Source of the DNA: Entomortierella parvispora E1425
Lineage: Eukaryota; Fungi; Mortierellomycota
Assembly (NCBI GenBank): GCA_020891255.1
Contig: BQFW01000008.1
Location: 806,001-870,000 of the forward strand
Direction of reading: 5' to 3'
Length of the DNA: 64,000 bases
The notes beneath the pieces are model-generated. The model had not been told where the DNA came from, ran no database searches, and was given only the letters and a program-made list of their open reading frames with translations. The position numbers and the translations under genes were made by a program. Each line of letters begins with the position of its first letter. The stretch's first letter is position 1. Shown here piece after piece: positions 1-64,000 of this stretch.

Positions 1-14
1 AGAAAACACCTTAC

Positions 15-176
15 CATGTCAGTGAAGAGAGCCATGGCCACAACGCATGCCACTGCGACAGGGGATCGTCTGGCTCTGTAGAGGGGAGACTTGTTCTTGT
101 CACTTGACTGAGAAGAGGAGTTGAGCAAGGGCCTCCGCTCCTCGGACGAACCCTGGTTGGGGACCGGGGCAATCAT
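15..176 (-). CDS. First coding exon of an MFS transporter (SLC18B1/vesicular amine transporter-like); the gene continues off the window
   Basis: ATG at 176 gives MIAPVPNQGSSEERRPLLNSSSQSSDKNKSPLYRARRSPVAVACVVAMALFTDM, followed by a GTAAG donor (cttac at 10-14). The 54 codons end in an 'ALFTDM' TM1 motif typical of this MFS group. Absent from the ORF track. Confidence 0.6.
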
Positions 177-1230
177 CGAGAGCAGGTTGATGCAAGTGCA
201 AGAAAGGAGTGAGTGCGGGGAGAAGTGAGGAAGGGAATGAAGGAATGACAAGGAATGGAGAGGAATGAAGAAAGAGGAATGAAGGGTTATAAGCACAAGG
301 AGAGAAGAGAAGCAAGAGAGAAAGAGAAGGAGGTAGAGAAGGGTAGAGGAGTAGAAGAGTAGAGAGAAGAAAAGAGAAGTAGAGAAAAGAGGATGAGGAT
401 GAGAGAGAGAGAAGGGAAGCAGTAAAAGAACAAAAAGAACAAGAAGCAGGACCAGAAAAGTCGCTTGTTCTTGAACTTCTTTGAGTTCTTTGTTCTCGTT
501 CTCCGTCTCTGCTGTCCAGTTGGCTGTCTCTGATCGGACACGAGACACGCGGGGACACAGACGCTGCATCCAACAGGGACACGCAGGGCAAGATCCCGGA
601 ATGCAGTTGGCGTGTGTGTGGGTGTGTGTGGGTGTGGGTGTGTATGTATCTGTGGTTGTGTGTTTGCTGCATGGTGTCAACACAGCGACCACAAAGACGA
701 CGACCCGACTGGAGGTCGGCAGTCAAAGGATACAGGTACCGAGAGAAGGCAGGTAATCGGGCTGGTCGATCAGTATGGCATCCTGATCGGCATGATCTTG
801 ACCCTGCATGAAGCCATAGCCACGGTCTTGAACAAAAAGCCAAGCAGCCAAGCACCCAGTCCATTCAATTCAACCCACATCCACATCCACACCCAGCCCA
901 CACACCACACGCGAGCCATCCAACCCCGCCCTGCACATCCTTGCCAGATGGACAGAAGGCATCCAAGGATGGACACGCCCAAAAGAAGGTTGAGGTTTGT
1001 CCTTCCTTTTTAAAATCCTTCTCTCGTTTCGCCATTGCTCTACTCTCTTTGGCCTCTTTTCATCCGTCTCTCCTCTTCTTGCTCTTTCCCCCCTTTTCAC
1101 TGTCTGCTCCATTCCCTTGCCTCATTCCTTCATTCCTTTGGTTCTCTCCCCTGTGGCATCTTTTTTCCCTGTACAACGACCCGCTCCATCTCACCCTGAA
1201 CAAGTCAGCTTGTCAAACCGTGCCATCAAC

Positions 1231-4200
1231 ATGATGTCCACTAATGAACAGCATCTGCCAAAGTTCATCATTGATCCCTCGAGCGAGGACTCTTCACCCA
1301 CAGCCCCAGGAGAAGAGCTCGTCGAAGAAAGCGAAGAGCCGTCCGTCTCCTTCCGCCACCATCACAGCTATCTTCGACCCCAGGAACTCAAGCATGCCAA
1401 CTCGTTTTCGTCCATGTCTTCCTATGCTTCGTCCGAGGACGACGAAGATGACCGGAGTCCTGGAACCACGACCTTTGAACAGGAGCAGGAAAGCCAACAG
1501 ACCGAGACCCAGCTTGGCGTGTCGTCACCGTCGTCGACCAGAAAATCCCTGAGTCGGACTCAGAGTCAACGCCCAGGCGGAGGCACGTCCGTGAGACCCG
1601 CAGGCAAGGCACACGACTGGTACTCTGGCGGACGGATCACGTCCCACGGCCGCTGGTTCAGGGACTCGCAGAACCGGACCCTGCTCCTCCGTGGTGTCAA
1701 CCTGTGTGGCAACTCCAAGCTGCCTACTACCCCCAACGGCAGCTCGCATCTCAGCGAAGGCTTCTTTGACCACCGAAACGTCTGCTTTCTCGGCCGACCC
1801 TTCCCCCTCGATCAGGCACACGAGCACTTTTCTCGCCTGCAGCGATGGGGCCTGACCTTTGTGCGCATGCTCGTCCCATGGGAGGCACTCGAGCACTCTG
1901 GACCGTAAGTTGAAACAAGGTCATGAAGTCATGTCTGTCGTGAAAGAGTCAGCCCTCGGGAGGGTGATCTGCCCGTGTGAAGCCTGTTTGTTCTTTGTTT
2001 TCGTGGATCTAGTATCGCTCTTTATTACCTTGCGATCTGTCTTCCAACCTGGCCAAAGGCTCAGCCATTGTCCCCTTTCCCGGCAATTCATTTCTGCGGA
2101 GAGGAAAACATCCTTCCCTTTGTTGCCACTTTGAAGTGCTCTCTTGGGTTGATTACTATTTTCGATCGTGCAACCATCCTGTGTCCAAGCACATTCCTGA
2201 GAACGGAAACCTTCGTTGTTTTTGTCCACTTCCTCTTTGTTTATGTTGAGCAACCACTAATGCTTTTTTAAAATCGACTTTTTAGTGGCATCTATGACGA
2301 AAAGTTCATTGACTCCTTAATTGAGCTGATCAAGATCATGCCAAAGTACGGGATCAAGTGCTTCATTGATCCTCATCAAGATTGCTGGTCTCGATTCTCA
2401 GGAGGATCGGGCGCTCCAGGATGGACGTTCGAAGTGGCAGGACTGGATCTGACCAAATTCAAGACCACAGGAGCAGCCTACGTTCACAACACAAACCAAT
2501 TCCCGGGCGATTCCCCACCCATGGTCTGGCCCACCAATTACACAAAGCTGGCCGCTAGTACCATGTTTACCCTCTTTTGGGCCGGAGACACATTTGCGCC
2601 CAACAAGATGTACCAGGGCGAGTCGATCCAACAGTTTTTGCAAAACCGATACCTTGAATGCTACCAACACTTGGCCAGGTATAGACACTCTACATTGATC
2701 AGATTCAAGACTGTCATGCCTTCATTGCAGCCTTCTCATATTTTTGTTTTTTATTCAGTCGATTGAGCCATTTAGACTCCGTCATTGGATTTGAGGTCAT
2801 GAATGAGCCACAGTATGTAACTCCTTGGAATGCGGCGCGTTGTTTGGATGCTTCAGTGAAAGACCGACTATTAACCCGTCATGACTATCTCTAGTCCTGG
2901 ATACGTCGGTCTCAAGAATCTCAAGAGATACGACTTTAACTCTAACCTGTTTTTCGGAGACTCGCCGTCTGCCTTGGAGTCGTTTGCTCTCGGAGATGGT
3001 ATGCCCTTGTCTATCGAAGTCTGGGTAAAATCCTGGCCGTTCCCTACAAAAAAGCAAAGGACAAGGATCATCAACTCTCAAAAGGATTCCGCATGGCTCG
3101 ATGGCGAGTGTCTTTGGAAACAACATGGTGTCTGGAGTGTGAATCCCAAGACAGGAGAGCCTCAGCTGGATAGGCCCAACTACTTTACTACAGACCCCAT
3201 TACTGGCGAGAAGGTCGACTTTACGCGTTTCTACCTCGACTTTATGAACAGATACTCGCATGCCATCCAGAGCGTTTTACCTTCGGCTTTTGTCTTTGTG
3301 GGACCTATCCCGAATGAACCTGCACCAGTGTGGGGACCTGGCGATCATGAGGAGAATATTGTCTATGCCCCCCATTGGTACGACTTGCATTCGATTTTCA
3401 ACAAGTCTTTCGATGGACGTATTACTCACGATGTCCAAGGTTTAAGCAAGGTACGACAATGATCTAGTTAGAGCAGGATGACAGTGAACAAGGCCACCTC
3501 CAAGGATTCGACCTCTTAGAGCCACGATCGCTGACCCACTCTTTCTTGTGCGCTTGACGAATTCAGGGGAAAAATGTTATTTCTGCGACCTATTTTGGTA
3601 TCAAAGGCGCGAAAAAGAACTACAGGGGCCAGCTCGCCAACGTTCTCAATTATGGATTACAGAATGTGGGCAACAAACCCTGCCTTATTGGAGAGTGCGG
3701 AATCCCCATGGACATCAATCAGCGGCAGGCATTCTTGAGCGGCGACTATGGATACCACGCCAAATTTTTGGATGCAGTCCTATCAGCCATGGAGTCGAAC
3801 CTCCTCAGTTTCACGTAAGTCTTGGGTTCTGAAGGGAAACTCTGAAGACAAAGGCCGAGAGCTTATTCTTTTTCTTTTTTTTTTTTTTTTTTTGAAAAAA
3901 AAATTGTTAACTAGTCTCTGGAATTACAACACTACCAACGACAATACCCACGGAGACCATTGGAACGGAGAGGACTTTTCCATTTTTTCACTGGATTCTC
4001 CAAAGATGGCTGGCGACTCGCCCGTCGGATCTCTTCGTCAGCAGGCACCCAGTTTTGCCAAGGAGGTTATGAAGAGGGCAGCCTTGGAAAGCGCGGCTCC
4101 TCTGGATGACGATACTGATGTTAGCTATAAGGATAGCGACAACGAGATTGAGACCTTGGGCATCGAGGACGACTCACCTTTTGATCGGGCTTACTTCAGT

Positions 4201-5007
4201 TTTGATCATGAAGAATCGGATGACGGGCGGGACCATGTGCATCACATCGGAGGGCGTGCATTGGATGCTGTTGTGGTAACTTGACTTGGAAGGATTGGAC
4301 ACTTTCTCTTTTGGATTCGTTCCCTTTTATATGTACATCCTCTGAGTGAAAGACTAACAGACAGTGGCATTATCAAATAGCGACCTTACGCGGCCAAGGT
4401 AGCAGGAGAACCATTGTCGAGCGAGTTTGATTTTGTTACACTCCAGTACACTTTCCGATTCAGTAACTATCTCCAGGCGCCAGTACCCACTGTTCGCGTT
4501 TCGACACCTGAACAGTCCTTGACGTCGTCCAAGTCTGCAGACTCGAGTGACTCCACATTGACGAGCGGTCAGGAGGGCACGGCTGGAGGTTTGGAGAAAG
4601 AGCTTCAGGACAAGAGCTCGCTCTGGGTTGGACATCCTCCCGAGGGCACACAACTGGCCTTTGAGACGGAAATCTTTATTCCCTCGTACCATTATGATGA
4701 TGCAGCATTGGAGATCTTGGTCAGTGATGGAGATTGGCGATATGTGAAGGAACGCCAGACGTTGTATTATAGACACAAGGACATGGAGCCTGGCGCGGTG
4801 CATTCTGTCAGGATCAAGGCGATCAGTGGTCCTACCACGGCTGTGATGAGGAAGCAATCAAAGCACTCTCTAAAGACCATAGAGACACAGTCGGATATGG
4901 AGTCTGGTGTGCTTCGCAGGAGAGGATCGAGTCCGACCATGAAGATCTCGGGATCTGCAGACAACAAGGCTGAGGGTCCCTCTGGCTGTATCTGCGGGAT
5001 CATGTAA
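1231..5007 (+). CDS. Glycoside hydrolase family 5 enzyme (EGCrP/EGH1-like glucosylceramidase or steryl-beta-glucosidase), ~970 aa, 7 exons
   Basis: Exons 1231-1904, 2286-2678, 2759-2812, 2895-3450, 3567-3814, 3915-4275, 4381-5007, all GT-AG and phase-consistent. Motifs: LLRGVNL, WEALEHSGPGIYD, DPHQDCWSRFSGGSGAP, acid/base FEVMNEPHPG, YAPHWYD, nucleophile IGECGIPMD, HWNGEDFS, RPYAAKVAG. Confidence 0.9.
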
Positions 5008-6802
5008 AAGTGCTAAAGATAGTCTTTCAGTCAAACAAAAAGGCCGTTACACAGCCAATCTTTCAAGGAGCAAATTTAGCTACGGGTACTGATACTGAGT
5101 TGTGGGCCTAGTCCTGACTAAGACATACCATCCTAGAAACCACGAAATCGATTGGATGATAAAAGATCGACCCGTAGTTGCATTACAGGACAAGGTGACT
5201 ATCCTGCAGGGGATCTGGGTGAAGGCCACAAAAAAAAAAAGAAAAAAGGAAAGGACCCTTCAGGGCAGATGCTACCACAGTCCATCGCGTCCCTTGGGTG
5301 CCTCAGGTCTGAAAAAAGGAATATCTTGTCAAAGCGTGCGGGCGGGACACAAGTTTGCCAAGTGCTGGTCTTTAACATTGAACCTTCCACGACTTCTTTG
5401 CCTTTCTCTTCCCCCCCACCTTACCCCCAAAAAAAACCCCTCGACATGCCTTTCATGCCATTTTGCATGTGCCCAATATATCCTGGCCATTGGTGCATGT
5501 AAATGTGCAAAAAAACAAAGGCTCTTTGACACCCTAGACTACGCTGGATTGCATGTTTCTTTGGAAGGATGAGAAGACACAGGGCGAGATAGAGAAAAAA
5601 GTGCTTGTTCTTCGGGCTGCACTGGATTTGGCGTACATGGTCAACAAGGGACGCGGAGTTTTGCTCTTTATGAGCAAATCGTCCGGCCCGAATGCCTCAT
5701 GCGGATGCAGTATAGGGGGGGCTTGTTTCGCGATAGGATCATGTCTTTGATTTCGGACTTTTGGGGCTTTTTTGGGCCAGGTCCGCCTGCATGACGAACG
5801 GATGCGGCAATGCGTGGTTCAGTTTATTGAAATGCTATCATGGCCGAGCGGTCTCTACGTTTCTATCATCAGTGACCTATCGATCGATCATAATCGCTAT
5901 TGGTATCTTCATTCGAAGCAGGTAAAAGGGACCGTGGTCCATGCATCGCTTCTCGTTGTTTGGTCACCGAAACCAAGCGAATCCCCGGTATTGGCGCGAA
6001 ACGGGGCAACAAGACCCCCCTCGTGTGGTCTCTCCCGATGGAGAGGCGAAAACCGCGCAAGAAAAAAAACGAATAAAAAATCGCGTCTGCCCATCCTCTT
6101 CCCTTGCCAAACCCCTTTGTCCTTTATTTTTTGCCTACAGACTATTTGCCTACACTTGTCCCTCCAACCGGTCCTCTGGTCGTTCATTCCCAATCGAACC
6201 TGCGTTCCATTCTCTCTCTCTCTCTTTCTTTCTTTCACTCTTTGTTTCGTTCCTTGACCTCTTTTATCTCTCTCTCTCTCCCTCTCTCTCCCTCTCTTTT
6301 CCTATTCATCCGTTCTGGCGTGGGTCCACACCCTTTGTCCGCGGCCTACCATCCCGTCTCTTTTTTTTCTTTTTTTTTCTTTTCCTATCGCCACTCTTTC
6401 AGACTCTTACTACTGCCCCGCCTTGTGCCTCACAATCCGCCCGTTTTTCTTCCTTCTGGGATATTACTATCTTTCTCTTTGATCTCCAATTATCAAACAT
6501 CCCTTCTCTCTTTCTCTTTCTCTCTTGGTACAATAGCTGCCAAGAGGAATCGCCCTATCGTCAAAAAGAAGGTACAGATCTCTAAAGTCTGCAGCCCTTG
6601 GACGAAATCGCAGTGTTGTTTCGTTAATGATCCACTGTCCCCTCCATCCTCCATCCTCCCTCCCATCCCTGGTCGCCACTTCCCCTCCCCCTCTCCGTCC
6701 TCCTTGGTCTCCTTCTCTCGGCCTCCTGCACCACCTTTTTACTTCGCCACACTCTCTTGAAAATCCACACATTTCCTTTAAAACAAATACCTGCAGCAAA
6801 GA

Positions 6803-9800
6803 ATGAGCAACGTACCTGGTGAGGGTGTCCCTGCCCAAGAACCACCACCACCACAGGAACAGTTGGAACAGCAACAGCTGCTGCAACAGCAACAATTACA
6901 GCAACAACAGGAACAACAACAACAACTGCTACAACAACAACAGCAGTACCAACAAGACTTGCAACAGCAACAACAGCAGCAATATCAACAAGACTTGCAA
7001 GCACAGCAATCACTACAGCCACAAGGCCAAGAAGCTGCTGTCGACCCAAACTATGGACACAACTTGAATATCTCTTCCACTGCTACCAACTACTCGTCTT
7101 CCTCTTCTTCACAGCCCATCACAGTTGCAACTTCAACGAGTCCTCCTCCACAATGGAATGGCGACGGTGTGGGCGATAGTCAAGGTGGTTTGAACCCCAA
7201 CCAGGTCCAGTACCCACAACCACAGGCTCTCCAACAACAACCGCAACACCAACAACAGCCGGCTTCTCCCCAAAAACAGGAGGCGCACGGGCAGGCACTA
7301 ACAGCCTTGCAAGGGAGGCCAATGGTGGACCCACTACCTGCCGTCCATGGACCATTCTCATTCACCCCCGAGGATCTCATGGACCTCATTGACCCCAAGT
7401 CTCCAGAGAAACTGGAAACCTGTGGAGGCGTCGAAGGCATCCTGGCTGGTCTGCATTCAGACCCTGTTCGGGGACTGACTACACCCGGCAACACTCATTT
7501 GGACCGTGTTGTTGCGGATGCAACTGAAAAGGTCGATGCTCTAATGTACAAAGGTCCAGGCGATGCATCAACGGTTTCGTTCCATGATCGAGAGCAATAC
7601 TTTGGCCGGAATGTGTTGCCAAAGCGAAAGCCAAAGTCCATCTTTCAGCTAATGTGGATTGCCCTGCAGGAAAAGATCTTGGTGAGGACATTATGACCGA
7701 ATGACGACGTCGTTATTTGAGAAAGAAGAGTGGTGGTGGTTGGTTGCAATGCATTGGGCCATCCGCATCCCTCTTTCAACTTGTCCGTGCACCGTCGCCT
7801 TGGCAAAGACGGAGTCAACTGCAACGCGGTCCCGACGCGTTTTGGTGGAACCAAGCCCTTGTTCTATTTCTAACAAGTCTTTTTTGTTCTCTTTTCCCGT
7901 TGCTTCGCCTTTCCCTTTTTGTTTCTTGTGTGTCCTTCTTTAGATCCTGTTGTTGATCGCCGCCATCATCTCGATTGCCTTGGGTATCTATGAGGATTAC
8001 GGCATGAAGCATGAGCCCACGGAGCGCTTCAACCGTGACTTCACGTCTTATTATGCGACCGACCCAAAGATCTCTTGGGTCGAGGGTGTGGCCATCTTGG
8101 TCGCCGTCATCATTGTTGTCATGGTCGGGTCCATCAACGATTATCAAAAGGAAGCTCAGTTCCGAAAGTTGAACGCAAAGAAAGAAGATCGAGAAGTCAA
8201 GGTATACACCTCAAAATTGAATGAAAAAGAAAAAAATGGACTAAGGGATGGAATGTGGAATGAAGATCGATCTTTGTCATGTACGGCTGTTGACCCTTGA
8301 CTTTCTCGAACCCCTCAACCCCCCGTTCACTCCCCTAAAAAACAACAACAACACGTAGGTCCTGAGAAATGGAGAGACAGTCCTTCTTTCAGTCTATGAT
8401 GTTCTCGTAGGCGATATCCTGCATCTTGAGCCCGGTGATGTGATCTCTGCCGATGGTCTCTACCTTGGAGGACATAACTTGAAATGCGACGAGTCAGCCA
8501 TGACAGGAGAATCGGATGCGGTCAAAAAGGTTACCTTTGAGGAACTCAAGAAGCTTGAAGAGGCAGAGGCAGCAACACATATGGGCGAGAGCAAGATTCA
8601 GACCAACCACGAGGGCATCGAAGTCATTGCAGAACCTCAGCATGGAATTCATGGAATCGACCCATTCATCATCTCTGGATCCAAAGTTCTGGAAGGCGTG
8701 GGTCTCTATGTGGTCACAGGCGTGGGTCAAAACAGTTTCCATGGAAAGACTATGATGTCTCTTCGTACGGAGGCTGAAGACACGCCTTTGCAGGTCAAGC
8801 TGAACCATTTGGCAGAACGTATTGCCAAGTTGGGTAGTTTGGCAGCTTTGCTCATGTTGATTGTGCTCGTCATCCGATACTTTGTCAACTTCAAATCCAA
8901 GGGTACTCCAGCCTCGGCCGAGATTGTAAAGAGTTTGGTCGATATTGTGATTGCTGCTGTGACCGTGGTCGTGGTGGCCGTGCCCGAGGGTCTGCCCTTG
9001 GCTGTGACGTTGGCTCTGGCGTTTGCAACCACTCGGATGCTCAAGGATAACAATTTGGTCCGCGTGCTGGCTGCTTGTGAGACTATGGGAAATGCAACAA
9101 CGGTCTGCTCAGACAAAACTGGAACTCTGACTCAGAATCGGTAAGATATCTTGCTCCAGCCGATGATATATAGCACTGTGAAGGCCCTTTTCTAATATTT
9201 TCATTTTCTCGATAGCATGACTATTGTGGCTGGAACACTTGGACTCAACACGCGTTTTATTGCAGATGTACCTGAAGGCGACAACAACCCTCGAGCAGCC
9301 ATCCCAATTAATAAGCACGCTTTCCCCATGAGCCAACTTGTCAACAACCTGCCCAACGCTGTAACTCAATTGATGCATGAAGCGATTGCGATCAATTCTT
9401 CGGCCTTTGAGAGCGAGGACGACAAGGGTAATCTCGCCTTTATTGGATCCAAGACAGAGGTGGCGCTACTGGACTTTTCGAAAAAAATTGGTGGCGCTGA
9501 TTACAGACAACTTCGAGAGGCGACCCCCATTGTCCACCTGTACCCATTCTCATCGGAGCGGAAATCCATGGCGACAATTGTTCAGATGGGACCCAACAAG
9601 TACCGATTGCATGCCAAGGGTGCTTCCGAAATCATAATGAAGCGTTGTGACAAGGTCCTGCAGATTGCTAGCACGGGCGATCAGCCGCTCTCAGAGAAGG
9701 ACCGCATGGCGGAAGTGACTGAAGTGGACCTGGTCGGTGATTTGCAGACGCAAGTACACAAGACCATTATCTCGTACGCGACCCAGTCTCTTCGAACCAT

Positions 9801-11544
9801 CGGTATTGGCTACCGCGACTTTGAGTCTTGGCCTCCAGCCGGTGTCGAGCTAAATGAGGATGGCGAGGTTCCTTTTGCAGCTGTGGCAGAGAGCAACCTG
9901 ACACTCATCGGTGTCGTCGGTATCGAGGATCCTCTGCGCGATGGTGTCCCAGAGGCCGTGTTGGCCTGCCAGAGAGCCGGTGTCTTTGTCCGTATGGTCA
10001 CTGGAGACAACATCTTGACTGCAAAGTCGATTGCGACTCAATGCGGTATCTACACTCAGGGTGGTATTATCATGGAAGGACCCAAGTTCAGAGCACTCAG
10101 TGGCGAGGAAATGGATGTTGTCATTCCTCGTCTCCAGGTCTTGGCCCGTTCCAGTCCCGAGGACAAAAAGATTCTTGTTGGACGACTCAAGGCTATGGGC
10201 GAGATTGTGGCCGTCACAGGTGACGGAACGAACGATGGTCCTGCGCTCAAGATGTCTGATGTCGGTTTCTCGATGGGTATTGCTGGTACTGAAGTCGCCA
10301 AGGAGGCTTCGTCCATTATCTTGATGGACGACAACTTTTCCAGTATTGTCAAAGCCATTCTTTGGGGTCGTGCTGTCAACGATGCGGTCAAGAAGTTCCT
10401 GCAATTCCAACTTACGGTCAACGTGACAGCTGTCATCCTTACCTTTGTTACTGCTGTCGTCTCTGATAAGCAAAAGCCCGTCATGTCTGCGGTTCAGCTG
10501 CTTTGGGTCAACTTGATCATGGATACTTTGGCTGCCTTGGCCCTTGCAACCGACCCCCCAACCCCGGATTTGCTTGACCGTCAACCAGAACCTAGAACGG
10601 CTCCCTTGATTTCTTTCACTATGTGGAAGATGATTCTTGGCGAAGCCATCTTGCAGCTAACGATTACATTCGTACTCGAGTATGCAGGCATGGATATTCT
10701 AAACTATGATGAGGTGCCCGATTACCTTGCGGACCGTGTGAGACAAAACCCCAAGATCGCGGATGCTTACACAGGATTCAAGCGGCAAGAACTGGATACG
10801 ATGGTCTTTAACACGTTTGTGTTCCTCCAGATCTTTAACGAAGTCAACTGTCGACGACTGGATAACCACCTCAACATCTTTTCGGGTATTCAACGGAACC
10901 GATACTTCTTGGTGATCTTTGTGATCATGGTCGTGTTTCAGGCAATCATTGTCCAGTTTGGAGGTGCAGCTTTTGAGACGGAAAAGTTGAATGGCATCCA
11001 ATGGTTGATCTGTATCCTTTTGGGACTCTTGTCGATTCCCGTGGGCGTGATTATTCGTTTGTTGCCGGATGAGCTCTTCTGTGGCCTCAAGAACAGGATT
11101 GATCGTCCCACGGCCCCCACAGGAGGTATTCCCAACTTTGAACACTATGCCGGTGGTGCGGTTGGCGTTGGAGGCGGCCTTAGTGGAGGCAACGTGAACG
11201 AAGTTGGTCGTGTAAACTCGATGCCAGGATCGATCACATCCGCAGGCATGGGCATCAATGGAAACCGCGATGGCCTCGTGTGGAACTCGGCCATTACCAA
11301 AGTACGATCAGAACTCTCTGTCTTCAAGGCCCTCCGAGGCGGTCGCTTGAGTGGAGATCCAAAACTGGGTGGAAGCCATGTGCTGCATGCAGGAGCTATG
11401 GTCCCGTCTTTGGTCGCGACGTCCGTAGGCGCGGGATGGGCCCCGAGGATGTCGGGTAGTGGCGCTGGAGAATATGGCAGTGCCAGTCCACGTTCAAGTA
11501 TGATGGGTTCGCGTCAAGGCACGCCTCAAATTGGAAGATCTTGA
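6803..11544 (+). CDS. PMC1: P2B-type (PMCA-like) calcium-transporting P-type ATPase, ~1415 aa, 4 exons
   Basis: Exons 6803-7681, 7944-8201, 8359-9140, 9216-11544. Motifs: TGES (A domain), VPEGLPLAVTL, CSDKTGTLT (phosphorylated Asp), KGASE, MVTGDN, TGDGTNDGPAL, QLLWVNLIMDT. Q-rich N-terminus. Confidence 0.96.
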
Positions 11545-13500
11545 AAAAAAAAGGGAAACTGGAGTTTTCTTTCCCTACTAATGATTGCATTCATGAACGA
11601 GAAATACCCCATATGTTGTCAATAAAAATTCGACCAACCATTACGAACAAGAAGAGAGTCGCAGGAACGCGCGAAGAAGACGTCGGTGCTCAGTCTTGGT
11701 CTCTTTTCTGCCTCGACGGAATGACCCTTTCCCCTGTCCTGCTCCGTATTTCCGTTCTAGCCACAGCGTTGCTTGGTCCCTTGCCCCTTCCCCCTGGAGG
11801 TAACAAAAAAAGAAGTTGGATCGTCCGAATGATCTGCGAATTTTGTTGACTGAGGGACCCGCGTTTTACTTCTTTTTTTTTTGCTCTCACATATCCTCGA
11901 TCTCTCAAAGACATAACACAAAAAGAGATTGGTAGCCAAGAAACTAAGCGTCCCCTTGATTCAGGGGGGGGGGGGTGATGAACAAGAAAAAGACGCGCGC
12001 GTGCACCGCCGCCGTGCCAGAACGGAGGACTCGAAAGAGCTCGTTTTACCAGGTGGACCCAGACCAACGGCTTGTAGCGTAGCATGGTCTACGCCAGTTT
12101 TGGATTATGAAAAAGGGTGGACCATGGGTCACTGACAGCCAATCATTGTTGCCACGCGCTGCGGGTTTTGGGTTGCTTGCGAGGAGTTGAGGGCAACTAT
12201 TTTTTTTTTTTTTTTTTTTTTTGTAGCCAGGATTCTCCCTCTCCCTTTTCGTTCCCTCCTTCCTTTCCCCGGTTCCCCCGTTTCGTGTTTGGATGAACAC
12301 GGTAGGTGGTGTTTGGCCCTGGTAAAAAAAAAAGAAGGCAGGGTGGACAGCACCCACAGGCAGTAAGGCGAATGTGGGGAGGACAGCTAGATTGGCCATA
12401 AAGAGAAAAGAGATCGAGGGTGTGGTTGCAGACCGAAAGAAGAAAGAAAAGAAAAAGAAGGAAGGAAGGGAAGAAAAGGGTCAAAAAAGGGGACCGCACC
12501 AGACGACCAAGTTGGAAAAAAACAATAAAAAAAAAAGGGACACTCAAACGACAAAAACAGAAAAAAAAACACACGCGCCTGTCTATTTTGCACACGCGAG
12601 TCGAGAGGATGGGCAGGATGGATAGATGGATAGCGAAGAAGGGAGGCAGCCTTGAGAGCCAGTGTCTGTCAAGGTGATGATAGAGTGGCGCTGACAGTCG
12701 AGCCAGAAAGGAAAGAAGAGTCCAGTCAGAGTCCACCATGACGAAACAAACATGCCCATGAGCCACAGAGAGAAGAGAAGAGCGCCCAAGAGACAGAGAG
12801 CCGACGACAACCAACGCAAAGGTAGAGTTCAACCATCCGTCCCTGCCTTCCGTTGTATGAATCGCGATTTGATCCCTATCTGCTTTGCTTGGTGGCCCAC
12901 CAACCATGCTGATGATTGTCCAACTTGCGCACGGAACAAAGTCGTGCCACGACCCAAGGAAAGAAGGAAGGATGGAAGGAAGGAGGCAAGGAAGCAAGGA
13001 AGGATGTGGACATGGCATGGTATGCAAAAGGAGAGAACAAACGAAGCGATCCTCTGATGGTGTGAAGATGAAGATGATTGCTCTCTTCACTCTGCTCTCT
13101 TCTTGACTCTCTCCTTTACTTCCTTTGCTTCCTTTGCTTCCTTTGTTTCCTTGCTGTCTTCTCTTACTTTTTTTCTCTTTCTCTTTCTCTTTCTTTGTCT
13201 CTCTCCCTTTACGCCATCTGGACATCACCATCCTTGGCTCTCTTGTTCTCAGTCTCTCATTCTCTATCCACTTGACCCATTCACTTTCCATTCACATTCA
13301 TCGTCCGCCCATTCGCTCTCATTCTCATTTCACTCTCTTCGATTGACAGACACAGCCCTCTTCCTTGTTCTCTTTCCTTTCTACATTGTCCGAAACACAA
13401 CCCACACGACAGGCATATATAGCCGCCTTGTAACCACGACACCCCACCCACCCCAACGGCACCCTCCGCGTGCCTGGATACGAGACCCGAAGACTCGACC

Positions 13501-16500
13501 ATGACCCAGCAGAGTCGGCAGCAACGCACCACTCGCTGGCTGCCAGTCTTCATCCTCGTCCTCCTCTGCACCATCCTCCTCCAACTGCTTGCCCGCAGTC
13601 GTTCCTTCTCCTCTCCGTCTACAGACGCCACCACCACCAAAAATAGCCCTTCCTGGCGGAGTAATACTCGCGACACTTTTCCCCTTGCTATCCTAGGGAA
13701 CGCCAACAGCCAGCGCCAGGACAGCATTCATGCGCCCACCAGGCGGAAGCAACCCTGGCACCACAGGGCAGACGACACCGGCACGGACACTGACCGCATT
13801 GACGACCTGGACGACAATGACGATCACTCGGGCGAAGGCAAGTCCCTCATGCTTGCAGAAGGGATCATGCCAGAGCTGACCAGCTGGGGCGAAGTCGCCA
13901 ATGAGGAGGAGGACGACCCAACGGGGGAGACTGCCTCCCCCACAACGCAGACATCCATTTCTGCAGAGCAACGGTCCAGAGGACTGGGCCAGCAACCGCA
14001 ACAGCTCCGGGTCAACATTGCTCAGACTATCTGCAACTCGATCACACCGCAGACATTGGGCCCCGGCTGGAATGGCTCGTTCGCCAGCAACTCGCCCGAC
14101 GGCGTGTACCCAAGTACAAACAGGTCCTGCACCTGGACCATTTACGCAGCAGCAGCTAATAATACTAGCCCAGGAGGCGCTAGTCCCACTCCCAAGTCCA
14201 GCGGCCTCGCCGTTGAGTGGAGACACCAAAGCAGTCGCGACCTCTCCTTATATTGTCGCGCTGACTTTCTCCACACCCATTCAACTCGTCTGCGGGTAAG
14301 GCAACAATGACCACGAGGAGAAGGGGGTGGAGACCATGGAGGATGACAAAGGGCCAAAAAGAAAAAGAAAAAAGCCGTTGTGAGTCCCTGCCTGATGCCG
14401 ACTGACCCTTTTTTTTGTTCCCTTGATCCCTTTCTTATCTCAAGGATCGACTATCTGACGCTGTATGACGGCCCTGACGCGACATGGCCCGTGATTGCAA
14501 CGCTTTGCGGAAACATCTGGATGGACACGATACCGACCTTGTATTCGTCAGGACCAGTCATGACCGCTGTCTTTTCATCCCAGGCAAACACCCCTGGATC
14601 GTTCGGATTCACAGCAGTGTGGTATTCGACTCGTAAGGCAGTGCTGGGAAACGCGATGACGCGCCGTTTTGTTTGTTCTTATTTTGCCCAATGGGTGAAC
14701 AAGGGCTGTTGTCTAATTCTGGATGTTTTGATGCCTTCCCGACTCTTCGTCTGATAGTGCCATGTTCAGTGTGTGTGCCCTCAGGGAGAGGAACCTGCAG
14801 TGCAAACACTTGTGTCTGCAATAGCAAGACGAGCGGCGTGGTTTGCGACCAAGGTACACGGAGATCTGTTTTATTTTTACCACTAGTGGCGCACCCAGTT
14901 GAATAATTCTTAAAATACATTCCCCCTTTTTATGTTTTCTAGACACGGCAGGATTCAAGGACTTTTTACCAAGGTCGCTACATGCTATGGCATATGATCC
15001 TGCCAAGGACATGGTCTATATCACTGGCGGAACAAATGCGCAAAACGTGTACTTGAGCGTATTAGACGTGCTTACCTACAACTTTGGTAAGTTCAGGGAA
15101 TGATTCATTTGATTTCAGAATTTCAAAATAATGGGCTTTCCTCTCCTTTGGGTAATCAAGGCTGGTAGCCATGTGTCTCTGTGGAGCTAACACTTACCCC
15201 TTGGAATTGCGTTTCATAACAGACAGTAACAGATGGAACCAGATCACAGCCACAACCAGTGGGCAAAAGGTCCCATACGCGCGATACGGCCATTTCGCCT
15301 TTATCTACGACGGCGAGCTCTATATATATGGAGGCGTGTCTGTCATTGGAGGAATGGCGGATATCTGGAAGTTCAACGGGAAGCAATGGCTGCCTCAGAC
15401 GCCTTACAACCAGGAACTACTGCCTGTTGGCAGGGCAGGCGCCGCCTGTGCATTGGTCACCGTCAACAATTCAACACAGTTGGTATCCTTTGGCGGCCTC
15501 GACTCCAGTAACAACACTGCACGGGACCTGTTTATGTATGATCTCAATACATCCATGTGGAAACAGTCGGCGCACAAGAACTCTGTTGGGTTGGCAGGCG
15601 CCAGTGCAGTATATCACAAAGCCACAGAGTCGATTTATTTCTTTGGCGGCATGGTCAACCAAACCACTCGAAACACTGTCGTGTTCCAGTACTCTATTCA
15701 ACAGGATCTCTGGTACGAGTTGGCGCCTCGTATCGATCCCCTTACTGCCACGCCGGTGACCCCCTTGAATGGGCAAGAGCCCTCCAACCCCTTCAATACC
15801 ACCAACGGCGACGGATACGATTCCGGGGAGGATAGCAGTGAACTTCAGAGCAATACCACCACTTATTTGCCACCGGTCATGTATGATCCCTTATCTGGAG
15901 TTTGGGCACCAGCCAGTCTCGCAGGCGACGATACGGTAGTGATATACGGAGGAATGAGGCCCTTCGGACCCGGCGTCAATGTCCGCGACCAATCCTGCTA
16001 TATCCGGACCATATCGTTTTATGATCTTTGTAAGTTGTGAAACCAAATAGCTTTTACGATGGGGCAGAGCATTCATTACGCGATAGAAAAAAAAAGCTAA
16101 CATGATATAACATTGTGTTATAGCCTGTCAAAAATGGACATCTTATGAAGCAGCAGATTTGGGAGGAGTCCTGTACAGCCGTGTCAATCATACAATGGTG
16201 ATTCGTCCACCTGGGTCGCAAGGTGGAAGCAAAACCTCTTATACCGGTACGCGACAGACCCTCGAGCAGCTATTGTTTTCCTTGCAAGAATCCAAAAACT
16301 AACATGACTTATTTTACTGTCGATTACATAGCCTATGTCTTTGGAGGATTCGACGGCATGTACCATTCTGACATGCTGAATATTACTTTGACTGTACCGA
16401 CACCACCACCCACGCCCGCGGAAATCAACACTTGCCGAGGTATCAATTCAATAATTGTTGAAGGAGATAATGTTGTATTTATTTCCGCCTTTATCTAATA

Positions 16501-19226
16501 TATGCTCTTCTATCGTAGCTTTGAGATGGTGTGGTTATTATGACGACTGTCAGTACTGCAATGCAAACTACTGCTCTTATGTTGGAGGTCTGTGTCTTTT
16601 TGACACGGACAAGGCCAAAGCGCCCTTGAGTCCGTCGTCCCCACCGTTCCTCCTAGGCACTTCTGCCGATATACCCAAGAATGGTACTCTTCAAGATCTC
16701 ATTCGGCAACGGCCCGACCTCAAGTCACAGATTATCACACCCGATCAATGTCCAATCCGTCTGCTACTTCAACTGGGCACCACCTACTCCAACTCTATTC
16801 AGTCGGGACAGGAGATGACATTCAACATCTACATTGACTCGCCCAATCTGGACATTCAATATGAGATCAGGACAAATCCGGTGCAGACTCTCAACTTCAA
16901 GACATTGAACGTCTGGGAGGGATTTATGAACATGTATTGGCGCGCAGATCACGGATTGACGGACAATTCCTGGAATGGTTACTCGTGGACGTCCTCGCCC
17001 ATACCACCGGATGCGACCGACAACAATGGTACCGATGAGGCTGTGATTACTCCCGCTGGGGTCTTGAACGTGAGCGAGCTCGAGAATCGATGGCAGCGGT
17101 ATGCAGGATTGGATAACTCACCTACGTCTTCGGCTTTGACGGCGGCCACCACTTCCTACATTTACTTTCCGGCTGACGATCCCAGGCGATTCTCAGGATA
17201 CTACGTCTTTTCATTGACCAACAATCATTCTTCTGCAATGTCGTTCACGCTCACCGTGTCGTTGCTGGATCGACCAGCACCCGTGGGACCCAACACGGGA
17301 TCGAAATTCAACTTGGCGACTTTGGGTTATTTCATGGTGGGTTTCATGTTGTGTGTCATGCTATTGATCGTGCTTGGACGCAAGATTCGACAGTTTCTGG
17401 AACGGCGTGATCTGGAGATGCGTGCGGCAGCAGAGGCAAGGATGTTGGAAGAAGAAGAAGCAGAAGCAGAAGAGGAGGAGCGTCGGCGGTTGGCGATGGC
17501 ACTCCGGGGTGAGAATGGAGGGGATATGAAGGACTGGAAGCCCATGTACAAGGTTGTGGTTGGGGTTCAAGCAAAACGACAACAGGACCGGTTTGAGGAC
17601 GAAAAGGGCTGGTCCAGTTCAAGGAATCTGTCGACAACTTCGCTTCTTTCGCCTCGCTCTGCTGGTCGGGGCGCCTCAGGCAGGACGTCCAGGAAGGCAT
17701 CCATGTCGCTGTCAGCGTCAGCGTCAGCAGTCGGCGATTCTCCACCAGACGATTTGCCTCGGTCTCAATCGGATTCTTGTGTTCCAAAGGAGGACTCGGA
17801 CGCGAGACCGAAATCCGATTTCATTCGTGACTTAGGATCCACCCCACAGCACTCTACAGGAGGAGACTCGTCGCTCAGGAGCATGACGGCGTCAGGAGTG
17901 AGCATGGATGCGGTCCATGAAGAGGAGGACTTGAGACAGTCTGGCAACAAAGAGTCTAGTCATGGATCCACAACGTCGTCCAAAAAGATTTCTATCCGAC
18001 TGGATCGTCGCCCGAGCCACACCAGTCAAGGTCTGCACCATCCTTCCCATGGACTGCAGGATGACCTGCGCGTGGGATCTGCGGCTGGAGTGCAACGAGG
18101 TTGGTCTCTAAAGAGTCTGAGCAGGTCCACGTCTTTGAGGAGGATCCGGGATCAATCCAAAGTCAACCCAGAGGAGATAGAGGGGCTTACCAGTCAGGAT
18201 CAAGTACGCATGTCACCAGAGTTGGACCAGCAGCAACTACAGCAGCAGCAGCAGCACCAGCAGGGCAACGACTCTGAGCAGGAAGTGATTGAGCTGGATG
18301 TGTTGTCTCGACAAAGAAGTAGACATGGACATGATGCCATGTATGCTCACCCATCCGACGCTTCTCAATGGGAGCTGAGTCAACTGTTACGGCAGCAACA
18401 GCGCAGGAGAAATCCTATTCGAGTTCAACCAATCTCGATAGAGCCATTGCCTTTCCACGGAGGTCTGGTGGCCAGGACTCGAAGGAATTTCAAGCGCTAC
18501 CAGAGACATTTGGCAAGATCAGCAGCAGCAGCTCAAGGACAGGCCCAGTACGAATACGAGGAGGAGAGAAGGAAGTATTCATTAAGGAGAGCCAACTTGT
18601 CTCGATCTTCGGCTGGATCATTACGGAACGCCCACGGCGCTGCTTCCAGGATGGCATCCCTGACACGGAAAGCCACGAACAGTACAGCTGGCGCCTATGA
18701 CGACTGTCAGGAGGCTGTGGTCGACATCCCGTTCTCGGAGGAGGAAGGAGGTCCCGTCGATCATGGTGCCACCACCGCTGCCGCCTCTGGATCGGGTCAG
18801 TTTGCATCAGGTACCCCCAGTCAACGGAAGGAAGGACGAGAGTTGCCAAAAAGAAAACCGATTCGGATGCGTGGACGACAGGAATTTGAACCGGGTCCAT
18901 TGTTGGCGCTGAATGTTTTAATTGTCTTTCCTGGCGATGCGGGCACCCGACCTGTCCAACGGCTGGGTGATGAGGATGCAGAAGGGGACAGCGATGGTGA
19001 TGGCCATGATGTTACGCCCCCTCGCAAAAAGACAGGGCCCTGGGCGAGTAGTGCAGCGACAGGACTGGATTCTGTCAATGAAGACCAACGTTTGCCACCT
19101 ATGGCGATCGGAACGGTATTCGTGCCGGATCCTGTACGATGGTGGGCCTACAAGGCTCAGCAGCAACGGGATCGAATGCACATCGATATCCAGATGAAGA
19201 AAAAGAGTAGCTTTCACAACTACTAG
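13501..19226 (+). CDS. Attractin/MEGF8-like type I membrane protein (N-terminal hydrophobic segment, CUB, EGF-like, Kelch repeats, Cys-rich PSI-like region, TM, long cytoplasmic tail); frame break in exon 1
   Basis: Exons 13501-14295, 14445-14632, 14758-14853, 14943-15086, 15223-16029, 16124-16246, 16332-16439, 16519-19226. CUB: YPSTNRSCTWTI, CGIDYLTLYDGP, GFTAVW. EGF: CSVCVPSGRGTCSANTCVC..C. Kelch: RYGHFAFIYDGELYIYGG, YFFGG, YVFGGFDG. PSI-like: WCGYYDDCQYCNANYCSYVGGLC. TM: LGYFMVGFMLCVMLLIVLG. Every junction is in phase except within exon 1. Confidence 0.8.
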
Positions 19227-19439
19227 TTGGGCAACATCATCGCTACCCCCCCCCCCCCCATCCGCTCACTCATTCTCCTCAAAATAAAAGATACCCCCCA
19301 CCTATTGCATCTCAATTCTGTTTCTGTTTCCTTTTTTTTTTCTTGCTTTTTTCATTATGGTGTCGTTAGAAAAGATTTGACTTGGTTGGGTTGCTATAGA
19401 GATGTAAATATCCGAGATCAGACGTCGTCGGCGTTGTCG

Positions 19440-20330
19440 TTAGGCGAGCCGGCTGGGTCGAGACTTGAAGTTGAACCATTCCAGTACGAGAATGAACAGC
19501 CAGACGCCGCCCATCAATCCGGAACAGACTTGGGCTACATAGAGAGCTGTGCAAGAAAGAACGTGAACAACTTCATTAGGTCATCTTTTTTTTTATTTCC
19601 CTTGTCCCATCTTTCTTTTCTTTTTCTCTATTGCAGGCCTTCTTGAAAAAAAAACAAGGGCAACAGAGGGAGCAACTTACATGAAAAGTTGTTGCTCGAG
19701 CGACACAAAGCGAGCGATAGATTGGGCAGAATGGATTCGCATCCTTTTTTCAGACCAATCCCAATCTCACCCGTGATCGCGAACGAGAACAAGGTCAGGA
19801 ACAAGGACGCGGCCAGAAGCGAGATCGATACGTTCCTGGGTGCATACTCTTCCTTGCGTCGAAGGACCATGATCCCCAGGGCCATGAAGACGAGTGTAAA
19901 GAGGCAAATAACGGCTGCTGCCACGATGGGGAAATGACAGTAGGCTGGAAATCATTTTTGCCACCAAAAAAAAAAACGACAAAAAAAAAGTCAATATCAC
20001 TTTGGTCATCAAGACAAGGATGTCTGCTGGGTGTATCTCATCTTTCTTTTGAATCCCCATTCCACTTCTCCCTTCTGGTGGAAAACCAAAACGATGAGTG
20101 GGGTATTGTTTCCCCCGCGCGTATCAACTCTTTTTTCTCTTACCATTCTTGTAATGTGGGACGTCCTTGTCGTCGATGGTGATGTAGAGTAAGCAACCTT
20201 TCTCCAAGTTCTCGAACGAGATGCTACCGTTGACGCCGATGGTGCCCATGATGACCAACGTGAGCAAGAAGACGATGAGGAAGAAGACTGTTTGGGTCCA
20301 GAGTCGAACCCTTGGAGGACTGGAGAACAT
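19440..20330 (-). CDS. Small four-TM protein, 185 aa, TMEM179/MARVEL-like, 3 exons
   Basis: Exons 20144-20330, 19681-19944, 19440-19546 (558 nt, phases consistent). Four hydrophobic helices, with paired Cys in loop 1 (GCLLY...YCHFPI) and loop 2 (KGCESI...LC). Confidence 0.75.
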
Positions 20331-21120
20331 GGTGGTTTGAACGAGTGAGGGTGGATGTTGAGAGGGAAGGTGGGTTAGGACCAGCAATCGTTTATCCTTG
20401 GGTCAGTTGCCACTTCAAAAAAAAAAAAAAAAAAAAAAAAAAGAGGTGTGAGAGAAAAAAAGAGTTGAAAGAACAAGAAAAAAAGAAGGAGATGAAGAAG
20501 AGAGGAAGAGAAAAAAGGACTCAATGGGAAAGAAAGGAGGGTTCCTGGTGGAAAAAAAAAGAAAAAGAAAAGAAAAAAGAGTGGGAAAAGAAGAAAGTCG
20601 GATGATCGCCCCTTGCAAAAAGTCGCGGTTGAGCGGTGATTTCTCTATTTCTCTGTTTCTCTTCTCAATCTCCTTTTCTCTCCTCTCTCTCTGTGTGTGT
20701 GCGTGTGGTGGGTCCTCGGGGACAAACAAATTGATGTCCGTTGCGTTGCAGATATTGGGCAACACAAACAAACAACCACACCGTCTGAAACCCTGTTTTC
20801 ACAAAAATAAAATATACAAAAAAACCACAATCCGCAGGCACCGGCAAGCAGTGCCCTGGCAGGCTGGCGGTCGGGTACGCATTCTTGTCGCATGAGTCGT
20901 ATTTTCTCTAGGGGATTTTTGGTTCTTTTTATTGTGTCTAGCGCTGCACCGTCTAAGAAGGGTGGTTATAGATACGCGGGAGGTTTTTTTCGTTCATAGA
21001 TTCGTAACATGTGTAGAGTATTTTTTGTACAGAGGTAGGGTGAGAGTGCGGGAACAGAAAAAAAAAAGAGCAATTGATAAAGAAAAGGGGATGAAAAGAA
21101 GGCAAGAAAAGGTGTTTTTT

Positions 21121-23639
21121 TTACAACGAGGCAGAGGTCGAGGAGGGAGGGTTCTCGTGGTTGATGTACTTTTCATCCTGGGCCGTCACCTCAGTGCCCA
21201 GCAACTCGTGCAACTTGTCCTGGAAAGGACGCTTGCCCAACAAACGCTCCATATCCGCCCGGTTCAAGACCTCCTTCTCCATCAACAACTGGGCCACCTT
21301 TTCCACATCGGCTCTCTTTTCCGTCAAGAGATCCGTGGTGCGACGGAAGGCCTGACCAATCAAGGTCCGGACGCGAGTATCGATGATCTGTCCCGTCTTT
21401 TCACTGTAGGGTTTCGTGAACTGATCCTTGTTGTCCTGGTTTCCGTATGAAAGAGGTCCCAACTCATCGTCCATACCGTATGTAGCCACTAACAAAAATA
21501 AAGATATAAAAAACAAGGTTAGATGTCATTACGCATGGATCGCTTGTGTCTTGTTTGAACGACGCGTTGTTTTCTCCCTTTCTTTTTACCTTGAGCATAG
21601 GCCATCTTTGTGACCTTTTGCAAATCGTCCTGGGCACCAGTGGTAATGGTGCCAAAGAAGATGTGCTCCGAGACGCGACCACCCAGAGTCATGCACATGC
21701 GGTCCATCAATTGCTGAGTCGAGTACAGGTACTGGTCCTTGGGCAAGTACTGAGCGTAACCAAGAGCACCGACGCCACGGGGAATGATCGAGACCTTGAG
21801 CAAAGGATCGGCGTGCTCCAAGTACCATCCAGCAACAGCATGTCCAGCCTCGTGGTAAGCCACAGTCTTCTTTTCCTCAGGTGAGAGGACCTTGGACTTC
21901 TTCTCCAAACCAACAATGACGCGCTCGATCGCGGCCTCGAAATCAGCCTCGACCACAGTCTCCTTTCCGTGACGGGCAGCGATCAACGCAGCCTCGTTAC
22001 AAACATTGTGCACATCTGCTCCCGAGAATCCTGGGGTCAAAGCAGCGAGCTTTTGAGACAACTTTGGAATATCCTCGTCGGTCTTGATAGGTCCAAGGTG
22101 GACCTTGAAAATGTCCTGACGACCCTTGATATCGGGGCGATCAATAGCGATGTGACGATCGAAACGACCAGGACGCATCAAAGCATCATCCAGAACATCG
22201 GGACGGTTGGTACCGGCCAACACGACAACGTGTTCATTCGAGCCGAATCCGTCCATCTCGACCAAAAGCTGGTTCAGTGTGCTCTCACGTTCATCATTGC
22301 CTCCAAACTGACCGCCCTTGCCACGGGCCTTTCCGATAGCATCAATCTCGTCCACAAAGATAATGCAAGGCGCATGCTTCTTTGCATTCGCAAACAGATC
22401 CCGGACACGCGAGGCTCCAACACCGACAAACATTTCCACGAATTCCGATCCAGAAACGCTCAAAAAGGGTACACCGGCCTCGCCTGCAGTGGCCTTGGCC
22501 AAAAGGGTCTTTCCGGTTCCGGGGGGTCCACTGAGGATTGCGCCCTTGGGGATCTTGGCGCCCAACTTTTCATAGGCGGCAGGGTTCTTCAAGAACTTGA
22601 CAAACTCCATAATCTCGAGCTTGGCTTCATCCATGCCGGCCACATCCTTAAACTTGACAGCAATGTCGGTCTCTTGGTTGAACATCTTGGCCTTGGATTT
22701 ACCCACACCAAAGATACCCGATCCACCACCGGCACCACCGGCACCCTTCTTGGCCATGAAGACCAAGACACCGATCATCAACAAGGTGGGTGCAAAGTGG
22801 AGCAACGTGCCCAAGACATTGACCTCATCACGGAACGAGACTGGAATACGCTCCGATCCGGGAATACCCAGCTCGGCCTGAGCCTCCTCCAACTTGCGCT
22901 CAAAGGCCTCGACCGAGCCAATGCTGAAGGTATAAGTCGTTCCATGAGCCTGACCCAATGTTCCGGGGATCTGAGAAGGGGCATCACCACGGAGGTAGAC
23001 ACGAACACGGTTCCTGTTCAGGACCACCAAGCGATCCACCAAGCCACGATCCAAGAAAGTGGACCGGAACTCTTGCCAGGTGATCTCTCTGAGGTTATCG
23101 GAGGGGGACATGGCCTTGTAAAGAACATAGGATGTAAAGGCCAAAGGCAAGACGGTGCCTGGGTTCAAGGTCATGCTGTAGAACTGACCCTCGGGAGGTG
23201 GCGTGGGCTTACGGCCACCGCCGATAGGCTGCTGTGGTTGTTGTTGCCTGTTACCGCTATTGTTGTTGTTGTTGGATCGGTTCGAGTTGGTATTATTGTT
23301 GGTGTTTCTGTTACCAGCAGGGTTGTTGCCTCCGTTCTTGGTGGCCTGGCCATTGTTCTCGAGTTGCTTTGCGGCATCTCGAAGCATCTTGCCAAAAAAG
23401 TTTTCGATCGAGGGAGGACCATCGTTGTTGTTGTTGTTGTTGTTGTTGTTTCCGTTGTTTCCGTTGTTGTTGTTGCCCTCCTTGGGGTTCTTTGGGGGCT
23501 GCTTCTCAGAAGAGAAGAATCGGGTGCGGATGCGCTGTGGGTGAGGGTGCTGATTGACCAGGGAGTAAGATCTGGCGAGCAGTCGAGAGCATCTTCCTCC
23601 GGCGAGGGAGGATGCAGCCCTGGAGAAGGATGAGCTCAT
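21121..23639 (-). CDS. AFG3: Mitochondrial m-AAA protease subunit (AFG3/YTA12/AFG3L2 family), ~805 aa, 2 exons
   Basis: Exons 21590-23639 and 21121-21488. Presequence-like N-terminus, two TMs, [11 protein letters not shown], Walker A GPPGTGKT, Walker [19 protein letters not shown], zinc motif [16 protein letters not shown]3 versus YTA12 cannot be resolved by eye. Confidence 0.93.
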
Positions 23640-23865
23640 GAGGGAGAAGGGAGGAAGGGGAGGAGATGGACAAAGAAAAGAGATGAATGAATAAAAGAAG
23701 AAAGAGAAATGAATGAACAAAAGAAGAAAAGAGAAGAGAGAGAAGAGAAGAGAGAGCAGGGAGCGCAGTGGCAAAAAAAAAAAAAAAAAGAGAGTGCGAG
23801 AACAGAGAGAGGAGGAGGAGCAAGAATCGACTGTGTGTGTGTGTGTGTGTGTTGTGTGCCTGGGA

Positions 23866-23945
23866 GTGAAAGTGTGCAGTTCTGCAGTAGTGTGCAGTGT
23901 GTGCAGTTGTGTGCAGTTCTGCAGTGTGCAGGTGAAAGTGTGCAG
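23866..23945. repeat. Array of six GTGTGCAG and two TTCTGCAG units in the AFG3/KH divergent intergenic region
   Basis: GTGTGCAG starts at 23872, 23890, 23899, 23909, 23924 and 23938. GTGAAAGTGTGCAG occurs twice (23866, 23932). Confidence 0.8.
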
Positions 23946-24531
23946 ATCGGTCGGAGTGTGTGGGATATGATACATACTCGAGTCAACGAAAGGTTGCCAG
24001 CCAGAAAAGGAGAAAAAATCACTGGGGGCGTGCGTCACCTTTGGGTGTCTTCTTCTTGGTCCTCTTCTTCTTCTTCTTCTTCTTCTTCTTCTTCCTGGCG
24101 TTGTTCTCTGTCTTCCTTCTTGTACATGTACATGTATCCTTCATCTGTGCAAACACCGTCTTAGAAGACACATCCCGCTGTTCCTTGTTCCTGTTCCTGT
24201 TCCTGACCCCACCCTGCTTTGCCACCAAATTGTGTCAACACACCCTTCCTCGCAGTCACACTCACGCACGTGACTAAAGGACCCTTTGACCTTTCCTTCC
24301 ATTCTGCTCCAATAATATTTTTCACCTTGTGCGCTTCCTTTGTCTTTTTTCTTCCTTACGCCTTCTCTTGTTTTTGTTCACTCCATCTTCATCCTCTCTC
24401 CTCCTCCTCCTCCTCCTCTGTCCGTCCGTCCCGCCTCTCCCCCTCTCTCTCTTCATCTCCTCCTCCTTCATCACCCCTGTCCTCCCCCTCTCCCTTCAAG
24501 CTCCCTCTCTCTTTTCCAGCCAACTTTCAAA

Positions 24532-26111
24532 ATGTCTCTCGCAAAGGACGCTAACGAACACGCCCACGAGGGTCACTATGACAATGATCACGACCTCATC
24601 AAGGATGGCGAGGCTCCCGATGCCGACGCCCCCTTGACCCTCCGTGCCCTCGTCTCTACCAAGGAGGCCGGAGTCATCATTGGCAAGGCTGGCAAGAATG
24701 TTGCTGATCTCCGAGACCAGACCGGCGTCAAGGCCGGTGTCTCCAAGGTCGTCCAGGGTGTCCATGACCGTGTCCTCACTGTCACTGGTACCATTGAGGG
24801 TGTTGCCAAGGTACAGACACAGAGCCGCTGTTTTTCTTTCTTCTTTATTCTATCACTGGGATATTTGTAGATACAGGACCCTGCGTCTTGTCCAAAACAC
24901 CACACAGCCTCTATGGAGCTCACAGGACCTTTCAGGATATAACCACGGATGGACACTGCAACGAGGGGCTCCTGACACAGCTGGACAATTGGCATTTTAC
25001 AGGATGGAGCGACTCTTGCATGCTTGTTGGGTTCGTCCAACCTTTCATCTCTGCAAGGGTCCTATCAGGATCGCCCATCATCTAATCAAGGACAAGACCC
25101 ATTGGTCCATGGAGGCGAATGAGAGTGGCGCGACAATTTAATCTCCATTCGTCTCAAGACCCTGCGTGTCACCGCTTTTGGCAGCCTGGCATATGCTTGC
25201 TCTCGCCCTGTCTCTCTTTGCCCTGTGTGTTTGTGTTGCCCACAGATAATGCGTTGCTGACGACTGAACCTACTCTTGTTCTTTCACCCATCCAGGCTTT
25301 CTCCTTGATCGCCCAGAGTCTCTTGGACAACCCCATCACAGCCTCCCCCCCTGGCACCCCCGCCAACGCCCTCCGTCCTGCGGTCCAGACTTCGTCTGTT
25401 CGCTTGCTGATCTCGCACAACCTCATGGGAACCATCATTGGTCGCCAGGGATTGAAGATCAAGCATATCCAGGACACTTCCTCGGCTCGCATGGTCGCCT
25501 CCAAGGAGATGCTCCCCCAGTCAACGGAGCGTGTTGTTGAAGTCCAGGGATCTATTGATGCCATTCGCATTGCCATTTACGAGATTGGCAAGTGCTTGGT
25601 CGACGACTGGGAGCGTGGCGTCGGCACCGTCCTCTACAACCCTTCAGGCCCTCGCCTGCCTGGAGCTGGACCTGTCTACTCCACCGCCGCCACCAACAAT
25701 GTCCCCTCTTCCTCTGCTGCCCGCACCAACAACGGCAACTATGCCTCGCGCACCGGAAACGGCTCCGACTTTACTCGTCAAGCCCGTGATGACACCCAGT
25801 ACCGCGAGCCCGCTTTCGGTCAGGCCAACAGTGCCAACCTTCGCACTCAGGAGATCTCGATCCCTGCCGACATGGTTGGATGCATCATTGGAAAGGGCGG
25901 CTCCAAGATCTCGGAGATCCGTCGTCTTTCTGGATCCCGTATCTCGATCGCCAAGGTCCCCCATGACGAGACTGGCGAGCGCATGTTCACGATTGTCGGT
26001 ACCTTGGAGGCCAACGAGAAGGCTCTTTACTTGCTCTATGGTCAGCTCGAGGTCGAGAAGGACAAGCGCTTGAACCAGTCTGGTGATCACATTGACGAGG
26101 ACGAAGAGTAA
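24532..26111 (+). CDS. Triple-KH RNA-binding protein (hnRNP K/PCBP; Pbp2/Hek2/Rnc1-like), 364 aa, 2 exons
   Basis: Exons 24532-24810 and 25296-26111. Three KH GxxG loops: IIGKAGKNV, IIGRQGLKI, IIGKGGSKI. Confidence 0.92.
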
Positions 26112-26290
26112 AATGGTATGCCCCCAAAGCCAGTTTACTCTTTGACCCTTCTCTCCTACCCTCGTTCCTCTTCTTCCCCCTCTACCTTTCTTTCCCTTTT
26201 CCTTTCTTCCTTTCGTTGTCACCTTTTCCTCCTTCTTTCGACAAGTGAATAAAAAAACCAAAAAAAAAAAAAAAAGAGCTCGCGACCATG

Positions 26291-26302
26291 CATCACGTGA
26301 TG
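26291..26302. promoter_or_regulatory. Perfect 12-bp palindrome CATCACGTGATG containing a bHLH E-box
   Basis: Read directly. It sits just after the A-tract that ends the KH gene 3' region and upstream of PCC1. Function is inferred. Confidence 0.4.
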
Positions 26303-27042
26303 ATTGTCAAAATTTTTGGGCTTGCAAGAATGCATGTTTGACCACCAACCATTCGTTCGACATTACCATGGCTCTCACAGCATTAAACGAGCATCTGTAA
26401 GGCGCAATCTTAAAAGGAGATATACAGTCCCAGGATCTGGCAATCAGGAAGTGGATTGAATTGCCGAGACATGACCTTGGATTCCGGGAATGCAACGACA
26501 TTTTCTTTTGGAGATTTGACAGGGACGTACGATAAGGGAACTGCGGAATACAGAATCTACCTTCTCCCTCTGAATCCACTACAGGAGTTACAGCTCGTCT
26601 TTCAACTGCAGCAAAGCAAACAGATCATCAGCAAGCCTCTTGGATCTATAGCGGCTGCTGCACCGTGATCAACAGCGACAACAAAGAGTGCATCTGCTGC
26701 ATCTGCAAATGGAGCAAGTATATCTGTGTGTGGGAGAACAGTGGTCGGCAGGATGAGAATCAGAAGACATGAACAACTTGTCAGATTGGTTACTTTCCAG
26801 GAATAACCGGATCTGGGACCACTATCTCATCTACGAAGATCGAGGACAGATAATCTGCATGGAATTACTAGACAAATGCAACAGGCCAGCGGTGATCATC
26901 TCGAAGGGGACAATACCAGGATACCACTTTTAGCCAGGGAGCAAAGTCCCACACGGGGGCGCTTCATTGACTCTCGATATTTTTACTAACGATATCCCTT
27001 TATCACCCCTCCTCCGTCTCTCTCCTTGCCCCTGCGTCATAG

Positions 27043-27432
27043 CGCATTACGGATCCCATTCCCTTCACCGCGACTGGCCAAGATCGCGGCTGATGTATTG
27101 GATGTGGACAAGGATCTGAAGCCCGAGGTGTCGAGACGTACCATCAGCACTGAGGAGAATATCTTGCTGCTGTAAGCTGTGCAACCCTTTCTACATTTTT
27201 TTTCAATTGACCTTTTTTTTCCCCATACTGTTATGAGGAAATTTTTTCAGTCATTGACCTAATTTTTTTTCCGTCATTTTTTCTCTCTAGTGATTTCCAA
27301 ACATCCACGCTCAAGCTTTTAAGAACGATGGTGAATTCTTCATTAGAAATGGTGCAATTGGTGGTGAACACGATGGGAGCGTTTGATACCGAGGATCAAG
27401 AAGAGACTGCCACCACCACGGTGGTGGTGTAA
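27043..27432 (+). CDS. PCC1: EKC/KEOPS complex subunit Pcc1/LAGE3-like; first micro-exon unresolved
   Basis: Exons 27043-27171 (ALRIPFPSPRLAKIAADVLDVDKDLKPEVSRRTISTEENILL) and 27291-27432 (DFQTSTLKLLRTMVNSSLEMVQLVVNTMGAF...TAA). Candidate phase-2 start exons: 26710-26726 (MEQVYL) or 26770-26789 (MNNLSD). Absent from the ORF track. Confidence 0.8.
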
Positions 27433-27627
27433 AGCAATGGGAAAAATAAAGAAATGATTGTAAATTTAAAAGAAAAGGTGTTTTTTTATTTTTATTTTTT
27501 TTTTCTGGATCGACGGGAGAGTCCTGTTTTGGGAATTGGTGCACCTGTGGTCTGTCGAGATTCGAGAATAACTTTTTGCCGGGCTTTTTGCTTTTTGGTA
27601 GAAGACGGCCGAAAAGCGAAACGAGAC

Positions 27628-27659
<32 letters not shown>

Positions 27660-28568
27660 GGGAGTGAAGACGAAGCAGAAATCGGAGAGATCCCCTTCGC
27701 GCAGGCCGATCTCGGTGGGCGCAAGTACATGATACATCACATCACAATGCCATTCTACCGTACCAGGGAAACCCTTTCATCAATTAATTGATCCAGAACG
27801 CGAGCAGGAGAGTCTGGGCTGAGGCGGAAAGGAAGCCCAGACAAGAGAAGCGGCTCAGGAGCTGGGCCCTTGCTGATTGCGATACTGCAATATAGTAAAG
27901 AGTTGGGCTCCACCCCTCATTCCCGTTCCGCTCGCTTTGCTATTTTGCTCTGCTCCAAAATGTCTTTTTGGCTGAGTGTTTGGAATTGCCCTGTTGTTTG
28001 TTGCACTGCCATTGAAAAAAAAAGAGCGCTCGCGTGAGTAAAAAAGTGACGGGAACGGAACCCTTCTCTTTTTTTCTGAACTCCCCCCTGCCTTGCCTTC
28101 ACTTTGACTCCGTGCCGCTTGCACAAACGCACAAACATCCACTAGCCAGTCAGTCCGCCAGCTATCATCATTAAGAAAGAAGAGAGAGAGAGAAAAAAAC
28201 TCTCGCCCTAAAAATACCCCTCGCCCGTTTGTTCATTTACGCTTCTTTCCTTTCCTTCACCCTTTTCGCTCCCCCTTTGCACCTGTCTTGCGTGGTACCA
28301 CACGACCTCCTCTTCTTCCTCATCCACCTCACACGACCATTCCTCATCTCTATTTGTCTGCATTCCCTTCTTCTCATTCTTTGCTCTCTCTTCTTTCTCT
28401 CTCTCTTCCCTTTTTGTCTCCTCCCAAGAGCAACTTCTTTCACGCTGCACCCCACGCGACATACACGAGACATAAAAATAAGGAACTGAGACCCGCAGGA
28501 ACCACCTCAAACAGACATACCTCATACATCATACATCACACACACATCCAAACATCCCAAAAGAAGAA

Positions 28569-30317
28569 ATGCGACGCCACCATGGTCTCGTCTCTTTCCT
28601 GCTCCTCGTCTTGCTCTCCCTAGCTCTCTTCTCGCAAGGAGGCGTCCTGGCCCAGGAGACCGGGGACCCTGACCCTACTGACCCCAACGATCCTACCGAT
28701 CCCAGTCCCAGCCCCAGCCCTAGCCCCGATTCCCCAAGCCCCTCTCCTAATCCTTCCCTGGACCCTTCGCCCTCTCCTAGTCCCCAACCTTCAGCCCCTC
28801 CCACCGCTGGCCCCCCTTCCCCTTCCCCTTCACAACATCCTACCGCACCACCTAAGGGAAACTTGACCACTCCAGCGGGTCCTGTCCCGACCAACAGCCA
28901 CATCATTGTGGGCTTCAAGGGCGTCTCGGGACCTGAACTCGGAACATCGGCCTACGCCATCAAGGAGACCTGTTTACCATTGAACACTACCTCTCTCCAG
29001 AACGTCCCGTACGCGTTCGGAGACACGAGCGATAAACATGCGGCGTTGAATCTCTACCAGGATTTGTATTGTCAAATTGCAGTCTCGTCGGCGGTCGGTT
29101 ACTGGCCCAATACAGGTGTCACGGCCAATGTGGCGGCGATCCGCTATGAGGGCAAAGCACCCAACACCACCGCCCCAGGAACGTTAAGTCCCAGTGTATT
29201 CCCTCCTGGTATGGGGGTGCACACTCCGGTACCAACAGAAGCTTGGGTCATGGATCCCTCCAAGGGAAAGGTTCTGGTTGGCGTGGTCGCGGCAGTCTTG
29301 GGCGTAGGTGTGGCTCTTGGAGTGTATCAGGTCTACGAAGCCGCTCAGTATGTGGCTCCACCCAAGGCCCCCAAGCAAACAAAGGGCAAGAGCTTGTACA
29401 ACAAAAAGGTCAAGCGCGAAGATGCTTTCTTTAGGAAGCCTGGCTATGAACCCGTCAGTCTGCAGGGGGGTGGCACCGACAGTGTCAATGCTAGTGGCAA
29501 AGGACGTGACAGCAGCAGCAAGACCTCCTCCAGGGAATTGTTGATGGCAGGACAAAACAAGTTCAAACAGACGCCTCATCAATTGGAGATGCAACAGAAA
29601 TATCGACTGGCCAAGAGTCTCAACAGTCAGTACGACATGGCCGGCAATGCGGCTGGCACCGGCACCGGCACCAGCAGTCCTTTGGTCCCCATCTCGCACT
29701 CGAGTACCTCCAGTGGCCGGACTCTAAACAGGAACAGCAACAACACCAGCTCTGCCGCCTTTGAAGGACCCTCTGCCATCATGATGCAGGAACGTTTGCA
29801 AAAACAAGACAACCGGTTCTCCACAGGGGGCGTTTCAGTCGCGTCTTCTGGAATGACTTTTCCTGCACCCCCTATGACCCCTCCTTCGCATTCCTCCTCG
29901 TTTGCTGCTCCGGCTTCTTCTGGGCCGACGGCTGTTGCAGGAAACCGGATGGGCAGTAGCGGCTCTTCCTCTTCCCCTTTCACTCCGCCCCCCTTGCCCA
30001 GCTCGAGTCGACCCAGGGTCGATGATACGCCTATGCTAATTGTGGACGATGATGTGATCCAACCGGCCTCCTCCACAACAACAACAGCCAGGACGACAAC
30101 GGCCCCCGCAACAAAGAGCAACCTTTCAGACTTCGCCAACCTGATTGATTTCCGCGACCTCTCTGCCAGCTCTTCACCTAGACCAGTGGTCTCCCCACCC
30201 GCTGCACCCGCCCCAGGGGGTTATGTGCCAAGGACACAATATTCGACGTCTCCACCTCCAACGCCGAATCATACCCGTCCCATCTCTGGCTCTCAATTCC
30301 AATACCCCTCACAATAA
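28569..30317 (+). CDS. Uncharacterised type I membrane protein, 582 aa (signal peptide, DP/SP-rich stalk, small two-Cys ectodomain, TM, S/P-rich tail)
   Basis: Single ORF. Signal peptide MRRHHGLVSFLLLVLLSLALFSQGGVLA, (SP)n repeats, TM VLVGVVAAVLGVGVALGVY. Confidence 0.8.
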   Translation: MRRHHGLVSFLLLVLLSLALFSQGGVLAQETGDPDPTDPNDPTDPSPSPSPSPDSPSPSPNPSLDPSPSPSPQPSAPPTAGPPSPSPSQHPTAPPKGNLTTPAGPVPTNSHIIVGFKGVSGPELGTSAYAIKETCLPLNTTSLQNVPYAFGDTSDKHAALNLYQDLYCQIAVSSAVGYWPNTGVTANVAAIRYEGKAPNTTAPGTLSPSVFPPGMGVHTPVPTEAWVMDPSKGKVLVGVVAAVLGVGVALGVYQVYEAAQYVAPPKAPKQTKGKSLYNKKVKREDAFFRKPGYEPVSLQGGGTDSVNASGKGRDSSSKTSSRELLMAGQNKFKQTPHQLEMQQKYRLAKSLNSQYDMAGNAAGTGTGTSSPLVPISHSSTSSGRTLNRNSNNTSSAAFEGPSAIMMQERLQKQDNRFSTGGVSVASSGMTFPAPPMTPPSHSSSFAAPASSGPTAVAGNRMGSSGSSSSPFTPPPLPSSSRPRVDDTPMLIVDDDVIQPASSTTTTARTTTAPATKSNLSDFANLIDFRDLSASSSPRPVVSPPAAPAPGGYVPRTQYSTSPPPTPNHTRPISGSQFQYPSQ

Positions 30318-30674
30318 CTGCAACAGCAGCAGCCATTTTCAGTAACAGGGGCACGCCAAGGCAACAACGCCTATGTGCCCCTGCAAGACCTGGATCGACC
30401 TTCTGCTCCATCCCGTCGTCAATGATGGGTCATTTTTCTTGTCGACTCTATCTCCTCTTTCTGGCTTGATATAGACACACAGCCCATTCATATTATTCTT
30501 TCTCATTGTTATCTATGTTCTCCATCCTACAGAACAGCTCATCCTCCACGCTTCATTTTTGCTCTCCTTCATAATAAACCTCCTATCATTCCAAAGGACA
30601 AAAAAAAAAAAAAAAAAAATGGAGTCTTTCGAGGAAAAGCAAAAGATGCAGGGTGAAGTTACTCTAACTTTTTT

Positions 30675-33310
30675 TTAATCGGTATTATCACCCTTATGAT
30701 GCCGTGGACCTAATGGCTCATAATCGCCATGACTTTGTTGCATCTTTCGGATCTTGATGTAGTTCTATGACATTTTTCAAAAGTAAACCCATGTTAGCGT
30801 CTCTATCTATGCATTCCAGAATGAAACAGTAACTTGTCAGTCAGTCAAACGCCACTTACATAGGCCATGATACCGCCAATGGAGACAAGTAAACCCAGCA
30901 GGTTCACAAACGTCAACCGATCGCCAAAAATCAACATGCTTAACGAGATCACCACAATCTCCTTGCTGATCCCCGCCACCGAGAGCGTCACTGTGCCTGT
31001 GTTCTTGATCAACTTGAATTCCGCCACCGTCATGGCAAACGCCAAAAGACCACCTCCACACGCCATCAGCATCGTCAACATGCCTGTCCGGAAATCCAAA
31101 AAGAAATCTGACGATGCAAACGCCACAAAGGGATCCTCAATCACCAAGGAGAGGATCGACATGATCACAAACATGATGGGACTGATGTAATAAAGCGTCG
31201 CCACTGGGTTGTCCATGCCCAATTGATCCTTTTGCAACAACATCTGGGTCAACGACCAGCGCAAGCCAGACATCACTGCCGCCAGTAATACCAACATGAA
31301 TCCAGTCATGTCAAATTGCGTCTCGCCTGCCACGGTCAGAATCACCCCCACCACAATCACGCCAATGATCAAAATAAGACTCATCCGTGGCTTTTCCAGT
31401 CCAAATGCAAACGCAAAGAACAAAACCCAGATGGGCGTGCTGGATTTGATCTAAAGGATGGAAAGGCAGGAAAAAAAAGGTAATGGAGTATTTTTTAAGA
31501 TCTGGTTCGATTTTTAGGAAATTGTAAAAAAAAAAAAAAATACACAGCCATCCTTTTCCCAGGACGCCTCTTACCATGGTATAAAATGAAAGAGTAATGT
31601 ACATGAGCGAAGCATTGGCCATGCAGATCTCGAGAGCTGCAGCAATGGCGCATGGGACCTAGAAGAGACCAAGACAAAAAGGGAATTTGTTTCAAACCGT
31701 TAGAGATTGGAGATTGTATTCTCAGTCATCTCATAGAGCTTTCCGGCAATCCTTTTTTGATAAACAAAAATAGACATCCTGCCGGATAGCCTCGCCTCCA
31801 AGAGCGCGCCATCTACTACCAATACGAGTTCTATTGCGCACACCCCCATCGACGTTCCACATGGACGCTCCATTATCCAGTGCTGAGGTCCCGCCACTCT
31901 GATCCATTGAACCACAATCTTGATCTCTGTTGCGGGGCAAAATCTTTTCCTGTTCATGTGCTGCATGACGGTCCAAGAGTCGAGAAACAAGACATACCAC
32001 TTGGGTCACATAACTATGAATAGTCAATCGACCGCCTTTCCCTGACCGAGTCGCATCAAAGACTTCTGGCCAGAAATGCATCAAACAGGCCGTGATCACA
32101 AAGTGAAGTCCTGCATGGACGGAAGAGACAAATAACGGCAGGTTGAAATTCCAATTGTCCTTTCCCATGAGATTCTAGTAGGGTGGACAAGATGGCATGA
32201 GTACCCATTTTCTTTCAACATTCAGCTAGAACAACAATATCAAGAACCACAACCACAACAATAACACTAACAAAAGCGAAAACTTACCTTGTTGTAGATG
32301 GACAACGCGGTGCTGAAAAAGTACCAAGCTGCAATATAGCTCAGATTCGACGCAATATCCCTCGCCACACGCTTCTTGGGCATCAAGATCTGAGGGAGTG
32401 AAGCAGACGTCCTGCCAATGTTGATGAACACGTCCGGGGTATAACTTGGAAAGCCTCCACTGCCGTTGCTACTGCTACCGCTATTGTTGTTGCCGTGATT
32501 TCCTCCAGAGGACAAGGAACTCAAGATCGGGGTTCCTGTGGCTGTGGTGGTGGTTGAATTGGATGCTGTGCTTCCAGAGACGGTGGTCGTACCACTCTTG
32601 ATACTGATGGTGTCATTCATCATCAATGAACCTTTCCGGGTCGGAGGTACAGAGTCCGCTGCTGTGAATTTAGACGACTGCAACGACGAGGAGACGCCGC
32701 CAAACGAAGAAGCCAAAACAGATCCAAGGGCGGTGCGTGTTCCGTGGACAGATCCATGATTGCCTCCTCCAGAAGAGGTTCTTTGTGGGAGAGGAGGAAG
32801 AGCACCAGAAAATGCGCTGCTGTTAGCCCCTATTGAAGAGGATGTGGGCAATGTAGGGGGGAGTGAGCTCGATATCGACATTGGCCCCGACCCTACGGAT
32901 GCTGAGGAGGAAGAGAAGGAGGCTCCCGCTTGGGTGCCTGAACCTGGGTGCTGTGCCGACACGGGCGAAGGTGGATAGGATGAAGCATTATGGTTGTTAT
33001 GGTGGGCATTATTGGCAAGAATGTTTCTTTGGAACGGAAAGTCGTCTTCGAGCTCGACATCGTTCTTTTTCCGAGTGGCGGTAGGATCGAGGATAGGGGG
33101 AGGCTGGGAGTAGGCTGGGAGACTGGCGCGCTTGTAGTTGCGGTCAGGGGAGGCATGAGCACCGGATGGTGAGTTCGAGAGGTGGTTGATGGTGCTGTTG
33201 GCAGGCTGATGAGGTGTCGAAGGAAGAGTATGGTGTGGCGGCGAGGGCGATGGTTTTGGGGTTTGCATGGACAACCGGCGGGCCAGGGTGGTTTCTCGTG
33301 GCTCACGCAT
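30675..33310 (-). CDS. Triose-phosphate transporter family / SLC35C2 (YMD8-like) nucleotide-sugar transporter, ~654 aa, 5 exons
   Basis: Exons 32288-33310, 31998-32174, 31575-31658, 30860-31450, 30675-30764, all phase 0. Motifs: WYFFSTALSIYNK, LPLFVSSVH, ANASLMYITLSFYTMIKSS, SGLRWSLTQ, TLSVAGISKE. Confidence 0.88.
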
Positions 33311-33977
33311 GAGTTGGATGAACAGGGGATGATGTGTGAACAGGCAGACAGAGAGAAAAGAGATGAGGAATGAAAAAAGGATCTGCAGGGTGAAGGAGGG
33401 AGAGAAGGAGGAGAAGGAGGAGAAAGAAGAAAGGTGGAGGAAGGAAAGGAAAGGGAGAAGAGAAGAGAAGAGAAGAAAAGGGTTTGTTTGTGTCCGTAGG
33501 CATACCATACCATGTCCATTTGTCCACATGCAATCAACAGCAAATATGCTCACTTCACTCTCACCGGCCAATCTCACACTCCCTGCACGGGCTCAGTGCG
33601 CCCTGGCGTTTATTCCCGGTTTGTGTTCCTCTTCCACAGCCCTGAGTGTGGTCCTCTTCGCCCTGAGAGGCTGAGAGGGCGTAAATTGGTTAATCGAATC
33701 GATGAATATCTCGATTACTTTTTTATCTTTCATCGCTTTATGATTTTTAATTTTATCCTGGAAATCAAATACGAGTGGGATCCGATCACAATCACTGCTC
33801 GCTTGTGGCCCTCCCAAAAGGAGGCGGAGCCCTCGCTCTCGTTCTTCCCTTCCTTCCTTTCCATCCATCCATCCATCCATCCCTTCATTCACACCGAACC
33901 GTCTCATTTCATCCCTCTCCTCTCACCTTCACCTTCAACCTCGTTACTCCCAATCCCTCTATCACACAACTACAAAC

Positions 33978-34638
33978 ATGGGCGCTTGCTGTGGAAAACC
34001 AGACCGCAAGGGACAAGGCCACGTCCTCGGAGGCGCCAACACCTCCACAGTCGTCCCTGCTGGAGAGCGTCTTGGAACCACTGCTGGCAAGGCCAAAGTT
34101 CAACAACAATCACAAACTCCTTCCTCTCAGGGACAGACCCTGGGTGGTAGCTCACAACCTGCACCCACCGGCGAATTGTCCGCCTCTGCGTTGGCTGCTC
34201 AAAAGAGAGCAGAAGCTGTAAGTACTACGACTAGTCTGGGAAAAACTTCGTGGCCCTAAAAAAAACTCGCGGTTCTTTTTCATCTCTTGGTAAATCGCTC
34301 CAATTGGAGGGAGAACTGAAGGCTGGGAGCGGAGAGGAGCACTTGTCCGCTTGGGAATGTTTGTTCATTTTTATTTTTTTTTATTTTTTATTTATTTTTT
34401 CTGAACAGGCGGAAAGACGAGGCGTTCAACAAGGTGGAGGACAGCTCGCCAAAAAGCTGGCACAGGACAAGAAAACCTCGGCCTTTGCAGTGCAGGAAGC
34501 GGCCCCAGAGCCAACGAATGTAACAGTTTTTCCTTTTGTTCTCACGATGTACCATGGTTCAAAGCAACTGCAGGAGCGGTTGTTCTAACGTCTTGATGTT
34601 TCCCTTTTCTTTGTTTTTGTTAGACCCAGTGGAATTAG
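33978..34638 (+). CDS. Small N-acylated protein, 121 aa, SVIP-like, 3 exons
   Basis: Exons 33978-34217, 34409-34519, 34624-34638 (TQWN*). N-terminus MGACCGK. Also GHVLGG, AAQKRAEAAERRG and GGGQLAKKLAQ. The family call is from memory. Confidence 0.7.
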
Positions 34639-34781
34639 CGAGGTACTTACCAGGAGATCGGGCTAAGCATGCGGCAATTGAACAGAGAGAGAAAGAGAAA
34701 GAGTCTGGGATTCTGCTGGCAGTTCGTTCAAGTTGGTTTAGCCGAAAATGTCTAATAAAAAATAAAAAAAATAAAAATAGT

Positions 34782-34789
34782 TCACGTGA
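34782..34789. promoter_or_regulatory. TCACGTGA E-box 116 nt upstream of the MGR3-like ATG
   Basis: Read directly. It follows an A-rich tract in a 266-nt intergenic gap. Confidence 0.35.
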
Positions 34790-34904
34790 CGAGTTGCACC
34801 TTTCGTGGGCCTTGCCACCGTCTTTTTTTTTTCATTCAATTGTCCGAGAATGGCCCGCGTTCCTTTGATCTTCTTCCCCACGTCCACATTTCTATAGTTC
34901 TGCC

Positions 34905-35841
34905 ATGTCCTCAAGCCGAGCATTCGTACTTGCGGCACGGGCTGGTTCCCGCCTGGCGTCGCCTTCGTCTCCTGCAGTCTTCAGAACTCCTCTGTCTCTC
35001 TCATGGGCTTCTTCCTTGCATCAAAGATCTCTTCATGCTTCCGCCACCTCCATCCCAAGATCAGTTCGCCCTTTCCACCCTGCATCCAACACAGTGGCTC
35101 GACGTGGCTATTCGTCCGCAGGCTCTGATCCCAGTATGTCCCCCTTGGGTCGATCCCTCATCACCACCGTCCGTATCGTTCAAAATGTCGTGGTCGGCTC
35201 CTCCACCGTCTTTGCCCTCGGATTTTTCATTTGGGCCGGCAGTCATGCATACCTGGAGAGTTACAAATGCCCTAGTCCCGAGGGCACCTCGAACACGGTC
35301 CAAAACTGTCTTCATGGTGCCTGGGTCCGGGAAGAGATCTCGCCCGATCCCGATGTGGCCGAAATTTATTACGAAAAAGCTCTCGAGTTGACCCGACAGG
35401 AACTGGAGAGGGCTTTTGCGGCGTCTGTCTCAAAGGATGAAGGACAGCAGCAATCACAGCATTCAAAGGAGGAAGAGGAACGGAATCGACTCTTGAGGAT
35501 GGAAAAGGACAAGGCATTGACAGGAATTCAGGACCGATTGGCAAGATTCTATGCCCGAATTGGAAGGGATGAACAGGCAGCAACGATTTGGACCCGACTC
35601 TGGAAGTTGTCTGATAAGAAGGTCATCGAACAGGAGGCACCATCGTCCATGATCTCATCGCTTTTTGGATCTTCCAAGGAAAGAACCTTGATGACGCAGG
35701 AGGATGGGCTTTTGTATGCCAAGGCTGCGGCAGACTGCTGGATGCGCTTGGGAGAGTATGAGTTGGCAGAGGAGGCTTTGGCCTGGACGCTGAGCACGTT
35801 TACGGCGATCAAGAAGAACTCGACTGAAGCAGCGTCATCAC

Positions 35842-35874
<33 letters not shown>

Positions 35875-36674
35875 CTCTTGCCGCAGAGGAGGTTGGATTG
35901 CTTTCTACATTGGGTGCATTGTATGTACGACAGCACCGCTTCGAGTACGCGTTGTCGTTGTTCGTGAAGGCCCTTCAGTCGACTCAGGAACACCGCCTCC
36001 CCGTCGGAAGCGATTCAACCCCCAAAGTTGTGTCCAAGGAAGAGAAACAAGAGCGGGATATGTGGTACTGTCGGGAAGCGATCTTGATGAACAGCATTGG
36101 CGAGACTCTGTACGGCGCCGCCACTACCTCAGCCGCTACAACCACGCCAGCAAGCACAGTCGACAGCTCGTCCACAGCCTCTGACTCTGCTGATCAGGAA
36201 AAGAAGTCGTCCTCTTGGAAATTCTGGTCTTCGTCATCCTCATCCTCCGATACCAACAGATCAGCAAAGGCTGCTCCTACCCTTTCAGTGGAGCAACAAA
36301 AGAAGGTGGAAGAGGCTCTTGGATGGATCCAAAAGGCGATCGTTATGGCCAAGGAAAAGAGTGGCCAACATCGGGACTGCGATGAATGTGCGGCATTGGG
36401 TCTTTCTACCCTTGGTTTGATTCATGAGGTAAGAGAAAAAAAAAAAAAGACGGCATGGATGAAAATTGATGAAAACTGATCACTAATTCAAAACCGTTTT
36501 TGTTTGTCATTTCAGATGGAAGGCAAGAACGATTTGGCGCTGGAAGAGTTCAAGGGAGCATTGGTCCATGCAACGAAGGCAGATGACTATGTCGGTATGG
36601 AGGATTACAACAGAAACTTGACCCGACTCACAGACCAAATGGCTGCCGCAACTGCACCCATCGCCCAGATTTAG
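34905..36674 (+). CDS. Mitochondrial inner-membrane TPR protein, MGR3-like (i-AAA protease adaptor), ~560 aa, 2 exons
   Basis: Exons 34905-36428 and 36516-36674. Arg/Ser-rich presequence, one TM (TVFALGFFIWAG), TPR-like helices (AEIYYEKALEL, LSTLGALY..ALSLFVKAL, CAALGLSTLGLIHE). MGR3 orthology is inferred from architecture. Confidence 0.7.
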
Positions 36675-37050
36675 ATAATAAAACCTAACCTTCACTTTAT
36701 TGGCTGCTGTGCATTTGATTGTTGTGTGCTACCACGTTCGTGTTTGAAAAAACGCGTGAAGACTCTCAATGGTCCTTCTTCATTCACTGATGCATTCATG
36801 CATTCCTGCTTCAAAATGTGCGTCCAATTCAAACTCTGAACGCGCCATTTGAAGACTGGTCCTGCCTATTAACTTCTGATCCAGTGAAATAGAGTGAAAA
36901 ACACATCCCTTCCAAACCTGCCTCATGTTTTCCAAATCCTGTCGCCTCCGATGGATTTTACTCTTCATCGTCTTCTCTGGCGACTTTCCTTGTCTCTTTG
37001 GACGCAAAAATGATGCCCTGAGCTGGAATATCGTTTCTAAAGGGAAAAAA

Positions 37051-37163
37051 ACGCGATTTTCGGTCATATTGGCTCTAAAATTGGGTAAAAACGCGTGTAA
37101 AAACGCGATTTTCTACTTGTTTCCTAGCAAATATGACATGCTACCTTCATCCAATGTTCGCGT
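37051..37163. promoter_or_regulatory. Cluster of four ACGCG(T/A) MCB-like/CGCG boxes, mostly A/T-tract flanked
   Basis: ACGCGA at 37051, ACGCGT at 37091, ACGCGA at 37103, TCGCGT at 37158. A further ACGCGT lies at 36752. Confidence 0.5.
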
Positions 37164-38276
37164 TTGCTTCTGCCAAGCCTCACCCGAGCCCCGAGTCAGG
37201 TTTTTTTTTTAAACTGCATGGGCAAACAGCTGTATCGACCTGGAAAGGCCTCTCATTGGTTCCTCTTTGACCGCTGTGACCCTCTCCCGAGTCATTTTTG
37301 TATCATATGTTTGTGAAGGAGCCAGTTTTTTCGCAGAGATGCCAGGCATGAAGGGAGGAATGCAAATGAGCAGGATGATTCCTCGCCCCCGATTGCACTC
37401 ATTCCGCCATTCACCACGCATGGCTGCGACCATTCCTCGTCGAGAATCGAAAGAGAGAAGTTGGCTTACAGAGTGCGTCATGGTCGTCATACTCGGGATT
37501 TTTTGCCTTTTTGGGAACGCCGGGAAGACCTTACAGGCCAACATGGGATTTGTCCATGCAAGTGGAAAGGAACAGGGTGTAGAAGGTGGTGGAGGAAGGG
37601 AAGGGAACGGAAGGTGAAGGAAGTAGTTGAGAAAGAAAGGGAAAAGCGTTTGCATGGGATTTATACGACAGCCAAAATTGAACCGGGTCTGTCTCATTTC
37701 GTACAAATACGAGCCCGCGCCCTGTTTCTTTTTTTGCTTCTTCATCCAACTCTTCTCTCTCTTCAGAGCACCCTTCACAAGCAAAAGCTTCCTTCACAAG
37801 CACAAAGCACCACTGCAAGGCCCTTCCTCCTCTGCCTGCCTACTTGCCTGCCATGTCGGTCTTCCACTGCCGTCAAGAACTCAAGGCTCCCTGCCTCGGT
37901 CCTCATTGCCCTCCTCGGTGATCAATCCACTTTCAAGGCCGCCCCTTGCTGCCCCTTGCTTTCAAGACCTCTGGTGCCTTTCATCCTTGGCAACCATGAG
38001 CTGCCTTGTCCCTGGCCTGGCCCTCCTTCTGCGACGACGATTTTTCCTGTCCGTCCGCAAGAACAGCCATCCTCCATTCGGCTTCATTGGCTCCATTTCG
38101 CGTCAAGAACAAGACACTGGCCCGCGCCCGCCACCAAGAATCTTTCGCGACTGCTCTTCTGCGGTTACAAGAAAGGAACAAGGTTCTCTACTTGGTCCCT
38201 CGGGAGGGTCTAGAGCTTCTTTGCTGAAGCACTACCCTCTAGATACCATGGGAGTTCCTGGCGTGCTCAAAGATCC

Positions 38277-38921
38277 CTTCCGGGGGGTCTTGAGCGACTA
38301 CCTGCGCCTCCTTTTGCCGTTGCTGACATGGTTCTGTACCTGGTTCCTCGGCGGGTATTGAGCTTCCTCGTTGAAGAACTACCTACCTGACACCTTGATG
38401 AGTTCCTGGCGTGCTTCACCTGCGCCTTGCTTCTGCCCTCATTCTTGCTCAGGCCTTCCCTCGTCTGCAAGAACAGCTGCCCCCCTCGGGAGGGTCTTGA
38501 GACACAACCTGTGCCTCCTTTTGCCGTTGCTGACATGGTTCTGTACCTGGTTCCTCGGCGGGTATTGAGCTTCCTCGTTGAAGAACTACCTGCCTGACAC
38601 CTTGATGAGTTCCTGGCGTGCTTCACCTGCGCCTTGCTTCTGCCTTCATTCTTGGTCTGGCCTTCCCTCGTCTGCAAGAACAGCTGCCTCCCTCGGGAGG
38701 GTCTAGAGCTTCACCACCCTCTAGATATATGGAGCGACTACCTGTGCCTCCTTTTGCCGTTGCTGACATGGTTCTGTACCTGGTTCCTCGGCGGGTATTG
38801 AGCTTCCTCGTTGAAGAACTGCCTGCCTGATACCTTGATGAGTTCCTGGCGTGCTTCACCTGCGCCTTGCTTCTGCCTTCGTTCGTGGTCTGGCCTTCCC
38901 TCATCTGCAAGAACAGCTGCC
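38277..38921. repeat. Three-copy tandem repeat (periods 207 and 233 bp), highly similar copies, within a decayed mosaic region
   Basis: The anchor GACATGGTTCTGTACCTGGTTCCTCGGCGGGTATTGAGC starts at 38325, 38532 and 38765. Older diverged duplicate: 38057-38164 versus 38907-39019. Confidence 0.92.
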
Positions 38922-39476
38922 TTCCATTCAGCTCATTAGCCTGCCCTCATTCGCGGCCAAGTTCAAGACATTGACCCCGAGCCCCGCCTTCAAGGAATTT
39001 TGCGACTGATCCACAGCGGTCTGCATACAAGGCCTTGGCTCCGTTGGTCCTTCTTCCTTTTCTTTAGTCTAGTAGCATGTGTGGTGTGTGGGGGGCCGTT
39101 TCTGTGGGCGCCAAGGGTATAACGTCTGGTTAGGAGTCAGGGCTCACGCTCTACAGTTACTTCCTTTGATACCTCACCTTGGGCCAAAGCGCAGAGTGGT
39201 GACTAGATAGTTGGGTTGGGTTGGGAACTGGGATCCCCTCTCTCTTTCAAGTCTTCAAATATATTTCATCTTGCAATCGTGGCCAATGTTGCCCTTTGCA
39301 AACAACCAAAAACTTATGAACAAAAACTGATTGAGAACATGCACAAGTGTATGAAGAACATAATGCAAAGTACCACTCCATGCACTTGCGATATCATGCT
39401 TTTTTTTTGTTTGCAGAGGGTATGTTTAGCTTTTATTGAAAGTCAAAAAAAGTCAAGAACTCTTCGAAAGGATGAC

Positions 39477-42400
39477 TTATTCCCAATCATCACCCCAACC
39501 ATCGTCCTCCGCCGTGATTTCTTGTGGTGCAAGCGAAGGTATCGTCTCAATAACCGCTGGTGCTGCAGGAACTGGCTTTGGCGCGAGGGAGGCGATGGTC
39601 GTGGACTTGTTCAGTCCATTCAAACTGCTGGAGCTAGACGCGGTTCTCAAGAGTGGGGAGGCCACCCGTTTAGGAGTTGATGAAGGGCTGGATCGACCAC
39701 TCAGAGATCCTTGGACCGTTGTCGATGATGTATTGGTCGTGGTTGAGGTCGTTGAAGTAGTTGTTTTTGAGAAGGTCGAGGTCTTGAGAGCCGACTTGAA
39801 TCCTAGAGTAGGGCTCGATAAGGGCTTGGATGGGGTCGTTGTTGAACTAGACAAGGTGGCGGAAGAAGAGGCCGAAGAAGAGATCGACGCTGTGGATCCA
39901 GAAAGACCTCCATTGGTATGGCTGCCCGTCACTGGTCCCGCTCCGACATAGGCGGGTGCTTTATAGGATACCTCCAGATCCTTGAACAGCTCTTCCTCGA
40001 CAGGGCCCGCCTGCTTCTGGAGGTCGCCCAGATCCAGATCAGCCTCCATGTCCCAGTCATCCTTTTCTTCGGACGAGTCATCAGGAACTTGGAGAACACT
40101 CTTGTTGGAGGATGGCCTTGATGACAAAGAAGTGGATGAGGCCGAAGGTGTAGGTGTGGGCGACGGGACGGGTGCAATCTTGGCCGCCACGAAGGGTTTG
40201 GTATCTGCGCTGGATGCCTTCCTCTGAAGCTGCTTCTCCGCCAGTTGTTGACGTCTGGCTTCCCGCTTCGCCTGCATCTCCTGCTGCTTTTGGTCACGCT
40301 TCTGACGAAGTTGCTCCTGCTTCTCCGCCTGCGCCTTTTCGCGTTGTTTCCGTGTAGCTTCGTCTTCTTCTGGCTGTAATGGTGCAGAAGGCGATTGATC
40401 CGATGGAGCTAAGAAATAAAATAAAAGAAAAGTCAGAACTTTGTGTCCTCATTGCATGATGTGTGGTTGAAACAAGATCCTTTCTTACTGTTCAAGGTGG
40501 TCAGATCGTCCGCTTCCCAATCATCTCCCTCATCTCCGTTTGTGGAATCCCATCCAAAAGCTGCATTTGATCCAATCGAGCTGGTTGATTTGGTTGTTGA
40601 AGTGCCAAAGACGGGGACACTGGCAGAAGCGTTGGGCTTTCGTGCCGCCGGGACTGTTTCAACTGGTAGTTGGCGCGCCTTCATCTCGGCTTTGGCTGCT
40701 TCAAGGGCCTTCAGGAGCTCCAATTCGGCCGCTCTGTTGGCATCCTCCTCTGATTCATGGTCAGGTTCGTCCAAAAAGGCATCTGTATGACCGCTGCTGA
40801 CCTCGACTGTAGAGGAAACAGAGCCCATATCCGACAAGGTCTCTGCACCACGCTCTCTAGGAATCATCTCAACAGGGGCCTTTTTCTTGGCGTCAAGTTC
40901 AAGGGTCGCAAATGTGTCTCTGCCAGAAGCATCCGTGGTAAAGGATCCCGTCCGAGTCAAAGAAGGAGTAGTAAATGCTGGCGTCTTGAGCGATCCTTGC
41001 TCAGACATCATGAAGGAATCCTGAGAAACCATGGAGGACCGTCTGCTTGACAAGAGATCAGAGCTAGATTGGTTGTGTCCTTTGAGATCGATGCCCCGAG
41101 TCGACAAGCTCCTTTCACTGGCAAACGTCGAGCGAGAAAAGATGGGTCTTCGAGCGGGCAAAAGAGTCTGTTGCTTTTCACAATATTGACGAATGCGAGA
41201 CACATGAGCTGCATGCGCGGTGGAGGGCGAGGAGATAGGGGTTGTGGCGGAGGACGAGGATGAACCAGCATCTTGACCTTGGCTTGCGCTGTGATCCTGT
41301 TCCGTTCCTGGCTCCTGTTGCGCCACAAGTCCGATCGTCAAATGAGCCACTGTCGAGATTGCAGCCGCAGCCGCTTCACGGACCTGAGCATCCTCGTCCA
41401 GCAAAAACTGGGGCAAGAATTTCAAGAGTCCACTGATACAAAACAATCCGTTGGTGCAGTGCTTCGTGAATGATTTCGAGATCAAGTCTACTCGTTCCTG
41501 AACAGGGCATAGTTTGAGTACAGAGACCAAGGTCAAGGTCAGGGTTGCGCTTATGTCCTTGACGGCACCGTGGCTTTGCAATCCCAGCGTGTAGATGGAG
41601 CACCACATGCCCAGGACCACCTCGATTAACTGTGCCTTGGCCTCAAAGTGGTTGTCTTCCGAGATCCAAAAGACCATAATCTGAGGGATCAAGGTCTGCT
41701 CATACAAAGACTTGACAGAGAACTTTAGTTTTGTCAAGTCTGGCTCCAAAGTAGTGACCAAGAGAGCATAGGGAATTGCTGTCGCCAATCCTGAGAGGGA
41801 TGCCAGAAAGATCTTTGGGTCCGCATCCTGAAGTCCAGCCAAAATCTGGATATTTGAAAGACATGAAGAAAAAAATTAAACAAAACTCGCCATGATTGAA
41901 AGAAATCCCTTTCAGCTTCGTCACCACATGACAAAACATACCTCTGGAAGGACAATTTGGCCAAGGACCTCAGATCCTCCTTCACCCATGACGACAGCCT
42001 TCAAGTAAACTTCAAAAAGTCGGAAAAGGGTCATACGAATATCTGCCTGCCTATATGTCCAGAGCTTGATCATAAAAGGATGCACCTGGGATCTGTACAA
42101 CTCCTCAGAGACCAAGGGCTGGGGTGGTTGAGGCGTAAAGAGTGTCCTGTAAAGTTTGTCGAATCCTTCTGCAGCAAAAAATTCTTGGGTAAGCAGTTGA
42201 GGCAGCACAAACTTTTCCATGATTGAGGATGGGAGCATATGCAGCTTCGGCAAAATTGACCTAAGGAAAGAGTCAAGTCTTTATCAGCTCTGGGCAATAG
42301 CTTCCTTCAGGTGAGAGAGGCAGTAATAGGAGCGAGAGTGACAGCTTGTCGCAGGTGAGGATCAGGTTGGACTTACCGGCTCCACTCTGCATTTTGGGAC

Positions 42401-43596
42401 TTGTCGAGCCCCTTCAGTCTGCAATAGCGCACAACAGAAACGGCATTGTTGCGGGTGAAAAGGTTGGATTCGAGAACAACATCTCCTGAAGGTCGTCTCC
42501 TGGGGTCATTGTCGAGCATGCGATCGATTGGCATTGCATTGGGTTTGATATGCAGAAATCCATCCTGAATCAGAGATTCGACTAGCTTTCCATATTGCCA
42601 GATATCCACAGCATGAGGCTGATCCATATCGCCATTGATCTAGAAAGTAGACCATAGTCAGCACCTTTTTTTCTAATTGCCAGTGATAAAAGAAATTCGG
42701 CAGTGCCTAAATTGCTCATCATTACCGAGGATGGCCCTTGGTTTTGATGCTCTGGAGGTACGAGCTCCTTGGACAAAATAGAAGTCAGTCCTGTTTCTTT
42801 TGATTCCGCAACAGTCCCTGTGAATTCCATGCCTCCAAGAACCCATCGCCCATTTGATACAAAAATAGAGCTCAGCTGCACGTTGTTGTGGGACATGTGG
42901 CACTGCGAGTGCAAAAAGTGCAACGCAACCTAAGACATTCAAACCCGAATTCCAAGGTTGTTAGTAAAAAGACAAATGTGGGCGTTCAGCAAAAAATATT
43001 TGTAGGGAACACAGAAGCAGATGGGCACAAGGTGAGGTTGCCCTTCAACGTGTCAACTCGAGCTGCAGTGGGAACTCACCATGATGTCATAAAGTCCCAG
43101 CAGGATTTCATCTTCTGCGATCCCTTCCAAGTAATCAACCGTCAACGGGATCACTCGCTCCGTAATAAGATGAACACCGGCACTTGCGGTCTTGCAATCA
43201 ATAAACCGAAGGACGGAAGGATGGCGGATCGTCTTCAATTTCTGGTTGTTTGTTTTTTTGCAGAAAAAAACCACCGGTGGAAGTAAAGCATTTGATGTTA
43301 GAACTTGGCCAATTGCTTCCTGATAACAGGGTCTTTGCCTTTGAGGACACTCTCGAGGATTTTTTTTTTACCTTGATCGCCTTGGGAAGAAACTCTTGCT
43401 TGTTGTCAACAACGAACTGAGCCGGATCATATGTAAATGCTGATACGGGTCTCTTGCCAAAGAAGGCGTCGCGAAGCGTGTAGACGGGTGTCGTCTGCAG
43501 AACGGTAGAGCCCTGTGGAAAAGTCAGCTTGGACTTTGAGGAACTCTCGGCGGATGCTGCGCCATTGGCCAGAGCTTTGCTTTCGGCGGCTCCCAT
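39477..43596 (-). CDS. SCY1-like pseudokinase with HEAT repeats, most similar to SCYL3/PACE-1, ~1153 aa, 7 exons
   Basis: Exons 43372-43596, 43080-43241, 42726-42929, 42377-42639, 41942-42260, 40489-41845, 39477-40408, phases consistent. Motifs: KLKTIRHPSVLRF, HLITERVIPL, LHFLH..SHNNVQLSSIFVS.GRWVLGGME (no catalytic Asp), HEAT region, myristoylation start MGAAESK. Confidence 0.85.
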
Positions 43597-44904
43597 CGGA
43601 TGCTGAGTTCAGGTAAATATAAGAGATGAAGAATGTCCCCTAAGAGCAGACGAATGAAGGTCGCAGATGGAGGGGATGATGGTTGCAGCCGGGCTCCTGT
43701 TCAAACAACAATCCAGAGAAAGGCGACGGGAACGAGGGTGATGTCGATGGAGCGGACAGGAGGGGAACGGAACCGCAGAAGGGAGTGATGGACAAAGGAA
43801 GAAGGGAATGGATGGATGACACCTGGAGAGGAACAAAGTGGCATGAACTGAATCAAGATAATTATTCTCAGGATACTTTAAATTTTATTCGACAAAACTA
43901 TACTTAGAAACCAAAATCGCCACGTAAAACTGCGCCCAAGGCACAAAAGCAGCAAGAGGCGGGAAAGGCCCGATCTGGGAACCCATTCTAGAAATGAAAG
44001 AGAGACCAAAGGACGAGAGCGCTCAGCTGCCCGCGCAAGATTGCAGACGAGCGCTGCTGAAGATAATTGCAATTTGAGAGGACAGGACTAAGCGGTTCTT
44101 TTCAGTGCCTATCCTCTGTCAAGGACATGTTGTGCCGTGCGTGTGGTTGGCTGTCCCTTCTTTCTTTCCCAGCAGGTGGCAATGGGTTGGGTTGCACTTA
44201 TCCCATGGCCCAACTTGTGTCCAAAGGCGAATCTTCTTTTTGCCCTTCTCTCTTTTGTCCATCCACCCACCCCTTTCCCTCCTTCCTTCTGTACCCTTTG
44301 CTCCTTTACCTGCTCTTTCCTCATCGCCCATTCGCCTCCATTCACATCTGACAAAACCTCGTCTTCGAATCAATTCATCTCAGCATCCCTGCATTTTTTT
44401 TTTTTTTTTTCACTGAGTCTTCTTTGTCCGTTCTGACACTCCTGTTTTTCTCAGGTACCGAACTCTTCTCTGTTCAAGGTGCATCTCCAGGGGACATATT
44501 GTTTGATCTAGTGCCCTGAGATACTGGGAGGTAGTGTTATACCCCGAAACACGCGTCAACATGGACGCGTCGTTAACGGACGAAACTGTCTTGTAGATGG
44601 TGCTCCTTGGTCCCTTTTGGCCTCCTCCTTCCCCACTCCTGGTCTTTTATTTCTGACCTTTCTCAAAAGGAGCACCGGCGCCTTTTAGCCTCCACCCCCG
44701 CTGACTCTCATTCTTTGCTCTTCTTGCCTCCTTTATGACAACGATCACCCCGTCATCGTTCATGCAACCACAGACTTGAACAGTTGTACCTCAAACAAAC
44801 TGCAGCCAAACTCACAAAAACCTCCTTTGTTCTGGTCCTCTTCTTTTTTCATTCCTTCGCTTTTTTCCTTTGTCAAAATCCATTTTAGCACCACTACTCT
44901 GGAC

Positions 44905-47900
44905 ATGTCATCACCCCCCGCTACCACCAACACCGGCGGTCACATGGACCCCACACCACCCTCCGCCATCTTTCAGTCTTATCACGCACAACTTGAAAGT
45001 CTTCAAAAGCTTCCTGTACCATATGGAGAGATATATCATGCCCTCTCGCACAGTGACTCTGCACCACTTCAAACCCTCGATACACAGTACCAGAAAGCAG
45101 CCTCAGATATCACACAATGGCTTGAGGCTGCAGAGATGACCGTATTCGGTCTCGAGATGGACGTGGAACAGGACGGCAACAGCAGTCAACGAGATGTGGG
45201 CAATATTGAAGTAATAATGAATCGATTTCAACCCAATATCGGCATGCTGCTGGAGCTCAGGGACAAAATTTCTCAGCGATTGGACAAAGACGAGGACAAA
45301 ACAATTATCGACAAGGCTCTTGTCGACCAATCGGCCAGTCAAATCCAATCCAGCTGGACCGCACTCAAATCGTTGCTGGACAAAGTCAAGGACCTCCTCT
45401 CCGAAACTCGGACTCGAGGCGATCTGTTGACGCAAATGGAAAACGTGGTCGCCGATATTGAAGAGATTAGTGCCGAAATTGATGCCATCCAGGCTCAAAA
45501 ATCATCGCCCACCGGACAAAGTCTGGATTCGACTGCTTCACGGCTCTTGCAGACACCAACAAGTCCGCCTCTGGTATCTTCAACATCCACTCTCGACACA
45601 ACCACGGCGGCGGCGGCTGCGACAAATGCATCCGGACTAGGTGTATCGGCCAGTTCAGAGAATTTACTGACGACAAACAAGGACAGGAATACGGATTTGC
45701 TGGCTCATGCGGATTCTTGCATTGAGGCCCTGGCGACGAGAATGGAGTTTCTGCGGGTACAGATTGACATCTCGTCATCCAACATTTCAAGTTCGGATCC
45801 CATTCGAGAGCAATATGATCATATTCAACATATGTGGAGCGAAATGAAGGCAAGACGAGACAAGGTCAGTGACGAGATCAAGGAAGCAAGGTGGCTCGCC
45901 GTTTTTGATCAGGTCGCAGGTCAGGTCGAGTCGATGATGGAGTCTACAGAGCGCGCCGTTATTCACTGCAAGGGGCTCGTAGATCAGATCAAGACCATGG
46001 TCCGAGACAAGGTCATCCCTGATGCACCTATCGATCGAGATCATCTCTACACAATCTTCAAGAGCTTTGAAGCCAAACACAAATACTACGCACCGGCCGT
46101 CAACAAGATGCTAAATATGTTGCAAAGCGGAATTGAGAGTCGAATGACCAAGAACACGGATGTGATTGGCAAGCATGCAGCCATGAAACAGCGATGGGAG
46201 CAGCAAAAGCAGGAGCTCGACCGTGTGGAACAGGATTTGGAAGGAATTGAGCGGCTCTTGGACATTTTGGATGCCTCCATCCCCTCGCAAACACCTACTC
46301 CTCCTCCACAGCTGCCCGAGAAACCAATCTTTGCGATGAGGCGATCGCAGACACAGCCTGGATGGAATTCATCAGGTCCTCAATCACAATTTCAGCCACC
46401 CTCTCAAAACCAACAGCAGCGGGGACGACGTCCAGCGGAGGAATCAAGTGCTCGTTCACGGCGGTTACAGTCACCTAACCCACCGCCGTCTACAACAAAC
46501 ACTCGCAGTCGCCCATGGTCGCCTGCTCCGTCTGTGAGCAGTTTACCATCTCTTCTCTCTCCAAACCCATCCAACAATTACCGATCACTTAGCAAAAGTC
46601 CTTCTCGATCGCCTTCCAGAGTCCCCAACTCTGACAAACTTCGACCATGGTGCCCAAGGTAGGTTGAATTGAAGGTGCATGCTTTGCAATGGAACTATCA
46701 TTGGATAATTCTTGACATTTTTTTTTCCTGGGGGGTTCTTTTTTTCTTTCTTTTTTATTTTTTATTTTTGAATAGTACGACCAAAACATCACCGTCGATC
46801 CCCGGTATTCCTTACTCACCTTCTGCTGCATCCACATATACCCCTCGATCGATGTCTGCTTCAGGACAGAGTCGTGCGACCAGTCCTTCACCTTCACCGG
46901 CACAGTCAAGGCCTACATCTTCACTTTCCCGAACTAGAAGTATTTCTTGCACGCCATCGCTCAATCGGACACCCAGTCAGCTTAAACCAGCATTTACTCC
47001 TGCTGGCAGTTTGAGCAAGCTATCGACAGGCGTAGCTCGTTCAAGCTCTCCAACACCTCCTCCTGCTGCGGCCTCGAGTACAAGTTTACGCCGTGCACAG
47101 CTCAAACTGCCACCTCCTGTGGTCATAGATCCTACACGAATGCGTCAAAACTCTGCCCCGGGGACGCCCATGCCTCAATACAGCCGTCGATCCAGCAGTC
47201 CTTTTGGCCGCGATTCTACTTCGTCTTCATCTACCTCTTCGCTCGCAGCCACCACTGCCTCATCTTCCTCATCTTCAGTCCGTACTCCTGTCTTTTCCCC
47301 TCCGGCTGCCCGAACCAGGCAGGCCATTTCACAAAGTAACCAAAGTGCCACTCAATCAAGGTTGCCACCGCAACACCAACAAAATGACACTTTATTGACC
47401 CGCACCCGCCGACCCTCTCTCGGTTACACCTCTTCCAAATCCGTCAGATCTGTAGCGTCCTCTTCCTTGTCCTCTCTGTCCTCTTCCTCCTTGACCTCTA
47501 GAGATCGGGACACGATTGATTCTGCCTATGGTTCAGTCTCGGGCCACCTTTTTCCTTTAGATGGACCGATCAGTCCCACCACCTCGTCTTCCTCTGCTTC
47601 TTCAGTCACATCCGCTCATTCTTCCTTGTCGTCTAGCTCTTCGTCTTTTGGTCGATTGCGCTTGTCACGGTTCCACCAGCTTCAACCCCAAGGCTACTCG
47701 CCGCAGCTTCAGAATCAACAAGAGGACGAGTTACCGGAACTGATGGATGATCTAAGCATTCAGGTACAGGACATGGCCCCTTATGTCCCTGCACGGGAGA
47801 GCGAATTGGATGAAGAGTTTGCCAAGATTATCAATACTCATCCAATCCAGATGAAGGTTTGGCGACTGGGAGAAGGGAAATATTATTTTGGAGGTCGAAT

Positions 47901-48294
47901 GGAGGAAACGCCTGGAGGTAGTTTGACGGCCGTTGGTGGCAAGATGGTCCTTTGTCGGTTAATGGAATATGGTCGATTGGGCGTTGCGAGTCCCCTGTCG
48001 GGTGATTTGATGTCCTCGCCGGTAGATGAGGAAAAGAGAATGCTTCCTCCGATTGGAAGACCCTCAGGACCCCGCTCGCGCTCGTCGTCCGTGGTCTCGA
48101 GACGATCGTCCGTGTCTAGTAACGCCAGTGATCGAGAGGTCCGATCAAGGACTACATCGCTGACAGGCGCATCTGGACGAAGTCGCAAGGTGATGGTTCG
48201 AGTGGGTGGAGGATGGCAAGACCTGGATATCTTCTTGCTGGATCATAGCTCGCTTGCGGACGAAACCGTTGTCCTTCGAGGTCTGCGGGCATGA
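44905..48294 (+). CDS. KAR9-like helical domain plus C-terminal GAS2/GAR microtubule-binding domain protein, ~1090 aa, 2 exons
   Basis: Exons 44905-46658 and 46776-48294. KAR9-like: EARWLAVFDQ..MMESTER..FEAKHKYYAPAV. GAR: LDEEFAKII..RLGEGKYYFG and VMVRVGGGWQDLDIFL. Confidence 0.82.
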
Positions 48295-48467
48295 GATATT
48301 GTGAGGCTGAATAAGAGAGAAAAAAAAATCAAAAAAAAAAGCGCGTCCACAGCATTTGCGATCATAAATATTTCGGTGACTATTTTTTCACGGTTGCATC
48401 AAAGGATCTCCACATGCTTTCATGGGCGAATCATCACTCTCCACCAACCCAGACCACTCCTTCCACC

Positions 48468-50422
48468 ATGCCGCCCAAGAGAGCTTCCAAGAGGACGAGC
48501 AAGGATGCCGACGTGACCGAAGATGTTGTCATGGCTGGAAACACGCCCGAGGTTGCTGTCGAATCTACGCCCGAGGATGCCTCCCCTGTCGGAGAATTGA
48601 AGGCGATCCTTGAACGCTCCGCCAAAAGGACCAGAGAGCTCTTTGCAGAGGATCAAGAGAATATCAGCACAGCACCAGCAGAGGAGCAGGCTAGGTAAGG
48701 CCAAGGGCAATAGACCGACCAAACTCTTTATCTACATTCCCATAGAAGGCGGCAATGGCTCTATTTTAGATACTTACAGATCTGCTGCCACTTTTTTGTC
48801 ATTGTTTCATCTACTAGCCAACGTGTCAAGCTTCAGTCCAAGATCTATGACGAGTACAGACAAGTCCAGGTGCTTCCATACCCACTCTTGAAGCGTCAAA
48901 AGGAGCAGATGGAGAAGAAGAAGGCAAAGGGCGGATCCACAGCAACCCCAGCACCTGAATCAACAGCGGACAGTGGCGTGGAAAAGATCTTGGACGGTAT
49001 GCCCAAGAAGGCTCAGCAACAGCAGCAACAGGCGTTGGTCATGCACAAGCCAACGGTCCACAACCCCTTCCCAGATACACCGGGCGGCGGAAGCTCTTTG
49101 GTTCGCAGACCTGTGCCCAGGGCTGTTCGCCCCGACTGGCATGCTCCTTGGAAGTTGATGAGGGTGATCTCTGGACATCAAGGATGGGTCAGAAGTGTTG
49201 CTGTGGAACCCGGCAATACTTGGTTCGCTACTGGTGCAGGAGATCGTATTATCAAGGTGAGTCCATGAACTGCTGAGGACAGTCTCAATTGTTTGCTGTA
49301 GCTGCAAATTACTAACATATCCTTGTTATTTCGTAGATCTGGGATTTGGCGTCAGGAAAGCTGAAGCTGTCATTGACAGGACATATTGGTCAGGTGCGTG
49401 GCTTGGCTGTCTCGCCTCGCCACCCATACCTGTTCTCTTGTGGAGACGACAAGATGGTCAAGTGCTGGGATCTGGAAACCAACAAGGTCATTCGCCATTA
49501 CCACGGACATCTCAGTGGAGTCTACGCCCTCGACCTCCACCCTACATTGGATGTACTCGTTACTTCGGGTCGTGATGCCACCGCTCGAGTAAGTTGCTTG
49601 AGCCCTCTACCTTTTTTTAGTTCCGGATTTTCCCCTGTCGGTTTTTGCGTTGATGACATGCAACTGACTTGGACTATTTGCATTTTTTAAATCGACCCTT
49701 AGGTTTGGGATATGAGAACAAAGCAGGCAGTTCATACTTTGTCTGGTCATACAGGAACAGTGAGTGCTGTCAAATGTCAGGAAGCCGATCCTCAGGTCTT
49801 GACCTCCTCTATGGATAGCACCGTTCGACTCTGGGATCTCGCTGCAGGAAAGACAATGACGACGTTAACCCACCACAAAAAGAGTGTTCGTGCCATGGCC
49901 CTTCACCCCACAGAGTTCACATTCGCAACCGCCAGTCCTGATAACATCAAGCAGTGGAAGTGTCCCGAGGGACAGTTCATGCGCAATTTCGAGGGTCCTG
50001 GAGGTGTCACTGGAGGTGGAGGCATTGTCAATGCTATGGCTGTCAATGCGGACAATGTCATGTTCACTGGAGGTATGCAAAACGAACGATATATACTATG
50101 TTTTATTGTTACCACGCCATTGAAAAAAGGACCTCTGCTCACACTCCCATACTTTCTTGAACACCTCTTAGCTGACAATGGCGCCATGGGCTTTTGGGAC
50201 TGGAAGTCTGGACATCAGTTCCAGAGACTGGATTCACTTGTGCAGCCTGGATCTTTGGACAGCGAAGCTGGTATCTTTTGTGCTTCGTTTGACAAGACTG
50301 GACTGCGTCTTATTACTGGAGAGGCAGACAAGACGATCAAGATCTGGAAGGAGGATGACGAGGCGACTCCCGAGACACACCCATTGGACTGGAAACCCTC
50401 GTTGATGCGAAAGCGGTACTAA
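48468..50422 (+). CDS. PRP46: Pre-mRNA splicing factor Prp46/PLRG1 (WD40), ~512 aa, 5 exons
   Basis: Exons 48468-48694, 48818-49256, 49337-49588, 49703-50072, 50172-50422. Motifs: [50 protein letters not shown]. Confidence 0.95.
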
Positions 50423-51419
50423 AGAATCAACTCCCTCAATTGTACAATAATACCTTCATTATTTCAAAAAAAAAAAAAAAAAAAAAAAAAATGACAACAC
50501 AGCATTGGCGAGATCTAACTGCCGAAATCGAAATGGCGCACACGAGCTAAGCGTTGTTTGAGAAATGTGTTTTATCCCTCACTGCAGCTGTCCCTTTTTT
50601 TCTATTTTTTTTTTTTTTTTTTTTGGTCTTGACCCTTTGACAAAAGGAATCGGATCGCAGATTATGAATGTGGTTAACATTTTTGAAGGACTGAAGGAAA
50701 AAGAATCGGGCGTTTGTCGAAAAAAATGATGAGATTATGAGAGAGGAGGGGAAGGGGAGGGAAGATAGCCCATCGTCATTGCCATTCTTTTTTTTTTTTT
50801 TTTTTTGTTTCCTGTTGCCGAAGGTGTTTTTTTATTGTTGTTGTTGTTGTTGTTGTTGGGCGATGATGAGAACATTCAAAATGGACAAGTGGGAAACAAG
50901 ATTGTGGTGTGGGATGCATGGAAGGGATGGTCACACAAGCATGGAGAATCGGGCGTCATGTGCACGCTTGTTCGGCAACGAAAAAAAAAAAAAATAGAGC
51001 TGCAAAAAGGAACAAAGGGAAGTAAGGAAATCATGCAACACGTTGGGAGGGAAAGAAGGAAGGGGAATGAGGTGGGCGGTATGATTTGGGGTGGGTGGCA
51101 TTGGCGCGCGCGCGTGTGTGTGCGTGTTGTGTGTGCGTGGCTCTTCTTCTGAGGGGGGGAAGAAGAGAGCAGACAAAGCCAAAGGCAAGGGAAGCCCAAG
51201 GGAAGAGCAGGGAAGGGAATGGAAGGGAATGGCAGGAAGGGGGAAATGGCTTTGCGTGCCGTTCTTTACTTTCCTTCTCTTTTTCTTTTTTTCTTCTTTT
51301 CTTCTTTTCTCTTCTCATTCGCTTTCATCTCTTTTCTTCATTCATCATCCCACCCATTCACCTTCCCAAACACCTCCCTTTTCCCGACTTACCCTCCTTC
51401 CAACTCAAGAACATACACA

Positions 51420-53669
51420 ATGGCTGATACTACCGTAAGCATACTCAAAATCTTTCCTCATCTCTTTCGGCCATGCGATCGCCTGATCGTTTGTTCGACC
51501 CTGGAAAAGACCGTGACAACACTTTGCCAGGCACTCATAAAGGACATGGATCATTGCCTTCTGCGAGGCGAGCTGGAAGGGTCGCAAAGAAACCTCTTGT
51601 CGCGCCAAAAGAACAAGGAACTCGCTTTTTTTTTTTATTATTATTCCCTTTGTCCACACAGCTCGACGCGCTCATTTTTTTCGCGACATCATTAAAAAAA
51701 AATACCAGGACTGAAAAGGCGCAATGGGAAGCTCTTCTGGAACCACATCACCGCGCCCGGACCCAAAGCGACTTTGGACGGGACTTTCTCTTGCCACTTC
51801 AATTGACCAGAATACATTGCAAACAAGTAGGAAAAAAAAAAGATCTCACCAAGTGCTGTTCTAACTTTTTTTTCTCCGTACTTTTTTTTTTTTTGCTCAC
51901 TTGTAGGAACGTGAGACTAATGTATGTTTGGTGGCCCGAAAAAAGTGGATGATAGCTCGATTCAATGCTCTCGACGGGTTAGCGGGAGAAGCGCGGACCG
52001 AGGTGGTTCTCAAACACAAGAAAGGGGAGGGGGGAGAAAGATCTTGAGCGACCATTCAATCAAACCACCCCAACAGCCATTGGAACGGGAAGGAAGGGTT
52101 TGGGGGCGAGGGGGACAAGAAAAAAATATGAAGACAGCTGTGTATTGAGTGGATCGTCTCTCAAGGACAAAGCTCCTGGGGTCGATCGTTGACATCATCC
52201 TCTCTCGCTCTTTGGATTGGCTATGTTGTATTTGTTTGGCATGTTTTGCGCGAATCTACCACCCAAAGAGAGCAAGGGGAAGGCGAGGAGAGGTGGGAAG
52301 GTGAAGGATTAATCGAAGAAATTGCTCCTTGAAACACCAGGGATTCGAAGAATGGGGGTCCATGGTGGATCAAACAGAACACCCGAAAATAACATTGTGT
52401 CCCAAAAATAATAACCCCCTGTTTTCCTTTTCCCTTCCTTCTCAATGCATGGGTCTTCTTGTTCGGCAACGGATTCATAGGTTTACATGGCCAAGGTTGC
52501 TGAGCAATCTGAGCGTTACGATGGTAAGTTTTGGACCTTCTTGTTCATCAGCAGGGTCAAACCATGAATTATGGATATTAACACTATTTTTTTCATTTGG
52601 TCCAAAATAGAAATGGTCGCATACATGAAAGAGATCACCAAGGTAAATAGAATTGGAAGCCCTACCCCCACTTTCTATCTTTCTGCTCCTCCTGCTTCAT
52701 CCATGCATTGCTACTTTACCATGGTGCCATGGTAGACAGAGCGACGCGAAGATGAAAGAGCCGTTTTATTTTTGGAAGGAGTTTCCCTTTCTGCTCTCGT
52801 CGCGAAAGAATCATTTTTTTTTTCTCGGAACCTGAAATTCCAAAAAGGTCGCAGCTTACCATGACTAACACACCTCACTTCTGTTAATTTTCAAATATTG
52901 TTCAGCATCGCCTTGCATTGACCTTGGAGGAGCGTAACCTGTTGTCGGTCGCGTACAAGAACGTGATTGGGGCGCGCCGCGCCTCCTGGCGCATGGTGAA
53001 CACGATCCAGGAAAAGGAACAGCAGCAGGGCAACCAAGACCGTGTCGACAAACTTCAGGCCTACCGCACCAAGATTGAAGACGAATTGACGGCCACCTGC
53101 GCGGATATTCTCCGGGTCTTGGATGAAGACGTCATTCCTTTCGTGGACACGGAAGCTGTGGACGAGTGCAATGTCTTTTACTACAAGATGTAAGGGCGGC
53201 GATTGTCAGTTTTCAAGAGGACGTTGAATGAATTCCTCGTCCCCTCCCCCTTTTCCCTAGAAAACTGAACCGTTCTCTCTTTTTTTTTTTCCTTGCGTCT
53301 CTTAGGAAGGCTGATTACTTCCGCTACATGGCCGAATACTCGTCGGACGAGAAGCGCAACAAGGCCGCGACGGACGCGGAGGAATCATACCAAAAGGCAA
53401 CCGAGTTTGCAGAGAACTTGCCTGCGACGCACCCTATCCGCCTGGGTCTGGCCTTGAACACGTCCGTGTTCTACTATGAGATCATGAACCAACCCAAGAA
53501 GGCTTGCACTATCGCCCAGAACGCCTTCTCGAGCGCGGTCGAGAAACTCGACAGTGTCACGGATTCCACCTACCGTGATTCCACCCTCATCATGCAGCTC
53601 TTGCGCGATAACCTGGCTCTCTGGACCGCCAACGAGGACGGTACCCCCGCTGCGGGTGAAGACGAGTAG
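51420..53669 (+). CDS. 14-3-3 protein (divergent paralogue), 250 aa, 6 exons including two 15-nt micro-exons
   Basis: Exons 51420-51434, 51907-51921, 52481-52523, 52611-52642, 52906-53189, 53306-53669 (753 nt). Motifs: [57 protein letters not shown]. Confidence 0.93.
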
Positions 53670-54079
53670 ACAACTCACAAAAAAGTTCGTTTTTCTTTTT
53701 CTTTTTTGGGCTTGTCACATTTTCTTTTTGCAAAAAACAACAAAACGACATCTCACAGAAAAACTTTCAGGGAAAAAAAGAAAGGGCTTTGCGCCGAGAG
53801 TTTTTTTTTTTTTTTGAAGTTTTGACTAATGGACCTTGCACCGACCCTTGCAACCACATACCATGGGACCATGAGCAAGGGACTCAAATAAAAATAAAAA
53901 AAATCACGCAGAAAAACAATGAACAAGTCAGAGCTGTTTATATTTTTTTTTTTTTGGAAGTAACTGTAAAACACAAGGAAGGGGGTGCAAGAGGTTTAAT
54001 GACAACAGGTGGGAAAGTGAATGAATGCGAGAAAAGGATATTAAAGCGTGTTTTTTTTCTTTTGGTTTTTTACAGGACT

Positions 54080-56740
54080 CTAAGGACTGAGGCGGGCATC
54101 TCTAACAGAATCCTTTCCCTTTCCTTTCCGTCTTTGGAGTCTGTGGGCCTTTGGGACGGTGGTGGCCTCCACGACCTTGGCCCTCAAGGACTTGTAGACC
54201 TGGACTGGTTTTGTAGGGTCCACAGGTGGATCTGTTGTCGTTTGGTCCTGGTACATCAAAAAATAGAATCCGTCCCAATCGCGTCCATCTGGGCCTCTCG
54301 CCTCGTTCTCGTCGTCCTCTTCCTCTTCTTCTTCTTGCAAAGACTCGGAGGAGGAAGACGCCGACTTGGAGTGGGCATTGGAGTTGGATTGAGGAGAGTT
54401 GGATCGGGAATCGTATACAACGCCCCAGTAACCTCGCTTCCAATACCGCTCGTCCACCATGATATCCCGGAGCTCAATCATCTTGTTCAAGAGGACCACG
54501 TCATTCGCCGTCACGTCCATCCACACGACCGACTCCAGGGCTGTGTCAGGCATGTCATGCATCACGTTGAAACACCGGGCCAAAAAGAAGCACACGCCCA
54601 TGTACAAGTCACTCTCACCCTGCGCACCATTATTGTTGTGGGTGTTGTTGGGGTAAGAGCCACTGCTGCCAATGTTTGACTCCACGGCGGATGCTGATGG
54701 GATGGCTGCCGCTGTTGTTGCTGATGATGATGATGATGTCAGTGGCGATACAGTCCTTGTCCTGGAATGGCTGACCCAAGAGCTGGAATCCCGCTCCCTT
54801 CTTAAAGTCGGTCTATCGGTCCGGCCGATCGTGAGGGTCTTGAGGAAGGGTAACAGACGCATGAACAGCTCGTTCAATGCAAACTTTTGCCAGTACGTGA
54901 GCTCGAATCCATGATGCTGATCAGCCGCTGAAGAGGCGTGACCCGAGGACGCAGGAGAGGAGGAAGAAAAGGGGGAGTAACTTGTAGACCAGATAGGGAT
55001 CGCATCCGAGATTGAACGTTGGTGCTGATGACGCGGAAGGTGAGGATTGGAAGGGCGGTCGACAGTATATGTGGGAGGGCTTCGACTCTGTAATGAATAG
55101 ATGCTATCGCCACTCTTGACAGTGTTGCCAGGTCCGTAATAGTCCATCGAGCGACTACCATAGAGTGGGACCTCCACAGGTGTTGCAGGATCCCACACGG
55201 TCGTGACAGTTGTCAGAGCTGCTGGCTCAGTTGTTGGGGTGGTTGGTCCTGAAGGCACACTGATCACGGAGATGGATGTAAGAGTAGAACGGATGCTGTC
55301 TGTGGACGCGGCAGAGGCCTTGGTGATAGCCGCCGTCAACCCCGACTTTGGTATCGTCTCTTTGGTGGCCCTTGAGGTGCCCTCTATTGAGTTCTTGTCC
55401 TCCTCGCCATTGATCTCAATCTCTTTCCGTGCTGATTCAGAGTCGGAGCCATCGGTCCGCGTGGATGCATGCGCTAGTGGGAATGACGCGTGTTGCTTCA
55501 GAGCCGCAGTTGTCGACATGGTCTTCATGCCTGTGTTTATACTACTGCTACTGCTGTTACTGCTTCCTCCAGCATTCTCTGGCTGATCATTTTCGTGTTG
55601 AGTGTGCGACAATGTTTGCTTCTGATCTGGACGAGGGCGCAATAAGTGTGGTTGTTGTTTTTGTTGTTTTTGTTGTTTCTCTTGGTGGTATTGTTGTTGC
55701 TTGTGAAGTTCCGCTTGTTGTTTTTCGTGTCGCAACTGCTGCAGCTGATGATTTTGAGCCAGTAGTTGCTCCTGTGGATGTACGATTTGTTGCCCCTGTA
55801 GAGATTGAGAGTGTTGTTGTTGTTGCTGGTGCATATTTCCTTGCATCAGAAGTTGTCGTCGCTGCGGTACTGTGATAGGGTGATGAACCTGAAAGAGGCT
55901 GTTGGTCGTGCTGGTGAGGTTGATACTGATGCTCTGGTTGACGCCCATGAGATGCGATGTTGATACTGGACTGGTCGACAGGTGTGAAAACAACGGATCG
56001 GTCTTGCTGTTGTAGATCGGGGCCGAGATCTCGGGCGTAAGCGTCATCAGACTAGACTTTTCACTGTATGTGAAATGAATGTGGAGAGGCTTGAAACTTC
56101 TATACTTGGCCATAAAGTCCTTCAGGGACTCAAAGTGCGCCATGGGACAGATGACGGTCCGGGTCCTGAAGAACTGGTTCAAACAGCACAGATTCGGGGT
56201 CGCAGGCACCAAGATCTCTCGCCGAAAACGAGCATTGATCGACGCCAACTGGAGGAGTGACCATGTGTCAAGCTCTCCGAGGATCATGGGGAAGAGATCA
56301 CCATTGGATAGGAGACGCGTCAGGATCGGCCCATCTTTGGGTCCCGTCTGGTTCGAGCTAAAGAGTCGCCCGCTACTGTTGTCGCTTTCATTGCCCAATT
56401 CATCGTCAAAATTGTTGCTACTACCACCGATATCGCTGTCGTAGATAGTGCTGTCGTTGTAGTCGTTGTAGAGACCAAAGTTGGCCAATGAGTTCATCAG
56501 GTCACTGTCAGTGTAGTTGTTGTTGGTGCTATCGTTGTCGCTGTTTCTTCCAGTGCTGGCGCCACCGCTATTGTTCCGGCTCTTGTTGTGGAGGGTACCG
56601 TTGCTGCTGTTGCGTTGACCTATGGTGGTGGCGGCGGTGTTGTTGATAGTAGTAGTTGTGGTGGCAGTGGCCGAAGAGGAGGATGTTGAGGAAGCAGAAA
56701 AGGATCGGTCTAGGTCACTCTGTGCCATTGCCATTGCCAT
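54080..56740 (-). CDS. Intronless 886-aa protein with a probable F-box-like motif and long N/Q/S-rich insertions
   Basis: Uninterrupted ORF from MAMAMAQSDL. F-box-like segment LLSNGDLFPMILGELDTWSLLQLASINARFRREIL (~56213-56324). The F-box call is tentative. Confidence 0.7.
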   Translation of the reverse strand: MAMAMAQSDLDRSFSASSTSSSSATATTTTTINNTAATTIGQRNSSNGTLHNKSRNNSGGASTGRNSDNDSTNNNYTDSDLMNSLANFGLYNDYNDSTIYDSDIGGSSNNFDDELGNESDNSSGRLFSSNQTGPKDGPILTRLLSNGDLFPMILGELDTWSLLQLASINARFRREILVPATPNLCCLNQFFRTRTVICPMAHFESLKDFMAKYRSFKPLHIHFTYSEKSSLMTLTPEISAPIYNSKTDPLFSHLSTSPVSTSHLMGVNQSISINLTSTTNSLFQVHHPITVPQRRQLLMQGNMHQQQQQHSQSLQGQQIVHPQEQLLAQNHQLQQLRHEKQQAELHKQQQYHQEKQQKQQKQQPHLLRPRPDQKQTLSHTQHENDQPENAGGSSNSSSSSINTGMKTMSTTAALKQHASFPLAHASTRTDGSDSESARKEIEINGEEDKNSIEGTSRATKETIPKSGLTAAITKASAASTDSIRSTLTSISVISVPSGPTTPTTEPAALTTVTTVWDPATPVEVPLYGSRSMDYYGPGNTVKSGDSIYSLQSRSPPTYTVDRPSNPHLPRHQHQRSISDAIPIWSTSYSPFSSSSPASSGHASSAADQHHGFELTYWQKFALNELFMRLLPFLKTLTIGRTDRPTLRRERDSSSWVSHSRTRTVSPLTSSSSSATTAAAIPSASAVESNIGSSGSYPNNTHNNNGAQGESDLYMGVCFFLARCFNVMHDMPDTALESVVWMDVTANDVVLLNKMIELRDIMVDERYWKRGYWGVVYDSRSNSPQSNSNAHSKSASSSSESLQEEEEEEDDENEARGPDGRDWDGFYFLMYQDQTTTDPPVDPTKPVQVYKSLRAKVVEATTVPKAHRLQRRKGKGKDSVRDARLSP

Positions 56741-58029
56741 GGTCCTGGTTCTGGTTTGGGGGTGCAAGGACGAGTCTAGTGAAGGATAGGAGTCAACGAG
56801 AGACGAGGAAGGGAGAAAAGAGGACACAAAACAGGAAAATAAAAAAAAAATAAAAAAGAACAAGACGGTGAGTTCAAAGAAGGGGTGAAGAGGGGAGCTC
56901 CAATGACAGCAGTGCCTTAAAACTCGGAAGAATACACAAACAATCGAACGAGAAATGACATATGTACGTGTGAATACCTACAGAAGAGGATAGCGGCAAT
57001 TGAAGCAGAAGGGTAAAGGTGTGTGCGAGAGAGAAGGCGAACAGGGAAGAAAAGAATGAAAAGGCTGAGAGAGAAAGAAAGAAAAAAGTGCTAGTGTGGC
57101 GGTGGAGAGGGTCGCGAGACAGCGAGGGAGGAAAGAGGGAGAAGGGAGAGGGAGAGTGTCACAGGCGGACACAAAAAGAAGACTAAGTCAGGCCAGCGCC
57201 AACGCGAGGGACGGAAAGAGAGTGGGGACTGGATTGAATGGGATCTGTTGTGCCTGTCTGTGTGTACGCGTGTGTGTGGATGGGTGTGGGTAAGCAAAGA
57301 GAAAGAAGGAAGGAAGGAAGGAAGGAAGGAACAGAACGAAAAGAACTGGCGCCTGCAGGTAAGGCAAGGCAAGGCAAGGCAAGGCCAGAAGGAAGAAGGC
57401 CGATTAATGAAACTATAAAGGGCACAAGAGTGAACGAAAGAGAGCGCGCGCGAAAGGGCGAGTTTGCCTGGGGGAAGGTGAGGGGGAGGAGATTGATTGG
57501 ATGGAATGGAACTGAGCTGGACTGGACTGAATGAGGGCAAAGAAAAGAATAATGATGATGCGAAATCAACAATGTCTGAGTAGATGCAGACAGGTGCAAG
57601 GTCTGCGGTGAAGGTGTGAGAGTAGACAGGAACAGGGACCGCGAAGGGAAATCTTGACAGAAGCAAGAGAGACACCAGACAGAAACGATGACGATGATGA
57701 TTTTGTTTGTTTGTTTGCTCAGGCTCTTCCTTTGCTTTGCTTGGCTTGGCTCCTCTCTCTCTCTCTCTGTCTGCTCTGCTCTGCCTTCCATGGTCCTGCT
57801 GCTTTCCGGACAACATTGTCCACCCTGACCTGCTCCTCTCTCTTTGCTGGTCGCACAAGAAAGTTGAGCACAAAGAGAGAACGACGACTGATCACCGCCC
57901 TGCTTCTCCATCCTCCTGCGTGCTCTTTGTCCCTTTGGCTTCATAACGTGGTCATTGTCACTGATGTGTCCGCGCCTCACCGAGGCGTTGCAATCCATGG
58001 GCTCGCGCTTTCCGCCCTCTTGCTCTTGC

Positions 58030-58400
58030 TCTCTGTCTCTCTGTCTCTCTGTCTCTCTGTCTCTCTATCTCTCTATCTCTCTGTCTCGCTGCCTCTCTGT
58101 CTGCTTCTCTGTCTCTCTGCCTCTCTGCCTCTCTGCTTCTCTGTCTCTCTGACTTGATGGCCTTGTTACCCCAGTGTTTTCCCCTCTAGTGGATCATTTG
58201 CATGTGCCTGTCTGTCTGTCTTGTACCTAATCTGTTCATCTAAATGTTTGCCCATGCTTCCTGCCTGCGCGAGTGCCTACGTGCCCGCGTCCTGGCCATC
58301 GTCATATCATATTGTCATTGGATCTCATTCTTTTTTCTTTCTCTCTGTCTCTCTCTCTCTCTCTGTCTGTCTCTCTCTCTCTCTGTCTCTCTCTTCTCTC
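58030..58400. repeat. Compound CT-rich microsatellites, (CTCTCTGT)n-like
   Basis: Near-pure pyrimidine runs at about 58030-58150 and 58325-58405. Confidence 0.85.
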
Positions 58401-58794
58401 TTTTCCGTCCGTCTGTACCCCCCTGCAGGATACCACATTCGATAACCAACATCAACAAGGGAGCGCAGGTGCAGGTGCAGGTGCATCTTGGAGGAATGAA
58501 CGCGAATCTTGAACACAAGAAATCGCACACACAGAGAGCGACGCGTTCATTTTCTCACTGCCTTCCTTCCACCCCTCCCCACTCTCTTTCAACCTGCTTA
58601 CTTTGCTGGACTCGATCCGCCACCCCCTCGCCCCGCCCTACCTGCTCCCTCCCCCCAACCCAATCTATCCAACCATCTTGTACTTCCAAAAGTATCTTTT
58701 CAAACGCAAGCCTATTTTCCCTGGCCCCCCACTTCATCTCCCATGAGAATTGAATTTTATTATATACATTTTTTTGGTTTTGGTTTTTGGTTTA

Positions 58795-59085
58795 CTAGGG
58801 ATCGATAACGCTTGCTCTTGTTTGATCTCTTTCTTCATCTGGAAATTGAATCGCCAGATTTTTTTTTCGCGAATCCTCATGTACTTCCCAGTAGGAGCAG
58901 CAGAAGCATTGGAAAAAAAAAAGAAAAAAGGCCGTAACGGAGTATGATCCCCTTGGTAGGTCATCATCGGAATCGTCATCGGCATCATCCTCCCCATCAT
59001 CATGTTCGTCATATTTCTTCCCCTCCTGCTCCTCAAATGATGAAGAGTCATTCGCTCCCGCATGGTAAAGTTGTGTTTCAATCTT
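58795..59085 (-). other. Possible orphan coding exon (97 codons, acidic tract then a hydrophobic/Cys segment)
   Basis: CAG acceptor, then KIETQLYHAGANDSSSFEEQEGKKYDEHDDGEDDADDDSDDDLPRGSYSVTAFFLFFFQCFCCSYWEVHEDSRKKNLAIQFPDEERDQTRASVIDP*. No secure upstream exon. Confidence 0.3.
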
Positions 59086-59739
59086 CTGGAATCCTCAACT
59101 GTCTTTCTCCTCCCTCTCTCCTTTTCTTTTTTTTTCTCTCTTTTCTTTTCTCTCTCTATTTTTTTCTTCTTGTCGACTTCGATAGAGCAAAAAAAAAAAA
59201 AAAAAAAAAAAAAGCACATACAAAACGGCTCAAAAAAAAAAAACCAACTTCCCGCCCTTGACAAAAGAGACCAACAAAATACCGAGGATACCCCAAAACC
59301 GTTTTGTGTTCCAGTTTTTGGTCATTGACGCCGTTGAGTTGACCCCAAAAAAAACACCACATCGGCCATATATATATAAAAAAAGGAGCCAGGATGTGCT
59401 CGGTCGTCTCCTGGAGTCTCACTCCATGATGACGACAGGAATCATAATACATCATTCAACAAACAAAAAGACTGCAAACCCTCCTTGCATCGGCGCCCCC
59501 CCTCCGATCGGCACTAAACTCGCTCTCGGCTCTCGGCTGCTCCGCGCTAACTGCATCTGCATGTTGTAGATCGCTCGCAAAAACTGATCATCCGACTATG
59601 GAAAAAGGCGTGCAAGGGAAGGAGAGAAAAGAGACGCGTCAAAGTAAACGAAATTAGAAATCCTGGTTGCCCATTCAGAAAATCCTAGGAGGGCGTATTA
59701 TGTTTTATTTGTTCCAAAGTTGAAACGTTTGAAAAATTT

Positions 59740-61036
59740 CTAGACAACTCCCTCTAGGCAATGGCTCTTTCGGTACAGAATGTCGTAATGTCCAGGGCGA
59801 TACAAAAGGACCAGTGGTGGCATGTAGGGCTCTGTATCAGGTGAAAAGGGCAAAAAGTTGACCTCATCGGCACTCTGATTTCCGCTTAGATATGCAACCT
59901 CGATTCCGATATGCATGGCCTTTGTTAAAGCGATCAGCATCATCTCCTCGCTCTCCCGGCCCATCGCCTCGACATGCATTGAGCAGTACTCGTCCATGGT
60001 CTGACCAAATTCCAGGAAGGGTGCATAGTCCTCCTGATGGGTCTTGAGATAGGCCGAAGCCACCAATCGAAAGTGCATCACAATTGAATTCGAGATCTCA
60101 TCTGTTTGAAAGGCAGTCAGCAGAGCCTCAGGAGTTGAGGTTGGAACAGATTCCAGGGTTTCAAGCGTCACTGCATAAAAGTCCTCGAACGCCAATGGCT
60201 CAAATTCTGCAGCCAATAAGAGATCTTTAGATTCCTCCATTGCTTTGATAGCGTGTGTGTACAGCTCTGGCTTCGTCTTTGCCAACATGACTCTTTCAAA
60301 CCAGGCAAATGCAATAGCTAGAGATCAAAAGGTCAGAGAAGAGTTAGGAAAATGCAGATAGACCAAAACGAATACATGCAACATCACTACGACATGATGC
60401 CTCGGCCTCGTTCTTTACCTCGGTAAAAGCAGTTTCCTAGACATAGTGGGGGTCAGTCAAAGTGCTGAAGAGTCAGTGATACTGCCAATTTTTCAAATGA
60501 GTTGCACCGCTCTCCAGATCCTTGAAAGCAGTCTACAGGTCCTTACCATCGCCTCTTGATCTCCTCATCCTATCGTGGGTGTCAGACAAGTTCTATTGAA
60601 GCCCAAAGGTCCCGTTAGCCATGTCTACTATATGGACAAGTTCCTAATCCTCAAATCATACGGTATCCATCAATACCTTGATCTTGTTTTTGAACGCCTG
60701 ACTTCCATTCTCGTACTCTTTTTCAAGTTCAGTAAGGTCCACAGAGTTGTCGACCAAGGGATGCGCATTCGCCTCTTCGTCCTTGATGGCCTGCATTTGC
60801 GTTAGGATCTGCTCGTCCGTCAATTGAATCTCATTAGACTGCGCCGTTGGCTCTCCTTGTCTTGGCTCCTGTGATGCAGTGGACAGTGATTGTGCGGTGG
60901 TGGATTCATTAGCAGGGGTTGCAAGCATGGCTCCTGGCACTGCGGCTTCTGCGGCGACTGCGGTGGCTGTTGCGGTTGTGGTGGACAGAACCGGAGTACT
61001 GAAAGTCTCGGGTGTGGGTTCCTGATGCTCGTGCAT
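59740..61036 (-). CDS. OTUB1: Otubain-family deubiquitinase (peptidase C65), 333 aa, 4 exons
   Basis: Exons 60677-61036, 60547-60592, 60419-60436, 59740-60317 (1002 nt). Catalytic motifs RRSRGDGNCFYRA and LLYRPGHYDILY. Confidence 0.92.
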
Positions 61037-61152
61037 GGCAAATGCGAGTTTGGACTGGGATGTGGGTGGGTGAAAAAAAAAGAAGGAAATAAAAAGAAAG
61101 GGGAGAGAAGAAGCTTCTTTGCTTCCATTCATGGACACACGTCATCGCCGGC

Positions 61153-61169
61153 TCGCGTTCGCGTCGCGT
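61153..61169. promoter_or_regulatory. Three consecutive TCGCGT (ACGCGA) boxes upstream of the otubain ATG
   Basis: TCGCGTTCGCGTCGCGT read directly, next to an A10 tract, in the 220-nt SAC1-OTUB1 gap. Confidence 0.4.
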
Positions 61170-61256
61170 GCTATTCATTGTTTTCATTCAAAAAAAAAAA
61201 ACTCTACGCTGCGATTCTCTAACTCCTCGTTCGTCTTTGTCATTTCTTTTTTTTTT

Positions 61257-63910
61257 CTACTCTTGCTTCAATCCGACGGCTGCCTTGACTTCCGACACCT
61301 TCTCGGACACCTTGGCTACGAATGGGGACACGGGGACATAAGGAAGAGGGACCAGTCTAGGCCAGTTGACGTAGCTAACACCGTTGGCAACAATGAACTG
61401 GAACACATAAGACATCACAGCGAGCCAGAATGATCCAAAGAGAATGACGGCCGTGCTCAAGGAGTCTATTGATATCAAGAGTGTCGAATCAACGTTAATA
61501 CAAGATTCTCACTGTCATCCTTTCCACCTTTTTAAAAGGAGGCAGGGTCTTCCATACCTTCGGGCACAACAATGGCTGCCACCAGCATGGCAAATCCAAG
61601 AACCAAAACAGCAGGCAAAGCCTTGATCTGAATGGGGCGGGTATCAACAAGAGGGTATGACTTCTTTCCGTCGACTTCGTATTGAAGGAACAAATCGTAG
61701 GCATCCTGACGGTGTCCGTCCATAAAGTTGTTCTTGAGATAGCGAACAATGGAGTTTTGAAGATCCTGGAGGGCACCAGCCTTGGTACGGTTTCCAGTTC
61801 TAATAGGGCGGTAGAAATTGAATGAGATTTTTTTCCCCTTCTGTTGAGCAGCTTTCAATATCAGAAATATTTGAAGAAGAGGTTGCTCCCTTACCTGGTA
61901 AAGTCAGTCTTCAAGGCTCCAGTTCCGGAATACGCACAACTGACAACATCGGCATTATCAGCCCAAACTATTTGGAAAGAATAAAAGGCGAATTAGTACA
62001 GGATCAAGAGGTCGACATGGCTTTCCTTATGATGGCGCTCGTACCATTGCGGAAGAGCGACTCGAATTGGTCAAAGTTCTCAAACTTCTCATCGGCACCC
62101 AAGATACCAATCTCGCGGAGCTGACGGTTGAGAACCCAGCGGGAAACAACCGACTGCACAACATTGGTTCTGTCGAGACAATCCATGCAGTTGGTGCGAA
62201 CAACGGATGTCTGCTTCTGTGCAACCTTCTCCTGACCCTCCTTGCTGACTTCTGCCTTGAAGTATCTACATTGTTGGACAATTTCAAAAAGAATAGATTA
62301 TGATTAGTTTTTGCCATGACAGTTTGAGAGTCTATTTTGGTGGCGTCATGGTCACACCCTTCATTCGCATTAACGGATGCACCTACCCCTGGGAGACCAG
62401 CTCCTCGTGAAAGTGGTCCAACAACAAGGAAACACGGTGCCACTTCATCTTGCTGCACTCGTGGTGGAAATCGAAATGATGGTACTTGATATCAGCATCG
62501 TTCAAAGTATCAATGTGCTTCTGGAATGCAACGCCCATGGGTCCTTCGTAACCCTTCTTGTTGATAAGGTTGATCACCAACTGTGGTCCGTAGAACTGTT
62601 TCTGCGTCTCAAAATGCTTACTGAAGGAGTTTTCCTAATATGAATTGAAATGAAATGGCGAACTGTGAGATGTTTGCTCCTTTGAACACCCTACGGGGAA
62701 ACGTTATCCTTGACAGATCTCCAAAAGTACCTACCGTCTCGGGGTTTTCAAAGATCTTGAGCTTGGGGGTATACTTGACGTTGTTGATCTGGGTCCAGTA
62801 GATGGGGATGGATCCACGAGTCTGAACATGAGCAAGAACAATCTGTCCGCCTGGCAAGGCCGAGGCCGATCCTTCCAGTCCCGAGTCAGCAATGACAATC
62901 TGCTCCGTCTCGTTAAAGTTGGACACATTTCCTTGAGCATCCACACCGCGAGAGAAGTAACGGGTTCCAGCGCGATGGCGAGATCGACGAGAAAAGAGCG
63001 CAAAGGTGAAAGGCTTCTTGTTGATCTCGGCCGTCTTGATCTCTGCGAATCCGTTCACAACAGGCAAGATAAAGTTGCTCAACTAGAATGAAAATATATA
63101 AAAAGAATGTTAATCAAAGGAGCTCTTTGGAGAAAGACTTTGACTGGATACAATCGAATCCAACGTACATCCTGCTGCTTGTCCTCGATGAACTTGGACT
63201 GCAGGCGACGGTTCCAGAAGAATCGCTCATCGGCCTAGCATTGAAAAGAGAGAACAAAGGTGAGCTTGGATCCCATACAGCAGTTGTCACCAAAAAAAAA
63301 AATCGATCCCATGACTTACACGTTCCCAGATGGGCTGCTTGTTGTCCTTCAGAGCAGACTGGCGTTGAAGAGTGTGGGTCAGCTCATATCCATAGGAAAA
63401 GTGGAACTGACCCGACTGGAGATGGGCATGGAGCAAGGACAGGTACGAAGCCTCTTCGTCAACCTAAAGACATGGCAAAAGATGGAGGATGTGTCAGCAT
63501 GATGCTGCTGTAGGTTGTGTGGGCCCTACTTTCTTGGAACTGCCCTCCTACCTGGGATGCAGTCAGAGCGAGGTTGTTGCGCGAGAGAGGCAAGACCTTG
63601 TAGTCCTTGACCTTGTAGATGTCGTGCTCTCCAATGCGTCCAATGTTTGTTCTCTCCGTGATAACAACCATGTACTCGCCTAATACCAACGTCGAGCCAC
63701 CGCAGAGGAAAGGAAAGAAAGCAAGGAACGGTCAGCTGGAAGCAAAGGGCTCTGATCGATCCATGTTCATTAATGCGATATTTCCAGCAAGGCCAGGATC
63801 AGCCAGCTGTGCCTTTGGCACTCAAAACTCACCAGCCAACAGACGAATAAAGCCAATGACACCAAAAATGTTCAAAACCTCCTCATCGGTGGAGACCTTG
63901 GTGGCGGGAG
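61257..63910 (-). CDS. SAC1: SAC1 phosphatidylinositol-4-phosphate phosphatase; 5' end lies beyond the window, 10 exons visible
   Basis: Exons 63833-63910, 63552-63679, 63320-63463, 63169-63234, 62735-63082, 62387-62634, 62045-62265, 61895-61967, 61558-61799, 61257-61465. Motifs: RAGTRYFSRG..GNVSNFNETEQ, QTRGSIP, catalytic RTNCMDCLDRTN, two C-terminal TMs, YVNWPRL. Confidence 0.95.
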
Positions 63911-64000
63911 CTAAAAGGATGCGAAATGTATTGTTAGTGGAAATGGTCGATTCATGCGGATAAAAAAAGGCGATTGCCCTGAGATGTGCGTTTTACAGTT

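What the first reader, a model, noticed from the sequence alone, without database searches (positions are those of the whole stretch)
13501..19226. Attractin/MEGF8-like receptor in a fungus, with the animal cytoplasmic motifs scattered through a ~600-aa tail
Seen: CUB-EGF-Kelch-PSI-like-TM architecture. The tail has short islands inside S/R/Q-rich spacers: RKIRQ next to the TM, KPMYKVVVGVQ (~17538), VQPISIEPLPF (~18423), LLALNVLIVFPG (~18900) and PPMAIGTVFV (~19095). Established, from memory: the compact attractin tail reads WKIKQ..MASRPFASVNVALE..PKPIALEPCF..AAVLSVFVRLPRG..SGLAVASALV and recruits the RING ligase MGRN1 to down-regulate receptors such as Smoothened and melanocortin receptors. 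The islands appear in the same order. Inference: a fungal ATRN/MEGF8-type membrane-tethered ubiquitin-ligase adaptor whose tail fold assembles from dispersed strands. I know no such system in yeasts or filamentous ascomycetes.
Basis: partly seen in the sequence, partly recalled or inferred. Interest (0 to 1): 0.8.

Follow-up and report, generated by a model that had tools for sequence, protein, structure and literature searches.

The report
Attractin-like receptor in a Mortierella-family fungus
A soil fungus of the Mortierella family encodes a membrane receptor built like animal attractin/MEGF8, a family that published surveys place only in animals and their close relatives. Its 615-residue cytoplasmic tail keeps four short strand-forming islands in the animal order, but whether they bind a ubiquitin ligase was not tested.

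Summary
Window 13501-19226 (+) is one eight-exon gene for a type I membrane protein: signal peptide, CUB, EGF-like, six-bladed Kelch propeller, PSI-like module, beta-sandwich stem, one TM helix and a 615-aa tail. The four islands lie at the stated coordinates.

The organism is Mortierellaceae, not an ascomycete. Relatives occur in Mortierellomycota, Mucoromycota, Chytridiomycota and Blastocladiomycota, and none from Dikarya was found. Many are already auto-named 'MEGF8' in GenBank.

Ectodomain homology to animal attractin is secure (hhalign probability 100, E 1.8e-53 over CUB-EGF-Kelch-PSI).

Tail homology is supported but not proven.
- For: the islands are near-invariant among about 70 fungal homologues. 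Other fungal phyla carry them in compact 100-280-aa tails. AlphaFold2 puts its only four strands on the islands, after a TM-plus-single-helix like MEGF8's. My colinear block test is significant. The stem model has the fold neighbours published for the MEGF8 Stem.
- Against: HMMER profiles find nothing in either direction. hhalign on the tail is weak (P 0.02-0.03). The MASR part of the animal MASRPFA motif is absent.

An MGRN1-type ligase in this fungus could not be searched. An apparent 1-nt frameshift interrupts the CUB exon.

The parts
13501..14295 (+). Exon 1: start codon, signal peptide or anchor (LPVFILVLLCTILLQLL), acidic low-complexity linker and the N-terminal half of CUB. An apparent +1 frame change lies between 14148 and 14242.
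   Evidence: Searches give the frames. In tblastn with P0004 and P0010, CTWTI reads in one frame and YIVALTFSTPIQLVCG in the next, and no plausible intron lies between them.
14445..14632 (+). Exon 2: C-terminal half of the CUB domain.
   Evidence: Pfam CUB; 65-69% identity to homologues; hhalign against attractin CUB.
14758..14853 (+). Exon 3: EGF-like module (CSVCVPSGRGTCSANTCVCNSKTSGVVC).
   Evidence: Weak Pfam EGF_2 hit; aligned with the attractin EGF in hhalign.
14943..16439 (+). Exons 4-7 (14943-15086, 15223-16029, 16124-16246, 16332-16439): attractin-type Kelch beta-propeller.
   Evidence: PF24981 Beta-prop_ATRN-LZTR1, E 2e-27; exon boundaries and tblastn.
16519..19226 (+). Exon 8: PSI-like module, stem, TM helix and the whole cytoplasmic tail, ending in the stop codon.
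   Evidence: Open frame of 901 aa; 71 homologues.
16755..17276 (+). Juxtamembrane stem: a jelly-roll, CUB-like beta-sandwich (exon-8 aa about 79-252).
   Evidence: AlphaFold2 model, pLDDT 79.6. VIA-align 2 neighbours are SIDT1/2 (Z 10.4-11.0), ColG CBD 1nqd (Z 10.7) and C. perfringens enterotoxin (Z about 8). The MEGF8 paper names the same neighbours for its Stem.
17322..17495 (+). TM helix (aa 268-286), RKIRQ, and an E/R/A-rich single alpha-helix reaching about aa 325.
   Evidence: AlphaFold2 gives one continuous helix at 265-325 and at model 4-68. hhalign aligns the TM and juxtamembrane stretch with attractin LDLxQFF...WKIKQ, P 0.007.
17538..17570 (+). Island 1, KPMYKVVVGVQ: predicted strand beta1 (aa 343-349).
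   Evidence: P341, Y343 and G348 are invariant. It is a strand in the AlphaFold2 model. The match to the animal RPFAxVxLxL is not significant on its own.
17814..17840 (+). Mortierellaceae-specific conserved island SDFIRDLGS, with no animal counterpart.
   Evidence: D433 and I435 invariant; no match in the animal tail.
18096..18119 (+). Mortierellaceae-specific conserved island RGWSLKSL, followed by an RSxSLxR stretch.
   Evidence: no match in the animal tail.
18423..18455 (+). Island 2, VQPISIEPLPF: predicted strand beta2 (aa 635-642).
   Evidence: Q636, P637, S639, E641 and P642 are invariant. Its best ungapped profile match is the attractin PVALEP site, empirical p 0.007. It is a strand in the AlphaFold2 model.
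18900..18935 (+). Island 3, LLALNVLIVFPG: predicted strand beta3 (aa 794-802).
   Evidence: G792-L794, N798 and F803-D806 are invariant. Its best match is attractin VLSLIVRLP. hhalign aligns it. It is a strand in the AlphaFold2 model.
19095..19124 (+). Island 4, PPMAIGTVFV: predicted strand beta4 (aa 861-869).
   Evidence: L858-G864 are invariant. Its best match is attractin LAIASALV. hhalign aligns it. It is a strand in the AlphaFold2 model.
19131..19220 (+). Conserved C-terminal helix (PVRWWAYKAQ...), a fungal addition.
   Evidence: Invariant P871, R873, W874 and W875. AlphaFold2 helix at model 610-639, with block-mean pLDDT rising from 73 to 91.

Best explanation
The gene encodes a fungal member of the attractin/MEGF8 lineage of type I membrane proteins, in a minimal form: CUB, EGF, Kelch propeller, PSI, Stem, TM.

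Its cytoplasmic part has the plan now known from the MEGF8 cryo-EM structure. The TM helix continues into a charged single alpha-helix. Then come one beta-strand and three further strands. [quoted passage not shown]

In Mortierellaceae the four strands are kept but are separated by about 285, 151 and 58 residues of low-complexity linker, which carries extra lineage-specific motifs.

Most likely mechanism (inferred, not shown): the four islands come together and bind an MGRN1/LOG2-type myristoylated RING ligase. The receptor would then act as a membrane-tethered substrate adaptor that lowers the abundance of some plasma-membrane receptor or transporter.

Shown here: ectodomain homology, island conservation across four fungal phyla, and the predicted strands and helix. 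Inferred: tail homology to animals, ligase binding and function.
For: - Ectodomain: a fungal profile against 20 animal attractins gives hhalign probability 100, E 1.8e-53, 474 columns spanning CUB-EGF-Kelch-PSI. Among the candidates scored, the best named non-fungal hit sharing the Kelch ectodomain was a tick attractin (E 1.6e-44); three non-fungal hits scored higher, two unnamed repeat-rich metagenome proteins and a CUB-only tolloid.
- Stem: the AlphaFold2 model (pLDDT 79.6) has as top neighbours SIDT1/2 ectodomain, ColG collagen-binding domain and C. perfringens enterotoxin. Williams et al. 2025 name these same three for the MEGF8/attractin Stem.
- TM and helix: one continuous helix, aa 265-325, as in MEGF8. 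The TM and juxtamembrane stretch aligns with attractin, P 0.007.
- Conservation: the islands are invariant or nearly so in Mortierellaceae. They are present in compact tails of Jimgerdemannia, Lichtheimia, Apophysomyces, Nowakowskiella and Coelomomyces.
- Predicted strands: AlphaFold2 places its only four strands on the four islands.
- Colinear test: islands 2-4 each find their predicted attractin site as the best ungapped profile match. The chain score is 68.6, against 49.2 +/- 3.5 for shuffled columns, 56.0 for reversed blocks and 41.5 +/- 2.5 for natural decoy blocks. The native order ranks 1 of 120.
- Tested residues: the MEGF8 residues shown by mutagenesis to matter are V2633/V2635, T2702 and L2717. 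Using the 9qqs_B alignment, I map them to KVTV, PITLEP and TLLLQLP. The fungal counterparts are KVVVGV, PISIEP (S639 invariant) and NVLIVFP (L800). This mapping is my inference.
- Partner: published surveys report MGRN1-family ligases in almost all eukaryotic lineages.
Against: - The Mortierellaceae stem+TM+tail profile, searched against 1.84 billion representatives, found only fungi at E <= 0.001 and no animal protein.
- An animal tail HMM scores at most 6.6 bits on any fungal tail.
- The fungal profile does not hit the MEGF8 chains in the PDB.
- Pfam GBD_ATRN (PF24972) hits animal stems but not fungal ones, and hhalign does not align the stem bodies.
- hhalign on the tail gives P 0.017-0.033 and empirical p 0.07.
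- Island 1 does not pick the MASRPF site, and the MASR residues that define the animal family are absent.
- My chain test is home-made. Its shuffles destroy hydrophobic runs, so it may overstate significance.
- The tail model has low overall confidence (pLDDT 54.8), and I could not inspect which strands pair.
- No MGRN1 orthologue was sought in this genome.
- An apparent frameshift in the CUB exon could mean this copy is defective.
Confidence: 0.6

Rival explanations
1. The ectodomain shares ancestry with attractin, but the tail does not. Under this reading the islands are short hydrophobic or proline motifs in a disordered, phospho-regulated fungal tail. They would serve another role, such as endocytic sorting, self-association or binding a fungal-specific partner, and their likeness to the attractin tail would be chance or convergence.
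For: Standard profile methods give no significant tail match. MASR is absent. The tail carries several conserved islands and helices with no animal counterpart. Short beta-strand motifs are low in information: even tick attractin against mammalian MEGF8 gives only 8.9 bits over islands 2-4.
Against: Islands 2, 3 and 4 hit the predicted sites in the predicted order, and the native order ranks 1 of 120. The chain score exceeds all nulls. The number of predicted strands (four) and the TM-plus-helix plan match MEGF8. Compact fungal tails resemble the animal layout.
Confidence: 0.25
2. This copy is a pseudogene or a mis-assembled locus. The +1 frame change in the CUB exon would truncate the protein after about 265 residues, so nothing downstream is made from this allele.
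For: The frame change between 14148 and 14242 shows up against two homologues. The only GT-AG option, 14114-14168 (55 nt), would delete the conserved CTWTI of CUB and is shorter than every other intron of the gene.
Against: The other 4.9 kb are intact. All seven splice junctions are in phase, and the window protein keeps every column that is invariant across 31 homologues. A single-base assembly error or a very recent change fits better. The family-level conclusions do not depend on this copy.
Confidence: 0.1
3. The protein is a cell-surface lectin or adhesion or wall-sensor protein that works through its ectodomain alone, with no link to ubiquitin.
For: CUB, Kelch propeller and jelly-roll modules are common in adhesion and carbohydrate binding. 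No ligase partner has been shown.
Against: This does not explain why four short cytoplasmic islands stay invariant across four fungal phyla while the linkers drift. It also does not explain the conserved TM-plus-helix plan.
Confidence: 0.05

Closest known systems
Attractin / ATRNL1 (vertebrates), Distracted (Drosophila), tag-53 (C. elegans)
   Same: It has a single CUB-EGF-Kelch propeller-PSI module in the same order. It has a beta-sandwich stem next to the membrane. One TM helix is followed by a basic [WR]KI[KR]Q and a helix, and then four short strand motifs come in the same order.
   Different: It lacks the C-type lectin, the laminin-type EGFs and the extra PSI repeats. No Pfam GBD_ATRN signal is detected. 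MASRPFA is reduced to P plus a hydrophobic residue. The tail is 615 aa against about 130 aa, with long linkers and extra conserved motifs.
MEGF8 in the MEGF8-MOSMO-MGRN1 complex (PDB 9qqs, 9qru, 9qsh, 9qty, 9qs6; Williams et al. 2025 preprint)
   Same: Both have a continuous TM-plus-single-helix, then one strand and a three-stranded sheet. The Stem fold neighbours are the same. MEGF8 also has a long spacer, about 64 aa, between strands 1 and 2.
   Different: MEGF8 has two tandem CUB-EGF-Kelch-PSI repeats and is about 2,800 aa long. Whether the fungus has MOSMO or MGRN1 partners is unknown.
Plant GDU1-LOG2
   Same: It follows the same principle: a single-pass membrane protein whose cytoplasmic motif recruits an MGRN1-family RING ligase.
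   Different: GDU1 is tiny, has no comparable ectodomain, and is not homologous to this protein. The likeness is functional only.

Membership tests
Attractin/MEGF8 family | Colinear extracellular module of CUB, EGF, six-bladed Kelch propeller and PSI | tested here: met
   hhalign probability 100, E 1.8e-53, 474 aligned columns against 20 animal attractins. Pfam CUB and PF24981.
Attractin/MEGF8 family | Juxtamembrane Stem domain (Pfam GBD_ATRN, PF24972) | tested here: inconclusive
   By sequence: no Pfam hit and no hhalign alignment of the domain body. By structure: the AlphaFold2 model has the same neighbours as published for the MEGF8 Stem, namely SIDT1/2, ColG CBD and C. perfringens enterotoxin. 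MEGF8 itself did not appear in the fold library results.
Attractin/MEGF8 family | Single TM helix continuing into a cytoplasmic single alpha-helix, with basic WKIKQ-type start | tested here: met
   AlphaFold2 helix at aa 265-325. RKIRQ aligns with WKIKQ, hhalign P 0.007.
Attractin/MEGF8 family | Cytoplasmic MASRPFA motif | tested here: not met
   No MASR is present. Only P plus a hydrophobic residue precede strand 1 (KPMY). Island 1 does not find this site as its best match.
Attractin/MEGF8 family | Four ICD strands (beta1 plus a three-stranded sheet) with PxxLEP, hydrophobic-LP and LAxxSxLV-type motifs in order | tested here: inconclusive
   For: best-match positions, the chain test (z about 5.6) and order rank 1 of 120, and AlphaFold2 strands at the islands. 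Against: HMMER finds nothing and hhalign gives P 0.017-0.033.
Attractin/MEGF8 family | Binds an MGRN1/RNF157-type RING ligase | not testable with these tools
No RING gene lies in the window. The scan holds no note of one in this genome, which says little.

The most novel reading that the evidence does not exclude
The attractin-MGRN1 membrane-tethered ligase would predate the split of fungi and animals. It would survive in all non-Dikarya fungal phyla sampled here.

In Mortierellaceae the co-folding ligase-binding domain would be split into four strands by more than 490 residues of S/R-rich linker. That linker carries conserved RxxS-type motifs. Assembly of the ligase-binding fold could therefore be a regulated, for example phosphorylation-gated, step rather than a constitutive one.
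Probability: 0.2. Interest if true: 0.75.

Novelty: new variant of a known kind. Interest (0 to 1): 0.6.

Why it matters
The papers that defined this system place the MEGF8/attractin family only in animals and their close unicellular relatives (Filozoa), while MGRN1 is near-universal in eukaryotes. They therefore had to propose other adaptors elsewhere.

A true fungal member would move the origin of the receptor-type ligase back to the opisthokont ancestor. It would also imply loss of the family in Dikarya.

It would offer culturable fungi as a possible setting for asking what such a ligase regulated before Hedgehog and melanocortin receptors existed.

Four strands separated by hundreds of disordered residues would still have to assemble on the ligase.

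Tried and rejected
- HMMER with the animal attractin tail against fungal tails gave no signal.
- The Mortierellaceae stem+tail profile against 1.84 billion representatives found fungi only. Against the PDB it gave only low-complexity noise. The single sequence against the PDB gave only titin noise.
- Pfam on the stem and tail found nothing.
- Foldseek with the tail model found nothing.
- hhalign in global mode gave a meaningless alignment.
- A 55-nt intron (14114-14168) as the explanation for the frame change is rejected. It would remove the conserved CTWTI, which homologues keep as coding sequence.
- Looking for an MGRN1 partner failed. A RING-motif scan of the window's six frames found none. 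Pfam on the ten largest other ORFs found a P-type ATPase, an FtsH-type protease, TPR, KAR9 and GAS2 domains. Scan notes for this genome hold none.
- Literature searches for fungal MGRN1 or fungal attractin found nothing. Supplements lacked readable phyletic data. Guerra et al. 2013 is not held.


Full report
**What is there**

Window 13501-19226 (+) holds one intron-containing gene. I read the three frames and the splice sites and checked them by tblastn with two homologues. This gives eight exons: 13501-14295, 14445-14632, 14758-14853, 14943-15086, 15223-16029, 16124-16246, 16332-16439 and 16519-19226.

The product starts with a signal peptide or anchor. It continues with CUB, an EGF-like module and an attractin-type Kelch propeller (Pfam PF24981, E 2e-27). 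The 901-aa last exon follows. It encodes a Cys-rich PSI-like module, a conserved stalk, one TM helix (aa 268-286), RKIRQ and a 615-aa tail.

One defect shows up. Inside the CUB exon, the conserved CTWTI reads in one frame and the conserved YIVALTFSTPIQLVCG in the next. The only GT-AG pair that would fix the frame (14114-14168, 55 nt) would remove CTWTI, so I read this as a 1-nt indel. It is either an assembly error or a very recent lesion. The remaining 4.9 kb are intact and keep every invariant family position.

**Whose gene it is**

All 71 database relatives of the last exon come from Mortierellaceae. An earlier scan note also calls this genome a Mortierella-family soil fungus. [quoted passage not shown]

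I searched a profile of stem+TM+tail against 1.84 billion representative proteins. It found only 24 proteins at E <= 0.001, and every hit that could be named is fungal. Besides Mortierellaceae they come from:
- Jimgerdemannia (Endogonales)
- Apophysomyces and Lichtheimia (Mucorales)
- Nowakowskiella and a Chytridiales species (Chytridiomycota)
- Sorochytrium and Coelomomyces (Blastocladiomycota)

The full-length ones carry CUB plus the attractin-type propeller, and some a PSI module. No Dikarya protein and no animal protein reached the threshold.

**Are the islands real?**

Yes. Among 50 and 31 Mortierellaceae sequences the islands are invariant or nearly so, while the S/R/Q-rich linkers are not alignable.

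The non-Mortierella fungi have much shorter tails, about 100-280 aa, that carry the same four islands in the same order. Two examples:
- Nowakowskiella: PPKLYKVKIDL ... IPLSLESIP ... ALVAVNFIVVLPS ... RLPPCAIGTSFF
- Coelomomyces: TPMYTTHLVQL ... FIPISAQL ... PLVYVSYLICMPP ... LMVATGTFLV

Mortierellaceae add their own conserved elements: SDFIRDLGS, RGWSLKSL, helices after island 2 and a C-terminal helix.

**Is it an attractin/MEGF8 relative?**

The ectodomain is. A six-sequence fungal profile aligned to 20 invertebrate attractins gives hhalign probability 100, E 1.8e-53. The alignment covers 474 columns from CUB through EGF and the propeller into PSI.

Among the candidates the word filter passed, a tick attractin was the best named non-fungal hit sharing the Kelch ectodomain (E 1.6e-44). 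Three non-fungal hits scored higher: two unnamed repeat-rich metagenome proteins and a CUB-only tolloid.

The stem gives no sequence signal. Pfam GBD_ATRN hits animal stems but not fungal ones, and hhalign aligns only the TM and juxtamembrane part (P 0.007).

Structure does give a signal. The AlphaFold2 model of exon-8 aa 1-360 (pLDDT 79.6) has a jelly-roll stem. Its best neighbours are:
- SIDT1/2 ectodomains (Z 10.4-11.0)
- the ColG collagen-binding domain (Z 10.7)
- C. perfringens enterotoxin (Z about 8)

Williams et al. 2025 name these same three as the neighbours of the MEGF8 and attractin Stem domain. MEGF8 itself did not appear in the fold results. It is in the sequence copy of the PDB (9qqs and others) but may not be in the fold library.

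**The tail**

The published cryo-EM work describes the MEGF8 cytoplasmic part as follows. The TM helix continues into a single alpha-helix. The MASRPFA loop comes next. One strand then pairs with the RING edge strand, and a three-stranded sheet is clamped by the pre-engager and engager of MGRN1.

AlphaFold2 on the window tail has low overall confidence (pLDDT 54.8). It still predicts a continuous TM-plus-helix of about 65 residues and exactly four strands. They fall at exon-8 aa 343-349, 635-642, 794-802 and 861-869, which are the four islands. The 10-residue blocks covering them have mean pLDDT between 57 and 78.

Standard profile tests do not establish homology to the animal tail:
- An HMM of 102 attractin tails scores at most 6.6 bits on any fungal tail.
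- The fungal profile misses animals in the large library and misses MEGF8 in the PDB.
- hhalign on a fungal alignment reduced to its conserved blocks aligns islands 3 and 4 with the attractin LSLIVRLP...LAIASALV. The P value is 0.017-0.033, and the empirical p against shuffled columns is 0.07.

For scale, tick attractin against mammalian MEGF8 gives only 8.9 bits over the same part. These motifs carry little information even within animals.

I then ran a test of my own. I defined blocks from fungal conservation alone. For each block I scored the best ungapped profile-profile match anywhere in the attractin tail:
- Island 2 lands on PVALEP (p 0.007).
- Island 3 lands on VLSLIVRLP.
- Island 4 lands on LAIASALV.
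- RKIRQ lands on WKIKQ.
- Island 1 does not land on RPFAxV.

The best colinear chain of five blocks scores 68.6. The controls score 49.2 +/- 3.5 for within-block shuffles (0 of 1000 reach it), 56.0 with each block reversed, 41.5 +/- 2.5 for natural decoy blocks (maximum 48.1) and 37.7 against attractin ectodomain windows. The native order is the best of 120 orders.

This test is home-made, and its shuffles break hydrophobic runs. I take it as support, not proof.

**Functionally tested residues**

Mutagenesis in MEGF8 singled out V2633/V2635, T2702 and L2717. With an offset of 2311 on the 9qqs_B numbering shown, these fall in KVTV, PITLEP and TLLLQLP. All four residue types fit, which supports the offset. 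The fungal counterparts are KVVVGV, PISIEP (S639 invariant) and NVLIVFP (L800 nearly invariant). This mapping is my inference.

**Mechanism**

I conclude that this is a fungal, minimal attractin-type receptor whose cytoplasmic plan matches MEGF8.

The most likely function is the animal one: tethering an MGRN1-family RING ligase under the membrane so that it ubiquitylates neighbouring membrane proteins. That step is inferred. The window has no RING gene.

The literature says only that MGRN1 occurs in almost all eukaryotic lineages, while MEGF8/attractin proteins are restricted to Filozoa.

**Novelty**

I found no paper describing fungal attractin/MEGF8 proteins, and the defining papers state that the family is animal-side only. 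GenBank's automatic names already record the ectodomain likeness.

New here are the distribution across four non-Dikarya phyla, the conserved four-strand tail and its extreme expansion in Mortierellaceae. The MASRPFA motif, a defining feature of the animal family, is not met. I therefore file this as a new variant of a known kind rather than a plain new member.

Noticed in passing
window 14148-14242: An apparent +1 frame change lies inside the CUB exon of an otherwise intact 5.7-kb gene. It is either an assembly error or a very recent lesion.
   Followed up: partly
window 17814-17840 and 18096-18119: Two strongly conserved tail islands specific to Mortierellaceae: SDFIRDLGS, and RGWSLKSL followed by RSxSLxR. 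Neither has an animal or chytrid counterpart. They may be phospho-regulated or partner-binding motifs.
   Followed up: no
P0082 (Sorochytrium milnesiophthora), residues 1024-1147: This blastocladiomycete homologue has an Arfaptin-like domain at its C-terminus. That is either a real fusion or a merged gene model.
   Followed up: no
P0127 (Dictyostelium purpureum): A Kelch-propeller protein that carries a C3HC4_3-type RING on the same chain. It turned up among the weak Kelch hits.
   Followed up: no
window 44776-48291 (+): Two adjacent long ORFs carry a KAR9-like domain and a GAS2 domain. They may be one microtubule-cortex linker gene.
   Followed up: no
window 9217-11541 (+) and 21519-24035 (-): The flanking genes are ordinary: a P-type cation ATPase upstream and an FtsH-type AAA/M41 protease downstream.
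   Followed up: no
P0012, P0013, P0020, P0028, P0066 (Mortierella alpina) and others: Several Mortierellaceae species have multiple entries of this family that are only about 40% identical to the window protein in the last-exon region. This suggests paralogues.
   Followed up: no
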